A stretch of 64,000 nt of DNA, from positions 131,105 to 195,104 of the forward strand of contig CBDHDF010000004.1 in the NCBI GenBank assembly GCA_965261545.1, read 5' to 3'. Below the pieces are notes generated by a model. That model had not been told where the DNA came from. It saw nothing but the letters and a program-made list of their open reading frames with translations, and did no database searches. The DNA comes from Bdellovibrionales bacterium (GTDB lineage: Bacteria > Bdellovibrionota > Bdellovibrionia > Bdellovibrionales > UBA1609). Of this stretch, positions 1 through 64,000 are shown piece after piece; positions within the stretch are counted from its first letter, which is position 1; each line of letters opens with the position of its first letter. The position numbers and the translations under genes are program-made.

Positions 1-669
1 CTCGTAGCAGAAAAAGTAGATCAAAGAAAAAAGTATTTTAAGACCCTCAGTCGCTATTGTGTATGTGTGGAGCTTAAAACTCTCTATGATCGCCAAATTC
101 CCATGTGGATTGAAAACATGGTTGCCAAAAAGGGCCTTCAAATCAACCCAGGAGCAAAAGCCTTACTTCATCAATGGGTGGGGTCCAATCTTCATGAAAT
201 TCAAAACGAAATATTCAAGTTGAAATCTTATATGGGTCACCGTTCTCATATTTGTGAAGATGATATCATGAAGGTAGTAAGTCGTTCCAGGGTTCATAGC
301 ATCTTTGAACTGACCCATGCCATTGGAGAAAGAGATGCCTCTACAGCTCTCATACTTCTTGCTCGTCTCCTCAAAAGTGGAGAAAGTGAAGTGGCCATTC
401 TTATTTTAGTTTTGCGTCATATTCGAACCTTAGGGATGATTCAAAAGGCTCAGTCCCAGGGTTTGAATGGAACCAAACTTAGTTCCACAGTGGGCATTCA
501 TCCTTTTTTCTTAAAGCAGTACCAGCAGCAATCTCGCTTATGGAGTCCCTCGAAGATTAAAAGCGCCATCCACCTACTCCACAACACAGACCGAGCCCTC
601 AAGTCTTCTTCTATTAACTCCCATATATGGCTGGAAAACTTTATTTTCCAATCCTGTCAGAACAACTAG
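1..669 (+). CDS. holA: DNA polymerase III delta subunit (5' part lies outside the window)
   Basis: The frame is open from base 1. C-terminal HolA motifs are present (NEIFKLKSY, SIFELTHAI, TDRALKSS). Confidence 0.85.
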   Translation, partial: LVAEKVDQRKKYFKTLSRYCVCVELKTLYDRQIPMWIENMVAKKGLQINPGAKALLHQWVGSNLHEIQNEIFKLKSYMGHRSHICEDDIMKVVSRSRVHSIFELTHAIGERDASTALILLARLLKSGESEVAILILVLRHIRTLGMIQKAQSQGLNGTKLSSTVGIHPFFLKQYQQQSRLWSPSKIKSAIHLLHNTDRALKSSSINSHIWLENFIFQSCQNN

Positions 670-2015
670 CGACCAAAGTCGTCTTGATAACGATGAATAT
701 CTGACTCAAGAAGCTGAGACCCCCTTTGAACTTCGATAAAACCAAGAGGTCCATCCCCCGTGTTGGCCATACGGTGCTTGGTTTGAATGGGAATATGGAT
801 ATAATCCCCCTCCTTCACGGGATAAACTTTATCGTCAATAGTCACTTCTCCCTGGCCCTGAATCACCACCCAGTGTTCTTCACGAAAATCATGGGATTGA
901 TAGGAAAGTTTCGCCCTAGGGTGAACCCATATTTTTTTGACAACGGCGGAGTTGTTTTGAAGCAAGGTTTCGTAGGACCCCCAAGGGCGAGTATCCCAGG
1001 TGTGATACTCCGTGGATTGGGGAGACAGCTTTTTGACTTGCTGGAGAAGCTCTTTCATATTGGAGGGAGTATTCGTATCACAAATCAAAAGGGCATCGGG
1101 AGTGTCCACAACAGTAAGATTCTCAACTCCTAGGAAGCCAATGGTTTTGGGAGCGAGGCTCAAGGAACGATTGTTTTTGGCATTGACTTCTATATTCTGA
1201 GATTGAGTTTTCAATGGCTCTTTGGTGCTAAAAACCTGTTCCCAGGAACCTAAATCACTCCAACCAATATCTGCGAGAAGACATAGGCGCGGTGAAAGGA
1301 CTTCCATAATTCCGTGGTCAAAACTTTTGGGGGAGATGAGATTATAGATATCATCCATGTTGGAGTTGTCTGGAAGAGTCATCTCCATTTGTTTCCAAAG
1401 TTGGGGCATCAACTCTTGAAAGTTCTGAATCATTCCTTTCACACGAAAAAAAAACATTCCAGCATTCCATAGGAAGTTCTCGCACCTCACATATCTTTCA
1501 GCCACTGAGAGATCAGGCTTCTCATGGAAACAAAGAACTTGATTGTGGGGCCCGACCTCAATATACCCAAACCCTGTGGCGGGGTAACTCGGCGGGATAC
1601 CTAGAGTCACCACATTGTTTCCCCGGGCAAGTTCTTCAGCTCTGTGGGCCAAGCGAATCAATTCATCTTCTTTCTCAATCAGTTGATCTGCAGGAAAAAT
1701 ACCCACCACTTCATTTTCAAGGGATCGAAGTTTTAACTGGTGGCAAAGCCTGGCAATGGCGGGAGCTGTGTTTCGGCCAAAGGGCTCATAGATTGCAGAG
1801 TCTAAAGACATTTGGCACTGTTGAAGGCATTGCTCCGTGAGGGTTCTTAAGTTTTTCGTTGTTAAAACCAAAGGAGGTCCAAGGGGACAGACGCGTCGTA
1901 GGGTTTTGATCATCAAGGACTCGTCAAAAAAAGAACAAAAGGGCTTGGGAAAAGCTTTTCTAGAAATGGGCCATAATCTCTCTCCACTTCCCCCAGATAT
2001 AATCACTGGAATCAT
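666..2015 (-). CDS. manC: Mannose-1-phosphate guanylyltransferase/mannose-6-phosphate isomerase
   Basis: GGSGERLWPISR, EPFGRNTAPAI, WSDLGSW and a C-terminal cupin (RPWG...LSYQSH..REEHW). Confidence 0.93.
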   Translation of the reverse strand: MIPVIISGGSGERLWPISRKAFPKPFCSFFDESLMIKTLRRVCPLGPPLVLTTKNLRTLTEQCLQQCQMSLDSAIYEPFGRNTAPAIARLCHQLKLRSLENEVVGIFPADQLIEKEDELIRLAHRAEELARGNNVVTLGIPPSYPATGFGYIEVGPHNQVLCFHEKPDLSVAERYVRCENFLWNAGMFFFRVKGMIQNFQELMPQLWKQMEMTLPDNSNMDDIYNLISPKSFDHGIMEVLSPRLCLLADIGWSDLGSWEQVFSTKEPLKTQSQNIEVNAKNNRSLSLAPKTIGFLGVENLTVVDTPDALLICDTNTPSNMKELLQQVKKLSPQSTEYHTWDTRPWGSYETLLQNNSAVVKKIWVHPRAKLSYQSHDFREEHWVVIQGQGEVTIDDKVYPVKEGDYIHIPIQTKHRMANTGDGPLGFIEVQRGSQLLESDIHRYQDDFGR

Positions 2016-2101
2016 AACTTTCTCTTTGTGTGGTCGAAGCGTTCTTTCATTGATCTCTCGGTTTCATCAAGTTTCATCAGTTTCATTGATCTCATCAGGT
2101 T

Positions 2102-2668
2102 TTACTCTGAGGCACTCTTCTCTGAAGAATGGGTGATTTGATGGACAACTCTTTCTACGATATCCGTGGTGGAATGACCTGAAACAAGCTGTAGGGATTT
2201 GACAATTCCTCCGTTTTTTCGCATAAAATCTGCTCCCACGATACGATCAATGGGCCAATCTCCTCCCTTGACTAACACATGGGGCTTGATATTTTCAATG
2301 AGTGGAAGTGGATTTTTGTTACCAAAAAAACAAACATAATCCACACAAGATAGAGCCAAAAGAATTTCGGCACGATCTTCTTGTGTCTGAATAGGGCGGT
2401 GGGGCCCCTTAAGCATGCGAACACTTTCATCATTGTCCACTCCAACAACAAGGACATCTCCACAGGCCTTAGCTTCTTGTAAATAACGAATATGGCCTAT
2501 GTGGAGGATATCAAAGCAACCATTGGTAAATACAATTCTCTTATTGTGATGTTTCTTTAAGTTGTTGACAAGTTCATCCAAGGCAAGAGCTGTACTCAGA
2601 GAAGGAGAAATCACTGAGGGGGAGGGGGCTCCTAGGTTTGAAGTGAAAGGTGTATCCATAACGCCCAT
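2102..2668 (-). CDS. rfaE2: D-glycero-beta-D-manno-heptose 1-phosphate adenylyltransferase
   Basis: VFTNGCFDILHIGH, LKGPHRP and VLVKGGDW motifs. Confidence 0.9.
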   Translation of the reverse strand: MGVMDTPFTSNLGAPSPSVISPSLSTALALDELVNNLKKHHNKRIVFTNGCFDILHIGHIRYLQEAKACGDVLVVGVDNDESVRMLKGPHRPIQTQEDRAEILLALSCVDYVCFFGNKNPLPLIENIKPHVLVKGGDWPIDRIVGADFMRKNGGIVKSLQLVSGHSTTDIVERVVHQITHSSEKSASE

Positions 2669-2674
2669 GAGAGG

Positions 2675-3634
2675 CTAACAATGTCTATAGAGTTGGAGAC
2701 CTGTTAAATAATAAGTCATATCTTTTCTTATCAGAAGTGACAAAAGAGGCAACATGAAAAGAGAGATCACAACCACAATACTTCTCCAGAAAACAAGAAG
2801 AGGGTAGTAAGCTTTCTTCATCTGCTTTTCGTGACCAAGTTGGCAGTCAAATGTCCACTCTCCCAATGTGCAACCAAAATAACTACGGGTTAACACAGAG
2901 TAGATAGTAAAAGCCCCTATGCACATGGCTCCCATAGCCAGATGAATATTGAAATTCCATGGAATGTTCAACATAAATTGCATAGAGTTGAACTCGTTGA
3001 CAGTGAGAAAGCAGAGGAGAAAAGCTAAAGAAATAGCCCCCCCTACCATAATATCTAAGGTCAATGAGGAAAGAGAGAGGGGAATCGCTTTCAAAGGCAT
3101 GGCTGTTGAAGCAGATGAGGCCACAGGGGTGATTGAGGTTGCTGGGACAGTCGAAGAAGTCGTTGAGTGGGCGGGGGACATCGGAGTGAACATGGCCTTT
3201 TTGGGAGTCATCTTGGGAGTCATCATATTCGCCCTTGGGGTGGCCTCTTCCATAGAGGGCCACAGGGGTTGAGCAAAACTACGAATTTCTGAGGAGTTAC
3301 TTACCAAGGGACCACGATCACTCAGGGGGCCACGACCACTCAGGGGGGCACTTGTCGAGGGGTTCATCTGTCCATTTCGAGAGGCACTGGCCTCAACTTG
3401 ATCAAAAGATGCCAATATTTCATTGAGAGCCTTGGCGGAGGCAGGCTCTTTTTCATCTAAAAGCCCCATGGGAACGCAATGGGGAAGTTCCACATCCATG
3501 GAATCTTTCATCGCTTTTTTCATATTGGAGCCAAGGTGAAGAGATTTCTTGTGAAACCCCAAGCCCCCAGTGATGGGCTTAACATGAAATTCATTAAAGG
3601 GGTCAGCTTCTTTACCTATATTTTCTTTTTCCAT
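2675..3634 (-). CDS. RDD-family membrane protein with a low-complexity N-terminal region
   Basis: KPITGGLGFH at the N-terminus and C-terminal TM helices with TLGEW. Start moved to ATG 3634 to avoid overlapping fliW. Confidence 0.65.
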   Translation of the reverse strand: MEKENIGKEADPFNEFHVKPITGGLGFHKKSLHLGSNMKKAMKDSMDVELPHCVPMGLLDEKEPASAKALNEILASFDQVEASASRNGQMNPSTSAPLSGRGPLSDRGPLVSNSSEIRSFAQPLWPSMEEATPRANMMTPKMTPKKAMFTPMSPAHSTTSSTVPATSITPVASSASTAMPLKAIPLSLSSLTLDIMVGGAISLAFLLCFLTVNEFNSMQFMLNIPWNFNIHLAMGAMCIGAFTIYSVLTRSYFGCTLGEWTFDCQLGHEKQMKKAYYPLLVFWRSIVVVISLFMLPLLSLLIRKDMTYYLTGLQLYRHC

Positions 3635-3680
3635 ACCTTCCTTTTCTCGAAGTATAAACAACTTATAAAAACTGTGGTGG

Positions 3681-4229
3681 CTAGGCTTCAGTTTCAAAAG
3701 AGCATGGGGATTGAGAAGGAGGAGGGGAGGATTTTGCATTCTCCCCATGGGCTTCCCTTTCCTTTGTTATGAGTAACTCTTTGAAAACTCTTTGACGAAG
3801 CTGAGCAAAAATCGGTTCTTGTATGGACAGTTGAGGCTTTTGAATGATGCACTGATGTCCCAGATTGGCCTTTTTATTGATCACAAGAGGAGCTTTTGTG
3901 TTAGCTGTCATTTGACTAGGATCGTCTTCAGGTATGGCCAAGATGGAGAAAATACAACAGTCCTTTTCGGACTCGACCTGTACAGCCTCCAAGTCATATT
4001 GTGTCAGATCAAAATTAAGCTTGGGAGCAAAAAAAACAGGCTCAATAAGTGGAAATATCATTTCGGGTTTTTCGTAGTTCTCTAGCCAAGAAAAGATACC
4101 AATATCAGTATCACTCATGAGACTAAAGTTTTTTAGGTCACGAAAACCCAGAAGGCCCTCTGGGAAATGAATATAAGTACTCTCTCTTTTGAATTCCATG
4201 GAAAAAAGTCCAGACTTTTGAATAGTCAT
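3681..4229 (-). CDS. fliW: Flagellar assembly factor / CsrA antagonist FliW
   Basis: FPEGLLGF and MTANTKAPLVIN motifs; adjacent to csrA. Confidence 0.88.
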   Translation of the reverse strand: MTIQKSGLFSMEFKRESTYIHFPEGLLGFRDLKNFSLMSDTDIGIFSWLENYEKPEMIFPLIEPVFFAPKLNFDLTQYDLEAVQVESEKDCCIFSILAIPEDDPSQMTANTKAPLVINKKANLGHQCIIQKPQLSIQEPIFAQLRQRVFKELLITKEREAHGENAKSSPPPSQSPCSFETEA

Positions 4230-4366
4230 TTCACCCCCCCTGCGTGCAGGGTAACCCCCATCGGCAAGTTCTGGCAAGGTCTAATTCTTACATAGTGTTA
4301 TAATAAACTTCTGCAAAAAACTTACAAAAAATTTTTACGAAGGAAAGGGTTTGACACAATGCAAAT

Positions 4367-4594
4367 CTAATCTTTAAGGATCTTAGATGCGGCGCGTATT
4401 TTTTGGGCCCCCGGATCCACGGAAGCTTTATTTTGATTTTGTATAGCTGAATAAATTTCTTCTCGATGAATTCTAGTATTATTGGGAGCCTCAATGCCTA
4501 AACGCACTTGCTTGCCCTTAATCTGAACCACACTGATTTTAATATGGTCATCAATAGCTATGCTCTCACCGAGCTTTCTTGTTAGAACCAGCAC
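4367..4594 (-). CDS. csrA: Carbon storage regulator CsrA
   Basis: MLVLTRKLGESIAIDD...VRLGIEAP...IHREEIY. Confidence 0.97.
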   Translation of the reverse strand: MLVLTRKLGESIAIDDHIKISVVQIKGKQVRLGIEAPNNTRIHREEIYSAIQNQNKASVDPGAQKIRAASKILKD

Positions 4595-4876
4595 TTAAGA
4601 CTTCTCCTTCAACATCCTCGTCAAAGATTAAAAGCTTTACCAATGGTGGAGGCAGCATGAATTTGGAAAGATATGCTTGAAAAAGGTCGCCTTGAGCAAG
4701 CTTCTCCGTTTCCAGGGGTTTTTCTCGCTCAGGCAAGTCCCTTGGAACCACCCGAAGGAAACCTATACAGTAAAAAAGTGGATTAGAAAAGATTTAGTTT
4801 CACAAAAAATCAATCACTACGGAGAGTATAACTTTAAGCATTGAGCTTCAATTAAAAGGAAGAGGAGGGTGCACCC

Positions 4877-5022
4877 CTACTCGGGGAGTGATAAATATGA
4901 ATCGAGGAGGTGCTCTGCAACGGCAGCGGCATCAACTTCATATCGCCCTTGGTCAATGAGTTTCTGAAGATGCTTAATGCGCACTTCGTCAATGCTTTGA
5001 TCCTTGGCCATGGCTTTGATTT
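4877..5022 (-). pseudogene. flgM: 3' fragment of anti-sigma-28 factor FlgM, truncated by IS1634
   Basis: Manual translation gives IKAMAKDQSIDEVRIKHLQKLIDQGRYEVDAAAVAEHLLDSYLSLPE*, which fits the FlgM C-terminal pattern. The 5' end abuts the IS inverted repeat. Confidence 0.8.
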
Positions 5023-6935
5023 CCCGAGTTTGACAGCAGCATCTGCGTCAAACGAATGATATTAAAGGATTAACGCATATAGTTGTATTTTGTTTATCCA
5101 CACTTGTGGGCATTAAGGATTCTGGGAGGGATGGGGACGCCTGCGGCTTTAAATAAGGAGTTGGCATTGCCAGTGATATCTGTGCGGGTCCAAATGACTT
5201 GATCACGAATTTTAACAGGGATAGCCCTAACTTCCTTGAGTTCCCTCATGGCCTCTACAACAGTTAAAGGTCGCTCTTTAACATGACCAATGCCTATGGC
5301 TGGGCTTTTTAGGTTCATCTTCTTATCTCTTAAACATTTTGTAAGGTGGGCCTCACAAAGATAAGTTAAAAAGCATAGAGTTAAATGTCCAATAATCCTC
5401 TGGTCTGTCCAATGGAAAACAGGACGTGTTTTCAAAGTCCCTTTTAACTCACCAAAAGCATCTTCAATTTTCCACAATTCTTTGTAGTTGATAATAATCT
5501 CATCTGCCGTCAAGTCTTTGACATTTGTAAGGACGGCAAAAAAACCATCAATTTTTTCATCTAATTCTATTTGTTCTGCATTTAATTCAGGTTTTTTATT
5601 TTTGTCGTCAGCCATCTTTACATATTTCTTATAACCTTTATTGGAAACAAAAGTACTAGACTGAACACCTTTAGAAGATAGTTTTCCTTCGATCTTTTCA
5701 AGAAGGGATTCTCTAGATTTTTTATCTCTCTCTGCTCTTTTCCTAGACCAAGTCACAATACATCTATGCCCCCCATGGTCTGTTTCGTAAACAGCAAGCT
5801 CATTCTCATATACCCAGCTAAAACGATTTAAATCATAGACCTCTTGTTTCTTTTCTTTTTTTAAAGATCCAAGCTTCATACCAACAATAAACTCGCTTTG
5901 ATCCTCACTGAGTTTGTCAGTATTAGCCTTTGATAAAAGCCCCCTATCAGCCACAAAAATGAAACGGCGTACATTAAACTTTTTTCTCATTTTATCAACA
6001 ATATCTGAAAGCGTCTTGCCTTCAAAAGTATTACCAGGGAAAACCTCAAAACCTAAAGGGATGCCATCCCGATTCACCAACAAACCAAAGACAACTTGGG
6101 TGCAGTCTGATCGTCTCTCTTTACTATAGCCAAATTGACGAAGTTTCCCTAAGTCTGTTCTTGTACTCTCGAAGCGTAAGGTTGTTAAATCATACAACAC
6201 AATGTCTACTTGGAAATTAAATAAATCTCGCCCCACCCAATAAAGCGAGTTCTCTATTTCATCCTTATGGGAGGCAAGTAAGTCCATAGACCGATAAATA
6301 TGCTGGAGACTCAAATCACCCTTAATCATGTCTGGGTAAAAAGATTTTTGCCAATACTCAAAAACCTTTAACTTGGAACTAGGAGCAATAAATCGGCTGG
6401 CAACTAAGGTAAAAATCACCTTACATAAATCAAATTGAACTTTCTCATGAGAATCTTTTATGTCTTTGAGGGTCTTATTGATACCCAGTTGATCAAACAA
6501 CTTTTGTAAAATCAGCAAGGGACCCAAAATGAAAGTCTCTTCGATGTAAAGCTCCTTAGCCAATTGACTCACAGTGAGAAGCTCTCGGTGGCGGGATACG
6601 GCCTGCGCCAAACTATTAATCTTATCCTCTCCTCCTTCTCCAGCCTTACCTAAGGACATGAGCATGCGTTTTTTGGATTTGCCTTTTTCTCTGTAGGACT
6701 CCACAAGGTGGTAGTAGCACTGACCTTTTGAGTTTTTAGTCGTTTGGATGTACATGAGGATATTTTCTACATATTTCTATGATATATCAATATTTAAAAC
6801 GATAAAATCCTATTTTGTTTTCTACACTTTTTTTACGTCAATTTTAATTTTTCCAGCAGCTACCATTATATTTCAGTACAACCCCAATTTCTGGAAATTT
6901 CGCATTTTAACGCAGATGCTGCTGTCAAACTCGGG
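5023..6935 (-). mobile_element. IS1634-family element, copy 1 (1913 bp), no flanking target duplication
   Basis: 26-bp terminal IRs CCCGAGTTTGACAGCAGCATCTGCGT; near-identical to copies 2 and 3. Confidence 0.93.
5094..6755 (-). CDS. IS1634-family DDE transposase
   Basis: YDLTTLRFE, FGYSKERRSD, VFPGNTFEGKT, VADRG and YKELWKIEDAF...RPVFHW motifs. Confidence 0.93.
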   Translation of the reverse strand: MYIQTTKNSKGQCYYHLVESYREKGKSKKRMLMSLGKAGEGGEDKINSLAQAVSRHRELLTVSQLAKELYIEETFILGPLLILQKLFDQLGINKTLKDIKDSHEKVQFDLCKVIFTLVASRFIAPSSKLKVFEYWQKSFYPDMIKGDLSLQHIYRSMDLLASHKDEIENSLYWVGRDLFNFQVDIVLYDLTTLRFESTRTDLGKLRQFGYSKERRSDCTQVVFGLLVNRDGIPLGFEVFPGNTFEGKTLSDIVDKMRKKFNVRRFIFVADRGLLSKANTDKLSEDQSEFIVGMKLGSLKKEKKQEVYDLNRFSWVYENELAVYETDHGGHRCIVTWSRKRAERDKKSRESLLEKIEGKLSSKGVQSSTFVSNKGYKKYVKMADDKNKKPELNAEQIELDEKIDGFFAVLTNVKDLTADEIIINYKELWKIEDAFGELKGTLKTRPVFHWTDQRIIGHLTLCFLTYLCEAHLTKCLRDKKMNLKSPAIGIGHVKERPLTVVEAMRELKEVRAIPVKIRDQVIWTRTDITGNANSLFKAAGVPIPPRILNAHKCG

Positions 6936-7108
6936 AGGCGAGCATAAATGTCAAAGACGCCAAGCCCAAGGTATGGGCGAATGAACCTCCTCATGAGCTT
7001 ATTTGGGAATTTGATGTACTTATAAAAGACCCCTTATCCGCCTATGCGGTCCTCGTTGGTATTGAATCGGGCCGTATTCGCAAACAATTCCCAACACACA
7101 AAAACTAG
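6936..7108 (+). pseudogene. 3' fragment of an unknown gene (possibly PepSY-like C-terminus), truncated by IS1634
   Basis: Open frame from the IS end: ASINVKDAKPKVWANEPPHELIWEFDVLIKDPLSAYAVLVGIESGRIRKQFPTHKN*. Its stop overlaps the convergent trmB stop, and it has no start codon. Confidence 0.55.
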
Positions 7109-7833
7109 CCCTTGGTGATAAGAGCATAGTGAATGGGTAAATTCTGAGAAGTAAATATCTTTTCAAAGTGAGTGGGAAAATTTGTGGCCCTCCACCGTGA
7201 GTTGTATAAGTCATGGGTCACAGCATGAATTTCGTAAGGACTTTCTTTGAAGTACTCGAGAGATTCATCGAAATAGTCTCTATTGTCTGTTTTGAATTCA
7301 ATGTAACTCTGGGGCCTTTGTATGGCCCATAAATCACTTAAAAAAAGAGGGCAAATAAGTCGATGCTTACGCTGCTTCTTTTTGATCCAAGGATCGGGGA
7401 AGTGGATGTACACATTATCGATTTCTTCAGATTCAAAGATGTGATTCAAAAAGCGTGCATGGTATCTTGCCATGCAAGTGTTTCTACAACCCTCCTTAAG
7501 AGCTCGACGAATGGATTGAATCAAAGGCTTGTATTTGAGTTCGAGACCAACAAGATAGCGCTCAGGATGGGAAAGCCCATGGTGGACAAAGTGGTAGCCA
7601 TTTCCTGTACCAATCTCAAGGTCTAGGGGAAAGCCTGAAGAAACACCAAACACCTCCTGTCTCCAACTCCCTTTAAGTGAGCCCACACGCTCCTCGTTAA
7701 AGGCCCATCGAGAGAATTCACTATTCAGAGCCCTCACATAGTCATTAGGGTAGGGAATCTCGCAAGTGAGACTGATGGGCAGAGAAGAGTGAGCAGGGTT
7801 TTGAGAGTTTTTAGCCTGTTGTTCCATTTCCAC
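7105..7833 (-). CDS. trmB: tRNA (guanine-N7)-methyltransferase
   Basis: LEIGTGNG, HFPDPW.KK..KHRL, FKTD and THFEK motifs. Confidence 0.93.
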   Translation of the reverse strand: MEMEQQAKNSQNPAHSSLPISLTCEIPYPNDYVRALNSEFSRWAFNEERVGSLKGSWRQEVFGVSSGFPLDLEIGTGNGYHFVHHGLSHPERYLVGLELKYKPLIQSIRRALKEGCRNTCMARYHARFLNHIFESEEIDNVYIHFPDPWIKKKQRKHRLICPLFLSDLWAIQRPQSYIEFKTDNRDYFDESLEYFKESPYEIHAVTHDLYNSRWRATNFPTHFEKIFTSQNLPIHYALITKG

Positions 7834-7882
7834 AGCCGTTTATCACCTTGACAAATGGACAGTCAATAGGTTAGGCAATCTC

Positions 7883-9622
7883 ATGCTTTTAAGCGGCCTC
7901 ATACAATGCATATCACTCATACACAAACCACCACACATCCCACCGGCAATAGTGCCCGCTCTTTTCCTTACCTTTCTGACCACGCTGGAAGGCACCATTC
8001 TACCACCACTGGCCCAAGCTGTGCCCACCAAGGGCCACCGACTGATGATTGCTGCGGTCTCTCCCCATGCCGTTGAACTTGGAAAACAAGTGGCCCTCAA
8101 GGGAGGCAATGTTGTCGACGTCGCCGTCACTGTCGCCCTCACCCTCTCGGTCACTCACCCCTACTATGCAGCTCTTGGAGGAGGAGGATTTGCCCTTGTG
8201 AAGATGGGAAAAAAAGGGGTACGGGTCCTCGATTTTCGCGAAAAAGCTCCTGGGGGAACCTCCCCCAACTTTTATCTCAATAAAGCCAAGAGAGCTTCTT
8301 TAGATGGGGGCCATGCCATTGGTGTACCAGGAATCCCCGCTGGCCTGTGGGCTCTTCATCAAAAGTATGGAAAACTCAGTTGGTCTCAGCTACTTGCAGG
8401 CCCCATAGAGCTGGCACGAAAAGGGTTTCGAGTTTCAGGAGAGTGGGTGAGGATCACCCATAAGACCAAAGATCGCTTTACAGCTTCGGGGCAAAAGTTT
8501 TTTCTCAAAGAAGGAAAGGCTATGTACAAGCCGGGGTCTATTTTCAAGCAAAAAGCCCTGGCACAAGCTCTTAAAAAAATTCGAGATCGAAATACCTTTC
8601 CTTTTTACCATGGTGATCTCGCTCAAGACATGGTCAAAAGCATAAAAAAAGCTGGAGGTATTCTCAGCCTACAAGATCTTAAAAACTACAAAGTTCGTTG
8701 GCTTTCTCCCCTGACAACAAATTTCCATGGACACAAGATTTACTTAATGCCCCCTCCCAGCAGTGGCGGCCTTGTCATTCAATCAGCCCTTTCTCTCATG
8801 CACCAACTCCAGTTAAAAAAACTTAAACCCATGAGTGTGGATGAATTTCATATGATCGGTGAGGTTTTAAGCCGTTCTTTTCGCGGACGTAGCCTTTTAG
8901 GTGACCCAGATTTCCACAAAAACCCCATAAATCACCTTCTCTCACCTAAGTATCTCTCCAAAATGGCACAAACAATCCATATTCATCGCACTCAAAAAAT
9001 AACCCCTCTTTCATTGCCAACCCCTAAGGAAGGCAAGGAAAGTCATGAAACCACACACCTCTCTGTGCTGGATCACAAGGGAAATGCTGTGACTATGACC
9101 ATCACTCTCAACGGAGGCTACGGTTCGGGAGTGGTCAGTGAAAAATACGGCATAGCCTTGAACAATGAAATGGATGACTTCACAACCCACCCCGGCAAAC
9201 CCAATTTATGGGGACTTGTCCAAGGGTCTGGTAATCAAGTGCAACCAGGGAAAAGACCTCTTAGTTCTATGAGCCCCACACTGGTGGAAAAAAACAACAA
9301 AATTATTATGTCTTTGGGTGCCCCTGGGGGCCCTACCATTATCAGTGGTGTTTTACAGACTCTCTATCGCCTGATTGTCACAGGTTGGGACGTGGATAGG
9401 GCCATTCAAGCTCCAAGGGTTCATCACCAATTTCTTCCCCATACCCTTTATTTAGATGAAGGGCGATTTTTTCCTGAAACAATTGAAGGTCTTAAAAAGC
9501 GCGGCCACAAAACTCAAAACATTCGGTTGGTTGGGCGCATATACGCCATTCGCCAAAACAAAGATGGTGTTTTAGAGGCCGCCCATGACTCCCGAGGCGA
9601 AGGAGCTTCGGGAGGATACTGA
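7883..9622 (+). CDS. ggt: Gamma-glutamyltransferase (start uncertain)
   Basis: DFREKAP, PPPSSGG, ETTHLSV (nucleophilic Thr), LNNEMDDF and PGKRPLSSMSPT motifs. Confidence 0.95.
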   Translation: MLLSGLIQCISLIHKPPHIPPAIVPALFLTFLTTLEGTILPPLAQAVPTKGHRLMIAAVSPHAVELGKQVALKGGNVVDVAVTVALTLSVTHPYYAALGGGGFALVKMGKKGVRVLDFREKAPGGTSPNFYLNKAKRASLDGGHAIGVPGIPAGLWALHQKYGKLSWSQLLAGPIELARKGFRVSGEWVRITHKTKDRFTASGQKFFLKEGKAMYKPGSIFKQKALAQALKKIRDRNTFPFYHGDLAQDMVKSIKKAGGILSLQDLKNYKVRWLSPLTTNFHGHKIYLMPPPSSGGLVIQSALSLMHQLQLKKLKPMSVDEFHMIGEVLSRSFRGRSLLGDPDFHKNPINHLLSPKYLSKMAQTIHIHRTQKITPLSLPTPKEGKESHETTHLSVLDHKGNAVTMTITLNGGYGSGVVSEKYGIALNNEMDDFTTHPGKPNLWGLVQGSGNQVQPGKRPLSSMSPTLVEKNNKIIMSLGAPGGPTIISGVLQTLYRLIVTGWDVDRAIQAPRVHHQFLPHTLYLDEGRFFPETIEGLKKRGHKTQNIRLVGRIYAIRQNKDGVLEAAHDSRGEGASGGY

Positions 9623-9697
9623 TTCACGGCACGGGGCTCTCAGAGCCCTTCCTTAATAGCCTACTACCATCTGCACCCTCGGTTGGGTTGGTTGGCC

Positions 9698-10984
9698 CTA
9701 AGAATCTTCCTCCTCAAAGGAGCCTCCCCTTGGATGATAAGAGCAACGAAACCCAAGATAGGAATCCTTATATTTTGAAGAATAACTTAAGAAGACAGAA
9801 AACACCCCTGATGATGTACTTTTCTCATCAATAAAAGAGCCTCCACGAATAACAGTGCCCTTTTTGTGATCGACAACAGCCGCCCCAAGACCACCATGAA
9901 TTAAAGATGCGTAATTTCCCAAGGGGCCGAATTGATCCTTGGCCATACGAGCCACTATTGTTGTGCCCCCCCTAAGACTCCGAAGGGTATTATGGGTTTG
10001 GACTGTCAGCTTGGCAACCAAGGTATTTTTGCCATAAGAGGCCTTGCTTTCATCTTTCACCCACTCAGAAACATTTCCAGAAAAATCCCAAATGATTTCG
10101 CCATTGGAGAGAGTATGGGTTCTCTTATGCTCATTCCAAGAAGTACCTGGACAAGGTTGAGACATGTGAAAACAGCCCTGAAGATCATTAGGGCTTGCAG
10201 CTAAAGTCTTCTTAGGGCCTTCAAAGGCTCCAGAATGCCCTTGGTTTAAACCCTTTGTGGATCCAATTTTTTGATCTCCCCAATTCAAAGAAACGCTCTC
10301 AATATTTCGAGCAATGGTTTGCCACTCATCATTGGTAATAAGATTGTAGAGATCATGGTCTTTCTCGCTTCCAGCCAAAGCCTTGCAAGCCTTTATGGCC
10401 TCCTCTCTGTCTAAGTTGACATAAGGAGTTTGGGCCGCCTCGGAAACCACCTTGTTGGAACCATCATTTTTCATTTCATATTTGGCAACACAAAAGCTTC
10501 GATTTGTATAACCCTTTAAAGGAGGTACACCTATAAAACCCTTGGGGCAAACAAAGTGGTTGATGAGCTGAGTAGATAACTTTCCTAGCTCTTTATTGCC
10601 AACCGATTTATGAATACCAGTCAATGGAATAGAAGAAATCTTGTTCCAAGCCGTCAAGTCCAAAGTGATACTCCAGGCTCCATTGGTACAGGTCAAAGGA
10701 GATAGGTCTAAAACCCCTATTTTTAGTTGAATCGGCTGCCCTTCTTCGGAACATTGACCTTTTAATACAAATTTTTTCACATTTTGAGAGTGGATTTCCA
10801 GAGAAGGGTCAGAATTTATAGATAATAAAACAGGAGCCCTGGGAAGTGTCGCCTTTTTTAAAGCTGAATCTTCGCCTTGAATCCACTGAGTTCCCTTAGA
10901 ACATGCGATTAAAAATAAGACACACAAATAAAGATGCAGTAATAAGAGAAATGATACACGAATTTGTTTTACCATTTTTACCAT
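9698..10984 (-). CDS. Lipoprotein with an FGE-sulfatase (SUMF1-like, C-type-lectin fold) domain
   Basis: LIAC lipobox; FCVAKYEM, LITNDEW, IWDFSGNVSEW and RGGS...GFRC motifs. Confidence 0.8.
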   Translation of the reverse strand: MVKMVKQIRVSFLLLLHLYLCVLFLIACSKGTQWIQGEDSALKKATLPRAPVLLSINSDPSLEIHSQNVKKFVLKGQCSEEGQPIQLKIGVLDLSPLTCTNGAWSITLDLTAWNKISSIPLTGIHKSVGNKELGKLSTQLINHFVCPKGFIGVPPLKGYTNRSFCVAKYEMKNDGSNKVVSEAAQTPYVNLDREEAIKACKALAGSEKDHDLYNLITNDEWQTIARNIESVSLNWGDQKIGSTKGLNQGHSGAFEGPKKTLAASPNDLQGCFHMSQPCPGTSWNEHKRTHTLSNGEIIWDFSGNVSEWVKDESKASYGKNTLVAKLTVQTHNTLRSLRGGTTIVARMAKDQFGPLGNYASLIHGGLGAAVVDHKKGTVIRGGSFIDEKSTSSGVFSVFLSYSSKYKDSYLGFRCSYHPRGGSFEEEDS

Positions 10985-11258
10985 GATGATACCCTCTCTC
11001 TTGCCTCATCATAATGAAACACATTGTCTCACTTTCAACTATTGCAATGAGGTAAGTACCCTTTTTCTATAGGGACGATGAATTTTCTTAATATTGTTAT
11101 CGGCACTATCGGCTTTCAAAACTAGAAACTATAATGACTCGCCACTTGTCGAAGTACAGAATGTAGGCTATAAGAATGTAAGCTATAAGTCGGTAGAAAA
11201 GAGAGATTGAAACACATTGTAATTGAAATACGATTGTAGAGGTCGTGGTGGTGATTTT

Positions 11259-11606
11259 ATGAAAATAGGCCCTCAATTAGAAAAAGGCGCTCTCCAAAAA
11301 GAGAATTCTCACTTAGAAGAAGGTTCTCCCCAAATTCTCCATGCTGATTTGTGCGGAGAAAGCCTTGAAGTTAAAGTCGAAAAAGGGGCTAGTATTATCG
11401 AATGCCTTATCAACGAAGGTTACAACCCACCTTATTCATGTCTAGAAGGGGTTTGTACGGCCTGTCTCGCCAAGGTGACAGAAGGTGCCGTGGAACAGAG
11501 AGAACTTGGGGTTCTTACAGAAGACAACATAAGAAACCATGAGGTTTTGACTTGCCAAGCCCACCCTCTCACTCCTGTCGTCAAGGTTCAATACGATGAT
11601 TTATAG
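11259..11606 (+). CDS. 2Fe-2S ferredoxin
   Basis: PYSCLEGVCTAC...LTCQA motif. Confidence 0.9.
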   Translation: MKIGPQLEKGALQKENSHLEEGSPQILHADLCGESLEVKVEKGASIIECLINEGYNPPYSCLEGVCTACLAKVTEGAVEQRELGVLTEDNIRNHEVLTCQAHPLTPVVKVQYDDL

Positions 11607-11661
11607 AATTCACACAGACCTTCCCATGTCATATAACCAATTAAAAAGTAAGGAACTAAAT

Positions 11662-11738
11662 TGGTTGGGTTACCCGGACTCGAACCGGGGACCTCTACCA
11701 TGTCAAGGTAGCACTCTAACCAACTGAGCTATAACCCA
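11662..11738 (-). tRNA. tRNA-Val(GAC)
   Basis: The reverse complement folds as a cloverleaf: acceptor TGGGTTA/TAACCCA, anticodon arm CTACC-TTGACAT-GGTAG, GGTTCGAGTCC T-arm and an encoded CCA. Confidence 0.96.
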
Positions 11739-11973
11739 ATAACTCCCAAGGCACACACCTTCAGAAGTGAATCAGAGAGAAGAGAATGGAAGAAAGATAT
11801 CCTTTTGATGATTTTAGGTCAAGAAATATTGTTCATGCTCTCAAAAGTTATATCAATTCTTCCGATATAACTCTAAGTCATAAGATATAATATAATACTA
11901 ATGTCGATCCAGCTCAAATGCTTTTGAAGCTGCATCTTCTTGCGCCTTGGAGCTCATTTCATATGGAGGTTTT

Positions 11974-13788
11974 ATGGAGACAAAGCTTGTTATGACCACA
12001 AGGTCCGTTTCTACGATGTATCACGGGGGCATTGTTTTCATATCATATCTTTGGCTGAGTATTTTTGCACTTAGCAGTGGAGCCGCAGCCCCGAACGACA
12101 CAGAGAAATCTGAAACCGACAGGCTTAAAAGTCGCATCAATGCCATATGTGGGAAAAGTATCGACGACATCAAAAAAACACGTGACGAACAAATGGCAAG
12201 CTTAAATTGTGAAAGTAAAACAGATACAGCAAAGACAACTTGTGACAACGAAAGAAAAGCTATAAAAGATAGGTCCAATAAAAAGATCCGAGAATTTGAT
12301 TCATGCCCAGAAAGAGTCGCTAGAGAAGACTTGGCTCAATCGTCCGTGGAAACTGTGGAAGAAAAATCCTGCCGAGAATCTCGAAAAGATCTCAGTAAAG
12401 CCAAAACAGCCATATCCAAGAAATGTGGTGCGAAATGTTTGGACAAAGCCGTTCAGTGTGTTCGTTGCTCTCAAGGGGATACAAGCTGTGATGAAGATGA
12501 TGACGACGACGATGAAGAAGATAGTGAAAAAATAAATATTCTTAAAATATGGGAAAATCGTAAAGACAGCCCATCAAAGAAAGAAGCTCTTAAAAATATT
12601 CGCAACCTCGAACGAGAATTTAAATCTTGTCCCCTTGTAGCCAGTGATGATTTAAAGTCTCTCAAAGAGGATATCAAAGATATCAAGAAAGAAAAGAAAG
12701 ATTTAGAAAAAGATATTTCAGACAAACAAAAAGAAATAGATGAGCTTAAGGAGAAAGATGCGAAGGCAACTCTAGAATTTGAAGCATCAAAATCAAAACT
12801 CGAACAGGAAATGGAAGATCTCACCGGTGAACTTGAAAAGAATCTTGAAGAAGTCACCACAGAGGGAGAGCGCAAAGTCTTGGAGATTGAAAAGCGCTTG
12901 GTAGAAATCGACGGAGAAATTGAAGGACTAAATCTGGACGAAGTCAAGACCCAACATGCCCTCAATGAGGTTCGCTTGAAAGCCCAGGGAGAGTGCCATG
13001 AATCAGCCCTTCGACAAGTCGGAGAATTGCGCAAAAGAAAGGCCAAGCTTGTACAAGAGAGTCTAGATATAAAAGGAGGCTTTAAATCTCTTCTAAGGGG
13101 TGCGGGCCTTTCCAAGAAAGCTGCCGCCAAAAAGCTAGTTCAAGAACTCCGCCGAGACTGTATGAATGATAAGATCTACAAAAACAAAATGAAAGTGCTT
13201 TACACAAAGACAGAACAGACAAAAAAACTTATTAAAGCTTCCATTCAATCCAAGAAGAAAGAAAAAGAACAACTACGATCGAGTGCCAAAAAGATATTGT
13301 CTGAAGTATCAAGAAGTGCAGAAAAAGCATTGAAAGAGGCCGCCAAACTCATTAAACGCAAAGAGAAAGAAATTGTTCAGGTGCAAAAAAATCGTGCCAT
13401 CGATCAACAAGCATTTCAATCCAACCTTGATCGTCTTCAGCGTGAAATACACAATCTTCGCCTTCAACTTCAAGAGAGTGAAGAATTCTTAGCAAATAAA
13501 CAGCGTATCTTGGGACTAAAACAAAAATACAAGGTTCCAGGACTTAAAGGTGATTCTACAGACGCCATTGGATTGACGGAAGATGCCAGAAATAAGGCTC
13601 GCGATGTAATGTCAAATTGCTCTTGTCCCTCCTCCATAGATAGCTCTCTAAACGCTTCTCAAATCAGAGAGATTATGAAGAAATGTGAAAGTTCTTATCG
13701 ATTTCTTAACAGAGTTTCCTCAGAAGCAGAGTACCCCACTCGCAATGATGATAGTCCATCAACGACGAACAGTTCAGGTGCCAGATAA
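11974..13788 (+). CDS. Secreted Cys-containing long coiled-coil protein
   Basis: GGAGG RBS before ATG 11974, signal-like hydrophobic segment, paired Cys, poly-Asp tract and K/E heptad-rich region. Confidence 0.7.
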   Translation: METKLVMTTRSVSTMYHGGIVFISYLWLSIFALSSGAAAPNDTEKSETDRLKSRINAICGKSIDDIKKTRDEQMASLNCESKTDTAKTTCDNERKAIKDRSNKKIREFDSCPERVAREDLAQSSVETVEEKSCRESRKDLSKAKTAISKKCGAKCLDKAVQCVRCSQGDTSCDEDDDDDDEEDSEKINILKIWENRKDSPSKKEALKNIRNLEREFKSCPLVASDDLKSLKEDIKDIKKEKKDLEKDISDKQKEIDELKEKDAKATLEFEASKSKLEQEMEDLTGELEKNLEEVTTEGERKVLEIEKRLVEIDGEIEGLNLDEVKTQHALNEVRLKAQGECHESALRQVGELRKRKAKLVQESLDIKGGFKSLLRGAGLSKKAAAKKLVQELRRDCMNDKIYKNKMKVLYTKTEQTKKLIKASIQSKKKEKEQLRSSAKKILSEVSRSAEKALKEAAKLIKRKEKEIVQVQKNRAIDQQAFQSNLDRLQREIHNLRLQLQESEEFLANKQRILGLKQKYKVPGLKGDSTDAIGLTEDARNKARDVMSNCSCPSSIDSSLNASQIREIMKKCESSYRFLNRVSSEAEYPTRNDDSPSTTNSSGAR

Positions 13789-14039
13789 AAGCCAGATAAA
13801 AGGTAGTGTAAAAGTAAAATCTCAATCCATAGTATCAAAAAAATACACAAGAGCATCAAAAGAGAACACGAAGGTAGTGGCTGCTAGAAAGATCAACAAA
13901 ATTCATCGATATCAATAAATTCACATCATTGGCACTTCCCTTCCGTCGATATAGTTAATTCTTAAAGAAATATAACCGATAAATTAAATGTAACCACTGG
14001 TAACGACTCAGAACAAACTCATCACTATGGAAATATATT

Positions 14040-14717
14040 ATGCAAACAAGACCGTGGATTGAGCTTCCATTCTTATGGATGCTTCTTTTAAACATTCTTC
14101 TTGGAGGAGGTGATCTTACAAACCACCCCTTTAAGGTGACTAAGACTGTCTATGCTCAGACATCAAGTTATCCAGCATGCCGTAAGTTTGGCAATCTTCC
14201 TGAGCAAGATCATTACTGCACTCGTATTGAAGGTGAACACCCCCAAGGATGCTGCCCTCCACTCATAGAAGAACCAATAACTTGTCACTATGCAAAACGT
14301 AGTTACAGCCAACCCATATTGGCCAACAGCTTCTACTACACCTGCGAAACAGATGCAAACGGCACAAAAAGAAACACACCTCATAGGTGTTGTATAAAAT
14401 CAAAAGAATATTGCTATAGTGACTTGCGATCTGTTTCTTTTATTCCCTTCCTGACCTATGGTTGGAGTGAATCCCCTAAAGCATGTTGTTTTGCCGCTTG
14501 TCCTAATGCTGTGTATTGGTCCAATCATCCAGATACCAGCCAACAAGTTCCATCCAATTACAAACGCCTCAAGAACGCTTCCATTCCTACATGTCAAGAA
14601 TCCATAGATCGATGTGACTATGGCGATGTAGAGTCATGCTTAGAGAGTGAATATTGCCCATACATACGAAGACCTCGCCCAACCACGCCACCACCAAAAG
14701 CTCCAGAAGGTGGTTAA
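14040..14717 (+). CDS. Secreted cysteine-rich hypothetical protein
   Basis: N-terminal hydrophobic segment, many Cys including three CC pairs, and a Pro-rich tail. Confidence 0.65.
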   Translation: MQTRPWIELPFLWMLLLNILLGGGDLTNHPFKVTKTVYAQTSSYPACRKFGNLPEQDHYCTRIEGEHPQGCCPPLIEEPITCHYAKRSYSQPILANSFYYTCETDANGTKRNTPHRCCIKSKEYCYSDLRSVSFIPFLTYGWSESPKACCFAACPNAVYWSNHPDTSQQVPSNYKRLKNASIPTCQESIDRCDYGDVESCLESEYCPYIRRPRPTTPPPKAPEGG

Positions 14718-14827
14718 CTTTCACTTTCTCGCATTGAGACTTCACCAGCCTTTAAAGCATAAAAGGAATAAAGGAGGAAAAGATCAAAAACAGCACTAGG
14801 TTCTTTAGAATTAGATTTTTCAGATCA

Positions 14828-16975
14828 TTGAACCTGAGTGGTACCCTCGGATGGATACTATTAGCTCCCATGCTCCTCTTTTATCAGAATTGTGGTACTT
14901 ACGATATTTCCCTACAAGAATTCAAAGATGCAGCCGTCAACATTCCTGAGTTTAAATTGGAGGCTCCCACAGAACTTCATAAAATAGATCGCTACATATT
15001 TCTTGTGGACATGAGCCTCTCCATGGTATCTGGACCATGTTCACAGGATGTGGATGGAGACCTTATTTTTTCCAAAAATCAAAACCGAAAAGCTGTCAAT
15101 GGATGGGACCCCAATAAACGCCTATCTCACCTGTCTGATACAGATTATCAACAAAGTACGGCCTACGATTGTTACGTGCGGCCACAGTATGGTCCCGATG
15201 ACTACCCCTTGGCCTACCAAGATGCAAATTTCTCAGATTCACCCATCATTCAAAATTCTACCATTCGAGGATCAGACTATGAAGCCCATCGCCTTTCCCT
15301 TGTGACCCAGTGGGTAGCTCAATTGAGAAATAATTTAAGTCCAACAAGAAGAGAACGAGCCCAAATACTCATCGCCCCTTACACCTCGACCAGAGCGATG
15401 AAGCATTTAACTTCCCAAATTCACTTTGAACTCAAATGGGCCGATCTCAACGATGGGTTCATTGACGATCTCCTTGCAGATTTAAAGAAAATCCATGAAC
15501 AAGTCCGCACAGTCGCTGAAGATCAAGATGATTTTCATCGATGGGAAAATCGTCCCATGGGAGCCTCATCGCCCTCGGAAGTCCTTAGCTCCATCTATGA
15601 TATTATACTCAAAAACATGGATGAATTAGCTCAAAAGGGACTCTTACAAAGAGCTGTTTACTATATAACTCTTCTCTCAGATGGAATGTTAACACCCACC
15701 AGAAAACAAATAGACCTTGCTGTATCCACTCATCATGAATGTGCATCATGCATGGATTCAGGCAACACCTGCCCTTATAAACCTTGTGGAAAAATCAGAG
15801 AGGGCCTTGAAAAAATCCTAGGGCCTGCGGACATAGATGCTAAAACTCTTCTCGCTTTAAGAATGGGTAAGATCCAAGCGCTAAATGCTCTATTTGGTTC
15901 AGGTCAGATCGTCAACCACCTTGTCCAGATAAACAAAGATTATTATAATAAAGTTTACGGAAAGTTTGAAAGCCTATTTGATATCTTATCTGAAGGATTT
16001 GAAAAACATCATTACGCATATAATCTATGGGAATCTGAAGGCACTAAACTTCCCTTTCCCCTTGCTATAAAGGACAATGAACACAAAAATTTCGCCCTAG
16101 ATCAAACCATCATTCTCAATCCTTATATTCGCACATCCACAAATGGCCTCATCCAATATGACTCTGATGCCGATGGACTGCTTGATAGCGATGAGGAGGC
16201 CATGGGTACAGACCCTCTCAACCCCAGATCCAACGGAATTTGTTTAGATAGTCTCGCCACTCACAGTGCTCATGAAGAAAAATGTAGAAATCTTACTCAA
16301 GTACTCGACTGTAATCCCTATTTTGATCCAGACAGAGATTCTCTCAATGAATGTGAAGAAAATCTTATAGGTACATCTCCCCTTGATTTCGACACAGACA
16401 ACGACTCTATACCCGATTATTTTGAATGGACTTATCAATTAAACCCACTTCTCAATGAAAAAGATTTGGACTCAAATGGTGATGGAGTGACCAATCTTAA
16501 AGCCTTCTTAGCGGGTCTAAGTCCCTATCATGGCTTTGACAACCTTGAAGAAGGCACCTATGTAAGATTTGAAATCAATGAAATATTACACAAAGACAAA
16601 TCAAAACCGTCTGAATCCCGTTTTTCCATAAATATTCAAAATATACCTCTTAGCTCAGGGGTGAAATATGGTTCCATTCCAAGACAGCAATCCTGTCTTC
16701 TCTATCATACGCGTCAACTGGGGGCTTCCCATGAAGAGAATTGTACACAAAATCCCATCAAAGAAGATCAACTCTTCTTTCAATTGAACTCTCGCCCCGG
16801 ATTTAACAAGGCTCTGGCTTTATTGAGAGTCAGAAATAAAAATATTAAAAATGACATAGCTTGGAAGATCATGAGGATTGATCTGCAAGAGGGAGCGCAT
16901 AAAGATAAAATATTTATCAACTCCCTTGTTAACAATTTTAAAGATTTCAATGTATTAGATAGAATTGATGAATAA
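14828..16975 (+). CDS. Lipoprotein with a vWA domain and thrombospondin-type-3-like Ca-binding repeats
   Basis: FYQNC lipobox; MIDAS-like DMSLS and LSDG; DSDADGLLDSDE..GTDP and DTDNDSIPD repeats. Confidence 0.75.
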   Translation: MNLSGTLGWILLAPMLLFYQNCGTYDISLQEFKDAAVNIPEFKLEAPTELHKIDRYIFLVDMSLSMVSGPCSQDVDGDLIFSKNQNRKAVNGWDPNKRLSHLSDTDYQQSTAYDCYVRPQYGPDDYPLAYQDANFSDSPIIQNSTIRGSDYEAHRLSLVTQWVAQLRNNLSPTRRERAQILIAPYTSTRAMKHLTSQIHFELKWADLNDGFIDDLLADLKKIHEQVRTVAEDQDDFHRWENRPMGASSPSEVLSSIYDIILKNMDELAQKGLLQRAVYYITLLSDGMLTPTRKQIDLAVSTHHECASCMDSGNTCPYKPCGKIREGLEKILGPADIDAKTLLALRMGKIQALNALFGSGQIVNHLVQINKDYYNKVYGKFESLFDILSEGFEKHHYAYNLWESEGTKLPFPLAIKDNEHKNFALDQTIILNPYIRTSTNGLIQYDSDADGLLDSDEEAMGTDPLNPRSNGICLDSLATHSAHEEKCRNLTQVLDCNPYFDPDRDSLNECEENLIGTSPLDFDTDNDSIPDYFEWTYQLNPLLNEKDLDSNGDGVTNLKAFLAGLSPYHGFDNLEEGTYVRFEINEILHKDKSKPSESRFSINIQNIPLSSGVKYGSIPRQQSCLLYHTRQLGASHEENCTQNPIKEDQLFFQLNSRPGFNKALALLRVRNKNIKNDIAWKIMRIDLQEGAHKDKIFINSLVNNFKDFNVLDRIDE

Positions 16976-17063
16976 TAAGACAAGCTCAATGAGGTAAAAT
17001 TATAAAATTATTGAGAGAAAACTCTGAGAGAAAACTATTGAAAAAAATAATGAGGCAGCACTT

Positions 17064-18944
17064 TTGAAAAAAATCATCTTATTTTCTATTTTATTTTTTT
17101 CTTTTGCAATTACTTTTCAGAATTGCTCTAAACATTCACTCGTCTTAATTGAAGAAGAAGTCAAGTCGATTCCTTCCTCCATAGGATTGACAGCAAGTCT
17201 CTGCTCTGGAGTTTCTTCTTTGAGTATGGAAAACAATAAATTTCTCGTTGTCTTAGATATGTCAACATCCAATATAGGAGATTGGAGAACAGAAGACGAT
17301 AAATCCTATTGGGATCCCAGCCTTGGAACAGATATCCATGGAGTGCGATTTCAGTCCATTGAGAATCTTATTTCTTCATGTGCTTCATCAGCAGGAAACA
17401 AATTTGCCTTCATTGGATTTGCTAAAGATGCGGGTCGGATTAGTTATGATAGTAATAAGCGAGCCTATTTAACCTGCAATAATATGGAAAAGATTTCCTT
17501 CAAAAGCAAAGAAGAAGCACTCCGCGAGTTAGAAGTATTCAAAAACGCCTGGAAATCAGAAGAAAAATACTACAGCCAATGGCTAAATCGTCCATACAAT
17601 AACTACCCATGGCGCTGGTCAGATGCTCTTAGAAGAACTTCTTACAATTCAGCTATTCAATGTTCTCGCACAGTTATATATAAAGATCTCCAAAAGTCTT
17701 ATGAGCAACAAGTGAGCAACTATCAGGTTCTATTCCTCTCAGATGGAGCCCCTTTTTATCATCCTGAAACAGCCCACCCCTGCGCTAGTGCTGGAGAGCC
17801 AGGGTCAGAAGCGAGAGATGAGTGCTATAACGAAAGAGTCAGTCTCACACTTAAAAATATTTTTACAGATGTAAAAGCCCTACGTCGCAGAATTAATTTA
17901 TTTGTGGTAGGTTACGGCATTGATAGTGACGAAGATTTTAAATTTCTTGAAAGCTTAGCTTCCTCAGTGCAAGTAGGTGTTTCTCCTAGAAAAATTGATA
18001 GCTTCGAGCAAGATGCAGATGTTTTATGTAAATTTATTTCAAGTAGATTAGGCGTTGAAACTTACATCGACTCTCTTGGAATTGTTGTCTTAAGTCTTCG
18101 CCAAGAGGGTGGGCAGTACTGGAGTGATAGTGATATGGACGGCATTCTCGATAAAGACGAAGTCGATCTAGGATACGATCCACAACATCCACGCAGTGGA
18201 GTTCCTGGAGTCTTGGATGGAGTTTGTGAAAAAATAGGTGGTATCGAAGCCTGCCGCCAAGTCGCCCAAAAAGTCATCTGTGATGCAAATTCATTGAGCC
18301 TCGATGGTTTTTCTGATTGTGACACCAAAATCATAAAACAGCACTGGAGCCACTTGAGCCCAGAAAATGATTCAGATTATTGGAACTCTACAGACTGGGA
18401 TAAGGATAGTGTACCAAATTTCATTGAAATTGTAAAAGGAACAGATCCTTTTATTGATGATATGAATCGTGATCCCGATAACGACGGACTCAACACAATG
18501 TTTGAAATTATGCACTCGAAGAATCCTTTTGAACACGAAAGCCTTGCAAATCCTAATTTGCTACCCGTGGTGATAAATCATCAGGATACCAAGGTCACTG
18601 AAAAACAATGCACTGGAAGTGGTAAGAACTTTTTAACCCTCGAAAGTATGCCCCCAATTTCCAGTCAAGCCACGACCAAGAATGGTCTTAGGGATTCGCT
18701 GCAACACGAAGCCGACGAACACATTGTCGCTATTTTCTCATCCAAAAAATCCAGAAACCACACTCTAGCTAACAAAGGAATCAGTGGGAGCTTCATTAAA
18801 CTTCAAAAGAAGGTGATTAAGAGTGAAATAAATAAAAAGAATGGAAGAAGTGAGGAGAGTGACAAAAATGGAGATGAGAAAATTATCTTAACTCCATCTA
18901 TGAAAATATTAACGGAGAAAGAGCTTGAAGATTGGGGATTGTAA
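17064..18944 (+). CDS. Lipoprotein with a vWA domain and thrombospondin-type-3-like repeats (paralog)
   Basis: FQNC lipobox; DMSTS and LSDG; DSDMDGILD, DWDKDSVP and DPDNDGL repeats. Confidence 0.75.
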   Translation: MKKIILFSILFFSFAITFQNCSKHSLVLIEEEVKSIPSSIGLTASLCSGVSSLSMENNKFLVVLDMSTSNIGDWRTEDDKSYWDPSLGTDIHGVRFQSIENLISSCASSAGNKFAFIGFAKDAGRISYDSNKRAYLTCNNMEKISFKSKEEALRELEVFKNAWKSEEKYYSQWLNRPYNNYPWRWSDALRRTSYNSAIQCSRTVIYKDLQKSYEQQVSNYQVLFLSDGAPFYHPETAHPCASAGEPGSEARDECYNERVSLTLKNIFTDVKALRRRINLFVVGYGIDSDEDFKFLESLASSVQVGVSPRKIDSFEQDADVLCKFISSRLGVETYIDSLGIVVLSLRQEGGQYWSDSDMDGILDKDEVDLGYDPQHPRSGVPGVLDGVCEKIGGIEACRQVAQKVICDANSLSLDGFSDCDTKIIKQHWSHLSPENDSDYWNSTDWDKDSVPNFIEIVKGTDPFIDDMNRDPDNDGLNTMFEIMHSKNPFEHESLANPNLLPVVINHQDTKVTEKQCTGSGKNFLTLESMPPISSQATTKNGLRDSLQHEADEHIVAIFSSKKSRNHTLANKGISGSFIKLQKKVIKSEINKKNGRSEESDKNGDEKIILTPSMKILTEKELEDWGL

Positions 18945-19891
18945 TGAAACGCTTATACAGATTCTCTTTATATAAACTCTCTCTGGGAATTTTTGTGACT
19001 GGAGCCATGACTGTCAGTTTCCAAAATTGTGGTGATATAAGTTTAACAGAATCTATCTCTTCAAATTTAGGATCTTCCACCTTAGATATAAGTGGATCCC
19101 TTTGCTTAGATCCAGGTTTTACATTGACAAATTTTTTCATCACCAACCTCTCTATGAAACCAAATGGCAATGATTTAAGTGCCGATACTGATATTGATGG
19201 GCTAAGTGACTATTTTGAAATAAAACAAGGTTTTGATCCCAATGTAGCAAGAAGTCAAGGGCCAGTGCTTGATGGAGTCTGCTTTTATCTCACAGAGACA
19301 AATAACTGTCAAAATCTAAACACTCAGTGCGAAGAAAAAGAGCACCCATGGGGGCTTTCTGATTGCGATATTTATGCCTTGAATCTGCAAAGTCATAGCT
19401 CCTCTCAATTGGGCATTGATAGTGACAATGATGGAATCCCAGATAAAATAGAACTGGTTTTTGACCTTAACCCCGCAGTGAATGACGCTCTTCTGGATTA
19501 TGATAATGATAACATAAATAATATAACCGAAGTCTTACATATGACTCACCCTCGACAGAGCCACTCTTATATACCACAGGTGGAAGAGCCTATTGTTGCT
19601 CGAATAACTTCATCTCAAGAAAAAGAATGTGAAGACGAAGAATGGACATTCACAGCAAAGAATCAGAAAATCTACCATCTGCGATCTCAAGACTCTTCAA
19701 ACTCAAACACTCAAGAGCTATTGCCCAATCACTTCCTTATTGTCGCCTTATTAGAAAGGGTCCAAACTTCAAGTGATGTTGAAGAAAAAAGCATGTATAT
19801 TTATCTAAAGAAAAAACCCATGCAAGAATATGAGTCTCTCATCTTCTCTTCAGAAGATTTTCAAGAAGTAGATAATGAATTCTTTAAATGA
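18932..19891 (+). CDS. Lipoprotein with thrombospondin-type-3-like repeats (short paralog, no vWA)
   Basis: FQNC lipobox; DTDIDGLSD, DSDNDGIPD and DYDND repeats; shares VLDGVC and SDCD with the upstream paralog. Confidence 0.72.
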   Translation: MGIVMKRLYRFSLYKLSLGIFVTGAMTVSFQNCGDISLTESISSNLGSSTLDISGSLCLDPGFTLTNFFITNLSMKPNGNDLSADTDIDGLSDYFEIKQGFDPNVARSQGPVLDGVCFYLTETNNCQNLNTQCEEKEHPWGLSDCDIYALNLQSHSSSQLGIDSDNDGIPDKIELVFDLNPAVNDALLDYDNDNINNITEVLHMTHPRQSHSYIPQVEEPIVARITSSQEKECEDEEWTFTAKNQKIYHLRSQDSSNSNTQELLPNHFLIVALLERVQTSSDVEEKSMYIYLKKKPMQEYESLIFSSEDFQEVDNEFFK

Positions 19892-19945
19892 GTAAAAAAT
19901 TAATCCTAAGTAATTAATTCTGTAGAGAGGTGAATAAAAACTGCA

Positions 19946-21487
19946 TCACACTCCCCCCGTTGTGACGCTCACACCGTCAATGAGAATATAGGGCGCCTGG
20001 CTTCCTCCCAGCTGACTGTGAATCGTGGAGCCTATAGCTACAATGTTTTTAAGCACTTCAAAGGCATTGCCTGAAACCATAACTTCTTGGACCCCATGAC
20101 TGCGTTCCCCATCGTAAACCCACCAAGAATTTTTGGCCACACCAGAAAAATGGCCTGAAATGGGGTCACAATTCCCACTAAAACGCTTCAAAACTAAACC
20201 TGTTTCCAACTGTTTATAAAGTAATTCTTCAGAAACCCCCTGACTTTGAGAAGGTGCCATCTTTATATTGGAAAAGCCAATGGAAGGAAGAGCCGAAGCT
20301 CCACCCAATGCATTGCCCGTGGGAGAAACTCCTGCTTGGTGGGCACTAAAGCAATTATGGGCTACGAAATTCAAGTGTCCTTCTCGAAGAATTTCCTGTG
20401 GAGAAGTGGGAACTCCCTCTCTGTCAAAGGTTCTCCAACCCTCGGGACGATTCTTATCTAAGGGATCCTCCATGACCTGAAGTCCCTTAGCACCCACAAC
20501 ACAACCCACTTGATCTTGCCAAGCACTCACTCCATCGAGATGGTTTTTACCATTGGTATTAAAGGAAATAACAGGGCCCAGAATATCCATCACAGCCACG
20601 GGGTGAAGAAGCACAGTTCCATGGTAGGTTTTGGCGGGGCGAGGCCCCAAAGAATCCACCACAGATTGACGAAATCGCCCTATGGTACGCAAAATACCTT
20701 CTTCGATTTCAAGGGCACGACTCACACAACCACCGTCATAATCAAAGCTTGTCACCTCTTGGGCTGTCTTGGCCATTCCCATGGCAAACCAAGTGTACTG
20801 GGTTTGCTTAGCTTTTTGACAAACTCCACGGGAATTCATCACGCTGAAAAACTGCTCTGTGCAAGAAAACTCCGCACGATCCAAGGTCATCTCTTTGGCT
20901 CGATAGGCTTCATCCACAACTCGCCCAAGCCATTGGTAGGCATCTGAAGAAGAAAGGTCGTTGAGGCTTTCGCTCTCAGCATCCATCTCAGTCTTATTTT
21001 TGCTTTTGCCCTCACTTTCATCTTCGCCCGGATTTTTGCTTCTATTTCCAATATTGCTTCCTGTATTGTCTCTCCTTAAAGCCGCTGGATCCGCAAGTTG
21101 ATGGTGCTCACTTGGAATGGAAAAACGAGCCAACTTTTGAGCCTCATCAGCCACCTCAAGAAGTGTGGATACTTCGTTGGAGTTGGACGTGGCAAACCCC
21201 AGTTGTCCATCCACAATGGAACGAACTCCATAGATCGCCGTGCTGTTGCTCTTACTTACAGAGAAATCCCGACCTTCGTAAACCACATTGAACTCGTTGG
21301 TGTGTTGAGCATAAACCTCTCCTGGTTTTCCCTGAAGTCGCTCTAGGATCATTTCACTGTTTTTAAGCAGTTGTTTTTGGATGGAATCTTGTTGTGCAGA
21401 CCCTTGCTGTGAAGAACCCTGCTGTGCAGAATCCTGTTGTAGAGAACCATGTCCGAAAAAGCCTTGTCGTAAAGAACCGATTCTCAT
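19946..21487 (-). CDS. pmbA: TldE/PmbA family protein
   Basis: FDREGVPT, TGNA.GG, SGHFSG and VMVSGN motifs; ATG overlaps the tldD stop (TAATG). Confidence 0.85.
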   Translation of the reverse strand: MRIGSLRQGFFGHGSLQQDSAQQGSSQQGSAQQDSIQKQLLKNSEMILERLQGKPGEVYAQHTNEFNVVYEGRDFSVSKSNSTAIYGVRSIVDGQLGFATSNSNEVSTLLEVADEAQKLARFSIPSEHHQLADPAALRRDNTGSNIGNRSKNPGEDESEGKSKNKTEMDAESESLNDLSSSDAYQWLGRVVDEAYRAKEMTLDRAEFSCTEQFFSVMNSRGVCQKAKQTQYTWFAMGMAKTAQEVTSFDYDGGCVSRALEIEEGILRTIGRFRQSVVDSLGPRPAKTYHGTVLLHPVAVMDILGPVISFNTNGKNHLDGVSAWQDQVGCVVGAKGLQVMEDPLDKNRPEGWRTFDREGVPTSPQEILREGHLNFVAHNCFSAHQAGVSPTGNALGGASALPSIGFSNIKMAPSQSQGVSEELLYKQLETGLVLKRFSGNCDPISGHFSGVAKNSWWVYDGERSHGVQEVMVSGNAFEVLKNIVAIGSTIHSQLGGSQAPYILIDGVSVTTGGV

Positions 21488-22887
21488 TATTGAGCCCCCC
21501 CCACAAGCAGTTGACAACGCAAGTAGGGACCTCCAGCATCAACCTTGGCAGGCTGGCCTTTTCCACAATAGCCAGACCCTAGGTCCCATCGAAAATCCTT
21601 ACTGACAGCATCCACAGACTTCAAAACATCAAAGGCTTTCCCCGAAACAGTGAGTTCTCGAACAAAGCTCCTCAATCGACCCTTTTCAATGCGTCGAACT
21701 TTGGAGGCTCCAAACATAAATTCCCCCGTGGCATCTGCTTGCCCCCCACCGGGGCCATCGATATAGTAACCTTCTTCAATGCCAGCAATCATGTCATCTA
21801 AATTATCTTCCCCAGGTTCAATATAAGTGTTGCGCATACGAATGAGAGGTTCATCGTTAAAAGCCCAAGCCCTTGCGTTTCCTGCGGGCTCCACACCAAA
21901 TTCAAAGGCAGACTCTCTGTTGTGAAGGTAACTGACAAGTTGACCCTTTTGGATGATCGTCACTTTTTTGCACAAAACACCTTCGTCATCCACGGGAAGC
22001 TCTCCTCCTGCGCCCCCACAGTATTCACTGTGGCCACTATCGCAGAGAGTGACTACGGGGGAGGCCACCATTTGGTCTAATTTTCCCGACGCCACAGACC
22101 CTGCCCTCACAAAATCAGCTTCTACAGTATGTCCAATGGCCTCATGGCTGAGAAGTCCCACCATGGCGGGAGCTAAAATAACAGTCTTTTTGCCACCTTC
22201 TCCCTCGGGGGCCTTAAGCATCTCCACGGCTTCTTCGGCAGCTTGACCAATGAGTTGTTCAATGGGTTTATTCTGAAACAGGCACTCCCAACTCCCCGTG
22301 CCTCCCACACTTTCTCGGCCATAGGAGCGAAGGCTTCCATCGGCACCAAAGGCCAATAAACGAAGTTCAGGCCGGGCCAACTGAATATGGCAGTGGGCAC
22401 CATCAGAGGTGAGAATCATTTTCTCTTCAAAGATCTCTGAATACAAACAAGAGGCCGCTTCAATTTTTTGAGCCTCTGCGCTGAGTTGTTGTTCGGTCTT
22501 TTTGACAAAATCAAACTTTTCCTCCATGGGCATAGCCCATAACTCTTTGTACCCTGGAATAACAAAATTCCCTTGGGCAAGACGCTGGGTGGCTTTAAGT
22601 TCAATTTTTTGTTTTTTTCGAGGAGCTAAATCCTGCGCCAACTGCTGAGCTTTTTGCAAGGCTTGCTCCAAACCCCCAGGGGAAAGATCGGATGTGGAGG
22701 CAAAGCCCCAGGTTCCATCAATAAGCACACGAATCCCCACCCCACCAAATTGCTTCGAACTCATTTCATTGACCTCTCCCTTCCGAACACCCAAAGAGCG
22801 GCGACGCTGATTGTGATATCGAATCTCTGTCCAATATTGAGCTTGGGACAAAGTGCGCTCAAGCTTTTCTCTCAATGAATCTTCCAT
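21487..22887 (-). CDS. tldD: TldD metalloprotease
   Basis: HEAIGHTVEAD, DDEG, PLIRMRNTYI and CGKGQP motifs. Confidence 0.92.
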   Translation of the reverse strand: MEDSLREKLERTLSQAQYWTEIRYHNQRRRSLGVRKGEVNEMSSKQFGGVGIRVLIDGTWGFASTSDLSPGGLEQALQKAQQLAQDLAPRKKQKIELKATQRLAQGNFVIPGYKELWAMPMEEKFDFVKKTEQQLSAEAQKIEAASCLYSEIFEEKMILTSDGAHCHIQLARPELRLLAFGADGSLRSYGRESVGGTGSWECLFQNKPIEQLIGQAAEEAVEMLKAPEGEGGKKTVILAPAMVGLLSHEAIGHTVEADFVRAGSVASGKLDQMVASPVVTLCDSGHSEYCGGAGGELPVDDEGVLCKKVTIIQKGQLVSYLHNRESAFEFGVEPAGNARAWAFNDEPLIRMRNTYIEPGEDNLDDMIAGIEEGYYIDGPGGGQADATGEFMFGASKVRRIEKGRLRSFVRELTVSGKAFDVLKSVDAVSKDFRWDLGSGYCGKGQPAKVDAGGPYLRCQLLVGGAQ

Positions 22888-22991
22888 AAAAATCACCCTA
22901 CCATAAGTCGTTTTGGTTGTTAGACGACAATGCCATACGATCACTGAATTGCAAAAATCAGGTGATGGCCGACGATGTGAGCTGCTACTTT

Positions 22992-24053
22992 TCAATGAGA
23001 AGAATATCTATGAATAACTTCAAGAATAGCTTCTTTGGCTTGGGAGGTGAGTTCGGGGTTGGCTTTTAAGGGCTTGCCGACAAAACGATCTTCCACTTCC
23101 CACATGGCAACATATCTGGGAGGGCTTCCTTGAAGTCGTGAACCCTTAAAGGTTTTTTTGCCATCCATGACCTCACGCCAAACAGAGCGCAGAAGAGTCC
23201 AAAATTCTTTTCTGGGCTCGGACCAATCCTGAGCGGCTTGGCAATGGTTATTTGGTAGACGCACGTACCAATTCCGGCCATTTTCTTGAGCTAGGGGTGT
23301 TTTTTCTCCCTTGGACCAAATCATCTTGGTGTTATCTTGTCTTTCCAACCAGCTTGTTCCAAAGGTTGTAACTCTCGAAGTTCGCATGAGTGTGTTGTAG
23401 TCTCTACGCCCCATATCTCTTGTCTCTCGCCCAGGGATTGGAGAGTAGCTGGAGCAAGTCCAATCTATTTCGGGTCCATTGATGCGAATATTGCTGGCGC
23501 ATTGATGTCTTGGACCATTATCCAAGCTTGTGATTTTGCGTAGCCATAGTTCCTGGCGCCATGGTTTTTGTTCTGGTTCTCGGTGGGTCGCTAAGGGTTG
23601 GGGAATCCAAGTTTGCGGTCCCGTGAACTCATACCAAAAGGTTGGGCTTTGCTCCCAAATTTCGGTATGATGTTTAAGCATACTTCCCTCAGTGTGGTAC
23701 CCCGATGCGTTCGTGCCAAAGAGAATATGCTGTAGAACAATTTCATTGCCCTCTCTCACCGAGAAAATCCACTCTTTTACAAGGCTGCTTTCATTGACTT
23801 TATAAACCCTTGTATCTTTTTTATAACCTTCGTCAATGGCTTTTGTCTCATAGTAACTGTAATCAACGAGGTAGCATCCTGCTAAACTCTCCACCTTGCT
23901 AGGGGGAGCCAAGCTGGTGGCTTTTGCTAGGGTGGAGTGGAACAGTGATGCTGAGCAGACCCATACCAAGAGAGCTGTAAATATCGTCTTAAACATCACT
24001 TTAAAGGTCATATTAACTATCATCTTTCGACATACGGATATTTTATTAGACAT
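22992..24053 (-). CDS. Secreted protein, probably DUF6607 family
   Basis: Signal peptide; AGCYLVDYSYYET, IVLQHIL and PIPGRE..DMGRRDY motifs. Confidence 0.6.
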   Translation of the reverse strand: MSNKISVCRKMIVNMTFKVMFKTIFTALLVWVCSASLFHSTLAKATSLAPPSKVESLAGCYLVDYSYYETKAIDEGYKKDTRVYKVNESSLVKEWIFSVREGNEIVLQHILFGTNASGYHTEGSMLKHHTEIWEQSPTFWYEFTGPQTWIPQPLATHREPEQKPWRQELWLRKITSLDNGPRHQCASNIRINGPEIDWTCSSYSPIPGRETRDMGRRDYNTLMRTSRVTTFGTSWLERQDNTKMIWSKGEKTPLAQENGRNWYVRLPNNHCQAAQDWSEPRKEFWTLLRSVWREVMDGKKTFKGSRLQGSPPRYVAMWEVEDRFVGKPLKANPELTSQAKEAILEVIHRYSSH

Positions 24054-24238
24054 TTTTTTTATCTCCCTTTATTCTTGTTTGTTCTTAATTAATTCTCAAT
24101 GATTCCTATGATTCCTATGATTCTTGACTCATTCTTTTATTTTGTAAAGCTGCGACTGATTTAATGACGCATTGATCCAGCTACATGTTGATTCAATGAG
24201 GAGAATATCTGCTCCAGTAGTTCAAGTGTCATAATGTC

Positions 24239-26077
24239 TCAAGTGTCATAAAGATCTACCCATTTGCCAGCGATGGGAAATCTTCGTCCCCGACCAAAAC
24301 TACGTTGGGTGACCTTTAATATAGGGGGGGCCTGCCACCTCTTAAACTCACTCTTGTAAAGCATTTTGAGAACATCTTTTTCCACAGCTGTTGTTGGTGG
24401 GACTTTTTGTTCAACTTGTCTTTCAACGTAGGTATCGAGTTTTGAGTAGGGGGGGAGACTGTCTTCGTCCTTCTGGTTCGGTCTTAATTCTGCTGAAGGG
24501 GGGCGTTCCAGAATTTCATGGGGAATCCATCCTTTGCTTTTGTTGTAGAGCTTGCATAGTTCGTAGATATCTCTTTTTAATAGGTCACCTATGGGGCATA
24601 GCCCTCCCGACAGATCTCCATAGAGAGTGCTGTAGCCCACGGCCATTTCGCTTTTGTTGCTTGTATTCAAAAGCAAACTTTTTTTGTGATTGCTATAGGC
24701 CATTAAAAAAAGGCTTCGCAGTCTCGATTGTATATTTTCATGAACCAAGCTAAAGGCCATGGGGCCAAAGCAATTTTCGTAACTATTCAATACGCATTGA
24801 TAGCTTTCTGAAATAGGAAGTACTTTTAAATTGATTTTTAAAGTGTTTGCCAATTTTTTAGCCCACACGAAGCTCTCCTGTGAATTAAAGGGGCTTGGCA
24901 TAGCAAAAGCTGTCACATGATGGGGACCAAAGCTTTCGACGGCGAGGCAAGCAACGAGTGCTGAATCAATGCCTCCACTTAAACCCAAGTGAACATGTTG
25001 AAAACCTGTTTTGTGAACAAAGTCTCTAAGTCCCATGACAAGAGCTTGACGAAGCTTCTTCGTTTTATGAAAGGGAAGAGCTTGAAGTGGAGAATCTTGA
25101 GGCGAGGAAGTTTGTGATGAAGACGTTTCCTTCAAGTGAAATGATTTTAGTAAGTCTAAGTCGCATAGGTTGAAAATGTTTAAGTCTTCTTTAAAGTAGG
25201 CACTTTGAGTGTGGATAGTTCCATGGGGAGTCATGACAAAACTTCCTCCATCAAAAATAAGTTCATCTTGCCCCCCCACAAGGTTGACATAAATAAGAGG
25301 AGCCTTAAGTTGTTGGGCAATCGTGCGGGTGATGCTATACCTCATTTCAGCCTTTTGATGGGTAAAGGGAGATGCGCTTAAATTGATAATTAGGTCAATA
25401 GATTCATGTCTTATTTCTTCCAAGGGATTTCTTTTATATTTAAAGCCCTGTTGTGGGTGACTTTCAAAATCACATGTATCAAGGGTGCCAGCGTCGTCCC
25501 CCGTGTTCATGCTTTGGGCATGAATATTCCGGTTGTTAGTGTCCCAGTTATTCGCATCCCAAATATCTTCGCAAATAGTGACCAAGACCTTTTGGTTTTC
25601 CAATGTAAAAATATTTTCTACAAGGATACCAGGTTCAAAATAGCGTTCTTCATCAAAGACGTCATAATTTGGAAGAAGCTGCTTGGAAAAGAACTTGAGG
25701 GGGTGAGGTGGGTTTATAAGAATCGCTGAATTGTGATATGGTTTTCCCAGTGGTCCGTTATTTTTTGTAATGGCTCCAATAAGAACGGAAATTTCTTTGG
25801 GAATTTTATGGTTCAGCCAGGTTATCATTTCTTCTTGTCGTTGAACAATTTCCGGTCTCTCAAGCAAATCCATGGGAGGGTAACCAAAGAGGCAGGCTTC
25901 TGGAAAAATGACGAGGTGACAATTTTGATTAAGAGATTCATGGGTGAAATGTAAGATTTTTTCAGCATTGGATTTAAAATCTCCCAATGTGGAATTCATT
26001 TGTGCCATGGCAATGCGTATAGAACTATTCATTGTGGGATTATTCATTTTAAAATCATTTACCATAGAACTATCCAC
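24239..26077 (-). CDS. nadE: Glutamine-dependent NAD+ synthetase
   Basis: Nitrilase domain (FPE, LPNYDVFDEERYF, ICEDIW) plus LGLSGGIDS and NKSE. Confidence 0.95.
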   Translation of the reverse strand: MDSSMVNDFKMNNPTMNSSIRIAMAQMNSTLGDFKSNAEKILHFTHESLNQNCHLVIFPEACLFGYPPMDLLERPEIVQRQEEMITWLNHKIPKEISVLIGAITKNNGPLGKPYHNSAILINPPHPLKFFSKQLLPNYDVFDEERYFEPGILVENIFTLENQKVLVTICEDIWDANNWDTNNRNIHAQSMNTGDDAGTLDTCDFESHPQQGFKYKRNPLEEIRHESIDLIINLSASPFTHQKAEMRYSITRTIAQQLKAPLIYVNLVGGQDELIFDGGSFVMTPHGTIHTQSAYFKEDLNIFNLCDLDLLKSFHLKETSSSQTSSPQDSPLQALPFHKTKKLRQALVMGLRDFVHKTGFQHVHLGLSGGIDSALVACLAVESFGPHHVTAFAMPSPFNSQESFVWAKKLANTLKINLKVLPISESYQCVLNSYENCFGPMAFSLVHENIQSRLRSLFLMAYSNHKKSLLLNTSNKSEMAVGYSTLYGDLSGGLCPIGDLLKRDIYELCKLYNKSKGWIPHEILERPPSAELRPNQKDEDSLPPYSKLDTYVERQVEQKVPPTTAVEKDVLKMLYKSEFKRWQAPPILKVTQRSFGRGRRFPIAGKWVDLYDT

Positions 26078-26202
26078 TCCACTATGAGACCATCATAAGA
26101 TTATACATTGTCACGGTCCCTCAAATGAGTGGAGATATGCAAGTCAATTGTGGAGTTATGCAAAGGTATGAATGGTTATATAGCAATTTATGGATTCTCT
26201 AA

Positions 26203-26622
26203 TTATGGGTTCTCTAAAACGGGAGGCTCAGCTTCCTGGTGAAATTGGCGACCCCATTCGGTGATACTTATCCTCTTGGAAAAACCATCATTGTACCCAT
26301 GCCAGTAAAGAATAATGGGCTCGGGATACTTCCAGCAGAAATAACCATCACCAGAATCGAAATCTACAATCCACAGGCCCTTAGGGTGAACTCCAAGCTG
26401 TTTTATTTTTCTATTCCAAGCTTGAATGTTATGTTCAATAGACTCTTCGATTTCTTCAATTTTGTCTCTATCTTTGTGACCTTGATGGCTCAGCTGATGC
26501 ACCAAGCGATCAACAACTGTACTATACTGTTGGCATATTCTACGTATAATAGGAAGAAGCTCATTGGCCTTTTCTAGAGAAAAAACCTTGTCTCCTTTGC
26601 ATATGGATATAAACTCACCCAC
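26203..26622 (-). CDS. DUF2203 family protein
   Basis: FSLEKANELLP...GLWIVDF...CWKYPE..I.YWH...GFSKR. Confidence 0.8.
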   Translation of the reverse strand: MGEFISICKGDKVFSLEKANELLPIIRRICQQYSTVVDRLVHQLSHQGHKDRDKIEEIEESIEHNIQAWNRKIKQLGVHPKGLWIVDFDSGDGYFCWKYPEPIILYWHGYNDGFSKRISITEWGRQFHQEAEPPVLENP

Positions 26623-26758
26623 TAAATACCCCCCCCCTTTTTTTTTTAGTGACTTCTTACCTAACTAGTTAGTTGAAAGAAATCTAGAGGGCAAGTTTAA
26701 AAAATAAGAACTGCAATTTAACAGATGATATCATAAGCAAACCTTATTATTAAAATTA

Positions 26759-28724
26759 CATAGTGGTCCCTTTAATTGGCCCTAGACATCAAACCATTTT
26801 GAAACAAAATATCTCAAGTCACTGAAATAACATGTGAAAAATGAGTGAAAATTGTCAACTTTCTACTCAGATTATCAGGACTTTAGTCCTGATATAGATT
26901 GTATAGGAGATTGACAAATGGAGTACCTGCACAAGTTAGCACGGCCAAAGATGCCTGCGATGAGAAGCACATAAATATTGCTGTACTGAAGTCGGAGAAT
27001 AAGAAAATTGACTTATCAATCAAGAAGTTGCGTCACGACATAAGCCGCCTTGGACGCAAGACTTTAGCTACCACGAAGAAGGCTGACAGATTGCAGCATC
27101 ATTTGGACTTAATATATTAATTATCACAATTTAAACAGAATTATGCTCGTTGCATAGTTCATAATTGTTAAATAATTGTCTATACATACCGATAAGATTA
27201 TCCCAGAAAAATAACATAAATTATCGCTTTTGCATATCAGAGGAAATAAGATCACATATTATTTTTGATAAATTATTAAATAATACGGAAAATGTTTTCT
27301 GATTCTCTTTTGCGTTCTCATAGGCGATACCTTTATAACCTAATTCTTCTTTTGAAAGCTCAAAAATAGGCTTATTGTAGTCTTGTGAACAAGAAATAAG
27401 AGAATTAAAATCAGGGATGTTAATTAAGTTGTAGGGTTTTTCTCTCTGAACATATTTTTTAAATTGATCCTCATCTATAACCATATTAACTTTTTTAAGA
27501 TTTTCCGCCAAAGGTGAATGAGAGGCTTCTTGTATTCTGTCAATCCACCTCTGAAAAGACTTTGCCTTGTCTTTGCCATCATCCTTGGAAGTTTTGTAAG
27601 GTCTATATTTTTGGGAAATAATACCTAACATTTTCGGAGGATTTTTAGGTAGCGAGTTTTTCACTTTCGGAGATCTGAAGTCTCTAAAATCATCTAACCA
27701 TTGTGGCAACATGGTCGATAATGAGTTAATTGCTTGGAAACAGAAAAAGTCAGGTGAAGTAGGAACAATAAAATAGTCACTACTCATAAGTATGCATCTA
27801 TTTAAAGCCGATGCACTTGGACTCATATCTATTAAAACAAAATCATATCCAAAAACTTTTGAAGTCTCCTTTATAGTTGCATAAAATGCGCCAACAAATT
27901 GTTGTGAAAATTGAATAAATCTACCACCTGCCAATGCCAAGGATAAAGAAATATCTAATTCGGACATTCCAATGTTACCAGCCGCAACAAACAAATTGTT
28001 ATTTTTAGTACCTGTTTGTTTAATTGCTACCGGATTTAAGCTTGAACCTTCTATAATAGGATTAATGACTGAAAAAATATCATCATTCTTTTTACTATCG
28101 TAAAATGCTTCAAAGTCGTTGGTAGAGTTCAAACCCAAGGTGTAGGCTGTTAAGTTACACTGTGGATCAGCATCGACCATTAAAACCTTATAGCCATTTG
28201 ACGCCAAGCTCCATCCCAGATTAAAGGTTGTAGTTGTCTTGCTCACTCCGCCTTTATGATTAAATAAAGAAACTACATGGCTCAAGGCACACCCCCATCC
28301 CCTATTGCTACCACATATTTGGCTTTGCTTGAAGTTTAAACCTTCTTCCGATAATTTATCTTACGGAAATTTTGCAATGCATTAATATTGCGCAGCGATG
28401 TATCGGTAAGGAAGGCGTTGCTCCTCAAGACCCTTTCTCGAAAAACACCATAAATGGGTTTCTTTGTTGCGCATGGGACTTTACACCGATGGCATGGGAT
28501 TATGAGGTTGAAGCCAAAGAAAACTATGGAAAGGAAGTCCAAAAAAAGCCCTCTCTACTTTATTAAAGTTGAGGACATCCTAGGCGATATTCTGATTGAC
28601 TCGGATAAGAAAATGGAGATTGAGAATTTGTATCAAGAAAAGATATCGTCTTAAAATGACACACTATATAATACGAATTGTCACTTTCTCATTCTGAATA
28701 GGACCAATTAAAGGGACCACTATG
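26759..28724. mobile_element. Non-autonomous TIR-bounded cassette (1966 bp) carrying a ParA-family ATPase
   Basis: 26-bp terminal inverted repeats CATAGTGGTCCCTTTAATTGG(C/T)CCTA with 1 mismatch. 8-bp direct repeat TAAAATTA at 26751-26758 and 28725-28732. AT-rich interior; no transposase ORF. Confidence 0.85.
27221..28285 (-). CDS. ParA-family ATPase (orphan, passenger gene)
   Basis: NHKGGVSKTT deviant Walker A, DADPQCNLT and IDMSPS; no parB nearby. Confidence 0.88.
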   Translation of the reverse strand: MSHVVSLFNHKGGVSKTTTTFNLGWSLASNGYKVLMVDADPQCNLTAYTLGLNSTNDFEAFYDSKKNDDIFSVINPIIEGSSLNPVAIKQTGTKNNNLFVAAGNIGMSELDISLSLALAGGRFIQFSQQFVGAFYATIKETSKVFGYDFVLIDMSPSASALNRCILMSSDYFIVPTSPDFFCFQAINSLSTMLPQWLDDFRDFRSPKVKNSLPKNPPKMLGIISQKYRPYKTSKDDGKDKAKSFQRWIDRIQEASHSPLAENLKKVNMVIDEDQFKKYVQREKPYNLINIPDFNSLISCSQDYNKPIFELSKEELGYKGIAYENAKENQKTFSVLFNNLSKIICDLISSDMQKR

Positions 28725-28819
28725 TAAAATTATTAAAAATGGGTAAATTTTGGCTCAATGGACCTCTATTTAATGGAGCTAATGGAGAGGATTCGTTTGG
28801 TGGGTGGGTAAATTCTTAC

Positions 28820-28878
28820 TTAAAAATGCTTAAAAAGAATGCTTAAAAAGAATACTTAAAGAGAATACTTAAAGAGAA
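28820..28878 (+). repeat. About four degenerate copies of a 13-bp tandem repeat (TTAAA(A/G)AGAAT(G/A)C)
   Basis: Seen directly upstream of asnS. Confidence 0.75.
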
Positions 28879-28971
28879 GTTGTCGTATGAAGTTGTCGCC
28901 ATTTGACGCCATATGTATAGGAAGATGGGGTGGATCTAAGTATAAGGAGCCGAAAAGAAATGGGAGATATT

Positions 28972-30264
28972 ATGAGATCATATATTTCAGACCTTAAAAA
29001 ACATATAGGGGAATCTGTCAAGTTGCGAGGGTGGGTTTATAACCATCGTACATCGGGAAAAAAAGTTAAATTTTTACTTCTCCGGGATGGTACTGGCCTA
29101 TGTCAATGTGTTTATTTTCAAGGGGAATCTGAAGACGAGGCCATGGAGCTATTTTCGAAATTGACACAAGAGTCATGTGTCACTGTCACAGGAGTTGTTC
29201 GAGAAGAACCCCGTAGTCCTGGTGGTATTGAGCTTGGTGCAAAGACTCTTCGAATTGACTCTGAATCTGTGAATTATCCCATCACACCTAAGGAGCATGG
29301 CACTGAATTTCTCATGAATCATCGTCATTTGTGGTTGAGGTCCAAGAGGCAGCATGCCATGATACGCATTCGTGCGGAGTTGGTGTCGGCCATTCGTGAT
29401 TTTTTTGACCATCGAGGGTTTACGCTCACCGATGCTCCTGTTTTCACATCTAGTTCTTGTGAGGGAACATCCACTTTGTTTGAAACAAAATATTTTGACG
29501 AAAAAATGTATCTTTCCCAAAGTGGTCAGCTCTATATGGAAGCCACGGTGGCAGCTTTTGGAAAGGTTTACTGTTTTGGCCCTACGTTTCGAGCTGAAAA
29601 GTCAAAGACAAGAAGGCATCTTATTGAATTTTGGATGGTGGAGCCCGAGGTGGCTTTTGCCGATTTAGATGATAATATGGATCTTGCCGAAGAATTTGTA
29701 GAATACATTGTACAAAGAACCTTGAAAAATCGTGCAGAGGAACTCAAAACATTAGAGCGAAATACGCTAGCTTTGGAAAAGGTGAAAAGACCTTTCCCAA
29801 GAATTCACTATAATGAAGCCGTAGAGATTATTTTCAAGGAGAATCCTCAATTTGCCAAAGGGGAAGACTTTGGAGCTAGAGATGAAACCTTGATTAGCTC
29901 CCAGTTTGATCGGCCGGTTTTTGTTCATCGCTACCCTAAGGCCACCAAAGCTTTTTATATGAAAGAGGATTCTGATGACGAAACGGCCTGTCTAAGTTGT
30001 GACCTTTTGGCCACAGAGGGTTATGGGGAGATCATTGGTGGGGGTCAGCGTGAAGATAATTTGGAAGTTTTGCAGCGAAAGATTCTAGAGCACCGCCTCT
30101 CTTTGGAGGATTTTCAATGGTTTTTAGACATACGCCGTTATGGATCTTTTCCTCACTCTGGCTTTGGCTTAGGTTTAGAGAGGACAGTGGGTTGGATATG
30201 TGGAGCCACCCACGTTCGTGAAACAACACCCTTTCCAAGGCTCTATGGGCGCCACAGTCCTTAA
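28972..30264 (+). CDS. asnS: Asparagine--tRNA ligase
   Basis: [32 protein letters not shown] and [10 protein letters not shown] motifs. Confidence 0.93.
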
Positions 30265-30334
30265 AGCGGGACGAGTTTTTGAGGTTTTAGAGCTTTAAGG
30301 CTCTTAGAACTTTTAAAGCTTTTTAATAGGGAGA

Positions 30335-31924
30335 TTGGAATTTATGCAACAAAGAGAACCTCATTCAAAGGCTTCAGCCACAGAGTTAAAACTTAGGGAA
30401 CTCGACCAAAAAACAGAGATTGCTTTTATGGGGGGGGGGGCGGCTCGCATTAAAAGGCAGAAGGAGGGGGGGCGCCTCACGGCTCGCGAGCGTCTTAAAG
30501 TTCTCCTGGATCCGGGCAGCTTCCATGAACTCGATCAATTTGTTTCCCATCGTTGTCAAAACTTTGGAATGGTCGACAAGAAAATTCCAGGAGACGGTGT
30601 CATCACCGGCCATGGCCAAATCAATGGCAAACACGTTTATGTTTATAGTCAAGACTTTACGGTCCATGGAGGCAGTATGTCTCGGACCCAAGCTAATAAA
30701 ATTCTCAAGGTTCAAGATTTAGCCATGAAAAATGGTCTTCCCATTATAGGGCTCAATGATTCGGGGGGGGCTCGTATTCAGGAGGGCGTTGAGGCCCTTG
30801 GTGGTTATGCCGATATTTTTTTAAAAAATACCCTATCGTCAGGTGTCGTCCCGCAAATTAGTGCCATTATGGGGCCATGTGCAGGTGGGGCTGTTTACAG
30901 CCCCAGCTTGACGGATTTTATCTTTATGGTTCAGGACACAAGCTATATGTTTGTTACAGGACCTGATGTGATTAAGACAGTGACCCATGAGGATGTGACG
31001 AAGGAGGAGTTGGGGGGGGCCCTCACTCATAATCAGAAGTCAGGAGTGGCTCATTTCGCTGCGGAAAATGACAAACACTGTCTTCTGCTCATTCGAGAAC
31101 TCCTCAGTTTCTTACCTGCCAACAATGTGGATGATCTTCCTGAGTTTTCATTCACAGATGATCCCGGCCGAAGGAGTGAACCTCTCAATAGGGTGGTTCC
31201 CGATAGTTCGAAAAAGCCCTACAATATCTTAGACATCATTAAAGAAACTGTGGACGAGGGTTATTTCTTAGAAGTTCAACAGTATTATGCTCAAAATATT
31301 GTGGTTGGTTTTGCTCGTTACTGCGGTAAGAGTGTGGGTATTGTGGCCAATCAACCCCAGGTTTTGGCGGGCTGTCTAAATATTGAAGCTAGTGTTAAGG
31401 CAGCAAGGTTTGTGAGGTTTTGTGATGCTTTTAATATTCCTATTGTATCCTTTGTCGATGTTCCTGGTTTTCTTCCGGGGACAGATCAGGAGTGGAATGG
31501 ATTGATTACTCACGGAGCAAAGCTTCTCTATGCTTACGCAGAGGCTACGGTTCCCAAGGTCACCATCGTCACACGCAAAGCTTATGGTGGAGCCTATGAC
31601 GTGATGTCTTCCAAACATTTAAGGGGGGACCTTAACTTCGCCTATCCCACGGCTGAGATTGCTGTGATGGGTGCTGAGGGGGCTGTCAATATTATCTTTA
31701 GAAAAGAGATACAAGAGGCAAAGGATAAGGAATCTGAAAGAAAGAGGCTTATTGAGAATTACGAAAAGCAGTTTGCCAATCCCTATGTGGCCGCAGAGTT
31801 GGGGTATATCGATGAAATTATTGAGCCTGCTGTGACAAGAAAGACTATTATTGATGCCTTGAAGGTGCTTGAGAATAAAAAAGATACCAACCCTCCTAAG
31901 AAACATGGCAATATTCCTCTATGA
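30335..31924 (+). CDS. pccB: Acyl-CoA (propionyl-CoA-type) carboxylase, carboxyltransferase beta subunit
   Basis: [29 protein letters not shown] and KKHGNIPL motifs. Confidence 0.9.
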
Positions 31925-32052
31925 GGCGTTTGTGAGGTGTTCTCTATGAGGTGTATACCTCTATGAGATGTTATATCTCTATGCTCAAAATATTGTGGTT
32001 GGTTTTGTTCGTTGAGATGTTATATCTCTATGAGGTTAAAAGGTGCTAAATC

Positions 32053-33558
32053 GTGTTTAAAAAAGTACTTATTGCCAACCGAGGTGAGATTGCCATTCGA
32101 GTGATGCGTGCTTGTTGCGAGATGGATATTGCCACTGTGGCGGTTTATAGTGAGGCCGATCGAAATAGTTTGCATGTGATGCTCGCCAATGAAGCTTATC
32201 ACATTGGCCCAGCCTCCAGTGCTGAGTCTTATTTATGTATGGAAAATATCATCGCTGCCGCCAAGGAGGCTGGGGTTGACGCCATTCACCCTGGTTATGG
32301 ATTTTTAAGTGAGAATGCTAGTTTTGCCCGTGAACTTAAAAGAGAAGGGTTTGTTTTTATTGGGCCAACACCAGAAAACATTGAAGCCATGGGAGATAAA
32401 CTCGCCTCCCGTGAAATTATGAGGAAAGTAGGGGTTCCCATTGTGCCGGGAAGTCCTGGCCCCGTCATATCGCTCAAGGAGGCAGAGAGTCTTTCTAAGG
32501 AAATTGGCTTTCCTGTCATAATTAAGGCTTCAGCCGGGGGTGGCGGCAAAGGGATTCGTGTTGTCAAAGACCCCAAAGAGCTTGCCAGTGCCTTCCGATC
32601 TTGTAAGTCTGAGGGGCTCAATTATTTTAAAAACGACCAAGTTTTCATTGAGCGCTTTATTCAAAATCCAAAACATATTGAGATCCAAGTTTTTGGTGAT
32701 TCCCATGGAAATGCCGTTCATTTATTTGAAAGAGAGTGTTCCGTGCAACGCCGTCATCAAAAGCTTATTGAGGAGTCTCCCAGTATTTCCGTTCCCCGTG
32801 ATGTGCGCCAAGAAATGGGGAAGGTTGCGGTGGAAGCGATTCAAGCGATTCATTATGAGGGTGCTGGGACCATTGAGTTTATTTTTGATAATAAGACCAA
32901 AGAGTTTTTCTTTATGGAGATGAATACTCGACTTCAAGTTGAACACCCTGTTACGGAGATGGTCACAGGAATTGACCTTGTTAAAGAGCAGCTTCGTGTT
33001 GCTTATGGGGAAAAGCTTTCGTTCCGACAACAAGATATCATTCAGAAGGGTCACTCCATTGAGTTGAGAATTTGTGCCGAGGATCCTATTGACTTTACTC
33101 CCAGCCCAGGGGTGATTCGACGATGTCGCCAGCCTCAAGGACCCTTTATTCGCTTGGATGGATATGCCTACCCAGGTTATGAGGTACCTATTTATTACGA
33201 CCCCATGATTGCTAAGCTCATAGCTTGGGGGCCCACAAGGGAGGAGTGTATCAAGAGACTTCAAGCAGCGTTGGCTGATTTTACCCTAACGGGGGTGAAG
33301 AGCAACATTGTTCTTCACAAAAACATCTTATCCCATGAGAAATTCATAAATGGGTCTTATACAACACAATTTATTGAAAATGAGATTGCTGGTAAAGAGG
33401 AGCGTGAGTTATTTACCTATGTTGATGACGAGATCTTCCTTATATCAACAGCGATTGAGGCTTATAAGCATGGTCAGAGGGAAAATATGAATCAAACAAA
33501 CACCCCTAGCCGGTGGAAAAGCTCTGGACGCTTGCAGCAGTTGAGATCGAGACTCTAG
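32053..33558 (+). CDS. accC: Biotin carboxylase subunit
   Basis: IANRGEIA, HPGYGFLSEN, GGGGKG and EMNTRLQVEHPVTE motifs. Confidence 0.92.
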   Translation: MFKKVLIANRGEIAIRVMRACCEMDIATVAVYSEADRNSLHVMLANEAYHIGPASSAESYLCMENIIAAAKEAGVDAIHPGYGFLSENASFARELKREGFVFIGPTPENIEAMGDKLASREIMRKVGVPIVPGSPGPVISLKEAESLSKEIGFPVIIKASAGGGGKGIRVVKDPKELASAFRSCKSEGLNYFKNDQVFIERFIQNPKHIEIQVFGDSHGNAVHLFERECSVQRRHQKLIEESPSISVPRDVRQEMGKVAVEAIQAIHYEGAGTIEFIFDNKTKEFFFMEMNTRLQVEHPVTEMVTGIDLVKEQLRVAYGEKLSFRQQDIIQKGHSIELRICAEDPIDFTPSPGVIRRCRQPQGPFIRLDGYAYPGYEVPIYYDPMIAKLIAWGPTREECIKRLQAALADFTLTGVKSNIVLHKNILSHEKFINGSYTTQFIENEIAGKEERELFTYVDDEIFLISTAIEAYKHGQRENMNQTNTPSRWKSSGRLQQLRSRL

Positions 33559-34082
33559 TGTACTTTGAGGTAGAAACCAACGGTATCAGCTACGAAATGA
33601 CAGTTCAGGAGTCTCGACAGTATTGGCATATAGGCATTAAGAAAGAGGGTGCTGATTGGGTTTATCATAAGATTTCAAGATCTGATTACCAAGAGGTCAA
33701 TGAGACTATTAGTTTTATTTACAAGAAACGCTCCCACTGTGTGGATGTAGTGGGACAAGACACGAGTTATACGGTTTATACCCGTGGGTCCTATCGTAGC
33801 GTTAAGATTTACAATGATGAGATGCTTCTCCATGAGAGCCTTAAAAAAGGTGGATCCCTTGGTGTTGCGGATCATCTCACCTCAGGAATGCCTGGTAAGA
33901 TATCCAAAGTGATGGTGAAAAAAGGAGACTCTGTGGAAAAGGGAACTCCTCTTCTCATTATGGAGGCTATGAAAATGGAAAATGAGATCAGGGCGGATCG
34001 TAAGGCCGTTATCAAGGAAGTTCATGTGGAGGCCGGCCATAATGTAGAAGGAGGAACTCTTCTTATTAGTTTTGAATCATAA
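33558..34082 (+). CDS. Biotin carboxyl carrier protein
   Basis: MPGKI and EAMKMENE biotinylation motif; GTG start overlaps the upstream stop. Confidence 0.9.
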   Translation: MYFEVETNGISYEMTVQESRQYWHIGIKKEGADWVYHKISRSDYQEVNETISFIYKKRSHCVDVVGQDTSYTVYTRGSYRSVKIYNDEMLLHESLKKGGSLGVADHLTSGMPGKISKVMVKKGDSVEKGTPLLIMEAMKMENEIRADRKAVIKEVHVEAGHNVEGGTLLISFES

Positions 34083-34748
34083 TAGTTGAGTTTTGGCTCC
34101 AGCTTCTCTCTGGGAAGGTATTTCTGGGAAAGCTTCTTTACCTATGGCCTTATGAATGGCGTGGTGAACGTTTTCTTTGATGATTTCCTCTTCTTTTTTA
34201 TCTTTCTTATCTTCTCTTTGATTTTCCTCTTCTTTTAATTCTGGATGGAAAAACGTTTTTTGGCGAGGAGGTCTTTCTTGGTGGAGCAGGGGGTCGGGCA
34301 TGATCTGTCTTCCCTGCTCAAGAATGTTCATATGGGATTCTATAAGGGCGCGAAGGTTGTTTTCAAATTGCGTACGAATTTGTGTTAAGTCTTCAATTTC
34401 TCGATAAATACTTTCTAGATGACTTTTAGCTTCGTGCACAATAGAGTTGGCCTTTTGAGAAGCTTCATCGAGCATGCGGTTGGCTTCGTGCTTGGCATCC
34501 ATGTGGATACGGTCCGACATTTTTGTTGCTGTGGTGATTGTATTTTTAAGCAATTCATCTCTTTCTCGGTACTCGATAATGCTCAGTTCTTTTTCACGGA
34601 TGGATTCCCGTAGGGTATTTTTTTCGTCTATGAGTTGTTCAAACTCTTTGGAAGCTCTTCGTAAAAAATCTGTGACCTCTTCTTGATCGTAGCCCATCAT
34701 TTTGCGGCTAAAGGTCTTGTGAACGATATCGGTAGGTACGATTTTCAT
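34077..34748 (-). CDS. divIVA: DivIVA domain protein
   Basis: PTDIVHKTFSRKMMGYDQEEVTDFL followed by a coiled coil. Confidence 0.88.
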   Translation of the reverse strand: MKIVPTDIVHKTFSRKMMGYDQEEVTDFLRRASKEFEQLIDEKNTLRESIREKELSIIEYRERDELLKNTITTATKMSDRIHMDAKHEANRMLDEASQKANSIVHEAKSHLESIYREIEDLTQIRTQFENNLRALIESHMNILEQGRQIMPDPLLHQERPPRQKTFFHPELKEEENQREDKKDKKEEEIIKENVHHAIHKAIGKEAFPEIPSQREAGAKTQLL

Positions 34749-34901
34749 TTTTCCCTCCTTTAAGGGGCTAAGCTTCTTTTAAGGAGAGCCTAGTCACCTC
34801 AACCCCATTTATAGTATCTAGCTCTAAGTGGCGTGGCAACTTAATGATTATTTGGTTGTTTGATTTTTAATTATTTATGGTTATTTCAGGACTTTGTATG
34901 G

Positions 34902-35126
34902 TTATTTCAGGACCTTGATAGTGAGGGCGTGAATTTCGCCGCTTTTTAGTTCTTTGTCAAAAACAGACATAATGGCTTGGTGCTGAGCAATTCGATTCAT
35001 GGTATTCAACTGAGGTGTGGATATACGCACTTCATAGTGGTTTTCAGTTCCCGTAAGGTCGATAACAGCCACTTGGGCACTGGGGTAGGCTTGACGAAGT
35101 TGCTCTTCCATTTCCAAAGGGGTCAT
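34902..35126 (-). CDS. bolA: BolA family protein
   Basis: NHYEVRI..RIAQHQ..EIHALTI. Confidence 0.88.
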   Translation of the reverse strand: MTPLEMEEQLRQAYPSAQVAVIDLTGTENHYEVRISTPQLNTMNRIAQHQAIMSVFDKELKSGEIHALTIKVLK

Positions 35127-35269
35127 AGCCCATGTATAGTGGTGTTTTAGTTTGTGGCCAAGCCAATTTAATAACTTTGCGTGTCACTTTGGTGCATTCT
35201 TTGTAGGGCACGATGGGTGGTAACGGGGTTGGGTCGGGTGACCGACCCTTCTACCCAATTCTAACACTC

Positions 35270-37312
35270 TTAGATCATGTTGATGGGGTCGATTTCTATG
35301 AGAACATGAATGCTTGAGGGCCACCACTTTTGGTCACCGAGGATTTGTTTACAAAATTGCTGGAGAAGATGAGAGTGAGGAGATTTTACAAGGAAATGGT
35401 AGCGAAACTTATTGCGAATCTTTGAAATGGGGGCGGGAGCTGGCCCTAAGAAATTGATGGGTGCGTAGTTTGGGTGTCTTTTTACAAGTTTGTCTTTTCT
35501 GTAGCTTATCACCTGACAGATTTGTACGACCTTGCTTATATTTGTACCTTGCACGCGAATGGAAGCCAATTTTCCAAAGGGGGGATAGCCCATTTCTTGG
35601 CGTTGTTGCATTTCATCCGTGACAAAGGCGTGATAGTTGTTGGCCGTTGTGATGGCAGGGTGCTGGGGATTGTAGGTTTGAATGATGACTTCTCCTGGTG
35701 TTTCAGAGTGTCGGCCGGCGCGGCCACTGACTTGAGTAAAGAGTTGAAAGCTTCGTTCGTAGCTTCGGAAATCAGGCAAATTGAATCCCACATCGGCCAT
35801 GACCAGACCCACAAGGGTGAGCTTGGGAAAATCCAACCCCTTGGCAATCATTTGAGTGCCAACGAGAATATTTGTATGACCCGACTCCATGTTTTTTATC
35901 ATTTCTGCGAGGGATTCTTGGTCTTGTATTTCGTCACGGTCAGCACGGGTGATGTTGATTTTAGGAAAAAGTTTATGAAGATCTTTTTCAATTTTTTCGG
36001 TTCCTATTCCAAGAGGTTTGACATTGATGCTTTTGCATTGGGGACAAATTTCTGTAAAAGCCTGAGTGTAGTCGCAGTAGTGGCAAACAAGGTCTATTTT
36101 TTTGTGGAGTGTGAGACTAATGGCACAGTTGGGACACTCGTAAACATAACCACAAGAAGAGCAAAGTGTTATGGGGGCGATGCCACGTCGATTTAAAAAA
36201 AGAGCGACCTGTTCTTCTCGCTCCAAGGTTTTTGTAAGTTCTTGATAAAGGAGGACACTCATCCAAAAGGGAATATTATTTTTTTCTTTATACTCTTGAT
36301 GGTCATTGGTGGGCTTTTTTCTCATATCCACCACATGAATATGGGGCATTGGCCTTTGGGAAACCCGTGAATTCATGGAGTGGTAGCTGTATTTTTTGTC
36401 TTGGGCATTTTTCCATGTTTCTAAGCTAGGTGTTGCCGATCCCAAAATGATGGGGCAATTGGTGAGTTGAGCCCTTTTGATGGCGGCATCTCTTGCATGG
36501 TACATAAAGCGCTTGCCTTGCTTAAAGCTTGGCTCATGTTCCTCGTCGAGGACAATGATTCCCAAATCCTTGATGGGACAAAAGAGAGCAGAGCGAGCTC
36601 CGATAAGAATTTTCTTGTCACCGATCACCATGCTCCACCACTGATTGGTTTTTTCCCTAGGGCGCAGGTTGGAGTGAATCACGGCGATTTGTTCGGGAAA
36701 ACGTGCTGAAAAACGCTCAATGAGTTGCATGGTCAATGATATTTCTGGAACAATGACCAGTCCTCTTTTTCCCTGGGAAAGAGTTTTTTCGAGAAGGTTT
36801 AAATAGACCTCGGTTTTACCTGATCCTGTGACGCCATGGAGAAGGTGAACTCTAAAGTGCAAATTCTTAGATATATCCTCAACGCATTTTTGTTGTTCTT
36901 CTGTGTAAGTAGGGGGTTTTGAAGGTGGGAGGCTGGGTATAATAGAGTTTTTCTCGATTTTCTTTTTTCTTGTCTTTTTGGGGAGGGGAGGAAAGGCGAG
37001 TTCTGTAACAAGGCCAATGGGGTACAAATAGTAACTAGAAAGCCACTCCAGCCATTGAAGAAAAATCTCAGAAAGGGGGGGGCGATCTTCGTGGGGTTCC
37101 TCCACAGGTTTGATGACAAAATCTCCATGAACTTCATGGGTGGTTCCCAGAACGACGCCATGAGCCCTCCTTGTTCCCAGGGGAACCCATAGGGAAACTC
37201 CCCTTGGATGAGTGATCTTACTGGAATACACCAAAGGTTGGGGGAGGGGACAATGGACAGCCATTTTTAGATAGGGTTTTTGTTCGTTCGTATGATTTGT
37301 ATGAGAGGTCAT
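35270..37312 (-). CDS. priA: Primosomal protein N'
   Basis: GVTGSGKTEVY, DEEH, Zn-finger CxxC pairs and QVSGRAGR. Confidence 0.95.
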   Translation of the reverse strand: MTSHTNHTNEQKPYLKMAVHCPLPQPLVYSSKITHPRGVSLWVPLGTRRAHGVVLGTTHEVHGDFVIKPVEEPHEDRPPLSEIFLQWLEWLSSYYLYPIGLVTELAFPPLPKKTRKKKIEKNSIIPSLPPSKPPTYTEEQQKCVEDISKNLHFRVHLLHGVTGSGKTEVYLNLLEKTLSQGKRGLVIVPEISLTMQLIERFSARFPEQIAVIHSNLRPREKTNQWWSMVIGDKKILIGARSALFCPIKDLGIIVLDEEHEPSFKQGKRFMYHARDAAIKRAQLTNCPIILGSATPSLETWKNAQDKKYSYHSMNSRVSQRPMPHIHVVDMRKKPTNDHQEYKEKNNIPFWMSVLLYQELTKTLEREEQVALFLNRRGIAPITLCSSCGYVYECPNCAISLTLHKKIDLVCHYCDYTQAFTEICPQCKSINVKPLGIGTEKIEKDLHKLFPKINITRADRDEIQDQESLAEMIKNMESGHTNILVGTQMIAKGLDFPKLTLVGLVMADVGFNLPDFRSYERSFQLFTQVSGRAGRHSETPGEVIIQTYNPQHPAITTANNYHAFVTDEMQQRQEMGYPPFGKLASIRVQGTNISKVVQICQVISYRKDKLVKRHPNYAPINFLGPAPAPISKIRNKFRYHFLVKSPHSHLLQQFCKQILGDQKWWPSSIHVLIEIDPINMI

Positions 37313-37353
37313 TTTTTATCTTATGTCTTGTTTTTTTGTATTGATCTTTTGTC

Positions 37354-38310
37354 TTATCTTAACTGATTGTAAAAGCTATTAATTAAATCATCGTGAGTCC
37401 AGCTCAAGGCTCTTTTCTTGAGATTTATAGGGGTGGGTTCCATTTGGCGATTCAAATCTCGTTGGTTCTTTAGAGGTGTGACCTTTACAAGTTTTATTTC
37501 AATGTGATGATTGTTCCATTTGATAGTGCGATGGGAGGGGAGCCAGAGTCCTCGATCGAACTTTTTGTATTTTCTTGCAGAAACTTGAGTTTGTGATAAG
37601 AGCCTGAGGCGTAGCACATGAAATTGATCTTGTTGTATCCAGAGGCCAGATTGTGAAGACGGCGGAGAAGTGTTTTGGAGTTTAAGGTGAATCCCATAGG
37701 CCAAATGTCCCCCCACCCGAGAGAGTCTTACAAAGTCTCGATGTGCTTCTTGGCCCTCTTGCTTTAGGGAATCTTTTGATTTTTCGGGGAGAAGAGCTTC
37801 GGGGGAAATCATTTTTTGGATAATTAAAAGAGGGCGAATGGTTGAGGTTGTTCGAAAGTGGAAGTAGGGTTCGATCCAGTGGTGACTCCAAGGCTTTGAT
37901 ATCACAGAGCTACTTAATGTCATGGGGTTACTTGGTGTTTTAGCTTTCGGTGTTTTAGACCTCAATGAATTTGAAATCTTAGAATCTGAAGCCTTAGAGC
38001 CAGAGGGATCTAGGTAGTGTTTCTTGTGATTTTTATAGATAAAATATAAGTGAAGTGGTGTTGCTAAACCTTGCTTGCTCACCACCTTTAAGGACATACT
38101 TTGATCGCCTCCGATGGTCCATATTTCGCGAACCACTTGAGGATAATTTTTGTGAAAGAAGGTGACATCTTGTTCTATGCGATAGAAGCCTTGTCCGTGA
38201 TTTTTGGTGGTTCGGTAGAGAACTGTGTTTAATTTAAGGGTGTAAGATAAACTGGGCAAACCCATGACTAGAATGCAAAGAGAAAGAAGTGTTGGAATAA
38301 GAAATTTCAT
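37354..38310 (-). CDS. Secreted hypothetical protein
   Basis: Signal peptide; long ORF whose start overlaps the ruvB stop. Confidence 0.65.
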   Translation of the reverse strand: MKFLIPTLLSLCILVMGLPSLSYTLKLNTVLYRTTKNHGQGFYRIEQDVTFFHKNYPQVVREIWTIGGDQSMSLKVVSKQGLATPLHLYFIYKNHKKHYLDPSGSKASDSKISNSLRSKTPKAKTPSNPMTLSSSVISKPWSHHWIEPYFHFRTTSTIRPLLIIQKMISPEALLPEKSKDSLKQEGQEAHRDFVRLSRVGGHLAYGIHLKLQNTSPPSSQSGLWIQQDQFHVLRLRLLSQTQVSARKYKKFDRGLWLPSHRTIKWNNHHIEIKLVKVTPLKNQRDLNRQMEPTPINLKKRALSWTHDDLINSFYNQLR

Positions 38311-39452
38311 AGGATTCCTTTATCTTTATTTGTATCAGACTCATGTGTTTGTGTTTGACCTTCAGATTTTATCTTCTTTGTTTCAATATGTTTTTGAGCC
38401 AGAGGGGTAATGATTCTTCCCCGAGGAGTTTTTTGCAAAAGTCCCTCTTGAATGAGAAAGGGTTCATAAACTTCTTCAATGGTGTCGGATTCTTCACAGA
38501 GAATCGCTGACAAGGTATCAATGCCCACGGGACCATTGTTAAAATTGTGGTGAATGATTTCTAATATCCTACGGTCCATTTTATCAAGGCCCCATAGGTC
38601 CACCTCTAGCTCGCTAAGGGCATATTGGGCAATTTTCTCATCAATCACACCACGACCTTCGACCTGAGCGTAATCTCTCACTCGTTTGAGAAGGCGTTGG
38701 GCAATTCGAGGGGTCCCACGGCTTCGGCTTGCGATTTCCGTGGATCCATCGGCGGTGATTTCTATACCAAGCAAGCCACTGGCTCGGGAAATAATTTGTT
38801 TTAAAGCTTTTTTTTCATAAAAAGACAGTCTTTCTACAATGCCAAATCGATCGCGAAAGGGAGCCTTCAGAAGGCCCGCACGCGTCGTAGCCCCAATAAG
38901 AGTAAAGGGGGCTAATTGAAAGCGCATGGACCTAGCTCCGAGACCTTCTCCCGTGACGAGATCTAAATAAAAGTCTTCCATGGCGCTGTAGAGATACTCT
39001 TCCACATCATTGCTTAAGCGATGAATTTCATCGATAAAAAAGACAGTGCCTGGTTTGAGGTTTGTTAAAATCGCAGCCAAATCACCTTTGCGGTGGAGGG
39101 CCGGCCCCGAAGTCGATCGAAACTCAGTTCCTAGGTCGGTGGCAATGATGTGGGCGAGGGTGGTTTTTCCAAGCCCTGGGGGGCCACATAAAAGACAGTG
39201 ATCCAAGGGTTCTTCACGCTTTTTGGCTGCATCCACAAAAACCTGTAGCTTTTTTTTCACTTGGTCTTGGCCAGGAAACTCCGAAAAGCAGGTCGGGCGA
39301 AGCCGGACCTCTTGGGGGTGGTCTTTGTTCTCTTCGCCTTCTATGGCTTGAGGTTCTACAGTTCTAGGTTCTGCTCTAGGTTCTGCGGTTCTCGGTTTTA
39401 TAGTTTCAGGCTCTACGGTTTTAGGTTCTACAGTTCGCTCCAATTCTTTCAT
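38307..39452 (-). CDS. ruvB: Holliday junction branch migration helicase RuvB
   Basis: LRP, GPPGLGKTT, FIDEIHRL, GATTRAG and SRGTPRIA motifs; repetitive N-terminal extension. Confidence 0.96.
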   Translation of the reverse strand: MKELERTVEPKTVEPETIKPRTAEPRAEPRTVEPQAIEGEENKDHPQEVRLRPTCFSEFPGQDQVKKKLQVFVDAAKKREEPLDHCLLCGPPGLGKTTLAHIIATDLGTEFRSTSGPALHRKGDLAAILTNLKPGTVFFIDEIHRLSNDVEEYLYSAMEDFYLDLVTGEGLGARSMRFQLAPFTLIGATTRAGLLKAPFRDRFGIVERLSFYEKKALKQIISRASGLLGIEITADGSTEIASRSRGTPRIAQRLLKRVRDYAQVEGRGVIDEKIAQYALSELEVDLWGLDKMDRRILEIIHHNFNNGPVGIDTLSAILCEESDTIEEVYEPFLIQEGLLQKTPRGRIITPLAQKHIETKKIKSEGQTQTHESDTNKDKGIL

Positions 39453-39491
39453 CTCCTCATTTACATTTATACGAAATTTATACGAATGCTC

Positions 39492-40082
39492 CTATGAAAG
39501 GGGGCGAGTCGTTGGGCTTGGGTTGGTGAGGGTGGCGAGTCCCAAGCGAATTCCTTCTTGGATACTAATATCATCCGCCATTTTTCTAACAATAGGGTCG
39601 ACGTCATTTATACGAAAGCCCAAGTGAACAAGAGCTGAGGTGATTTCATGGTGGCCACTGACCTTGGTTTCAATCACTGGGTCCCCTGTGATTTGGCCCT
39701 TGAGGGAGAGTACAATTTGTTCAGCTTTTTTCTTTCCCACTTTGGGAAGCAGCATGAGGGCTTTGATATCTGCGGTTTCAATCATTTCGGCAATGCGTTC
39801 GGTGGTGGCTCCCGACAAGATTCCAATGGCCATCTTTGGGCCGACACCGTTGACTTTAATCAATGACAAAAAAAGCTTTTTCTCCATAAGGGAGGCAAAG
39901 CCAAACAGATGAATGATCTCTGGGCGCACATGGGTATAGGCGAAAATGGAAACCTCCTTCTGCTCTGTCAGGGAATCCAGTGTACCTTGAGAGCAAAATA
40001 GTTCATAGCCTACGCCCTTGACATCAATGATGCAGCTTTCGTGGTTTTTTGAAATGGGGTTTCCTCTCAAGTAGCTAATCAC
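39492..40082 (-). CDS. ruvA: Holliday junction branch migration protein RuvA
   Basis: GTG start VISYLRG; GVGYE, LFGF and VNGVGPKMA motifs. Confidence 0.93.
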   Translation of the reverse strand: MISYLRGNPISKNHESCIIDVKGVGYELFCSQGTLDSLTEQKEVSIFAYTHVRPEIIHLFGFASLMEKKLFLSLIKVNGVGPKMAIGILSGATTERIAEMIETADIKALMLLPKVGKKKAEQIVLSLKGQITGDPVIETKVSGHHEITSALVHLGFRINDVDPIVRKMADDISIQEGIRLGLATLTNPSPTTRPLS

Positions 40083-40719
40083 CTTGGGGCTCCTTGAGTT
40101 GGGTCGCTGGGTTGTCGGGTCTTGGGCCATTGTGCCGTTGAGCCTCGGGTCGCTTTTTGTTTGCGGTTCTTGTTGCGCTGCTTGTGGTTGTTGTTGCACT
40201 GTTTGCGGCCTTTGTATGTATTGTTTGTTGAGCGAGTATGGTCTTTGTTTGGTCGACATACATATGGGTGAGTGCAAGGGCCAGGGCATCGCTGGCATCT
40301 TCTCTCAATGTTTCTTGAATACCAAGGGTTTCTCTGACAATCAATTGGACATGTTCTTTGGAGGCTCCTCCATAACCTGTAATGGCTTTCTTGACTGTGC
40401 GTGCTGCATATTCTTTAAATATCTTTTGGGCTTGTGCTACCTGGGCCAAGCAAACGCCTCGAACATGGCCTAACTTAAAGGCACTGTCGGCATTTTTTCC
40501 AAAGAAAATCTTTTCAACGACAACGCAGTGGGGTGGGTGGGATACAAGAAGCTCCCGGAGAGCTTCTTGTAAATAGGCTAATTTCTTAGGGAAACTTAGA
40601 TTACGGGGTATATCAATGACCCCACTGGCAATAGCTTGAAGCTCTCTTTCAACTTGGATGACTCCAAAGCCTGTTTTATGGCTACCTGGGTCTAGGCCCA
40701 TAATCATTTTCATACACAC
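40075..40719 (-). CDS. ruvC: Crossover junction endodeoxyribonuclease RuvC
   Basis: GLDPG..TGFG, VEKIFF, KKAITGYGGASK and DASDALALA motifs. Confidence 0.94.
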   Translation of the reverse strand: MCMKMIMGLDPGSHKTGFGVIQVERELQAIASGVIDIPRNLSFPKKLAYLQEALRELLVSHPPHCVVVEKIFFGKNADSAFKLGHVRGVCLAQVAQAQKIFKEYAARTVKKAITGYGGASKEHVQLIVRETLGIQETLREDASDALALALTHMYVDQTKTILAQQTIHTKAANSATTTTSSATRTANKKRPEAQRHNGPRPDNPATQLKEPQGD

Positions 40720-40809
40720 CCCTTGAACTGCTTAACTAATAGCATTAAACTACAAACAAAACTATTTTTTCAAGCACATTCGAGCAAGGAAGCAGGCCGG
40801 CGAATCATT

Positions 40810-41739
40810 ATGGACAACAGTCAACTTATTGAAAAATATCAAATGATTTATCAGGAAGACCCCAAGTCTAGGGTGTTTGCCCCTCTTAGTGAGGCCTACC
40901 GAAAAGTGGGTCTTTTAAAAGAGGCCCTGGAGATTGCTAAAAGTGGTGTCAAGCATCATCCCAATTTTCCCAGTGGGCGGGTGGCTTTAGCGAGGGCTCT
41001 CATTAAAAAGAGTGAATTGGATCAGGCCCTTATTCATTTGGAAAAGGCCGTGGAAATCACTCCTGATAATATTTTGGCCCATCGCCTTATGGCTGAATCC
41101 TATCTTAAATTAAAAAAGCCCAAGGACGCATTGAGAGCTTTTAAGATGGTGTTGTTCTTCAATCCAGGTCATTCTAAGGCTCAAGTGGCTGTTCAGAAGT
41201 TAGAAAGTCTTACAGCTGATGAGTATGCCCCGGATGTTTTTAAAATGATGCCTTTGGTGCCTCATTATTATGAACCTGTGAGTTCTCCGGAGCTAGTTCC
41301 TGAAGACCCGAGGCAGGTGCGAGAAAGCTATTTGTCATTGATTGATGCCTATATCGCTCGCAATGAGCAAGAAAAGGCTTTGGAGGTGGTTGAGTCAGCT
41401 CGTAGGGATGGACAGGATCACCCTGAGATTCAGCGTCGTTTGCAAATCATTGAGAAATTGAAATCTGAAGGAGTCTCCGGGGAGATCGTTGAAGAGACTT
41501 CTTTGGAAGAGGTTTCTTTGGATCGTCGTCGTGTGACTTCTCCTCGTTTTTCTGGTCCGACTCCGACGCACTCATTGGCCCAGCCCCATGAGTCTCATGT
41601 TCATACTTCTCATGCTGAGCAGTCTCAGGCCCGGCCCCTTCATGTTCAACCTCCCCATGCTCAGCCTCATGCCCAGAAAAATATTGACGAACTCAAGAGA
41701 TTGTTGGATCAAATTCGAGAACGAAGGTATTCTAACTAA
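40810..41739 (+). CDS. Tetratricopeptide repeat protein
   Basis: DPKSRVFAPLSEAYRK followed by TPR-like helices. Confidence 0.8.
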   Translation: MDNSQLIEKYQMIYQEDPKSRVFAPLSEAYRKVGLLKEALEIAKSGVKHHPNFPSGRVALARALIKKSELDQALIHLEKAVEITPDNILAHRLMAESYLKLKKPKDALRAFKMVLFFNPGHSKAQVAVQKLESLTADEYAPDVFKMMPLVPHYYEPVSSPELVPEDPRQVRESYLSLIDAYIARNEQEKALEVVESARRDGQDHPEIQRRLQIIEKLKSEGVSGEIVEETSLEEVSLDRRRVTSPRFSGPTPTHSLAQPHESHVHTSHAEQSQARPLHVQPPHAQPHAQKNIDELKRLLDQIRERRYSN

Positions 41740-41757
41740 ATCTTTTGGAGTGAAAGT

Positions 41758-42327
41758 ATGTACAGTACAAGTGATTTTAAAAAAGGACTGAAGCTTCTCA
41801 TTGATGATACTCCCTATACGATTGTTGATTTTCAACATGTGAAGCCGGGGAAAGGGAACCAGTTTACACGCACGAAACTAAAGAACCTACTTACGGGTGG
41901 CAATCTTGAGCGCACCATTAAGTCGGGTGAAAAGTTTGCCGTTCCTGACGTGGAGTACAAGGGGGTGAATTTTCTCTACTCAGATGAGTCGGGTTTTCAT
42001 TTTATGGAGCCAGAAACCTTTGAGCAGATATGTTTGGACAAAAGCATTTTGGGGAATCATGCTTACTTTCTCACAGAAAATCTAGAGGTTAAGTTGTGCT
42101 TTTTTAACATGAGAGCTGTGGGAGTGGAACTTCCCAAGTCAGTTCAGTTAAAGGTGTCTCAAACAAACCCTGGCCACAAGGGCAATACTGTTTCCAACAC
42201 CACGAAGCCGGCCACAATGCAAACAGGGCTTGTGGTTCAGGTTCCTCTTCATATCAACGAGGGGGATACTCTTAAGGTTAACACTGAAGGGGGTGGTGAA
42301 TACATTGAGAGGGTTCATTTTAAGTGA
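41758..42327 (+). CDS. efp: Elongation factor P
   Basis: HVKPGKG motif; TGLVVQVPLHI. Confidence 0.96.
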   Translation: MYSTSDFKKGLKLLIDDTPYTIVDFQHVKPGKGNQFTRTKLKNLLTGGNLERTIKSGEKFAVPDVEYKGVNFLYSDESGFHFMEPETFEQICLDKSILGNHAYFLTENLEVKLCFFNMRAVGVELPKSVQLKVSQTNPGHKGNTVSNTTKPATMQTGLVVQVPLHINEGDTLKVNTEGGGEYIERVHFK

Positions 42328-42827
42328 AGTACCCCCTGAAATACCTTCTCCAAAGCCTATTGGGTGCTTTCGCCTTGGTGGGACTGCTCTTTGCCTTGCA
42401 TCCAGGTTTAAGAGAATGGGCTCAGTCTCAATTTAAACCAGCTCCCTATAGAAAAGTGCTTGCCGTGGCATCTGGTGATCTCTTGAACTTAGGCAAAACT
42501 TTTAAGGTGATAAAGGTTCGTTCTCATGAAGGGCTTTTCATAGAAATTTATGAAGAATTTAGAAATAATACTCGTCCTTTGCTTTCTAGAATCAAGCTGC
42601 CCAACAATAGGGACGGGTACTTTCATTTTCAAGGAGAGGCTACGAATTTAGCCTTGGACGATCTCGATGGAGACCGTGTGTTGGAAGTGATGGTTCCTAG
42701 TTTTGATAATAGTCTTCGGGCTCATCTGAGTATTTTCAAATACAATGAAATGGCCCATGATTATGAACCCCTTGAAGATGGTTCACTTTCTCAGGCTCCC
42801 AAGGATGATGAGAATTCCCGACCTTGA
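42324..42827 (+). CDS. Membrane-anchored hypothetical protein
   Basis: N-terminal TM helix; DDLDGD Ca-binding-like motif; start overlaps the efp stop. Confidence 0.65.
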   Translation: MKYPLKYLLQSLLGAFALVGLLFALHPGLREWAQSQFKPAPYRKVLAVASGDLLNLGKTFKVIKVRSHEGLFIEIYEEFRNNTRPLLSRIKLPNNRDGYFHFQGEATNLALDDLDGDRVLEVMVPSFDNSLRAHLSIFKYNEMAHDYEPLEDGSLSQAPKDDENSRP

Positions 42828-42916
42828 TCCCATAGGCGGCTTGCCTTTTTGGGTTCGTCGTTGTGTCGGGAAAGAGTCTTCATTTGAAACCTCCAGCTTT
42901 GCTGGAGGGGTAACCA

Positions 42917-43537
42917 TTATAACAGAAGCCCAACAAGAAGTCCTGTTGTCAGCCAGAAGGGTAGGGTTCCCTCATTGTTATTCCAATAATTATAGTTGTA
43001 CTGCCATCTATATCCAGATCCCCAGTTGTAGAACATATAAGTATTTAAGCAAAATGTTCTATAAAAAGGTCTTCCCCATGCATCGTATCCCATGTCTTGG
43101 TAGGGGGTATATCCATAGGGGCAGGTGTTTCCATTGGCGACACTGACGTAGTCTTTAAGATTGCAATTTCCCACAACTTCGCCTGTGTCATAATTATAGA
43201 AATGCCCATTGGCGTAATAGGTGTTTTTGCAGGCATTATTTCTATCTCTGTCATTATTCTTACCACCAAGAGATGGGCAGTAAACTCTATTGGTTGTGTT
43301 ATTTTCTTCTCTAAGGTAGTTTCCATCTCTGTGGTATATGGTCCCTGTTTGTGTATCTCTCCACTCTGTGTCGCTATGGTCATGGCGTTCCACTCTGTTA
43401 CAGATAGGAGAGGGAGAGTTGGCTATTTTATTGCCAGAGACAGGTTTTTTGTCTTCTCCACATCCTGTCATTATTAGGATGAACAGAGAGATGGTTCCCA
43501 ATATAGCTAAGCTTTTGTGTATGCACGGTTTTTTCAT
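42917..43537 (-). CDS. Hypothetical Cys/Tyr/Asn-rich lipoprotein
   Basis: MTGC lipobox, GGAG RBS and a hydrophobic C-terminal tail. Confidence 0.65.
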   Translation of the reverse strand: MKKPCIHKSLAILGTISLFILIMTGCGEDKKPVSGNKIANSPSPICNRVERHDHSDTEWRDTQTGTIYHRDGNYLREENNTTNRVYCPSLGGKNNDRDRNNACKNTYYANGHFYNYDTGEVVGNCNLKDYVSVANGNTCPYGYTPYQDMGYDAWGRPFYRTFCLNTYMFYNWGSGYRWQYNYNYWNNNEGTLPFWLTTGLLVGLLL

Positions 43538-44008
43538 AACAGTCTCCTTTTATTTATCTCAAACAACTGAATTTAACGGGCCTTAGGTTGTGATCATGTT
43601 TTGTTTGTTATAATTGTATATACTTCAATATCTGTACCAGTCGGAGAGTCTACTCAGAGTTGCTTAAATTGCAGTAGGGAGATACCATCAAGACAAAGAG
43701 GGCATAAAGGAGACATAAAAAGTACTTTTTGGACGTAAAAGGTCACTTACTTACTTCATTTGTTTCACTTTAGTCATCAGTCATCTTTGGCGTTATCTTA
43801 GACCTTAGCCTCACTTTAAATTCACCTTAGGTTTGTTTCTAGCCTCATTCAATGTCTTGAATACTCTAGAATACCCTAACATCATTGACAGTCTTCGCAC
43901 TATTTCATTAGACTGTAACAAAATGAGCTAGGTGGACCCTGGCTATGAGGATATTATGTCCTATGGTATTGATGTTAAATGCCTTTTTATTTCCATGGAT
44001 AGGAAATT

Positions 44009-46273
44009 ATGAGTTCTTTTTATCAAATACTTGCTTCTTTATGTCTATTCACTTTGGCAGGGCTTGTTCCGTCAAAGGCTCAGAGAGAACTTCCCATGCG
44101 TGTGGGGAAACCTTTATTTATTGCCCTTAATCAACAATCCCCATCCTTGGCAGCCTTTAATGACAGTCGAATGGATTTGTCTCAGTCCCACAAAGGACAA
44201 GAATCTGTTTTTGGCCACCATGCTCATCAAGAAGTGGAACTCAAAGCTGGTCATGTGAGTTTTGTGGGAGAAAAGCACCACGATCTTATAGTGGAAAGAA
44301 GGCCGCAGATAAGGCTCAATGGTATGACCATTCGTTTGGCATCAGAAAAGGTTCGTTTGGTACCAGAAAAAGTTCATTTCGCCCACCACAAGTCTGTTCT
44401 CCTCAAGAATCATGAAGACTCCGTGGGTAATCACATAGAAGACTCCATGGGTAATCACATAGAAGACTCCGTGGGTAATCACATAGAAGACTCTGCGGGT
44501 AATCACATAGAAGACTCTGTGGGTAAGCATATAATAGCTAAGGTGTCTACTCATAAGAGGGCACATAAGAAAGCGACTCTTTATGAGCTTTCGGGTTCTA
44601 TTGAGATGATGGAAGGGTTGGCGCTGACCGGGACAGATACCCACCTTTCTGTCGGTCGAGTTTTTCGCCGTCATTTGATGGACGAGGGAGAAATCCTTCT
44701 TGAAGATGGCGTTTATAAGCTGATTGTTTCTGATTTAAAAGGCCATATTGTTGCCAAATTGTCTAATACAGAGGGGCGTATTTTAGGTATTGGTGAGTTT
44801 AATCTTTATCAACTTCCAAAAGAGGCAAGGAAATTGATTCAAATTAATGAACTCCATATCAAAATAAAACCCTATAACCCCTCTTTGGTGGCGTCACTTC
44901 TTCATTCGGGTTTGTCCTTCTCTGGGCATCAGATACCGGTGGATCGTGGCCGTGTTTTCTTTGGGGCTCTGCCCTCAAAGAAGCTAAAGAACAAAGCCTC
45001 AAAAGGTTTGTTTGTTGATAACAGTTTCTTACCCTACTCGTCTTTTATGATGAGAGCTGAAGAAGATATAATGAGAGATGGGGAAGAAAAAAAGCATAGG
45101 GGTAGTTTGGCGCTGGGAGTGAGTGGCCGACAGAATCTTATGCGCATTTATCCTCAGTCTATGGTGGGTGCCCTTTTGGAGATTCAAGGTATGAATGCCG
45201 ATAGTTCTTCACCTATTATATGGGGTCGTGTCACTCAAGAGGGGCAGCCAGTAAAGGGCGCCCAAGTGGAATTGGCGGGAGATATGGGCCTCAGGCCCAT
45301 TTATTTTAATGCATATATACCTGACTCTCAGTTGAAGTCCACGCAAACCGATGGATTGTTTGCTTTTGTTGGGCTCGACTCTGGATTGCAGGCTGTGCGA
45401 GTGACTCTCGATGAGAAGTATGTTTCTACCCAAGTGACTTTGACACAAGAGGAGTATGTTTCATATTTAGATATTGCAGTGGCTCCGGTTCGATCGGCCA
45501 GTGTTGAAGTTTACGATGGTCAGGCGGACCAAAGTCTCAGTGCGGATATTCAGGTGTATGGTACTGGGAAAATTATAGAAATTGATGGGTCCAAGGATGA
45601 GGCCATGTATTTTCCAGGAGGACCTGGGGTGATGATTTTAGAAGTGGATCCTGGGGATGAGTATCTTTTCTCAAGGCACAGTGTTCACAGGTCCCAGAAA
45701 TCTATTGAACTTCCGGCTGTGAGGCAGGATTGGTGGCGTCGGGTCAAATTTCAATTGACAAGAGAAGAGGCGGGAGGAAAAGTATTCTTTGGAGGTGGCC
45801 TAGAAGAAGAATCAGCTTTGAATCACAGCCATATCATTGGGTATGTGAATGGGAGTGACTACGATATTATTTTTGATCAGGCAGCAGGTATGGACTCAGA
45901 TTCAGATATGGATTTGGATCCTCGGGAGATTGTTTATTTTGATAAAGACGGCAAAATCATTTACAGTTCAACAAAGCATGGTTCAGGACAAGGGGGTGGT
46001 GGTTTTATCATCTTTAATGTACCTAAAGGGTTGCATTCTGTGACAATTGTGCCTTCAAATTCAAGTGTTTCAATTTCAAATGTTTCGATGGCTTCTGCTA
46101 ATTATTCAGAAAATGACTCAGAGAGTGACCCAGAGGGGAGTGGTGGTTCTGGGGAGAGTGGTTTAGAGAACGATCATATTTCCTCTGAGGAGATATGGAA
46201 GTCTCAGAAAATGTTTACTCAGGTCTTAGCCGTGGATTCTTCCATTGTTAATGTTATGTCCGTTGATTTTTAA
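44009..46273 (+). CDS. Large secreted hypothetical protein with a carboxypeptidase-regulatory-like beta domain
   Basis: Signal peptide; IWGRV...PVKGAQVEL..T..DGLFAF motif. Confidence 0.65.
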   Translation: MSSFYQILASLCLFTLAGLVPSKAQRELPMRVGKPLFIALNQQSPSLAAFNDSRMDLSQSHKGQESVFGHHAHQEVELKAGHVSFVGEKHHDLIVERRPQIRLNGMTIRLASEKVRLVPEKVHFAHHKSVLLKNHEDSVGNHIEDSMGNHIEDSVGNHIEDSAGNHIEDSVGKHIIAKVSTHKRAHKKATLYELSGSIEMMEGLALTGTDTHLSVGRVFRRHLMDEGEILLEDGVYKLIVSDLKGHIVAKLSNTEGRILGIGEFNLYQLPKEARKLIQINELHIKIKPYNPSLVASLLHSGLSFSGHQIPVDRGRVFFGALPSKKLKNKASKGLFVDNSFLPYSSFMMRAEEDIMRDGEEKKHRGSLALGVSGRQNLMRIYPQSMVGALLEIQGMNADSSSPIIWGRVTQEGQPVKGAQVELAGDMGLRPIYFNAYIPDSQLKSTQTDGLFAFVGLDSGLQAVRVTLDEKYVSTQVTLTQEEYVSYLDIAVAPVRSASVEVYDGQADQSLSADIQVYGTGKIIEIDGSKDEAMYFPGGPGVMILEVDPGDEYLFSRHSVHRSQKSIELPAVRQDWWRRVKFQLTREEAGGKVFFGGGLEEESALNHSHIIGYVNGSDYDIIFDQAAGMDSDSDMDLDPREIVYFDKDGKIIYSSTKHGSGQGGGGFIIFNVPKGLHSVTIVPSNSSVSISNVSMASANYSENDSESDPEGSGGSGESGLENDHISSEEIWKSQKMFTQVLAVDSSIVNVMSVDF
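44414..44533 (+). repeat. In-frame 24-bp tandem repeat, 5 copies (EDSVGNHI)
   Basis: Unit GAAGACTCCGTGGGTAATCACATA with minor variants. Confidence 0.9.
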
Positions 46274-47735
46274 TTTTTCGATTTATAGATTTGAATTGGT
46301 GATGGATATAAGCAATTTCTTGGAGATTCTTTTTATTGTATTTATGCTCCAGAGGCAGGTGAACTTCCAGCCTCCGTGGTAAATAGGCATTTTTCTTTAA
46401 GGCCCATTTAAGGTCTGGGTTGTAGTTCATTAATTTTTCTTTGCTGATTCCAAGCTTTTTTACGAGGTATTGTACTTTCATCCTTTTTTTAAGTCGAATG
46501 GGTTTGATCGCTCTTAGAGGCTTTTGGGATATAATTTCATTATGAAAAATCTCATTTTGATATTTTTCAGCATAAAGGGCCGCAAGAAAGCTTGTATAGA
46601 AATTCCTAGAAGCAAATCCGAGGCTATGTTTTTTCTTGCGATAGTTGATGATCTTATCAATTCTCTTTGTTTTTGCTGCTTTTATGGTTTTCTTCATTCC
46701 CCCCACGCCGTGGTTGTAGGCTGTGACAGTTATGGGCCAGGATTTTAAATTTCTGTGGTATTGTTTGAAGATGCGAGCCGCAAGATGGGTGGCTTTTATA
46801 GGTGAGTTTCGTTCATCGATATATTTGGTAACATGGATATGCTCTTTGGCTGTTCTCGGCATAATTTGCCAAATTCCACTGGCGCCTACTTTGCTATGTG
46901 CTTTTTCATTAAAACTACTTTCTACAAGAGGAAGCCGCGTGAGTTCGATAGGTAGTCCTTTTTTCCTAAATATTTCCTCCATGTAAGCCATGTATTTTGT
47001 ACTACTTTCGATACCTTTGAGAAAGAAGTCTTTTTGTCCCAACTGCGTTCTTACATTTTTTGAGGCAGATAAGAAAACATGTTTTCTTTTACCACGAATT
47101 TTTTTGAGACTGTTGTAAAGCTTCCTCTCGATTCCCCTTAGATTTTTGTAGTTTTTTCTATAGGCGAGTCTTCTTAAGATGCTTTTGACTTGTAGAGCCT
47201 GCTGTGAAACGGCTTTTTTAGCTCTATGATATTTCGTCCAATGGTGACCGGGGCCATTTATAATATCTTTAGTGTTTAGAACATCAAAGACAATCCATGG
47301 ATATTTGGTATGGTGTATGATATGGCTCTGTGAATCGTATTTTGTATAAATATTAAACCAAAAGGAGACTCGTTTTTTGAGAAGACTTGAGATTTTAAAT
47401 CTTTTTGTGATACGCTTCTTTGTATCATTAAGTATATCTTTAGTCTTCATCTGTTCGATGGAGTGTGTTTGTGCCTTATGAGTTGAATGTGTTGAGCGTG
47501 CTGAATGGATTAAATGTGCGGAATATGCTGTTGGAGTCGCTGAGTGAATTGTTGGAGATGGTTTCTTAAAGGCAAGGTTCAAGGCTATCACCAACCCAAT
47601 AGTGAGCTTTATAATTGTGAGCTCTATGATTCCAATGGGGCCAATAATAGGAGAATGAAGAAAAGGAAACTTGTGGATTAGAGTCGTTTTCTGTTGTTTT
47701 TTTATTTTTTGATTTTCTGTATTTTTAAGACCCAT
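46254..47735 (-). CDS. Lytic transglycosylase (MltD-like SLT domain)
   Basis: LPLVESSF, SKVGASGIWQIM and AYNHG motifs. Confidence 0.88.
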   Translation of the reverse strand: MGLKNTENQKIKKQQKTTLIHKFPFLHSPIIGPIGIIELTIIKLTIGLVIALNLAFKKPSPTIHSATPTAYSAHLIHSARSTHSTHKAQTHSIEQMKTKDILNDTKKRITKRFKISSLLKKRVSFWFNIYTKYDSQSHIIHHTKYPWIVFDVLNTKDIINGPGHHWTKYHRAKKAVSQQALQVKSILRRLAYRKNYKNLRGIERKLYNSLKKIRGKRKHVFLSASKNVRTQLGQKDFFLKGIESSTKYMAYMEEIFRKKGLPIELTRLPLVESSFNEKAHSKVGASGIWQIMPRTAKEHIHVTKYIDERNSPIKATHLAARIFKQYHRNLKSWPITVTAYNHGVGGMKKTIKAAKTKRIDKIINYRKKKHSLGFASRNFYTSFLAALYAEKYQNEIFHNEIISQKPLRAIKPIRLKKRMKVQYLVKKLGISKEKLMNYNPDLKWALKKNAYLPRRLEVHLPLEHKYNKKNLQEIAYIHHQFKSINRKIKNQRT

Positions 47736-47868
47736 GGATATTTGTAGAGCAAAATAGGTGCCAAAGTTAAGATCAGTGTTCTCTTGTCTTCTTAGGCATT
47801 TATCTTCCTTTTAAGAAAAACGTGTATGTCAATGAGTTAGACATTAGTTGAGAAATATGACGGTATGT

Positions 47869-48714
47869 TCAGTCACTCTCGATAAATTCTGTGAATTCTG
47901 AAGGAGGGTGAAGTTCAGATTGTTTGGCTAAGAAGTCAAATGCGTATTGGTGATCTTTGAGCCACTTGCGGTGGCCTTTCCAGTTGGTATCTTGTGTGGC
48001 CACCAAGTTCCAAAATCTCTGAGAGTGATTTTGGTGTTTAAGGTGGGCGAGTTCATGAATGACGACATAGTTGAGACATTCTTCGAGGGCTGCAATGAGT
48101 CGCCAGTTGAGGCTGATATGTCCTACTGAGCTACAACTTCCCCATCGAGTTTTTTGTGAGCGAAAGGAAAGGGCTGTGGGGTACAGATTCATTTTTTCTG
48201 AAAAGAATTTCACACTCTGCGTCAGTTGCTTTCGACCCTCCTTTTCGTAGAATGTTCTCATGATTTTCGTTATTTCTTCAAAACTCACATTTCTGTTGGG
48301 AAGAAAGAGGGTCAGTGGGCCGCCGCTGTTGTGGACTTTGAAGTGAGGACTTTTGTTAGATGTGCAGGCAAAGGTTAAGGGGATAGGATGACCTTTCCAT
48401 AGAAAAAGTTCTCTTTCGGTGTATTTCTTGGGAGGGTAGTTCTGCCGAAGTTCTCGATATCTGTGGAGGTGGTTCTGAATCCAATCATCATGTTTGTTGA
48501 GAAAGTCAGAAATCTTCTTTCGAGAGGTCGTTTTGCTGGCGGTAACTTTTACTGTACCATTGGGTTGAACATGAATATTGAGTCTTCTTTGAAAGGCCCG
48601 GTGCTGAATGACAGTGGGGTAAGGTATGAAATCTAAGGGTTCTGTAAGCTCCATGAGATAGGTATGATATATGGGTCGTGGTGGGGAGACAATATGTGCA
48701 AGGCTATAATGCAA
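47869..48714 (-). CDS. YgjP/SprT-like (DUF45) zinc metallopeptidase-family protein
   Basis: QKTRWGSCS, LNWRL and YVVIHELAHLKHQNHS motifs. Confidence 0.88.
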   Translation of the reverse strand: MHYSLAHIVSPPRPIYHTYLMELTEPLDFIPYPTVIQHRAFQRRLNIHVQPNGTVKVTASKTTSRKKISDFLNKHDDWIQNHLHRYRELRQNYPPKKYTERELFLWKGHPIPLTFACTSNKSPHFKVHNSGGPLTLFLPNRNVSFEEITKIMRTFYEKEGRKQLTQSVKFFSEKMNLYPTALSFRSQKTRWGSCSSVGHISLNWRLIAALEECLNYVVIHELAHLKHQNHSQRFWNLVATQDTNWKGHRKWLKDHQYAFDFLAKQSELHPPSEFTEFIESD

Positions 48715-48834
48715 TTTTTTAGAACAATTTTAAAAAAAGGGATTGAGAAGCGAGGTGAAGAGAGAGTGAAGAAGAGGGTATGACTCGGTGGTTCAGGTCT
48801 TTGACTCTTTGTCATGTTCATTTTAGATTGCCCA

Positions 48835-48938
48835 TGGGGGTTGGGCTCCGTACAATAGATGACCTTGTGAATTCCGCCAGGTCCGGAAGGAAGCAACGGT
48901 AGCAGGGTTTCTATGTGATACGGGGGGCCTGGCTCCCA
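48835..48938 (+). ncRNA. ffs: Signal recognition particle RNA (4.5S)
   Basis: CAGGTCCGGAAGGAAGCA core within a long hairpin, directly upstream of dnaX. Confidence 0.92.
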
Positions 48939-49024
48939 CCTTTCCAAACAAGTTGGTTCAGAGGAACAAAAGTAAAAGACACAAGTATAAAGACAAAAGC
49001 AGAAGATAGAGCAAAGAGATAGAG

Positions 49025-50866
49025 ATGTCTTATCAGGTTATTGCAAGAAAGTGGCGCCCGCCGACTTTTACCCAATTGATTGGGCAAGATCATGTGAGTC
49101 AGACTTTGCAAAATGCTCTTAAAGAAGACCGCCTGCCCCATGCTCTCTTGTTTACCGGACCAAGGGGAACGGGAAAGACCTCTTCCGCAAGAATACTTGC
49201 GAAATCATTGCGTTGCACTCAACTTCAGGGAGTGGTTCCATGCAACACATGTGACGATTGCAAAGACATCAATAACAGTTCCCATATGGATGTTATTGAG
49301 ATTGATGGTGCAAGCAATAATGGTGTGGATTCTATTCGCGAGCTTCGAGAAACGGTGGGCTATATGCCCTCTTCGGGTCGTAAGAAAATTTATATTATTG
49401 ATGAAATTCATATGTTGTCCACAAGTGCTTTTAACGCCCTTTTAAAAACATTGGAAGAGCCTCCTGAGCACATTGTTTTTATCATGGCAACCACAGAGGC
49501 TCATAAGATTCCCCATACCATCTTGTCTCGCTGCCAACGCTTTGATTTTCACAGGGTTTCTATTTCAGATATTGTGACGAGTTTGGCTGAAATTTGTCAG
49601 AAAGAAGGGGTGGTCTTTGAGGAAGAGGCTTTGTGGCTCATCGCTCGGCAGGCGGATGGGTCCATGAGAGATAGTCAGAGCTTACTCGATCAGGTGATTA
49701 CTTTTTCTGGGCAAAATCTCACTTATCATAAGGTGGTAGAGGCTCTTAGCCTTACCGATCGCCAAGTTCTTCTGCGCACCTTAGAGGCTCTTGTTCGGCG
49801 TGAAATATCTCTTATGCTTGAAACCGTGGCAAGCGTGGTGACATCAGGGGTGGATCCCAAGGTCTTTGTTCAAGAGCTTTTAGAGGAGATTCGCCATTTG
49901 TTGGTGACCAAACTCTCTCCTGAAAGGTGTGCAAGCATGATTGATCTTCCCAGCACTGAGATTGAGCAGCTAAAGGTTTTGGCGGCCAAGCTTAGTGTAG
50001 AAGATATTCACCAACTTTTTGATATGGGATTGAAGGGTGCCAACGACATCTCTCGTGCCATGGATCCCCATCTGGTTTTGGAAATACTTATGTTGAGAAT
50101 GGTGGCCGCTTCTTCGATGGAGAGGAAAGTGGTGAGCGCTCCTTTGGTGGAGAGTCGATCGTCAAATCAAGGGCCTCCTCAGTCTAGCCCACTTCAATCT
50201 GCCCTCCCCCTTGGAGTTGATTCACCTAAAGTTGGTCCGCCTCAACCTGTTTCCGCCCTTGAGGTTGGCCCATCTCAATCTATTTCCTCTCAATCTGCCC
50301 CCCCTGAAGTTGATACAGCTTCTAGGAGTCAAAAATGGGAAGAGTTTGTGAGTCATGTCAAAAAGGTGAACCCATCTGTTGCAGCTCAGTTAGAGCATGT
50401 ATATTTAGGTAAAATGACCCATAAAACCATTGTCATTGGAGTTCCTCAGCGGGTAAAATTTCTTTACGACAAGCTAACGAGTGATAGCTTTAAGAAAAAG
50501 CTATATAATTACATACAGACGTTTTGGGGCAAGCGTCTTGAGGTGTTCATTGAAATGGAAACCAGGGGTGGTTGCGCTGCGCCCTCTTCTCCCCAAAAGG
50601 CTCATGTGATTGAGCAGCAAAGGGTGCAGACAAAAGTAGAGGAAGAAAGGCAGGTTCTTCAGAAGAAGGTTGCAGCCCACCCTCTTGTGAAGTCGGCCCA
50701 AAGCCTTTTTAAGTCAACTTCATTGACCGTTACAAAGAGTGCTGGGAGTCTAAAGAATACAGAGAGTTTAACAAGAACAAGCCTAGAAAATAGAGTTCGG
50801 GCGACAGATACAACAGATACGGCGACAGATACAACAGATACAACAGATACAAAGGAGAGTTTATGA
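49025..50866 (+). CDS. dnaX: DNA polymerase III subunit gamma/tau
   Basis: ARKWRP, GPRGTGKTS, EIDGASNNGVD and SRCQ motifs. Confidence 0.96.
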   Translation: MSYQVIARKWRPPTFTQLIGQDHVSQTLQNALKEDRLPHALLFTGPRGTGKTSSARILAKSLRCTQLQGVVPCNTCDDCKDINNSSHMDVIEIDGASNNGVDSIRELRETVGYMPSSGRKKIYIIDEIHMLSTSAFNALLKTLEEPPEHIVFIMATTEAHKIPHTILSRCQRFDFHRVSISDIVTSLAEICQKEGVVFEEEALWLIARQADGSMRDSQSLLDQVITFSGQNLTYHKVVEALSLTDRQVLLRTLEALVRREISLMLETVASVVTSGVDPKVFVQELLEEIRHLLVTKLSPERCASMIDLPSTEIEQLKVLAAKLSVEDIHQLFDMGLKGANDISRAMDPHLVLEILMLRMVAASSMERKVVSAPLVESRSSNQGPPQSSPLQSALPLGVDSPKVGPPQPVSALEVGPSQSISSQSAPPEVDTASRSQKWEEFVSHVKKVNPSVAAQLEHVYLGKMTHKTIVIGVPQRVKFLYDKLTSDSFKKKLYNYIQTFWGKRLEVFIEMETRGGCAAPSSPQKAHVIEQQRVQTKVEEERQVLQKKVAAHPLVKSAQSLFKSTSLTVTKSAGSLKNTESLTRTSLENRVRATDTTDTATDTTDTTDTKESL

Positions 50867-51192
50867 AGGGTATGGGTGGAGGCGGCGGTATGCAGCAGAT
50901 TATGAAGCAGGCCAATCAGATGGAGCGGCGTATGAAAAAAATTCAAGAGGAGTTGGCGTCTCGTGAATTTGAAGGTCGTGCAGGAGGGGGGGCTGTTTCT
51001 GTAAGGGTAAATATTGACCACATGATTCAGGCCATTGAGATTCAACCGGATGTTTTTAAGTCGGGGGATGCAGAAATGCTGCAAGATATGGTGATGGCTT
51101 CTGCTAATGAGGCGATCAAATCGGCCAAGGAAACTTATGATACTGAGATGAATAAGGTCACCGGTGGCTTTTCTATGCCTGGAATGTTTTAG
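50863..51192 (+). CDS. ybaB: Nucleoid-associated protein YbaB/EbfC
   Basis: MKQANQM..AGGGAVSV..LQDMV; lies between dnaX and recR. Confidence 0.93.
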   Translation: MKGMGGGGGMQQIMKQANQMERRMKKIQEELASREFEGRAGGGAVSVRVNIDHMIQAIEIQPDVFKSGDAEMLQDMVMASANEAIKSAKETYDTEMNKVTGGFSMPGMF

Positions 51193-51815
51193 TGGCTCAA
51201 CACCTACCCTCCTTTCACCGATTGGTTGGTGAGTTAAGTAAACTTCCTGGGGTGGGGCCAAAATCGGCCATGCGCATGGCTTATTATCTTTTGAAGGCCC
51301 CAGTGTATTTTTCCGAGGATTTGGCTTCGGCATTGAGTTATGCCAGAGAAAACATTCGTCTTTGTAGGCTTTGCTTTGCTTATACCGAGGAGAGGGAAGT
51401 TTGCAGGTTTTGTAGTGATCCCATGAGGCTTGCCACTTCAATTTGTGTGGTGGAGGAGCCCGCCGATATTGAATCCATTGAGAGCTCTTCAGCTTTTAAA
51501 GGGCGCTATCATGTACTTCACGGTACAATTTCTCCCTTGGAGGGTGTGGGTCCCAAAGACCTTAAAATCCAGGCTCTTATAGATCGCCTGCGCACTCTCA
51601 AAGAAGCTCAGGAGCCTGTTGAAGAGGTGATTCTGGCGCTGGATGCGAACATCGAGGGCGACACGACGGTTCTTTATTTATTGAGAATTCTTAAGGATAA
51701 GCAAATACAAATAAAGGTGACAAGAATTGCTCACGGGGTTCCCATAGGGGGAGATATAGACTATATTGACCCTAGGACGTTGGGCAGAGCCCTAGAGAAC
51801 AGAGTGTCATTATAA
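51192..51815 (+). CDS. recR: Recombination mediator RecR
   Basis: LPGVGPKSA, C4 zinc finger, YHVLHG and EGDTT motifs. Confidence 0.95.
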   Translation: MAQHLPSFHRLVGELSKLPGVGPKSAMRMAYYLLKAPVYFSEDLASALSYARENIRLCRLCFAYTEEREVCRFCSDPMRLATSICVVEEPADIESIESSSAFKGRYHVLHGTISPLEGVGPKDLKIQALIDRLRTLKEAQEPVEEVILALDANIEGDTTVLYLLRILKDKQIQIKVTRIAHGVPIGGDIDYIDPRTLGRALENRVSL

Positions 51816-51872
51816 AGACTATAACGAGAGGTGGGAGAGTTGATCTTTCAATTCAGCTTTTTCAGATAGAGT

Positions 51873-52463
51873 ATGTCATTTATAAACTATAATGCCAAAG
51901 AAATTCACTGTAAGATTGTTTACTATGGACCCTCTCTCAGTGGCAAGACAACGAACTTGCAATGGGTTTATCACAAGACGAATGCTCAAGAGAAGTCCGA
52001 TCTCATTGAGCTGCCCACAGATATTGAGCGAACTTTGTTCTTTGATTTTCTTCCTATTGAGGTTGGCAAGATACGGGGTTTCGATACAAGGTTTCACCTC
52101 TACACTGTTCCTGGGCAGGTGGTGTATGATGCCAGTCGTAAGCTCATTCTCAAGGGCTTAGATGGCATTGTCTTTGTCGCAGATTCCCAGGAAGAACGCA
52201 TGGAAGAAAACATACAGTCTCTTAAGGACTTAAAAAATAATCTTGATCTTCAGGGCTATCAGATCAAAGAGCTTCCTCTTGTTATTCAATACAATAAAAG
52301 AGACCTTTCCAATGCCCTTTCTTTGGCGAAGCTAAGAAGTTCTCTCAACTTTTACAATTCCCCTGATTTTGAAGCTACGGCTAAAGATGGAAAGGGTGTC
52401 TTTGAGTCGCTAAAAACTGTTTCAAAGTCGATTATTACTGTTCTGAAGGGTGGTCATATCTAA
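51873..52463 (+). CDS. mglA: Small Ras-like GTPase MglA
   Basis: MSFINY...KIVYYGPSLSGKTTNL, RTLFFDFLP, TVPGQ and NKRD motifs. Confidence 0.93.
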   Translation: MSFINYNAKEIHCKIVYYGPSLSGKTTNLQWVYHKTNAQEKSDLIELPTDIERTLFFDFLPIEVGKIRGFDTRFHLYTVPGQVVYDASRKLILKGLDGIVFVADSQEERMEENIQSLKDLKNNLDLQGYQIKELPLVIQYNKRDLSNALSLAKLRSSLNFYNSPDFEATAKDGKGVFESLKTVSKSIITVLKGGHI

Positions 52464-52604
52464 CCAGTTTAGCTTATCTAGCCTACCTAGTTTGTTAGTC
52501 TGCTTAGTTTGTTTAGCGTGCGGGCATATCTCAATATTTAATGTTTGGTTTTGAGTTGATTTAGCTTCATTTAGGGTTGATTTTGACTTAAGTGAAGAGG
52601 GTTC

Positions 52605-53552
52605 ATGGAGAAAGATATGATTCAAGAGCGTATTCGAGAACTCAAAGAAAAAAATAAAGCTCTCATTTTAGCTCACTACTACGAAGAGGGTGATATCCAA
52701 GATATCGCCGACCATGTGGGCGACAGCCTTAAATTGGCCCAGGTCGGTCAGCGTAGCGAAGCTCCGATCATTCTCCTTGCCGGTGTGGTGTTTATGGCAG
52801 AAAGTGTAAAAATTCTCTCTCCTAAGAAAACAATTCTTGTGCCTGATTTAAATGCAGGTTGTTCCCTTGTTCATCACTCCCCTATTGAGAAGTACAAAGC
52901 TTGGCGTGAGCAATATCCAAATGGCATTGCTGTCACTTATATTAATTCCAGTGCCGCCGTAAAATCGATTTCAGATGTTATATGTACTTCCTCTAATGCT
53001 GAAAAGATTATTTCTTCTATCAAAAGAGATTGCCAAATTTTATTTGGTCCCGATAGAAACCTAGGGAGATATTTGGCTAAAAAACTCAAGCGTGATATGA
53101 TTCTTTGGCCTGGGGCTTGTGAAGTGCATGTGCTCTTTTCTGCCAGAAGACTTTTTGAGTTGAGAAGTAAACACCCCGAAGCTATTGTGATTGCACACCC
53201 CGAGTGTTCGGAGGAGGTGCTTGAGTGTGCAGAGGTTGTGGGTTCTACGTCACGTCTTCTTCAAGAAGTGACCCATAATCCTGCAAAGACATTTATTGTG
53301 GCCACTGAGGTGGGAATTTTTCATCAAATGCAGAAGTTGAGGCCCGATGCCAAATTGATACAAGCCCCTGCGGAGGGAAGTTGTGCTTGCAATGAATGTC
53401 CTTATATGAAGCTGAATACATTGGAGAAAATAAAACACTCTCTTGAAACACTCACTCCCCAGATTCATCTTGACAAAGACCTAAGAGATCGAGCAGCTAT
53501 TTCTTTGCAAAGAATGATGGACATTACAGATGGTAAAGCTATCTCATGGTGA
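52605..53552 (+). CDS. nadA: Quinolinate synthase
   Basis: ILAHYY, GDSL, FMAES, GCSL, YINSSA, AHPEC and CPYMK motifs. Confidence 0.95.
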   Translation: MEKDMIQERIRELKEKNKALILAHYYEEGDIQDIADHVGDSLKLAQVGQRSEAPIILLAGVVFMAESVKILSPKKTILVPDLNAGCSLVHHSPIEKYKAWREQYPNGIAVTYINSSAAVKSISDVICTSSNAEKIISSIKRDCQILFGPDRNLGRYLAKKLKRDMILWPGACEVHVLFSARRLFELRSKHPEAIVIAHPECSEEVLECAEVVGSTSRLLQEVTHNPAKTFIVATEVGIFHQMQKLRPDAKLIQAPAEGSCACNECPYMKLNTLEKIKHSLETLTPQIHLDKDLRDRAAISLQRMMDITDGKAISW

Positions 53553-53804
53553 TTTCTGTCTTGGGAATCGATGTCTTGGAGGCCAGTCTTAGGCATTATT
53601 TTCTTGGGAATCAAGGCCCTTTTCCTTTCCTTTTCTAAGTTGACTTGACGACGGCTTGCCTTTGCCTCATGGATAATATGGTTTTCTACAAAGTGTTTGA
53701 ATGTAGTACTTTCTAAGAAATACCTTAACTTTAGTAGGGGTTTGCCGATGAGAAAATTATAGAGAAATTTTAACGAATGTATTGTTGCATTGTGTGGAGG
53801 CAAT

Positions 53805-54188
53805 ATGGGAGCCGAGAAGAGACGAAGTGTTAGAAGGTCTGTTGATTATGTGAGTGTATGCGATCTGACTTCTTTGAACAATTATACGCTTATAGCTAGC
53901 CAGGGCTATATTGTGGATGCATCCACAAAGGGTTTTTTACTTATTCTTTCCCGAGGGGATCTCGCCCAAGCGGATCTGAGGAGAAACTTAAGCCTTGAAT
54001 CGATCATTGGACAAGAGGTGGTGTTATACCTTCCCCAAATGAACTTGGATTTGGACGGAACTGTAACAAGAGCTGTCCATGTGGGTCGCGGAACGTTTGA
54101 AGTTGCCATTGATTTCTCATCCGATATGCCAGAGTACTGGAAGGAGTGTCTTATTGATCTTCTCCCAGAGCCTGGGGAGATGGAGTGA
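53805..54188 (+). CDS. PilZ domain protein
   Basis: EKRRSVR (RxxxR) and DASTKG (DxSxxG) motifs. Confidence 0.75.
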   Translation: MGAEKRRSVRRSVDYVSVCDLTSLNNYTLIASQGYIVDASTKGFLLILSRGDLAQADLRRNLSLESIIGQEVVLYLPQMNLDLDGTVTRAVHVGRGTFEVAIDFSSDMPEYWKECLIDLLPEPGEME

Positions 54189-54886
54189 GAAAAGCTAAAG
54201 GTTTTTAGTTCATGACTCATAGGCAGAAAAAAAGACGCATCCTTTTTTTGGACCCCTTGACTTGAACTGAGAATAAAAGGTCAATACGCCGCTCATTGCC
54301 CTCTTCATCTGTAAAGACAGTTATTTCTGGTTTGAGAGTTTTCCAGTTAAAGAGCTTAAACTCCTGTGTCGTCAAGACAAGACGGAAAATATCCAGGCAA
54401 TGTGTGCCACGAAGTCACGGAGGTGACATGCTGATGTGAAGATGGAGGTAGGTCCTCCGCACTCGGATTTCAGGATTTGAGTGCAAACAACCTTGCTGCT
54501 GCATGGGAGGCAAGGCCCTTGTAGTGAGCGAGCAAGGAAAAGGCCGTAGTAAACGGTCATGTAAGTACTAGGGAGATGAGCGAAAGCAAACCCACCGACG
54601 ACGCATCGAAAGATTAACAGTCGCGTCAAAACCGAAGGAAGGTTGTCTCCGTCGGGATAAGTCTAGAGGAAGCCTGATGACCGATCTAGACGGCGTGCGG
54701 TGTATAGGGGGCATGAACCTAGTACAGGCTTCGTATCGGAACGTGGGAACCTGCTGGTGGATGATAAGGGAAACGCTATAAGGGAGACCCCCGAAGTGCT
54801 AAATACCGATGCCACCAACCAGGGGCAGAGTGATTCGTAGTAGTGATGAAGTTCTTGTAATGAGAATGGAGCGAAGGGGTCACATG

Positions 54887-55016
54887 ATTTATGGAAGTAG
54901 TCAGGCCAACTTGGTTATGCTGAGGAGGAGCCTAATGAAACGGAAAATCATAGGAGCCGTGTGAGGGGAGACTTTCAAGCACGGTTCTGTGAGGGGCAGT
55001 GGGGGAAGTTCCCACT
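54887..55016 (+). repeat. 130-bp target-site duplication of IS1634 copy 2 (left copy)
   Basis: Repeated at 57578-57707 with one mismatch (A54929 vs G57620). Confidence 0.93.
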
Positions 55017-55087
55017 CCCGAGTTTGACAGCAGCATCTGCGTCAAACGAATGATATTAAAGGATTAACGCATATAGTTGTATTTTGT

Positions 55088-56749
55088 TTATCCACACTTG
55101 TGGGCATTAAGGATTCTGGGAGGGATGGGGACGCCTGCGGCTTTAAATAAGGAGTTGGCATTGCCAGTGATATCTGTGCGGGTCCAAATGACTTGATCAC
55201 GAATTTTAACAGGGATAGCCCTAACTTCCTTGAGTTCCCTCATGGCCTCTACAACAGTTAAAGGTCGCTCTTTAACATGACCAATGCCTATGGCTGGGCT
55301 TTTTAGGTTCATCTTCTTATCTCTTAAACATTTTGTAAGGTGGGCCTCACAAAGATAAGTTAAAAAGCATAGAGTTAAATGTCCAATAATCCTCTGGTCT
55401 GTCCAATGGAAAACAGGACGTGTTTTCAAAGTCCCTTTTAACTCACCAAAAGCATCTTCAATTTTCCACAATTCTTTGTAGTTGATAATAATCTCATCTG
55501 CCGTCAAGTCTTTGACATTTGTAAGGACGGCAAAAAAACCATCAATTTTTTCATCTAATTCTATTTGTTCTGCATTTAATTCAGGTTTTTTATTTTTGTC
55601 GTCAGCCATCTTTACATATTTCTTATAACCTTTATTGGAAACAAAAGTACTAGACTGAACACCTTTAGAAGATAGTTTTCCTTCGATCTTTTCAAGAAGG
55701 GATTCTCTAGATTTTTTATCTCTCTCTGCTCTTTTCCTAGACCAAGTCACAATACATCTATGCCCCCCATGGTCTGTTTCGTAAACAGCAAGCTCATTCT
55801 CATATACCCAGCTAAAACGATTTAAATCATAGACCTCTTGTTTCTTTTCTTTTTTTAAAGATCCAAGCTTCATACCAACAATAAACTCGCTTTGATCCTC
55901 ACTGAGTTTGTCAGTATTAGCCTTTGATAAAAGCCCCCTATCAGCCACAAAAATGAAACGGCGTACATTAAACTTTTTTCTCATTTTATCAACAATATCT
56001 GAAAGCGTCTTGCCTTCAAAAGTATTACCAGGGAAAACCTCAAAACCTAAAGGGATGCCATCCCGATTCACCAACAAACCAAAGACAACTTGGGTGCAGT
56101 CTGATCGTCTCTCTTTACTATAGCCAAATTGACGAAGTTTCCCTAAGTCTGTTCTTGTACTCTCGAAGCGTAAGGTTGTTAAATCATACAACACAATGTC
56201 TACTTGGAAATTAAATAAATCTCGCCCCACCCAATAAAGCGAGTTCTCTATTTCATCCTTATGGGAGGCAAGTAAGTCCATAGACCGATAAATATGCTGG
56301 AGACTCAAATCACCCTTAATCATGTCTGGGTAAAAAGATTTTTGCCAATACTCAAAAACCTTTAACTTGGAACTAGGAGCAATAAATCGGCTGGCAACTA
56401 AGGTAAAAATCACCTTACATAAATCAAATTGAACTTTCTCATGAGAATCTTTTATGTCTTTGAGGGTCTTATTGATACCCAGTTGATCAAACAACTTTTG
56501 TAAAATCAGCAAGGGACCCAAAATGAAAGTCTCTTCGATGTAAAGCTCCTTAGCCAATTGACTCACAGTGAGAAGCTCTCGGTGGCGAGATACGGCCTGC
56601 GCCAAACTATTAATCTTATCCTCTCCTCCTTCTCCAGCCTTACCTAAGGACATGAGCATGCGTTTTTTGGATTTGCCTTTTTCTCTGTAGGACTCCACAA
56701 GGTGGTAGTAGCACTGACCTTTTGAGTTTTTAGTCGTTTGGATGTACAT
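55088..56749 (-). CDS. IS1634-family DDE transposase
   Basis: Protein identical to copy 1. Confidence 0.93.
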   Translation of the reverse strand: MYIQTTKNSKGQCYYHLVESYREKGKSKKRMLMSLGKAGEGGEDKINSLAQAVSRHRELLTVSQLAKELYIEETFILGPLLILQKLFDQLGINKTLKDIKDSHEKVQFDLCKVIFTLVASRFIAPSSKLKVFEYWQKSFYPDMIKGDLSLQHIYRSMDLLASHKDEIENSLYWVGRDLFNFQVDIVLYDLTTLRFESTRTDLGKLRQFGYSKERRSDCTQVVFGLLVNRDGIPLGFEVFPGNTFEGKTLSDIVDKMRKKFNVRRFIFVADRGLLSKANTDKLSEDQSEFIVGMKLGSLKKEKKQEVYDLNRFSWVYENELAVYETDHGGHRCIVTWSRKRAERDKKSRESLLEKIEGKLSSKGVQSSTFVSNKGYKKYVKMADDKNKKPELNAEQIELDEKIDGFFAVLTNVKDLTADEIIINYKELWKIEDAFGELKGTLKTRPVFHWTDQRIIGHLTLCFLTYLCEAHLTKCLRDKKMNLKSPAIGIGHVKERPLTVVEAMRELKEVRAIPVKIRDQVIWTRTDITGNANSLFKAAGVPIPPRILNAHKCG

Positions 56750-56918
56750 GAGGATATTTTCTACATATTTCTATGATATATCAATATTTAAAACGATAAA
56801 ATCCTATTTTGTTTTCTACACTTTTTTTGCGTCAATTTTAATTTTTCCAGCAGCTACCATTATATTTCAGTACAACCCCAATTTCTGGAAATTTCGCATT
56901 TTAACGCAGATGCTGCTG

Positions 56919-57566
56919 GTGTGCCCAGCACAATATAGGAGGTAACGACTATAGAAAGCTGACATGATGATGGTGGTAGGTCCACCGTTCTCGATTTACA
57001 GGAATTGGGAACAAACAACCCTAAGCTGCGCAGGGGGCAAGACCTGGGTGGTGAGCGTTAGGGAAAAGGCCAGAATAACTGGTCATGTGTAGTCTGTGAA
57101 GATGAGCGAAAGCGAACCATCGATGAGGCGTCGAAAATGCGTTAGTTGCTGTCAAAACCAAGGTCCCGGTAGTACCTTGGGATAAACTCGGAAGGTACCT
57201 GATTACTGGCCGAGTGGCAGCCGGCGTAAAAGGTGGCATGAGCACAGACTTGGCGTCGTGTTGGAACTGGGGAACCTACTGGTGGATGTTAAGGGAACGG
57301 CTATAAGGTGGAAACCGAAGGGCAAATACCGATGACACCAGATAGGGGCAGAGAGACTCGTAGTAGTGAAGAAGGTTCTGTAACGGAGCTGGAGCGAAGG
57401 GGTCTCCTAATATGTGAGGAAACACTAACCAGTCGGACACTCTGTGGTCCATTTAAATGGTTTACAATAGTGGAACCTCGCAAATATTAGAGGAGCCGTA
57501 TGACGGGAGACTGTCACGTACGTGTCTGTGAGGGGCAGTGGGGGAAGCTCCCACTGTCTACTCGAT
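56919..57566 (+). mobile_element. ORF-less group II intron B (RmInt1/class D-like, 648 nt) inserted in the IS1634 terminal inverted repeat
   Basis: 5' GTGTG; DV 57493-57526; 3' end CTACTCGAT. Removing it restores the IR exactly, with no duplication. EBS1 and EBS2 are complementary to the IR. Confidence 0.92.
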
Positions 57567-57577
57567 TCAAACTCGGG

Positions 57578-57707
57578 ATTTATGGAAGTAGTCAGGCCAA
57601 CTTGGTTATGCTGAGGAGGGGCCTAATGAAACGGAAAATCATAGGAGCCGTGTGAGGGGAGACTTTCAAGCACGGTTCTGTGAGGGGCAGTGGGGGAAGT
57701 TCCCACT
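57578..57707 (+). repeat. 130-bp target-site duplication of IS1634 copy 2 (right copy)
   Basis: Matches 54887-55016. Confidence 0.93.
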
Positions 57708-58316
57708 GCCTACTCGATATCTCTCATTCAGGAAAGTTTCATTGAATAGTGTTAGCTGACAATTAAAATGCCCCACCGTCGCCAATGAAAAGTGGCCACT
57801 TTTCAGAGGAGGACCTATGGTGATTTTTGGCATTGTCAACCGAGACGCATATAATCAATTGATATTACTCATAAAAAGGCTCCGAGCTGATAAGAACTCC
57901 TTTTGGGTTCTTGTCGACCTGGAAAGGGGCTCCGTGTTGGAGAGTCCTTCCATGACAGCCTATTCAGGTTCCATATTTCTCCTTTGTAGACTGTTTCTGG
58001 ATTTCAATGAGGTTAAATATATAGTCAAGAAAAGCCTGTTTAGGCTGTGCCCATTTTCTAAAGTATTTAAATTCCACAAGATTCCAACATTTGCCTCAAT
58101 TTTCATGGAATTTCTTTCTGAAGACAGGCTTCCCTTAAAGCCGTCGCCAATTAAAATGTCCCACTTTCAATATGGAGGTTGTCGCCAATGAAAAGTGACC
58201 AATCTTCAGGGAGTGTTCAAATACTAGACAATGAAGTCTCTTCTTCTGATATAGATACTAAGCTCACAGAGTCCCTCCCTTTTGCAACTCAAAAGGTTAG
58301 CAATGAGGAGGATCTT

Positions 58317-59783
58317 ATGATTAGTCAATACACTTTCGGCCGCATTCGTGACCTGAGTCACAGTGGTAAAAATAAGACAGAAATATCTCGTGAATTAGGG
58401 ATCAATCGTAAGACGGTGCGCAAGTACTGTGAGTCCAACACCCCACCGAAGTACAAGGCGAGGTCCAAAAGAACTCGCCCAGATCCCCTTAATGGATATA
58501 TGGATCGGGTGAAGTACTTTTTGAAGTTGAACCCAAGTAACACCGCCCGTGAAATATATGAGCTATTAGTTGAGGAGGGTTATCGTGGGAGTGAGAGAAC
58601 GGTTCAGAGAAGAGTTTGTGAGATTCTTGGTTCTCGCCCCAAGGAGCGTTTTTTCAGCCAAAGATATGATCCTGGAGAACAGGCTCAGTTTGATTTTAAG
58701 GAGAAGGTTGCTTTACCATTTGCCGATGGTGTTCAGATCGTTCATCTCCATTTTGGAACATTGCCTTGTAGTGGCACCTGTTGGGTTCGTGCCTACCCCT
58801 TTCTTGTCTATGAGTGTTTCATCGATGGGGTGCATGCTTTTTTTGAAAAGATAGGTGGGATGAGTGCGAACATCCGTATTGATAATTTATCTCCCTGTGT
58901 GAAGAAAGTTCTTAAAGGAAATCAGCGAATTTACACCCAATCTTTTGATCGAGCCATCCAATACTATGGATTTAAGGTTCTTCCCTGCCGCGCAGGGAAG
59001 GGCTCTGACAAGGGAGATGTGGAGCGTGATATTCGAACCTTCAGTTCTCGGATAAAAAATATTGTTAGAAACAAAGGAATTGTTTTTAAAGACTGGGATC
59101 ATTTGAATCAGTTTTTAGAGTCTTATATGGATCAGCATCAGAGTGACTCCACCAAATCTCGCTTTGAGGAGGAGGCCAAAGTTCTTAAGCCTTTGCCTCC
59201 ACGAGATGAAGATATTCTCTGTAAGGTGAATATTTGTCAAAGTAATGGTTATGGGACTTTGAGAATAGGTAAAACCACATATTCCATACCTGATGAGGTG
59301 ATCCAATCTCCCTGTAAAACCGTACAGGGTCCCTATCATGTCACGATCTATCGTGCAGGAGGGAAGCAAGAAATTGTCGCTCGCCATCAAAGAAAACCTG
59401 ATGGGGAGCATAGTCTTCTTCTTGAACATATCCTTCCCTCTTTAGTTCGTAAGCCGCAAGCCATGGTAAGATGGGCTCACCGATCCATTCTTTTTCCAAC
59501 AAATGTGTTTGAAAATTTTTATCAATACCTCAAGCAACAAGATTCAAGCCGTGCCGAGCATGAATATTTAAGAGTTATCAACTTGATTCAGCATGTGAGT
59601 TGGCAGGACTTATCTACAGCCATGGAGCTTCAATTAGAAAGTCGTGAGATTTTCGACTTTAAATCCATAAAAGATTTGCTCTTAGGCAATCCCACCAAAA
59701 TTAATTTGAATGACCAACAAAAACCACTTCAACCTAGATTGTCTCAATATGACAGTCTTGTTCCAAACATAGGAGGTTCTTAA
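58317..59783 (+). CDS. istA: IS21 transposase IstA
   Basis: HTH (EISRELGINRKTVRKY), PGEQAQFDF, DN and KGDVER motifs; GAGGAGG RBS before ATG 58317. Confidence 0.92.
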   Translation: MISQYTFGRIRDLSHSGKNKTEISRELGINRKTVRKYCESNTPPKYKARSKRTRPDPLNGYMDRVKYFLKLNPSNTAREIYELLVEEGYRGSERTVQRRVCEILGSRPKERFFSQRYDPGEQAQFDFKEKVALPFADGVQIVHLHFGTLPCSGTCWVRAYPFLVYECFIDGVHAFFEKIGGMSANIRIDNLSPCVKKVLKGNQRIYTQSFDRAIQYYGFKVLPCRAGKGSDKGDVERDIRTFSSRIKNIVRNKGIVFKDWDHLNQFLESYMDQHQSDSTKSRFEEEAKVLKPLPPRDEDILCKVNICQSNGYGTLRIGKTTYSIPDEVIQSPCKTVQGPYHVTIYRAGGKQEIVARHQRKPDGEHSLLLEHILPSLVRKPQAMVRWAHRSILFPTNVFENFYQYLKQQDSSRAEHEYLRVINLIQHVSWQDLSTAMELQLESREIFDFKSIKDLLLGNPTKINLNDQQKPLQPRLSQYDSLVPNIGGS

Positions 59784-60565
59784 TGAATCACGAAGAACTT
59801 ATAGGTTCTCTTAAAAAACTCCGACTTCCAGCGATGGCGGATGAATATGTTGCAACGGCTAGAGTTGCCGAAAAAACAAAAAAGACGTATGAACAGTATT
59901 TAGGTATACTCGTTCAAAATGAGCTTGCTGACAAGCATTCCCAGAGAGTGAAAAGATTGCTTAAGGGGGCCAAGCTTCCTCAACTTAAATCACTCCAAAC
60001 TTATAACTTCCAGAAAAGAACGGGAGTGACAGCTCAGCAAATTAATTGGATGGCAGAGGGAGAGTGGGTCAGAAAAGCCTGTAATGTTGTGTTTTACGGA
60101 AGCTTTGGAATGGGGAAAAGTCATTTGGCCATGTCCCTAGTTCGTTCACTCTGTGAACAAGGCTATCGATGTTTATGGGTCACCACTCATGAACTTATTG
60201 AAACAATGCGTGAAAGCAAGAAAGAACTCTCATTGAATGCTCTTTTTAAGAAATTAGACCGTTTTGATCTTATTGCTTGTGATGAACTTGGCTATACAGC
60301 TTCCTGCACAGAGGGTGCTGATCTTTTCTTTCAATTCATATCTCAGCGATATGAAAGGAAAAGTCTCATGATCACTACAAACTTAACTTACTCTGAATGG
60401 GATAAGGTGTTTCTTAACCCTATTACCACCGCTGCTGCTGTTGATCGAATTATTCACAACTGTGAAACCCTCAACATTGAAGGAAAAGAAAGTTGGAGAA
60501 CCGAATCGGCAAAAGCCAAGTCTAAACAGAGCAAAGAGGAAAGTTCAACCAAAGAAGTTCATTAG
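59783..60565 (+). CDS. istB: IS21 AAA+ helper ATPase IstB
   Basis: LRLP, GSFGMGKSHLA, DELGY, RYERKS and ITTNL motifs. Confidence 0.94.
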   Translation: MNHEELIGSLKKLRLPAMADEYVATARVAEKTKKTYEQYLGILVQNELADKHSQRVKRLLKGAKLPQLKSLQTYNFQKRTGVTAQQINWMAEGEWVRKACNVVFYGSFGMGKSHLAMSLVRSLCEQGYRCLWVTTHELIETMRESKKELSLNALFKKLDRFDLIACDELGYTASCTEGADLFFQFISQRYERKSLMITTNLTYSEWDKVFLNPITTAAAVDRIIHNCETLNIEGKESWRTESAKAKSKQSKEESSTKEVH

Positions 60566-60592
60566 AGATCCCCACTTTTGGGGAAGGAACTC

Positions 60593-60690
60593 GCCAGTTA
60601 TCCACAAAATTTATCCACAGCAGCACTGCGTTGCTAGACATCGGGGTCACAGCCGCAGTGTCGCCATGGATAAATTTATGGATAACTGGC
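60593..60690. repeat. Long imperfect inverted repeat containing DnaA-box-like 9-mers, inside the IS21 right arm
   Basis: Arms at 60593-60630 and 60654-60690; TTATCCACA at 60598 and 60611. Confidence 0.8.
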
Positions 60691-61077
60691 TTTTACCGTA
60701 CTATTTGCTCGTCACTCTCGCGGAGCTTTAGACATTAGCTGCGCCAAGGAATCCTGAAAAATACTCCATTTACCTCTGCCATAGGGCTGAAGGATGCATT
60801 TGGGGTCATGCCAAAAGTGGTGGGCAGAAAATCATTCCTCAGAATCTTGTGGCATAGTCCGAGTTAAATGATGAGCAAAATAAAGACACTTGACTAAACT
60901 CTGAACGAAGAATAACTAAATCAGTACATCATCAACTGGCCGTTTTTCATTGGCGACGGCTTCTAAAAATGGCCAATTTTAATTGGCGCCTAACAAATAG
61001 AGCATTGTGGGACTGAGACTGTTGTTTTCTTTTTTCTGAGGTTTTCTTTGGCGGCAATGTCAGTCTTTCAAGTTAAG

Positions 61078-61141
61078 AGGGTTTTAGATGGGTGGTTTAA
61101 AAAGATTATGGGCAAGTGAGCGGAGTTATCTGTTCATAAAT
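61078..61141 (+). repeat. 64-bp target-site duplication of IS1634 copy 3 (left copy)
   Basis: Identical to 63055-63118. Confidence 0.93.
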
Positions 61142-63054
61142 CCCGAGTTTGACAGCAGCATCTGCGTTAAAATGCGAAATTTCCAGAAATTGGGGTTGTA
61201 CTGAAATATAATGGTAGCTGCTGGAAAAATTAAAATTGACGTAAAAAAAGTGTAGAAAACAAAATAGGATTTTATCGTTTTAAATATTGATATATCATAG
61301 AAATATGTAGAAAATATCCTCATGTACATCCAAACGACTAAAAACTCAAAAGGTCAGTGCTACTACCACCTTGTGGAGTCCTACAGAGAAAAAGGCAAAT
61401 CCAAAAAACGCATGCTCATGTCCTTAGGTAAGGCTGGAGAAGGAGGAGAGGATAAGATTAATAGTTTGGCGCAGGCCGTATCCCGCCACCGAGAGCTTCT
61501 CACTGTGAGTCAATTGGCTAAGGAGCTTTACATCGAAGAGACTTTCATTTTGGGTCCCTTGCTGATTTTACAAAAGTTGTTTGATCAACTGGGTATCAAT
61601 AAGACCCTCAAAGACATAAAAGATTCTCATGAGAAAGTTCAATTTGATTTATGTAAGGTGATTTTTACCTTAGTTGCCACCCGATTTATTGCTCCTAGTT
61701 CCAAGTTAAAGGTTTTTGAGTATTGGCAAAAATCTTTTTACCCAGACATGATTAAGGGTGATTTGAGTCTCCAGCATATTTATCGGTCTATGGACTTACT
61801 TGCCTCCCATAAGGATGAAATAGAGAACTCGCTTTATTGGGTGGGGCGAGATTTATTTAATTTCCAAGTAGACATTGTGTTGTATGATTTAACAACCTTA
61901 CGCTTCGAGAGTACAAGAACAGACTTAGGGAAACTTCGTCAATTTGGCTATAGTAAAGAGAGACGATCAGACTGCACCCAAGTTGTCTTTGGTTTGTTGG
62001 TGAATCGGGATGGCATCCCTTTAGGTTTTGAGGTTTTCCCTGGTAATACTTTTGAAGGCAAGACGCTTTCAGATATTGTTGATAAAATGAGAAAAAAGTT
62101 TAATGTACGCCGTTTCATTTTTGTGGCTGATAGGGGGCTTTTATCAAAGGCTAATACTGACAAACTCAGTGAGGATCAAAGCGAGTTTATTGTTGGTATG
62201 AAGCTTGGATCTTTAAAAAAAGAAAAGAAACAAGAGGTCTATGATTTAAATCGTTTTAGCTGGGTATATGAGAATGAGCTTGCTGTTTACGAAACAGACC
62301 ATGGGGGGCATAGATGTATTGTGACTTGGTCTAGGAAAAGAGCAGAGAGAGATAAAAAATCTAGAGAATCCCTTCTTGAAAAGATCGAAGGAAAACTATC
62401 TTCTAAAGGTGTTCAGTCTAGTACTTTTGTTTCCAATAAAGGTTATAAGAAATATGTAAAGATGGCTGACGACAAAAATAAAAAACCTGAATTAAATGCA
62501 GAACAAATAGAATTAGATGAAAAAATTGATGGTTTTTTTGCCGTCCTTACAAATGTCAAAGACTTGACGGCAGATGAGATTATTATCAACTACAAAGAAT
62601 TGTGGAAAATTGAAGATGCTTTTGGTGAGTTAAAAGGGACTTTGAAAACACGTCCTGTTTTCCATTGGACAGACCAGAGGATTATTGGACATTTAACTCT
62701 ATGCTTTTTAACTTATCTTTGTGAGGCCCACCTTACAAAATGTTTAAGAGATAAGAAGATGAACCTAAAAAGCCCAGCCATAGGCATTGGTCATGTTAAA
62801 GAGCGACCTTTAACTGTTGTAGAGGCCATGAGGGAACTCAAGGAAGTTAGGGCTATCCCTGTTAAAATTCGTGATCAAGTCATTTGGACCCGCACAGATA
62901 TCACTGGCAATGCCAACTCCTTATTTAAAGCCGCAGGCGTCCCCATCCCTCCCAGAATCCTTAATGCCCACAAGTGTGGATAAACAAAATACAACTATAT
63001 GCGTTAATCCTTTAATATCATTCGTTTGACGCAGATGCTGCTGTCAAACTCGGG
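61142..63054 (+). mobile_element. IS1634-family element, copy 3 (1913 bp)
   Basis: Both 26-bp IRs are intact; flanked by a perfect 64-bp direct repeat. Confidence 0.94.
61322..62983 (+). CDS. IS1634-family DDE transposase
   Basis: One amino-acid difference from copies 1 and 2 (VATRF vs VASRF). Confidence 0.93.
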   Translation: MYIQTTKNSKGQCYYHLVESYREKGKSKKRMLMSLGKAGEGGEDKINSLAQAVSRHRELLTVSQLAKELYIEETFILGPLLILQKLFDQLGINKTLKDIKDSHEKVQFDLCKVIFTLVATRFIAPSSKLKVFEYWQKSFYPDMIKGDLSLQHIYRSMDLLASHKDEIENSLYWVGRDLFNFQVDIVLYDLTTLRFESTRTDLGKLRQFGYSKERRSDCTQVVFGLLVNRDGIPLGFEVFPGNTFEGKTLSDIVDKMRKKFNVRRFIFVADRGLLSKANTDKLSEDQSEFIVGMKLGSLKKEKKQEVYDLNRFSWVYENELAVYETDHGGHRCIVTWSRKRAERDKKSRESLLEKIEGKLSSKGVQSSTFVSNKGYKKYVKMADDKNKKPELNAEQIELDEKIDGFFAVLTNVKDLTADEIIINYKELWKIEDAFGELKGTLKTRPVFHWTDQRIIGHLTLCFLTYLCEAHLTKCLRDKKMNLKSPAIGIGHVKERPLTVVEAMRELKEVRAIPVKIRDQVIWTRTDITGNANSLFKAAGVPIPPRILNAHKCG

Positions 63055-63118
63055 AGGGTTTTAGATGGGTGGTTTAAAAAGATTATGGGCAAGTGAGCGG
63101 AGTTATCTGTTCATAAAT
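63055..63118 (+). repeat. 64-bp target-site duplication of IS1634 copy 3 (right copy)
   Basis: Identical to 61078-61141. Confidence 0.93.
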
Positions 63119-63318
63119 CATCAAGAAAAGATAAAAGGGGGTGGGTTCTCCGGTCAAGTCAAAAATTGGAAAGTCATCATTTTGAATCTTTTCCATGGCC
63201 CAATGGCTTCTTCAAAAACACTAAAATTCCCCTAACCTTCAAATTTCTCATAACTCTCGTTGGTCAAGTCTCGTGTGTTTATGTTAGTCTTTATCTTGTG
63301 GAGTTTCAGGATCTATTA

Positions 63319-63942
63319 ATGCTAAGTGAGTCGAAGCGAGATGCTGTTTGGGAAAATGATTTTTTAAATCAGTTTCCCAAGCAAAGTATCACTGCGGATT
63401 CCGGTGGAACTCGCATGGGCCCCGACCATTGGCCTTACTTATTTGTGCGTCACTATTTAGAATCCAAGGAACCTGTTCACCAAGTGTTTGATTGGCTGTC
63501 CAAACAAGGGGCGGGCTTAGCTTTGAATGCCCATAAGGAAGTGCCTGATTATGTTTTTACCTATGGAATGGTTTGGCATTTTAAAGAAACGGGTGTTTTC
63601 CAGTTGAATGTTGAAAAGAAGAGCCCCGACTCTGTGGTTTTTGAGGAAGGGCAAGAAATTATATCTGGCCCTCCAAGCCTTGAATACATCCCCCAGTATG
63701 CCAGAGATGTGTTTAAACAATTTTTTTCTGACCAAGGAGTGCATCACCCTCGTTGGATTATGGTAAGTGGTTGTGAAAATGACTATAATTTATGTTTTTC
63801 TGTGGAGTCCTTAGGGTGCCCCCCCCAAAGAGAACACCTCGGAGTTGTTGAATCCCTATCATGGTTTTTCCCCAATCATTTTTCTATTGTTCTCATTAGT
63901 GAAGAGCATCTTCCTTCTTTTTATGATTTGGATGAGCACTGA
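63319..63942 (+). CDS. Conserved hypothetical protein (start uncertain)
   Basis: Long open frame with globular composition (GPDHWPY, PDYVFTYGMVW). Confidence 0.65.
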   Translation: MLSESKRDAVWENDFLNQFPKQSITADSGGTRMGPDHWPYLFVRHYLESKEPVHQVFDWLSKQGAGLALNAHKEVPDYVFTYGMVWHFKETGVFQLNVEKKSPDSVVFEEGQEIISGPPSLEYIPQYARDVFKQFFSDQGVHHPRWIMVSGCENDYNLCFSVESLGCPPQREHLGVVESLSWFFPNHFSIVLISEEHLPSFYDLDEH

Positions 63943-64000
63943 TTTGCTACTCTCTTCCTGCGAAGAGTCGCACGAGTAGCCCGGCGGGCACTTTAATGCA

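What the first reader, a model, noticed from the sequence alone, without database searches (positions are those of the whole stretch)
54402..57718. Intron-IS-intron nest: a long target duplication could place a whole IS1634 and a second intron inside domain IV of group II intron A
Seen: IS1634 copy 2 inserted in DVI of intron A and duplicated 130 bp (54887-55016 = 57578-57707), covering most of DIV, all of DV and most of DVI. The complete 5' strand of the DIV basal stem (ATGATTT, 54884-54890) exists only once. Its partner AAATCAT exists twice (54945-54951 and 57636-57642). Only the downstream copy is followed by a complete DV, DVI with branch A and the 3' end (57718). Known: DIV is the tolerant loop that normally carries the RT ORF. 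Inference: pairing with the downstream strand would give a full six-domain ribozyme with about 2.7 kb of cargo (antisense transposase plus intron B) looped out, making a twintron that carries an IS. Splicing of B would also restore the broken IS end at the RNA level. The competing local fold would be dead because its DVI is truncated.
Basis: partly seen in the sequence, partly recalled or inferred. Interest (0 to 1): 0.85.

Follow-up and report, generated by a model that had tools for sequence, protein, structure and literature searches.

The report
One-off intron-transposon-intron insertion pile
A self-splicing intron was hit by a jumping gene that routinely duplicates long stretches of its target, and a second intron then landed in that jumping gene's end; the duplication left a spare intact intron tail, so a little correct splicing is conceivable, but the nest exists once and looks like an accident, not a new mobile element.

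Summary
The nest is real: ORF-less class-D-like group II intron A (54402-57718) holds an IS1634 (55017-57577) flanked by a 130-bp duplication (one mismatch), and intron B (56919-57566) sits 11 bp inside the IS end. The duplication is ordinary here: 17 of 22 other full-length copies have 8-409 bp (median 145), as published for IS1634. About 20% of such hits in A would allow a domain-IV loop-out. B follows normal EBS-IBS rules, like RmInt2. The composite is single-copy, antisense inside a dead Rpn-like gene remnant, and the three copies of the closest maturase in this assembly are all broken. The long-range fold is plausible but minor (computed about 9% versus 77% local). The IS inverted repeats clamp both copies together but also mask B's exon-binding sites. 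Use of a downstream D4b-D5-D6 repeat has a precedent (C.te.I1). Verdict: a recent insertion pile; low-level splicing about 0.2, cargo retrohoming about 0.03. Earlier scan notes describe other introns of this genome, not this nest. No RNA or raw-read test was possible.

The parts
54223..54401 (-). Remnant of an Rpn/YhgA-like transposase gene on the minus strand; on the plus strand it is the 5' exon of intron A (IBS1 GGCAAT 54396-54401)
   Evidence: About 20 copies at 95-98% identity in the genome; a full copy hits PF04754 over cut-off and TIGR01784 below cut-off; the window piece is cut at 54223 and has stops in the frame read
54402..55016 (+). Intron A, 5' copy, nt 1-615: DI-DIII (to 54883), EBS1 54642-54647, gamma A54827, DIV 54884-54951, DV 54954-54987, truncated DVI 54990-55016
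   Evidence: Rfam RF01999 88.5 bits and RF00029 55.1 bits; fold and alignment; gamma covariation
54887..55016 (+). Left copy of the 130-bp target duplication
55017..56918 (-). IS1634 body with one intact terminal inverted repeat (55017-55046) and the inner 19 bp of the other (56900-56918)
   Evidence: 22 other full-length copies at >99.6% identity; inverted repeats
55088..56749 (-). IS1634 family DDE transposase, 553 aa, open frame
   Evidence: NF033559 385 bits, cut-off 100; PF01609
56919..57566 (+). Intron B, 648 nt, ORF-less, complete; EBS2 57138-57143 matches IBS2 56903-56908, EBS1 57167-57173 matches IBS1 56912-56918
   Evidence: RF01999 93.4 bits, RF00029 43.4 bits; 3 other full-length copies at >99%; EBS match read from the sequence
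57567..57577 (+). Outer 11 bp of the interrupted IS1634 inverted repeat (3' exon of B)
   Evidence: The uninterrupted end occurs 35 times exactly
57578..57718 (+). Intron A, 3' copy, nt 486-626: DIV part 57578-57642, DV 57645-57678, DVI 57681-57716, branch A 57712, end 57718; 57578-57707 is the right copy of the duplication
   Evidence: RF00029 66 bits; folds
57719..57749 (-). Continuation of the Rpn-like remnant (3' exon of A), cut after 31 bp by an IS21 element (57750-60995, 5-bp duplication)

Best explanation
A recent, single-locus pile of three ordinary insertions with no joint function. (1) ORF-less class-D-like intron A reverse-spliced into the antisense strand of a dead Rpn-like gene remnant, using an RT supplied in trans (inferred). 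(2) IS1634 inserted after nt 615 of A and made its usual long duplication, which by chance copied DIV 3' strand-DV-DVI. (3) Intron B reverse-spliced into the IS inverted repeat, because that repeat mimics B's normal target, and broke that IS end, so this IS copy probably cannot transpose (inferred). If the locus is transcribed, most molecules should fold locally (DI-DV plus a DVI stump) and give no ligated exons, a minority may splice at 57718, and the IS repeat helix should hinder B. A likely way out is at DNA level: recombination between the 130-bp repeats would delete IS plus B and leave a complete intron A (inferred). Shown: anatomy, order of nesting, copy numbers, target matches. Computed: fold populations. 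Inferred: everything about transcription, splicing and fate.
For: Duplications of 8-409 bp (median 145) at 17 of 22 other full-length IS copies; they end in T in 17 of 17 and start with A in 16 of 17, as here; 8-514 bp is published for IS1549/IS1634 (PMC2266710). With this genome's lengths, 2807 of 14375 simulated hits in A (20%) allow a DIV loop-out and 540 of 14375 (4%) give the class seen. Eight A copies are broken by other elements at scattered positions, 1 of 8 in DIV proper, which is 11% of the length; a second IS1634-in-A with a 241-bp duplication lies at C2:236742-239521. All 6 junctions occur once in the genome; the A|IS junction had 0 matches in the metagenome collection. B occupies 1 IS1634 end against 73 exact empty ends. 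The exon is antisense in a truncated gene remnant. The three copies of the closest RT are truncated, frameshifted or interrupted. Local DIV about 0.77 versus long-range about 0.09; B's IBS1 about 0 unpaired. Cargo over 1 kb strongly hinders Ll.LtrB (10.1101/2021.05.01.442236). A rho gene is present and the IS interior is C-rich over G on this strand (0.214 versus 0.162).
Against: The two folds differ by only 2.0-2.7 kcal/mol, within model error, and tertiary contacts that favour the complete DVI are not modelled. The local DIV stem is weak in unconstrained folds of the early transcript (0.00-0.17; 0.3 even in free A), so kinetic trapping of the local fold is not shown. RT-bearing relatives carry about 1.3 kb in DIV. 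C.te.I1 uses downstream D5/6 repeats in vivo. A single copy could simply mean a very young composite. The genome is 96.8% complete, so an intact maturase or a second copy could be missing. No raw reads confirm the nesting.
Confidence: 0.72

Rival explanations
1. Splicing-competent but immobile composite: the IS inverted repeats fold the 2.5-kb insert into a clamped loop, strand exchange between the two 130-nt copies joins DI-DIVa to the downstream DIVb-DV-DVI, and a measurable fraction splices at 57718, as with the downstream 3' sites of C.te.I1.
For: TIR helix forms with probability near 1 and long-range DIV holds about 9%; 2.0 kcal/mol gap; gamma-gamma' (A-U) is kept only at 57718; C.te.I1 precedent, with 75-95% of transcripts left unspliced.
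Against: An intact upstream DV competes; no promoter or RNA is shown; antisense transposase transcription and Rho are likely obstacles (inference); no intact cognate maturase in the assembly; RmInt1, the model class D intron, ligates under 1% of exons in vivo (PMC4238363).
Confidence: 0.18
2. The IS tip completes a surrogate domain VI: the upstream copy has A at the branch-equivalent position (55021) and an AC end at 55028, so a 627-nt intron could be excised and the 5' exon joined to the IS remainder.
For: Sequence of the chimeric end; Rfam still scores the upstream DV-DVI at 55.1 bits; the next base is A, as at most natural sites.
Against: Terminal C mismatches gamma A (AGA with U end in 3 of 3 local introns, GGA with C end in 8 of 8 relatives); chimeric hairpin -16.3 versus -24.1 kcal/mol; those bases are sequestered in the TIR helix.
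Confidence: 0.04
3. One reading: a twintron that retrohomes as a 3.3-kb (or 2.7-kb after loss of B) unit and delivers a repaired IS1634 to new sites.
For: Topologically possible; A is actively mobile (8 identical copies, head-to-tail pairs); DIV is the normal cargo site.
Against: 0 further copies in the genome or the metagenome collection; none of the other interrupted A copies shares a breakpoint with another; cargo limits; T. elongatus twintron partners appear to move separately (PMC2882425).
Confidence: 0.03
4. Assembly artefact from collapsing repeats.
For: No listed contig of 4 public runs bridges an internal junction (80 pieces were not shown); the locus has a few private differences (56588, 57228, 57620).
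Against: Every junction is mechanistically precise: duplication starting with A and ending with T like the other copies, B at an EBS-matched site, A at the only Rpn allele with the better upstream match.
Confidence: 0.03

Closest known systems
[quoted passage not shown]
   Same: One 5' ribozyme half (D1-4a) with a further D4b/D5/D6 module kilobases downstream; ORF-less; competition between proximal and distal DV.
   Different: C.te.I1 is class B, has four complete D5/6 modules, fuses coding exons in frame and is shown to splice in vivo. Here the extra module is an IS target duplication, the proximal DVI is truncated, the exons are antisense to a dead gene, and no splicing is shown.
IS1634 (Mycoplasma mycoides) and IS1549 (Mycobacterium smegmatis) with long variable direct repeats (PMC2266710; passages read)
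   Same: Family by HMM; duplications of 8-409 bp here versus 8-514 bp published.
   Different: This copy has one end interrupted by an intron. Other family members make only 5-6 bp (PMC2266710; PMC8024623, passages).
RmInt2 of Sinorhizobium meliloti, class D, homing into ISRm17 inverted repeats (PMC4615759; passages read)
   Same: Class-D-type intron inserted in an IS terminal repeat by EBS-IBS pairing; head-to-tail copies, as seen for A.
   Different: RmInt2 encodes its RT and uses the repeats as its main target; B is ORF-less, mostly targets a site in IS21, and hit this IS1634 end once.
Bacterial and archaeal twintrons and ORF-less introns: Thermosynechococcus elongatus TeI3/TeI4 (PMC2882425), Methanosarcina nests (PMC4424553) (passages read)
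   Same: ORF-less mobile introns, nested piles outside essential genes, IS inside an intron (TeI4g::ISEL2f).
   Different: B did not home into intron sequence but into an IS inside it, and the site is not recurrent.
IStrons of Clostridium (PMC3073962; passage read)
   Same: An intron joined with an IS.
   Different: IStrons are group I introns with an IS605-like element and form a recurring unit; this is a group II intron with a DDE IS, seen once.

Membership tests
Group II intron, IIB / bacterial class D-like (A and B) | 5' GUGYG and 3' AY ends at precise exon boundaries | tested here: met
   Same ends at all full copies; uninterrupted site in 21 genome copies and as a joint in 4 runs
Group II intron, IIB / bacterial class D-like (A and B) | 34-nt DV with AGC triad; DVI with bulged A near the end | tested here: met
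   DV 553-586; bulged A at -7; RF00029 66 and 43.4 bits
Group II intron, IIB / bacterial class D-like (A and B) | EBS1-IBS1 and EBS2-IBS2 pairing | tested here: met
   EBS1 matches for A and B, EBS2 6 of 6 for B. EBS2 of A is only weakly defined: inconclusive for A
Group II intron, IIB / bacterial class D-like (A and B) | gamma-gamma' pair | tested here: met
   A-U in 3 of 3 local introns, G-C in 8 of 8 relatives
Group II intron, IIB / bacterial class D-like (A and B) | RT/maturase ORF with class D motif in DIV | tested here: not met
   A and B are ORF-less. The most similar RT intron in the genome carries the motif with C for the first L (motif from PMC4615759), so class is assigned by RNA likeness only; no tree was built
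Group II intron, IIB / bacterial class D-like (A and B) | Self-splicing or maturase-aided splicing | not testable with these tools
   No RNA holder listed
IS1634 | IS1634-family DDE transposase | tested here: met
   NF033559 385 bits, cut-off 100
IS1634 | Terminal inverted repeats beginning with C; long variable target duplication (IS1549/IS1634 type) | tested here: met
   30-bp repeats; 8-409 bp duplications
IS1634 | Two intact ends on this copy | tested here: not met
   B interrupts one end 11 bp from the tip
Twintron | One intron lies between the ends of another | tested here: met
   B lies inside 54402-57718, by way of the IS
Twintron | Inner intron homes to a site in the outer intron's own sequence, recurrently | tested here: not met
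   B's flanks are IS21 or IS-end sequence at all copies with a mapped 5' end; junctions single-copy
Twintron | Sequential splicing of inner then outer intron | not testable with these tools
   Only folding was possible; it predicts masking of B's exon sites
C.te.I1-type alternative 3' splicing | Downstream D4b/D5/D6 module able to pair with D4a | tested here: met
   (sequence and computed fold)
C.te.I1-type alternative 3' splicing | Splicing joins functional coding exons | tested here: not met
   Exons are the antisense strand of a truncated remnant
IStron | Group I ribozyme fused to an IS200/IS605 element | tested here: not met
   Group II Rfam hits and a DDE IS1634 transposase

The most novel reading that the evidence does not exclude
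Long-duplication IS1634 elements can insert into a structured RNA without destroying it: the duplication leaves overlapping complete 5' and 3' halves, and the IS inverted repeats clamp the insert into a loop so that the halves re-pair. Here that would create, in one step, a C.te.I1-like distal 3' splice module and a group II intron that excises with a whole IS inside, a possible route to alternative 3' splice sites and, at the extreme (about 0.03), to intron-borne IS spread.
Probability: 0.18. Interest if true: 0.65.

Novelty: new variant of a known kind. Interest (0 to 1): 0.32.

Why it matters
If the composite splices, it would show how a duplicated DV-DVI module like those of C.te.I1 can arise in a single transposition event, and that long-duplication ISs can be partly silent at RNA level in ribozymes. 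The genome offers a ready comparison set (IS-free A, this nest, a 241-bp duplication in DI-DIII, a 3.9-kb insert in DIV). If it does not, it is one of many insertion piles in an IS-saturated genome and matters little.

Tried and rejected
Public runs: no RNA holder listed; this says nothing on expression. Contigs of 4 of the 7 listed runs (2 samples) gave the joint 54399 to 57717, the empty site, but 21 uninterrupted Rpn-like copies in the genome can produce it, so I do not count it as an empty allele of this locus or as splicing; no listed contig bridged an internal junction and 80 pieces were not shown. Intron A was not found in 40 related genomes searched. Exact-pattern scans found nothing; a looser pattern gave 19 loci, of which 15 were examined (4 with too little upstream DNA left out) and 8 used for covariation. 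Unconstrained folding of the 3.4-kb RNA mispaired DIV and DVI with IS sequence and is unreliable. Promoter (14 found, 6.7 +/- 3.0 expected) and terminator scans (6 found, 3.6 +/- 1.9 expected; one weak plus-strand site at 55286) gave nothing decisive. The 57620 change was considered as an adaptation; it can serve either fold, so it was rejected as evidence. Class IIC was rejected for A (34-nt DV, AGC triad, class D-like relatives). Paper searches (listings only) showed no report of an IS target duplication copying DV of a group II intron; the library lacks most subscription papers. PMC12584367 (abstract) and PMC8643678 (passages) were opened and not used. No supplements were read; those of PMC3919590 and PMC4615759 may bear on splice-form levels and target details.
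Full report
Observation. The region reads, on the plus strand: 5' exon to 54401; intron A nt 1-615 (54402-55016); IS1634 (55017-56918); intron B (56919-57566); the last 11 bp of the IS (57567-57577); intron A nt 486-626 (57578-57718). Rfam finds two DI matches and three DV-DVI matches at these places. The duplication is 130 bp with one mismatch. Removing the IS and one copy gives a 626-nt intron identical to 8 copies elsewhere; 2 more full copies differ slightly. The domain calls hold: DIV 54884-54951, DV 34 nt, branch A seven bases from the end. The DIV stem differs in sequence but pairs in B. Two details need correction: AAATCAT occurs four times, and the downstream copy keeps five of the seven bases of the 5' strand.

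What the parts are. A and B are ORF-less and about 71% identical. Their RNA aligns over DI-DIII with one RT-bearing intron of this genome far better than with six other regions tried (scores 159 and 116 versus at most 53). That RT carries a near match to the class D motif given in PMC4615759. Relatives in plasmids and genomes carry an RT about 1.3 kb long in DIV, and two of 15 examined loci are ORF-less like A. The gamma-gamma' pair covaries. I call them class-D-like IIB introns by likeness; no tree was built. The transposase is IS1634 family. The host sequence is the antisense strand of a truncated Rpn/YhgA-like gene remnant, further hit by an IS21 31 bp downstream and by another IS1634.

Each insertion follows known rules. 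A's main target is a Mutator/IS256-type transposase gene (8 occupied 5' junctions, 59 empty). The invaded Rpn-like remnant has an upstream motif like that target, unlike all 21 uninterrupted copies. B's EBS1 and EBS2 match the IS inverted repeat, which mimics its usual site in IS21 (5 occupied, 54 exact empty); it occupies 1 end of this IS against 73 exact empty ends, and one end of a related IS. RmInt2 does the same in ISRm17. The IS makes long duplications throughout the genome: 17 of 22 other full-length copies have 8-409 bp, median 145, and 5 have none detectable. IS1549 and IS1634 are reported at 8-514 bp.

How special is the geometry? Using 23 duplication lengths measured and every position in A, 20% of hits leave an intact DI-DIVa upstream and an intact DIVb-DVI downstream, against 10% for a 5-bp duplication; 4% give the class seen here. 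Eight copies of A are broken by other elements, at scattered positions (one degenerate copy at C2:494623 was left out). One such geometry among eight hits needs no selection.

Could it splice? With A's DI-DIII and B held in their free folds, the local DIV fold is 2.0 kcal/mol lower than the long-range one; the ensemble gives about 0.77 local and 0.09 long-range. Because the whole arm is duplicated, both conformers form nearly the same pairs, so the unique 5' strand gives no drive towards the distal copy. These numbers ignore tertiary contacts, EBS-IBS pairing and kinetics; the left repeat also forms its own hairpin (-12.9 kcal/mol), and the local DIV stem is weak in unconstrained folds. The local fold keeps DI-DV, so it may cleave the 5' site by hydrolysis (recalled knowledge, not from a call). 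The IS tip offers a surrogate end at 55028, but it breaks gamma-gamma'. C.te.I1 shows that distal D4b/5/6 modules can be used in vivo at low level, so low-level splicing is not excluded.

Could it move? All six junctions are single-copy and the A-IS junction is absent from the metagenome collection scanned. Engineered cargo over 1 kb strongly hinders Ll.LtrB, while this cargo is 2745 nt. The three copies of the closest RT are broken in this 96.8% complete assembly, although the identical A copies imply a recent donor. Restoring the IS end on RNA matters only if that RNA is copied back to DNA. A rho gene is present and the untranslated IS interior is C-rich over G on this strand, which makes full-length transcripts less likely (inference). 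Public runs are contigs only and neither confirm nor refute the nest.

Verdict. The structure is real and correctly described, with small corrections. Its most likely nature is a recent accidental pile (0.72) whose probable way out is deletion between the 130-bp repeats. A splicing-competent but immobile composite gets 0.18 and a mobile cargo twintron 0.03. It works like a C.te.I1 distal 3' module if it works at all, but it fails membership of that system, of IStrons and of recurrent twintrons. My paper searches (listings only) showed no report of this route to a duplicated DV-DVI, so I rate it a new variant of known kinds, interest 0.32, rising to about 0.65 if splicing through the clamped IS were shown.

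Noticed in passing
G000:C11:520568-525747 (L031): Intron A with a 3922-bp insert (IS4 transposase plus a different IS1634-family transposase) inside DIV, 10-bp duplication, followed head-to-tail by another A. A cleaner DIV-cargo case than the finding; single copy.
   Followed up: partly
G000:C2:236742-239521 (L032): Second IS1634 inside intron A, 241-bp duplication over nt 212-452, transposase in the same sense as the intron.
   Followed up: partly
G000:C2:463512-464144: Chimeric 633-nt intron: B-type 5' part and the last 274 nt identical to A, with a B-type 5' exon; recombination or template switch between the two families.
   Followed up: partly
G000:C10:508798-511605: Intron B interrupted by an antisense RT-encoding group II intron (463-aa frame): a direct intron-in-intron case.
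   Followed up: no
G000:C11:870416-874090: The class-D-like RT gene is split by a 1.9-kb element encoding a recombinase-like 544-aa protein (family recalled, not scanned); if that element excises it could supply the maturase for A and B.
   Followed up: no
G000:C2:298900-313100: Tandem array, period about 1.7 kb, of near-identical Rpn/YhgA-like genes that differ in the number of 12-nt repeats near their 3' end.
   Followed up: partly
G000:C2:405046-406297: Two identical A copies head-to-tail, as reported for RmInt2.
   Followed up: partly
window 57750-63118: IS21 (57750-60995, 5-bp duplication) and a further IS1634 (61142-63054, 64-bp duplication) interrupt the same Rpn-like remnant, so the pile has five insertions.
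   Followed up: yes
L033 and L039: ORF-less relatives of A in two other bacterial genomes, with only about 175 nt from DIII to the intron end.
   Followed up: no
window 53790-54188: 132-aa ORF just upstream on the plus strand, a possible source of read-through; no NCBIfam or Pfam hit.
   Followed up: partly

Follow-up and report, generated by a model that had tools for sequence, protein, structure and literature searches.

An ORF-less class D-like group II intron occupies the ends of IS21- and IS1634-family elements in a Bdellovibrionales genome

The window analyzed here, a stretch of 64,000 nt from a contig of a Bdellovibrionales bacterium, contains a small group II intron, intron B, which interrupts the left inverted repeat of an IS1634-family element. 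Most copies of this intron elsewhere in the genome are in IS21-family elements. Intron B is a two-target intron and not an IS1634 specialist, and the data do not rank the two targets firmly. Intron B probably belongs to the non-autonomous group IIB introns of class D, retrohoming with an RT acting in trans and using one guide set for the ends of two IS families. An RT supplied in trans would allow its movement by retrohoming. The wobble-rich guide set (EBS1, EBS2, and EBS3) would read a motif common, at 16 of 17 nt, to the IS21 right-arm palindrome and the IS1634 inverted repeats, with a slide of EBS2 by one base fitting the guide to both targets. Abundance of the IS ends, about 155 sites, and a low cost to the host may have allowed intron B to settle a few of each kind, and its entry into the left IS end probably immobilized this IS1634 copy. 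Several points stand against this explanation, among them that no intact class D IEP was found in the assembly and that domain V of intron B contains two triad mispairs; moreover, independent insertions could be feigned by recombination between IS copies.

Two Rfam models identified the intron (Table 1). The D1-D4 model RF01999 matched at 56972-57087 with 93.4 bits and the D5/D6 model RF00029 at 57491-57566 with 43.4 bits, compared to a cut-off of 40. Intron B begins with GTGTG and ends with AT, in agreement with the group II start (GUGYG) and end (AY), and possesses domains V and VI, the latter of which folds. The fold z-score of the intron was −5.6, better than that of 20 of 20 shuffles. The longest open frame comprised 65 codons in sense and 84 codons in antisense direction, so a class D IEP with its C-terminal motif is not encoded. 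Domains DI to DIII aligned at 67 to 69% with plasmid introns carrying ltrA, and the core P-x-LF-x-HW of the class D motif was present in 10 of the 12 long homologs among the matches listed. Since its class can be read from the RNA only, intron B was filed as ORF-less class D-type, and its sequence supports an assignment as an ORF-less, non-autonomous, class D-like intron.

Intron B is positioned antisense to the IS1634 transposase. Positions 56904-56918 represent the inner 15 bp of the left inverted repeat, and this repeat of 26 bp is cut by the intron into 15 and 11 bp. The sequence-only reading had described an ORF-less group II intron that splits the IS1634 inverted repeat exactly, which was borne out by the Rfam matches, the ORF check, and the reconstituted repeat. 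The A-run containing EBS3 has one A more in the window copy than in the other B copies and in the run contigs. A weak match to the target pattern of the intron itself was present inside intron B at 57141-57157; an insertion of intron B into intron B was not seen.

Table 1. Coordinates of intron B, its exons, and the surrounding mobile elements in the window
Feature	Position	Strand	Basis
Intron B, 648-nt ORF-less group II intron with class D (IIB)-type RNA	56919..57566	+	RF01999, RF00029, precise copy junctions, no long ORF, alignment with class D introns
Id3 stem-loop of intron B, bearing EBS1 (57167-57173)	57158..57180	+	MFE fold; IBS1 partner placed there in 51 of 55 homologs (among the matches listed)
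EBS2 (TGCGTTA) of intron B; 7 bp with IS1634 left repeat, 6 bp with IS21 site	57138..57144	+	Position homologous in 55 homolog sets (among the matches listed); duplexes
A-run of intron B with EBS3 (57229)	57228..57231	+	Sequence
Domain IV of intron B, cut down to an 84-nt stem-loop, without ORF	57407..57490	+	Fold; ORF check
Domain V of intron B	57493..57526	+	Fold; homolog domain comparison
Domain VI and 3' end of intron B	57528..57566	+	Rfam; fold
5' exon of intron B: IBS2 TAACGCA (56902-56908), 3-nt linker, IBS1 GCTGCTG (56912-56918)	56902..56918	+	Sequence
3' exon of intron B: IBS3 (T57567) and outer 11 bp of IS1634 left inverted repeat	57567..57577	+	Copy junctions
IS1634-family element, 1913 bp without intron B; transposase 56749-55088, 553 aa	55017..57577	-	NF033559; many near-identical copies
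Left copy of 130-bp target duplication made by IS1634	54887..55016	+	Sequence comparison
Right copy of 130-bp duplication, 1 mismatch; restores intron A 3' end	57578..57707	+	Sequence comparison
Intron A, related ORF-less class D-type intron, 626 nt uninterrupted, holds IS1634 and intron B	54402..57718	+	Rfam; copy junctions
IS21-family element (istA, istB)	57750..60995	+	NF033546 and NF038214 above cut-off; copy extents
Palindrome downstream of istB; vacant intron B target at 60617/60618, - strand	60593..60690	.	Site type that most B copies occupy elsewhere

Seven 5' junctions of intron B were found in the genome. Five of them were in IS21-family elements, in the palindrome at the right end: four downstream of istB in the main IS21 and one at the same place in a variant IS21 arm. 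This right-arm site is located about 380 bp from the tip of the element. The other two junctions were in IS1634 repeats, the left repeat in the window and an 80-bp right-end remnant at C2:910161 with 88% identity to the family. All junctions were precise and without duplication, at seven 5' ends and six 3' ends, which speaks indirectly for splicing or reverse splicing activity. The full copies differ at few positions, yet they occupy four distinct target sequences: IS21, the IS21 variant, the IS1634 left repeat, and the IS1634 right-end remnant. Near-identical copies with good EBS-IBS pairing at distinct sites are what characterizes a mobile ORF-less intron, and the copies are not all in the inverted repeats of one IS as would be the case for an RmInt2-like intron.

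The fourth main-IS21 junction belongs to a B/A chimera whose 3' flank is foreign. The chimeric intron at C2:463512-464144 is composed of the 5' half of intron B and the 3' half of intron A, has mismatched flanks, and was probably generated by recombination between both introns. An extra 3' junction of intron B was present in a repeat-protein gene; in the paralogs of this gene, the IBS1 is good but the IBS2 is poor. At C10:509088-511248, a B copy is interrupted in antisense orientation by an RT-encoding intron of another type. In a low-depth run from another study, IS1634, IS21, and intron A were covered and intron B was not, which says nothing about an absence of intron B.

Vacant sites were numerous, with 56 in IS21, 18 in the variant IS21, 36 at left and 38 at right IS1634 ends. 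One vacant IS21 site, not mentioned in the sequence-only reading, is only 3 kb away from intron B (Table 1). The five other IS1634 ends in the window, with tips at 5023, 6935, 55017, 61142, and 63054, were vacant as previously described, including the right repeat 55017-55042 of the interrupted element. The IS21 right-arm palindrome at 60593-60690, with the B site in its arm, contains TTATCCACA 9-mers, and the IS1634 right end contains one; these 9-mers may be DnaA boxes. Concerning the bias for the lagging-strand template that class D introns should show, four of the seven B sites were on the G-rich strand, a count to be read against a scrambled skew and a genome with 45% repeats.

Evaluation of the EBS and IBS motifs was based on homologs fetched by a conserved domain I pattern, which yielded at least 112 loci; 66 were parsed, resulting in 55 distinct EBS sets. 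The best partner of the exon positions −1 to −7 was 5 nt before the 3' anchor of Id3 in 51 of the 55 sets among the matches listed, and CGGTAGT occupies the same place in intron B. The mean pairing score was 5.44 for EBS1 compared to a permutation maximum of 2.38, and 4.02 for EBS2 compared to 3.19, using 300 exon permutations each and the matches listed; because the homologs are related, no p-value was assigned. The EBS3 position paired with +1 in 11 of the 15 homologs with a located 3' end among the matches listed, with 10 Watson-Crick pairs and 1 G-U pair. The other 4 of these 15 listed homologs resemble mis-hits of the pattern, yet were scored as misses. All six 3' junctions of intron B had a T at +1. 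This is the IIB arrangement of EBS1, EBS2, and EBS3 pairing. Because homologous introns use these anchored positions for pairing with their exons, the three predicted EBS positions, which the sequence-only reading had assigned by analogy with RmInt1, stand, including the coordinates of EBS1 (57167-57173), its partner IBS1, the EBS2-IBS2 pair, and the A at 57229.

The linker between IBS2 and IBS1 comprises 2 nt at the IS21 site and 3 nt at the IS1634 site. The EBS2 register, which is the EBS2 offset minus the linker, is 2 at the IS21 site, the commonest value (13 of 27 well-paired homologs among the matches listed), and 1 at the IS1634 site, the second commonest (5 of 27, same matches). With RNA:RNA as a proxy, the EBS2 duplex had −7.8 kcal/mol with the IS21 site versus −9.2 kcal/mol with IS1634. 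Tabulation of the flanks placed most copies in a target unrelated to IS1634, but the pairing was not better there.

The match between the IS21 and IS1634 targets is without wider homology. Descent of the IS21 arm and the IS1634 end from one ancestral sequence was rejected, since the similarity is limited to the 17-nt motif. Such a shared motif is rare for one pair, with 1 occurrence in 3000 shuffles and 9 in 4243 genome windows, albeit for a pair picked post hoc amid many IS families, so that chance is possible. The three IS21 insertions that kept the istB side were in three different IS21 haplotypes, each of which was also found in a vacant version, and this points to separate insertions. The differing haplotypes also ruled out passive spread of a single IS21::B copy, with the caveat of gene conversion. 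The sequences support two independent insertions into an IS1634 repeat.

IS21 may be the true homing site, with the IS1634 insertions being rare ectopic events at a chance look-alike, and this reading can be held tentatively. It agrees with the majority of the copies, with the commonest EBS2 register among the homologs listed, with a shared motif that does not extend into homology, and with the 3' junction in the repeat-protein gene, which indicates that intron B goes ectopic. However, the difference in occupancy, 5 of 79 sites for IS21 compared to 1 of 75 for IS1634, was not significant (Fisher p = 0.21, or p = 0.44 when the remnant was counted), and the pairing is equally strong at IS1634. 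The distinction is largely a matter of degree inside the explanation preferred here, that of one guide set serving both IS ends.

The sequence-only reading had regarded intron B as a non-autonomous intron parasitizing the IS1634 end. An ORF-less intron that twice inserted precisely into IS1634 agrees with this, but IS1634 as the specific host does not agree with five of the seven junctions being in IS21. A specialist parasite of IS1634 ends that restrains this element is thus unlikely, even though two independent insertions are in IS1634 repeats, one of them in an old remnant, the longest EBS2 helix is that with IS1634, and the site is present at both ends of each IS, giving 75 sites. Only 1 of these 75 family-type ends is filled by intron B, the IS1634 copies are 99.6 to 99.8% alike and numerous, and IS1634 entered intron A twice. 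Because 74 ends are vacant and the family is young, numerous, and able to enter intron A, the former suggestion that intron B limits the spread of IS1634 is not supported. For the single copy in the window, the end is probably disabled, as its outer 11 bp and inner 15 bp are now apart; splicing cannot repair DNA. Creation of a promoter at the junction was considered and rejected, since a single 9-of-12 match was at chance level (14 found versus 8.1 ± 3.0 expected).

Retrohoming of intron B in trans would need a helper. All 23 RF01999 matches in the genome were intron A or B. An intact class D RT (IEP) gene was not found in the assembly, which is 96.8% complete and contained only four class D pieces, broken by IS insertions, frameshifts, and a stop. 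An intact related IEP in the same genome, as in the case of TeI3, was thus not present. The four pieces had 50 to 58% identity to a class D IEP and 98.6 to 99.7% DNA identity among themselves. Because of this high identity, the class D intron that encoded them may have been mobile recently, in about the same period as intron B. This class D intron of the genome, now in IS-broken pieces, was most likely the past helper of intron B. Its remnant RNA is too far from intron B to appear in a BLAST search with intron B. The available part of PMC4615759 describes cross-support between class D introns of 72% identity, and a foreign class D IEP that spliced RmInt2 but mobilized it on a chimeric target only, not on the natural target.

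Alternatively, intron B may have been moved by the intact group II RTs of other classes in this genome, which is quite improbable. Several complete frames of 435 to 495 aa pass TIGR04416 and all class D pieces are broken; intron A exists in many 100%-identical copies at several unrelated sites. However, these RTs do not contain the class D C-terminal motif and none exceeds 40% identity to a class D IEP. The broken class D copies are of an age at which they could have served as helper, and the assembly is 96.8% complete. We know of no cross-class mobilization of group II introns. Just as little credence is given to the bolder version, a protein-less intron with an atypical domain V and a guide set selected for the ends of two unrelated transposon families that is still moving via a group II RT from a different class. 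Repeats with an identity of at least 90% make up about 45% of the assembly, and 30 RT matches were counted.

The host element of intron B in the window belongs to the IS1634 family, as indicated by a transposase with 385 bits on NF033559 (cut-off of 100), terminal inverted repeats, and direct repeats. Across 22 intact IS1634 copies, the direct duplications were 37 to 409 bp long in 16, 8 bp in 1, and not present in 5. For IS1634 and IS1549, the accessible text of PMC2266710 gives long variable direct repeats of 8 to 514 bp; the long duplications found here agree with this, and they are a trait of the host element and not of the intron. That this IS1634 is itself inside intron A was not contained in the sequence-only reading. 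Intron A interrupts a 275-bp repeat, of which about 20 uninterrupted copies exist. Owing to the intact 130-bp duplication, we infer that intron A entered the 275-bp repeat, IS1634 then entered intron A, and intron B then entered the left IS end. A 3.6-kb contig of one public run joins 54399 to 57717, so that the nest is missing from some DNA of this run, which may be the source sample and not independent. An artefact of assembly or of recombination between repeats is hardly credible as the origin of the junction: the genome is rich in repeats, the B/A chimera at C2:463512 exists, and no run contig listed bridges the IS1634-B junction, but the exact 26-bp repeat returns once intron B is removed, the 130-bp duplication is intact on both sides, and a second, different IS1634-type site contains intron B with the same precise junction.

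Further observations were made around this nest. Pieces of the 275-bp repeat, split by intron A and IS21, are at 54227-54401, 57719-57749, and 60996-61064, with copies clustered on C2. Many copies of intron A are 100% identical, and they are spread over at least eight target sequences; its main target site was occupied in 8 of 67 cases. Head-to-tail pairs of intron A are at C2:405046/405672 and C11:525126; its EBS3 is U, as in RmInt2, for which head-to-tail pairs are published. Reciprocal nesting was seen at C2:237193-239106, C11:778574, and C11:377079, comprising an IS1634 inside intron A, an intron A that interrupts the transposase gene of IS1634, and a domain VI fragment of intron B beside an IS1634 end. 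A 196-aa ORF at 51873-52463 near recR and nadA has Pfam matches to Arf/Ras-like small GTPases (PF00025, 38 bits).

The AGC triad of domain V of intron B is intact in its letters, but its 3' strand is a variant, and in the MFE fold the G and the C face G and U and are unpaired. All six B copies have this variant. Among the matches listed, the same form was present in 1 of 25 distinct homolog domains, that of an ORF-less tandem intron on the Neochlamydia plasmid NZ_AP017978.1. Since the variant occurs in a multi-copy element and in two lineages, it may be tolerated. A pattern for the domain V variant matched none of 400 phylum genomes. The plasmid region NZ_AP017978.1 2434-4367 contains three head-to-tail ORF-less introns with differing EBS sequences in a transposase region.

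A search by DNA for close relatives of intron B gave no match in 60 related genomes, and one of 100 family genomes had an RF01999 match, a decayed fragment. An EBS1-specific pattern matched nothing in viral contigs, and the D5-D6 pattern of introns A and B matched nothing in genome or metagenome contigs. An ORF-bearing ancestor was not found among the matches listed for the related, family, and phylum genomes and the viral, genome, and metagenome contigs. ORF-less class D-type introns accounted for 3 of the 15 homologs with both ends located among the matches listed. The introns on the plasmids NZ_AP017978.1 (Neochlamydia) and CP157007.1 (Methylomonas) are ORF-less, of similar length, and about 69% identical to intron B on the DNA level, but their EBS sequences and targets differ; the Neochlamydia intron shares the 3' strand of domain V with intron B.

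Three published systems are comparable. RmInt2, a class D intron of Sinorhizobium meliloti GR4, has its copies in the ISRm17 inverted repeats and uses a shifted EBS2 and a 2-nt linker (PMC4615759, in the part available; see also the accessible part of PMC5894124). Both introns target IS inverted repeats and the IS21 site of intron B also has a 2-nt linker, but RmInt2 encodes its own IEP with all copies in ISRm17 repeats, whereas intron B has no ORF, inserts at the ends of elements from two unrelated IS families, and differs by an A as EBS3 and a low occupancy. The ORF-less TeI3 introns of Thermosynechococcus elongatus are mobilized by an IEP in trans and resemble intron B in the deletion of the domain IV ORF, in divergent EBS families, in insertion into mobile elements, and in a retrohoming in trans that we infer for intron B; intact and closely related driver IEPs are present for TeI3, according to the visible part of PMC2882425, whereas the sole same-class IEP here is broken and its RNA distant. 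RmInt1 is likewise a class D intron in an IS, the IS630-family ISRm2011-2, and was proposed to limit its spread, but it is autonomous, while intron B is in non-coding ends and fills few of those of IS1634 (available part of PMC5894124). Within the titles and abstract beginnings searched, a group II intron in IS1634 was not found. Targeting of IS inverted repeats by introns (PMC4615759) and a control of IS spread by such introns (PMC5894124) are already in the accessible parts of these publications, so that intron B adds a case to a known behavior. It departs from the earlier cases in two modest ways, by using a single guide set on two IS families and by its rare type of domain V.

Intron B represents a clear natural case of a small protein-less intron that spreads among the ends of IS elements and needs only one guide set for two unrelated families of them. 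The single filled end out of 75 argues numerically against a restraint of the host IS by such introns. As a compact system, intron B allows one to test how flexible the EBS2 register is and whether IEPs are shared in trans. It would matter much more if its unusual domain V turned out to be active, or if the RT that moves it belonged to another class.
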